From: Naegleria gruberi
Lineage: Eukaryota
Direction: 5' to 3' (one strand)
DNA: 1,165 bases
Assembly (NCBI GenBank): GCA_000004985.1
Contig: GG739520.1
Shown here: positions 1 to 1,165 of the stretch, in pieces
How the letters are laid out: every line of letters starts with the position of its first letter
Position numbering within the stretch: the first letter of the stretch is position 1
Notes under the pieces: generated by a model
The model's database searches: none
Told to the model about the DNA's origin: nothing
Seen by the model: only the letters and a program-made list of their open reading frames with translations
Program-made: the position numbers and the translations under genes

Positions 1-32
1 CGCTGAAGTTGAATGTTCTGACCGTTATATTC

Positions 33-60
33 AACAAAAAAAAACAACAAACAACAATTA
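33..60 (+). repeat. Simple-sequence tract: A9 homopolymer (36-44) embedded in (CAA)n-like repeats
   Basis: Sequence is aacaaaaaaaaacaacaaacaacaatta. Poly(dA:dT) tracts are known nucleosome-excluding elements in yeast intergenic DNA. Confidence 0.5.
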
Positions 61-311
61 CTCATGATTTCATCACCACCCTGCTAACTACCAACCTTCA
101 TCAGTACCACCAGGAGGAGAGTTCTCCCTTTGCTTCCTTCCACATCAGCCATAGCACATTCAACCATAACAGAAAGTACTTGTTGCTAGCAGAACAAGTG
201 ATAATTGATACTTTGAACACTGTCTCACTCTTGGCTAATAAACCTTCGGCTCTACTTTTGCCAATTTTTGTTTTTTGCTCTGCTCTACTTTCTGACCCAC
301 TCTGGACCACG

Positions 312-367
312 TAATTATGGACATCCTTTTTTCACGACCCACCCACCCCCACATAATTATGACAATC
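312..367 (+). repeat. Imperfect direct repeat TAATTATG(G)ACA (312-323 and 354-364) flanking a C-rich core CCCACCCACCCCCAC (338-352)
   Basis: Aligned by eye: TAATTATG is identical in both copies and -ACA follows after a 1-nt indel. The copies are about 42 bp apart. Confidence 0.4.
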
Positions 368-562
368 TTCCCATCATCTTCTTTGGACAACAAGAAATGA
401 ACTCGACAACTGTATTGAAGGTTGTTTTGATAAGAGATATCACAATGATATGGTTTATATTTGGGACTATTTCCAAGCCAACCTAAATGTGTAACATTAT
501 CGATTAGTAAAATTTAATTTTTTTCATTTTTAAGATGTCTTTATTCTATTAAGGTAATATTT

Positions 563-568
563 TCAACA
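563..568 (+). promoter_or_regulatory. TCAACA motif at -15 to -10 of the tRNA, matching the CAACAA-like start-site element reported upstream of yeast tRNA genes. An AT-rich TATTAAGGTAATATTTT element at about -32 to -15 is a possible TFIIIB/TBP-contacting region.
   Basis: Judged from sequence position relative to tRNA +1, compared with my recollection of conserved upstream elements of S. cerevisiae tRNA genes. Confidence 0.3.
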
Positions 569-584
569 TGAAAGAGATCCCGTG

Positions 585-595
585 TAGTCCAATGG
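585..595 (+). promoter_or_regulatory. Pol III internal promoter A box (TAGTCCAATGG, consensus TRGCNNAGTGG)
   Basis: Sits at tRNA positions 8-19 and matches the A-box consensus at 9 of 11 positions. Confidence 0.6.
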
Positions 596-627
596 CTAGG
601 ATACCTGGCTTTCACCCAGGAGGTCCG

Positions 628-638
628 GGTTCAATTCC
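628..638 (+). promoter_or_regulatory. Pol III internal promoter B box (GGTTCAATTCC, consensus GGTTCRANTCC)
   Basis: Sits at tRNA positions 52-62 and matches the B-box consensus. Confidence 0.7.
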
Positions 639-654
639 CGGCATGGGAGGACCA

Positions 655-659
655 TTTTT
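655..659 (+). terminator. Pol III oligo(dT) terminator, T5, 6 nt after the tRNA 3' end
   Basis: TTTTT on the non-template strand immediately downstream of the discriminator base. T5 is at the lower limit of efficient termination in yeasts. Confidence 0.6.
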
Positions 660-669
660 CATTTTGATA

Positions 670-675
670 TTTTTT
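670..675 (+). terminator. Back-up Pol III terminator, T6
   Basis: TTTTTT lies 11 nt downstream of the first T-run and would catch read-through from the weak T5. Confidence 0.45.
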
Positions 676-823
676 GGTCAATCAAAATCTCAATGCATAA
701 CGCTCCCAAATTACTATTGTTAGTTCACGCAACGCCATTGTCTTGTTATGGAAATATACTCGGGTTAACTGATAAATTTAGGTTCAAGCTTGTGGCATAT
801 GAAATTATCTTTTACTAGAAAAA

Positions 824-1165
824 ATGTTAAAACAAGTTAAACGTATTTACAAAGCCACAACCCCTCAACACCAACAAGTTAAAAGATGTTTCACCACTTC
901 TCTGATCAATCATGAGCTCAACAACAAAAAAATAACGATTTCCATTCCAAATCTTTCAGATTCTTCTCCTCTTCAACAAGAAGAATTTCGTCTTGCCAAA
1001 CTTCACATTTCTGAAATGGATGTCATTAAAAAAGAACAGCTCAATGCTTCATTCAAATCAAGCAGCAAACAGGCCACAGTAGTAGATTGGAAGAGTCAAC
1101 ACAATGGAATTGTTGTTCGTCTATTGCACAAGGAAGGACAAGTTGTAAAGAGTGGTCAACCTTTT
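824..1165 (+). CDS. 5' portion (114 codons, runs off the window end) of a protein-coding gene. The N-terminus looks like a mitochondrial matrix-targeting presequence; product unidentified.
   Basis: ATG 824 is the first in-frame ATG after the in-frame stop TGA at 800-802 and the frame stays open to the window edge. The start context agaaaaaATGt is A-rich (A at -3). Codon choice is yeast-like (AGA, CAA, GTT, AAG, GGT, CCA, TTG). Translation: MLKQVKRIYKATTPQHQQVKRCFTTSLINHELNNKKITISIPNLSDSSPLQQEEFRLAKLHISEMDVIKKEQLNASFKSSSKQATVVDWKSQHNGIVVRLLHKEGQVVKSGQPF. The first 30 residues contain 6 K/R, no D/E and many S/T. It is missing from the supplied track only because there is no in-window stop. Confidence 0.55.
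   Translation, partial: MLKQVKRIYKATTPQHQQVKRCFTTSLINHELNNKKITISIPNLSDSSPLQQEEFRLAKLHISEMDVIKKEQLNASFKSSSKQATVVDWKSQHNGIVVRLLHKEGQVVKSGQPF

What the first reader, a model, noticed from the sequence alone, without database searches (positions are those of the whole stretch)
824..1165. Unlisted ORF at the window edge with a mitochondrial presequence and an R-10 (MPP + Oct1) processing motif
This ORF is absent from the supplied track because it has no in-window stop, yet it is the only convincing CDS in the window. Residues 1-30 (MLKQVKRIYKATTPQHQQVKRCFTTSLINH) are basic (K3, K6, R7, K10, K20, R21), hydroxyl-rich and contain no acidic residue; the first acidic residue is E31. R21-C22-F23-T24-T25-S26 fits the R-10 motif R-X-(F/L/I)-X-X-(S/T/G)-X-X-X-X. 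That predicts MPP cleavage after C22 and then Oct1/MIP removal of the octapeptide FTTSLINH, leaving a mature N-terminus near E31. I do not recognise the mature part (ELNNKKITISIPNLSDSSPLQQEEFRLAKLHISEMDVIKKEQLNASFKSSSKQATVVDWKSQHNGIVVRLLHKEGQVVKSGQPF). It may be a poorly characterised or lineage-specific mitochondrial protein.
Basis: partly seen in the sequence, partly recalled or inferred. Interest (0 to 1): 0.55.

Follow-up and report, generated by a model that had tools for sequence, protein, structure and literature searches.

The report
Naegleria mitochondrial lipoyl-like membrane protein gene
The open reading frame is a real, already catalogued but uncharacterised gene of the amoeba Naegleria gruberi; it encodes a 165-residue protein with a probable mitochondrial targeting peptide, a divergent lipoyl-type domain and a C-terminal membrane helix, which is mildly unusual but not a major surprise.

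Summary
Window 824-1165(+) is an ATG-initiated frame open to the window edge. An in-frame TGA lies 8 codons upstream. Residues 1-30 have 6 K/R and no D/E, and R21-C22-F23-T24-T25-S26 fits the R-10 motif.

The source is a Naegleria gruberi-group amoeba, not a fungus. The ORF is 96.5% identical (4 of 114 residues differ) to N. gruberi predicted protein NAEGRDRAFT_73477 (XP_002671412.1, 165 aa). It is 98% identical to a metagenome copy, and a 76%-identical relative shares the same C-terminus and TAA stop.

The mature part is recognisable:
- Residues ~38-120 are a divergent E2-type lipoyl domain (hhalign 97%, E 5e-11).
- An acidic linker follows, then a conserved C-terminal hydrophobic helix (146-165) that lies beyond the window.

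Mitochondrial targeting is well supported indirectly. MS-validated N. gruberi mitochondrial proteins have closely similar N-termini, and the N-terminus evolves faster than the domain.

Oct1 processing is only one option. The same residues fit MPP plus Icp55 (R-3), and the motif turns up in 5-7% of shuffles.

The lipoyl hairpin is non-canonical: it is 3 residues longer and K82 sits off the consensus position. Lipoylation is therefore uncertain.

Verdict: a lineage-restricted, membrane-anchored variant of a known domain family. Interest is modest.

The parts
824..1165 (+). Codons 1-114 of a 165-codon single-exon gene, a variant of N. gruberi NAEGRDRAFT_73477. The remaining 51 codons lie beyond the window.
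   Evidence: The full length is read from L001 57-554.
800..802 (+). In-frame TGA stop 8 codons upstream of the ATG. It fixes M1 as the first possible start.
   Evidence: Read. One search shows the frame open only from 803.
824..889 (+). Residues 1-22: predicted mitochondrial presequence up to the predicted MPP site (after C22, with R21 at -2).
   Evidence: Net charge +6 with no acidic residue. Amphipathic moment 0.76 for residues 1-11. pLDDT below 50 for residues 1-33. All 4 differences from the N. gruberi reference fall in residues 1-35, against 0 in 36-114 (Fisher p = 0.008). Similar N-termini occur in MS-validated N. gruberi mitochondrial proteins.
890..913 (+). Residues 23-30 (FTTSLINH): candidate Oct1 octapeptide. 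Alternatively only F23 is removed by Icp55.
   Evidence: The motif fits. Chance is 5-7%. [quoted passage not shown] The cleavage itself is untested.
935..1165 (+). Residues 38-114: divergent E2-type lipoyl (barrel-sandwich hybrid) domain. It continues to about residue 120 beyond the window.
   Evidence: hhalign 97.1%, E 5.2e-11. phmmer against 1.84 billion representatives gives 9 weak hits beyond the family, E 1e-4 to 7e-4; those whose sequences were read (8 of 9) are mostly E2 lipoyl domains, the rest lipoyl-like repeats. BLASTP pairs give E 3e-7 to 5e-7. Pfam Biotin_lipoyl E 0.0036, below the gathering score. The AF2 model has pLDDT 70-89 over the domain and matches lipoyl domains 3crk_C and 1iyu.
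1067..1069 (+). K82: the only Lys in the beta-hairpin loop (S80-T85) where the lipoyl-lysine normally sits.
   Evidence: Searches align the consensus lipoyl-Lys column with S81 and put K82 at +1; (BLASTP against P0004) puts K82 at -1 instead. The loop is 3 residues longer than canonical, and the K-to-G95 spacing is 13 rather than 11. In the AF2 model the strands are 73-79 and 86-90.

Best explanation
This is the 5' two-thirds of a nuclear, intron-less gene of a Naegleria gruberi-group amoeba. It encodes a 165-residue precursor.

Most likely mechanism:
1. Residues 1 to about 22-30 act as a cleavable matrix-targeting presequence. MPP would cut after C22 (R21 at -2). The new N-terminal F23 would then be trimmed, either alone by Icp55 or as the octapeptide F23-H30 by the Oct1/MIP homologue.
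2. Residues ~38-120 fold as a divergent E2-type lipoyl domain in the matrix.
3. The basic stretch K132-K145 and the conserved C-terminal helix (146-165) tether the protein to the inner membrane, N-terminus inside.

The tethered domain would act as a docking or pseudo-substrate module for proteins that recognise lipoyl domains, such as E3, the lipoyl-attachment enzymes and the 2-oxoacid dehydrogenase components. Its hairpin is non-canonical, so I lean slightly towards it not being a standard lipoylation substrate. I put lipoylation of K82 at about 0.3-0.4.

Shown: a real gene, its organism, its start, the domain homology, and the conserved C-terminal hydrophobic helix.

Inferred: mitochondrial import (about 0.7), the MPP site, inner-membrane topology (about 0.45), Oct1 involvement (about 0.25-0.3), and the function.
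For: - Gene and organism.
- Coding constraint and shared stop with a 76%-identical relative.
- Start codon.
- Presequence features.
- N-terminal 35 residues evolve faster than the domain (p = 0.008).
- N-terminus disordered in the AF2 model.
- MS-validated N. gruberi mitochondrial proteins have near-identical N-terminal styles: GDH MLRNTTKLIKGLSNQKRLFSTTV..., E3 ...AQNRFYSAEKK, HslU ...QQRLFSTLNN, and a helicase MRRCFSQSLINN against the window's KRCFTTSLINH.
- Lipoyl-domain homology.
- Fold.
- C-terminal helix: hydropathy 2.1-2.4, pLDDT 85-91 even in the single-sequence model, conserved with E155 and R161 invariant.
- A N. lovaniensis protein has the same layout, lipoyl-like domains plus a C-terminal TM helix.
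Against: - No localisation predictor could be run, and there is no experimental localisation. XP_002671412.1 was not found in the stored part of the published N. gruberi mitochondrial proteome table, but that file is truncated, so this is inconclusive.
- A TM helix at the extreme C-terminus is also the hallmark of tail-anchored outer-membrane or ER proteins.
- The Pfam Biotin_lipoyl score (17.5 bits) is below the gathering threshold (22.1).
- The confident AF2 model used an alignment I seeded with lipoyl domains, so the fold match is partly circular. The single-sequence model was uninformative.
- The hairpin lacks the D-K-A context and has 3 extra residues. In the 76% relative the Lys appears shifted (K81/H82), though that stretch is of doubtful reading.
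- There is no detectable similarity to N. gruberi's own OGDH E2 lipoyl domain.
- No orthologue was detected in the annotated N. fowleri or N. lovaniensis proteomes.
Confidence: 0.6

Rival explanations
1. Tail-anchored protein of the mitochondrial outer membrane, ER or peroxisome. The C-terminal helix would be inserted post-translationally, the lipoyl-like domain would face the cytosol, and the basic N-terminus would be an uncleaved disordered extension.
For: There is a single hydrophobic helix at the very C-terminus with no residues after it, preceded by K/R residues (K132, R135, K139, K145) and with R161 near its end. It has moderate hydrophobicity with an internal Glu, as in many mitochondrial outer-membrane tail anchors (my knowledge). 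No localisation data exist.
Against: The N-terminus matches the style of MS-validated N. gruberi matrix proteins, including the R-x-F-T/S cleavage context. E2-type lipoyl domains in eukaryotes are organellar (established knowledge). The N-terminal 35 residues evolve faster than the rest, as cleaved presequences do.
Confidence: 0.17
2. Same import route, but maturation is MPP followed by Icp55 (the classical R-3 pattern R-x-F|T). This would give a mature N-terminus at T24 rather than Oct1 removal of FTTSLINH to give E31.
For: R21-C22-F23-T24 fits R-x-(F/Y/L)-(S/A/T). The R-x-F/Y-S/T pattern recurs in N. gruberi mitochondrial proteins. In yeast, Icp55 substrates outnumber Oct1 substrates (my knowledge of Voegtle et al. 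2009). The R-10 pattern alone arises in 5-7% of shuffles.
Against: F at -8 and S at -5 also fit Oct1. N. gruberi mitochondria contain MIP homologues. E31 would leave only about 6 residues before the first strand of the domain, a typical spacing.
Confidence: 0.4
3. The domain is a bona fide lipoylated carrier. K82 would be octanoylated or lipoylated by the LipB/LplA-type machinery, making a membrane-tethered swinging arm that E3 re-oxidises and that serves some membrane-proximal acceptor.
For: K82 is the single Lys at the tip region of the beta4-beta5 hairpin. The first strand carries the E2-type signature IPNLSDS, close to MPNLGDN. An LplA-like ligase, E3 and H-protein are in N. gruberi mitochondria. 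The second domain of the N. lovaniensis relative keeps a canonical Lys with K-to-G spacing of 11.
Against: The hairpin is 3 residues longer than canonical. There is no D at -1 and no A at +1. The K-to-G spacing is 13. The Lys position is apparently not conserved in the 76% relative. Moving the lipoyl-Lys by one position abolishes lipoylation in model domains (my recollection of Wallis & Perham 1994, not checked here).
Confidence: 0.33
4. Spurious ORF or decaying pseudogene with a chance presequence-like start.
For: It is a short protein. It has no named homologues, falls below the Pfam threshold, and lacks detectable orthologues in N. fowleri and N. lovaniensis annotations.
Against: It is intact at 165 codons in three close variants, and the 3' third that the 76% relative covers is intact too. 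That comparison shows excess synonymous change, in-frame indels and the same stop. Profile homology to lipoyl domains is significant.
Confidence: 0.03

Closest known systems
N-terminal lipoyl domains of mitochondrial 2-oxoacid dehydrogenase E2 / E3-binding proteins (Pfam PF00364)
   Same: A presequence is followed within a few residues by a beta-sandwich domain of about 80 residues. The first strand carries (M/L)P-x-L-(G/S)-(D/E), a hairpin carries a Lys, the G-x-(V/I)-x-x-(L/I)...EG-x-x-V second half is present, and an acidic linker follows.
   Different: There is no peripheral-subunit-binding domain and no catalytic core. A C-terminal membrane helix takes their place. The hairpin is 3 residues longer without D-K-A, and the first loop has a 4-residue insertion. 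The Pfam score is below threshold.
Naegleria lovaniensis hypothetical protein C9374_013865 (P0005, 352 aa)
   Same: It has a basic N-terminus, lipoyl-like domain(s), an acidic/Ser-rich linker and a hydrophobic helix at the extreme C-terminus. It is 28% identical over the domain, pairwise E 6e-8.
   Different: It has two domains (the first with Q in place of the lipoyl-Lys, the second canonical) and a longer linker. There is no shared synteny, since no tRNA-Glu lies nearby. It is probably a paralogous or merely analogous relative.
Plant BADC / BLP proteins (biotin-attachment-domain-containing, non-biotinylated regulators of acetyl-CoA carboxylase)
   Same: Conceptually, a stand-alone organellar barrel-sandwich carrier-type domain with a degenerate modification site, thought to act by competing or docking (my knowledge; not tested here).
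   Different: They belong to the BCCP lineage rather than the E2 lipoyl lineage. They are plastid stromal and have no membrane anchor. No sequence relationship was shown here.
Bacillus subtilis BLAP (YngHB), a stand-alone biotin/lipoyl attachment protein (PDB 1z6h)
   Same: A small single-domain carrier protein of the same fold. It gave a weak sequence hit (E 0.06, residues 56-119) and a fold hit.
   Different: It is bacterial and soluble, has a canonical modifiable Lys, and has no presequence or TM helix.
Yeast and mammalian Oct1/MIP substrates with the R-10 motif (e.g. Prx1, Prx V)
   Same: R at -10, F at -8 and S at -5 relative to the proposed mature N-terminus.
   Different: Processing has not been demonstrated. 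The same residues fit the R-3/Icp55 pattern.

Membership tests
Mitochondrial matrix-targeting presequence proteins | An N-terminal 15-50 residues that are rich in K/R and hydroxylated residues, devoid of D/E, and able to form an amphipathic helix. | tested here: met
   There are 6 K/R and 0 D/E in residues 1-30, a pattern seen in 0.9% of shuffles. The hydrophobic moment is 0.76 for residues 1-11.
Mitochondrial matrix-targeting presequence proteins | Demonstrated import or localisation, or a positive TargetP/MitoFates score. | not testable with these tools
   No predictor is available. The published N. gruberi mitochondrial proteome table is truncated in the held copy, and the accession is not found in the held part.
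Oct1/MIP substrates (R-10 motif) | R at -10, F/L/I at -8 and S/T/G at -5 relative to the mature N-terminus. | tested here: met
   R21, F23 and S26 fit, with E31 as the mature N-terminus (definition in PMC7996597). The pattern is low in information, occurring in 5-7% of shuffles.
Oct1/MIP substrates (R-10 motif) | The organism has a mitochondrial Oct1/MIP peptidase. | tested here: met
   The N. gruberi mitochondrial proteome lists two MIP-like proteins, one with E 1e-116 to Phytophthora MIP.
Oct1/MIP substrates (R-10 motif) | Observed two-step processing: an intermediate starting at F23 and a mature form at E31. | not testable with these tools
   This needs N-terminomics. The R-3/Icp55 route fits equally well.
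Lipoyl domain (Pfam PF00364 Biotin_lipoyl, E2 type) | A sequence match above the Pfam gathering score. | tested here: not met
   17.5 bits against a cut-off of 22.1; E 0.0036.
Lipoyl domain (Pfam PF00364 Biotin_lipoyl, E2 type) | Full-domain homology by profile comparison, and a library-wide hit list dominated by lipoyl domains. | tested here: met
   hhalign 97.1%, E 5.2e-11, residues 38-128 aligned to columns 5-88. The weak phmmer hits are mostly lipoyl domains of E2 proteins, the rest lipoyl-like repeats. NCBIfam sucB matches residues 38-126 to profile positions 2-83.
Lipoyl domain (Pfam PF00364 Biotin_lipoyl, E2 type) | A flattened 8-stranded beta-barrel (barrel-sandwich hybrid) fold. | tested here: inconclusive
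   The AF2 model (pLDDT 70-89 over residues 36-119) matches 3crk_C, 1iyu and 5gua at TM 0.80-0.89. However, its alignment was seeded with lipoyl domains, and the single-sequence model failed.
Lipoyl domain (Pfam PF00364 Biotin_lipoyl, E2 type) | The lipoyl-Lys sits at the tip of a tight beta-turn, usually (E/T)-x-D-K-A, with a Gly 11 residues downstream. | tested here: not met
   The loop is S80-S-K82-Q-A-T85, 3 residues longer than canonical. K82 aligns one position off the consensus Lys, and G95 is at +13.
Lipoyl domain (Pfam PF00364 Biotin_lipoyl, E2 type) | Covalent lipoylation. | not testable with these tools
   This needs MS or an anti-lipoate blot.
Biotinyl domain (BCCP type) | An (A/V)-M-K-(M/L) biotinylation motif in the hairpin. 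| tested here: not met
   The hairpin reads S-S-S-K-Q-A. Matches to P. horikoshii BCCP cover only the second half of the domain, residues 91-117.
HlyD / RND membrane-fusion adaptor proteins | A barrel-sandwich domain interrupted by an alpha-helical hairpin, plus beta-barrel and membrane-proximal domains. | tested here: not met
   The weak hits (HlyD_D23 E 1e-4, RND_mfp E 5e-5) cover only the shared lipoyl-like half-motif. The protein has 165 residues with no helical hairpin inside the domain.
Tail-anchored membrane proteins | A single TM helix within about 30 residues of the C-terminus. | tested here: met
   Residues 146-165 are hydrophobic and form a helix at 142-164 with pLDDT 85-91. The segment is conserved in the relative. 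It lies beyond the window.
Tail-anchored membrane proteins | No N-terminal targeting signal. | tested here: not met
   A presequence-like N-terminus is present.

The most novel reading that the evidence does not exclude
Naegleria mitochondria contain a small family of inner-membrane-tethered, stand-alone lipoyl domains: this protein and the two-domain N. lovaniensis C9374_013865. If they are genuinely lipoylated, they would act as membrane-proximal dithiol carriers recycled by E3. One possible role is as reductant for the lipoyl-dependent Ohr/OsmC peroxidase that N. gruberi encodes (PMC5384416), which acts on fatty-acid hydroperoxides. Another is as an extra station in the lipoyl relay. Either would add a sixth class of lipoylated protein in a eukaryote beyond the E2s, E3BP and H-protein.
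Probability: 0.1. Interest if true: 0.6.

Novelty: new variant of a known kind. Interest (0 to 1): 0.3.

Why it matters
Eukaryotes are thought to have a very short, fixed list of lipoyl-domain proteins: the E2s, E3BP and H-protein. A stand-alone, membrane-anchored, presequence-bearing lipoyl-like domain in Naegleria would be a small addition to that list. It could be a degenerate docking or decoy module, or a new lipoyl carrier. It also gives a functional annotation to an N. gruberi 'predicted protein'. The mitochondrial-presequence observation itself is ordinary, since hundreds of Naegleria proteins carry similar N-termini.

Tried and rejected
- **Intron read-through at the C-terminus.** A GTGAGT...TTTTAAG pattern in L001 suggested it. 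I rejected this because the 76% relative conserves the hydrophobic tail in frame with the same TAA stop and lacks the GTGAGT.
- **Ciliate or CTG-clade genetic codes.** Rejected. TAA terminates both homologues at the same position, and CTG interchanges with TTA/TTG at conserved Leu positions.
- **Yeast or fungal origin.** Rejected by the cluster look-up, which gives N. gruberi.
- **JGI metagenome scans.** Two scans, one with the protein and one with the conserved C-terminal alignment, found nothing.
- **Word-indexed search with the N. lovaniensis relative.** It found only itself.
- **Synteny between the window and the N. lovaniensis locus.** No tRNA is present there.
- **Single-sequence AF2 as an independent fold test.** pLDDT 47.8, uninformative.
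- **afdb50 fold search.** The library was unavailable.
- **Direct BLASTP against N. gruberi's OGDH E2 lipoyl domain.** No alignment.
- **Literature look-ups.** Searches for the accession, the ENA project and run identifiers, and membrane-anchored lipoyl domains found nothing.
- **Other ORFs in the window and in L003.** No Pfam hits.

Full report
**1. The observation**

The window (1165 nt, about 30-42% GC) contains an ATG at 824. It opens a frame that runs without a stop to the last base, giving 114 codons.

An in-frame TGA sits at 800-802, and the context is AAAAATG (one search shows the frame open only from 803). The next in-frame Met is M65, inside the folded domain, so M1 is the only sensible start.

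Residues 1-30 carry K3, K6, R7, K10, K20 and R21 and no Asp or Glu. E31 is the first acidic residue. R21-C22-F23-T24-T25-S26 fits R-X-(F/L/I)-X-X-(S/T/G), the R-10 motif as defined in PMC7996597.

**2. Is it more than chance?**

In shuffles of the full protein, a 29-residue N-terminus with no acidic and at least 6 basic residues arises in 0.9% of trials. The R-10 pattern alone arises in 5-7% of shuffles. The charge pattern is therefore meaningful, but the specific motif is weak evidence. Residues 1-11 have a helical hydrophobic moment of 0.76.

**3. Is it a gene, and whose?**

A word-indexed search of 5.8 billion proteins found one hit. P0001 is a 165-aa protein on a 567-bp ENA metagenome contig, 98% identical. 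Its 90% cluster also holds P0012, which is Naegleria gruberi predicted protein NAEGRDRAFT_73477 (XP_002671412.1 / EFC38668.1 / D2VWR6), also 165 aa.

The window differs from that reference at T13N, C22F, I28V and K35N. It therefore comes from another strain or a very close species of the N. gruberi group.

An exhaustive phmmer scan of 1.84 billion cluster representatives added one more relative. P0002/L003 is 76% identical over residues 102-165.
- Across 62 aligned codons there are 35 identical, 12 synonymous and 15 non-synonymous positions.
- All indels are in frame, and both genes stop at the same TAA.
- CTG swaps with TTA/TTG at conserved Leu positions, so the code is standard.

A suspected GTGAGT intron near the 3' end is not conserved, and I dropped it. 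The gene is real, single-exon in this species, and already annotated, but without any function.

**4. What the mature part is**

- **Library scan.** Beyond the family itself, the exhaustive scan gave 9 hits at E 1e-4 to 7e-4. Those whose sequences were read (8 of 9) are mostly lipoyl domains of 2-oxoacid dehydrogenase E2 proteins, the rest lipoyl-like repeats.
- **Pairwise BLASTP.** Alignments span residues 39-121. IPNLSDS aligns to LPDIGEG or MPNLGDN, and ...SSSKQATVVDWKSQHNGIVVRLLHKEGQVVKSGQPF aligns to ...SSDKATIEIPSDFEGIIKELSVKEGDAVTEGQTL.
- **Pfam and NCBIfam.** These give sub-threshold Biotin_lipoyl, Biotin_lipoyl_2, HlyD_D23 and sucB N-terminal matches.
- **Solved structures by sequence.** BCCP, BLAP and a lipoyl domain appear.
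- **Profile-profile comparison.** The four family sequences against ten lipoyl domains give 97.1% probability, E 5.2e-11, with residues 38-128 aligned to columns 5-88.
- **Structure prediction.** An AF2 model built on an alignment with those lipoyl domains gives pLDDT 70-89 over residues 36-119, and Foldseek returns lipoyl and biotinyl domains at TM 0.8-0.89.

The structure result is partly circular because of the seeded alignment. The single-sequence control was uninformative at pLDDT 47.8. I therefore rest the domain assignment on the sequence and profile evidence.

**5. The part beyond the window**

The homologues show an acidic linker (E116-D128) and then a basic amphipathic stretch (K132, R135, K139, K145). 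A hydrophobic helix Y146-F165 ends the protein.

This helix is predicted confidently even without an alignment. It is conserved in the 76% relative, including an internal Glu (E155) and Arg (R161).

A Naegleria lovaniensis protein, C9374_013865 (352 aa), has the same layout with two lipoyl-like domains. It shows no synteny with the window.

**6. Mitochondrial targeting**

No predictor was available, so I compared the N-terminus with experimentally defined N. gruberi mitochondrial proteins from Supplementary Data 2 of Horvathova et al. 2021 (PMC8134430). Their N-termini are strikingly similar in style:
- glutamate dehydrogenase: MLRNTTKLIKGLSNQKRLFSTTVANRSAVEDDE
- E3: MLKSTRVILNNKKTSAMVLGTAQNRFYSAEKK
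- HslU: ...SSQQRLFSTLNNQ
- a UvrD-like helicase: MRRCFSQSLINNATRRKQ, against the window's MLKQVKRIYKATTPQHQQVKRCFTTSLINHELNN

Three further points support a cleaved presequence:
- All four substitutions between the window and the reference fall in residues 1-35, and none in 36-114 (Fisher p = 0.008).
- Residues 1-33 are low-confidence in the model.
- The domain's first strand begins at about I37, as in E2 precursors.

E2-type lipoyl domains in eukaryotes are organellar (established knowledge). The accession itself was not found in the stored table, but the file is truncated, so that is inconclusive. I put mitochondrial import at about 0.7.

**7. Processing**

However, R21-C22|F23-T24 is also the classical R-3 pattern, in which MPP cuts and Icp55 then removes the destabilising Phe. 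R-x-F/Y-S/T is the recurrent pattern in the Naegleria proteins listed above.

The MPP site after C22 is the shared prediction. The second step, Oct1 giving E31 or Icp55 giving T24, cannot be decided here. I give Oct1 about 0.25-0.3.

**8. Lipoylation**

The hairpin that should carry the lipoyl-Lys reads F77-K-S-S-S-K82-Q-A-T-V86.
- MAFFT and hhalign both place the consensus Lys column on S81, with K82 at +1 and a 3-residue insertion after it.
- BLASTP places K82 at -1.
- The D-K-A context is absent, and the downstream invariant Gly (G95) is at +13 instead of +11.
- The AF2 model shows a 6-residue loop (80-85) rather than a tight turn.
- In the translated 76% relative the equivalent residues are K-T-K-H-Y, with the Lys shifted. 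That stretch is preceded by an in-frame TAA and may be intron or assembly-end sequence.

N. gruberi mitochondria do have an LplA-like ligase, H-protein and E3. I therefore treat lipoylation as possible (about 0.3-0.4) but not the default.

**9. Most likely mechanism**

The protein is probably a nuclear-encoded precursor that is imported through its presequence and cleaved by MPP after C22, then trimmed. It would be tethered to the inner membrane by the C-terminal helix with the lipoyl-like domain in the matrix. There the domain would serve as a docking or pseudo-substrate module for proteins that recognise lipoyl domains.

The main rivals are an outer-membrane or ER tail-anchored topology (about 0.17) and a genuinely lipoylated membrane-tethered carrier (about 0.33, compatible with the same import route).

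**10. Comparison and novelty**

The protein works like, and descends from, E2/E3BP lipoyl domains. It fails two membership features: the Pfam threshold and the canonical Lys hairpin. It also lacks everything else an E2 has.

The combination of presequence, a single lipoyl-like domain and a C-terminal TM helix has no described counterpart that I could find. It is so far seen only in Naegleria. It is best classed as a new variant of a known kind.

Interest is modest at 0.3.

Noticed in passing
window 578-649 (+), T-run 655-659: A nuclear-type tRNA-Glu(UUC) gene (ARAGORN; Rfam tRNA 67 bits) is followed by a TTTTT Pol III terminator. It lies only 175 bp upstream of the ORF's ATG, on the same strand.
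   Followed up: partly
window 1-570: This is a C-rich stretch (GC skew -0.2 to -0.4) with no convincing CDS. A low-complexity frame (3-311, +) is open at the left edge and ends at 312-314, and an AATAAA lies at 237-242. It could be the 3' end or UTR of an upstream gene. Its ORFs have no Pfam hits.
   Followed up: partly
L003 1-72 and 1262-1293: In the 76%-identical relative, the reading frame upstream of the conserved part hits an in-frame TAA at 7-9, and a possible 3' splice site (ctgacag) lies at about 50-56. That species may have an intron inside the lipoyl-like domain, or the contig end may be unreliable. The contig ends in a (GTT)n microsatellite and has 30% GC.
   Followed up: partly
window 884-913 (residues 21-30): RCFTTSLINH is nearly the same string as residues 3-12 (RCFSQSLINN) of N. 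gruberi XP_002672029.1, an MS-detected mitochondrial UvrD-like helicase. This hints at a recurrent Naegleria presequence-cleavage-region motif, R-C-F-(S/T)-x-S-L-I-N.
   Followed up: no
L001 492-551 (residues 146-165, beyond the window): The C-terminal hydrophobic helix keeps an internal Glu (E155) and Arg (R161), plus C154, invariant between relatives that differ at 7 other helix positions. Conserved charges inside a putative TM helix suggest a specific intramembrane partner or oligomerisation.
   Followed up: no
L002 10001-11059 (N. lovaniensis C9374_013865): This relative has two lipoyl-like domains. The first has Gln in place of the lipoyl-Lys (ETDQV). The second keeps a canonical Lys (TSKAV, with Gly at +11). 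A C-terminal TM helix follows. No orthologue was detected, even in other Naegleria annotations.
   Followed up: partly
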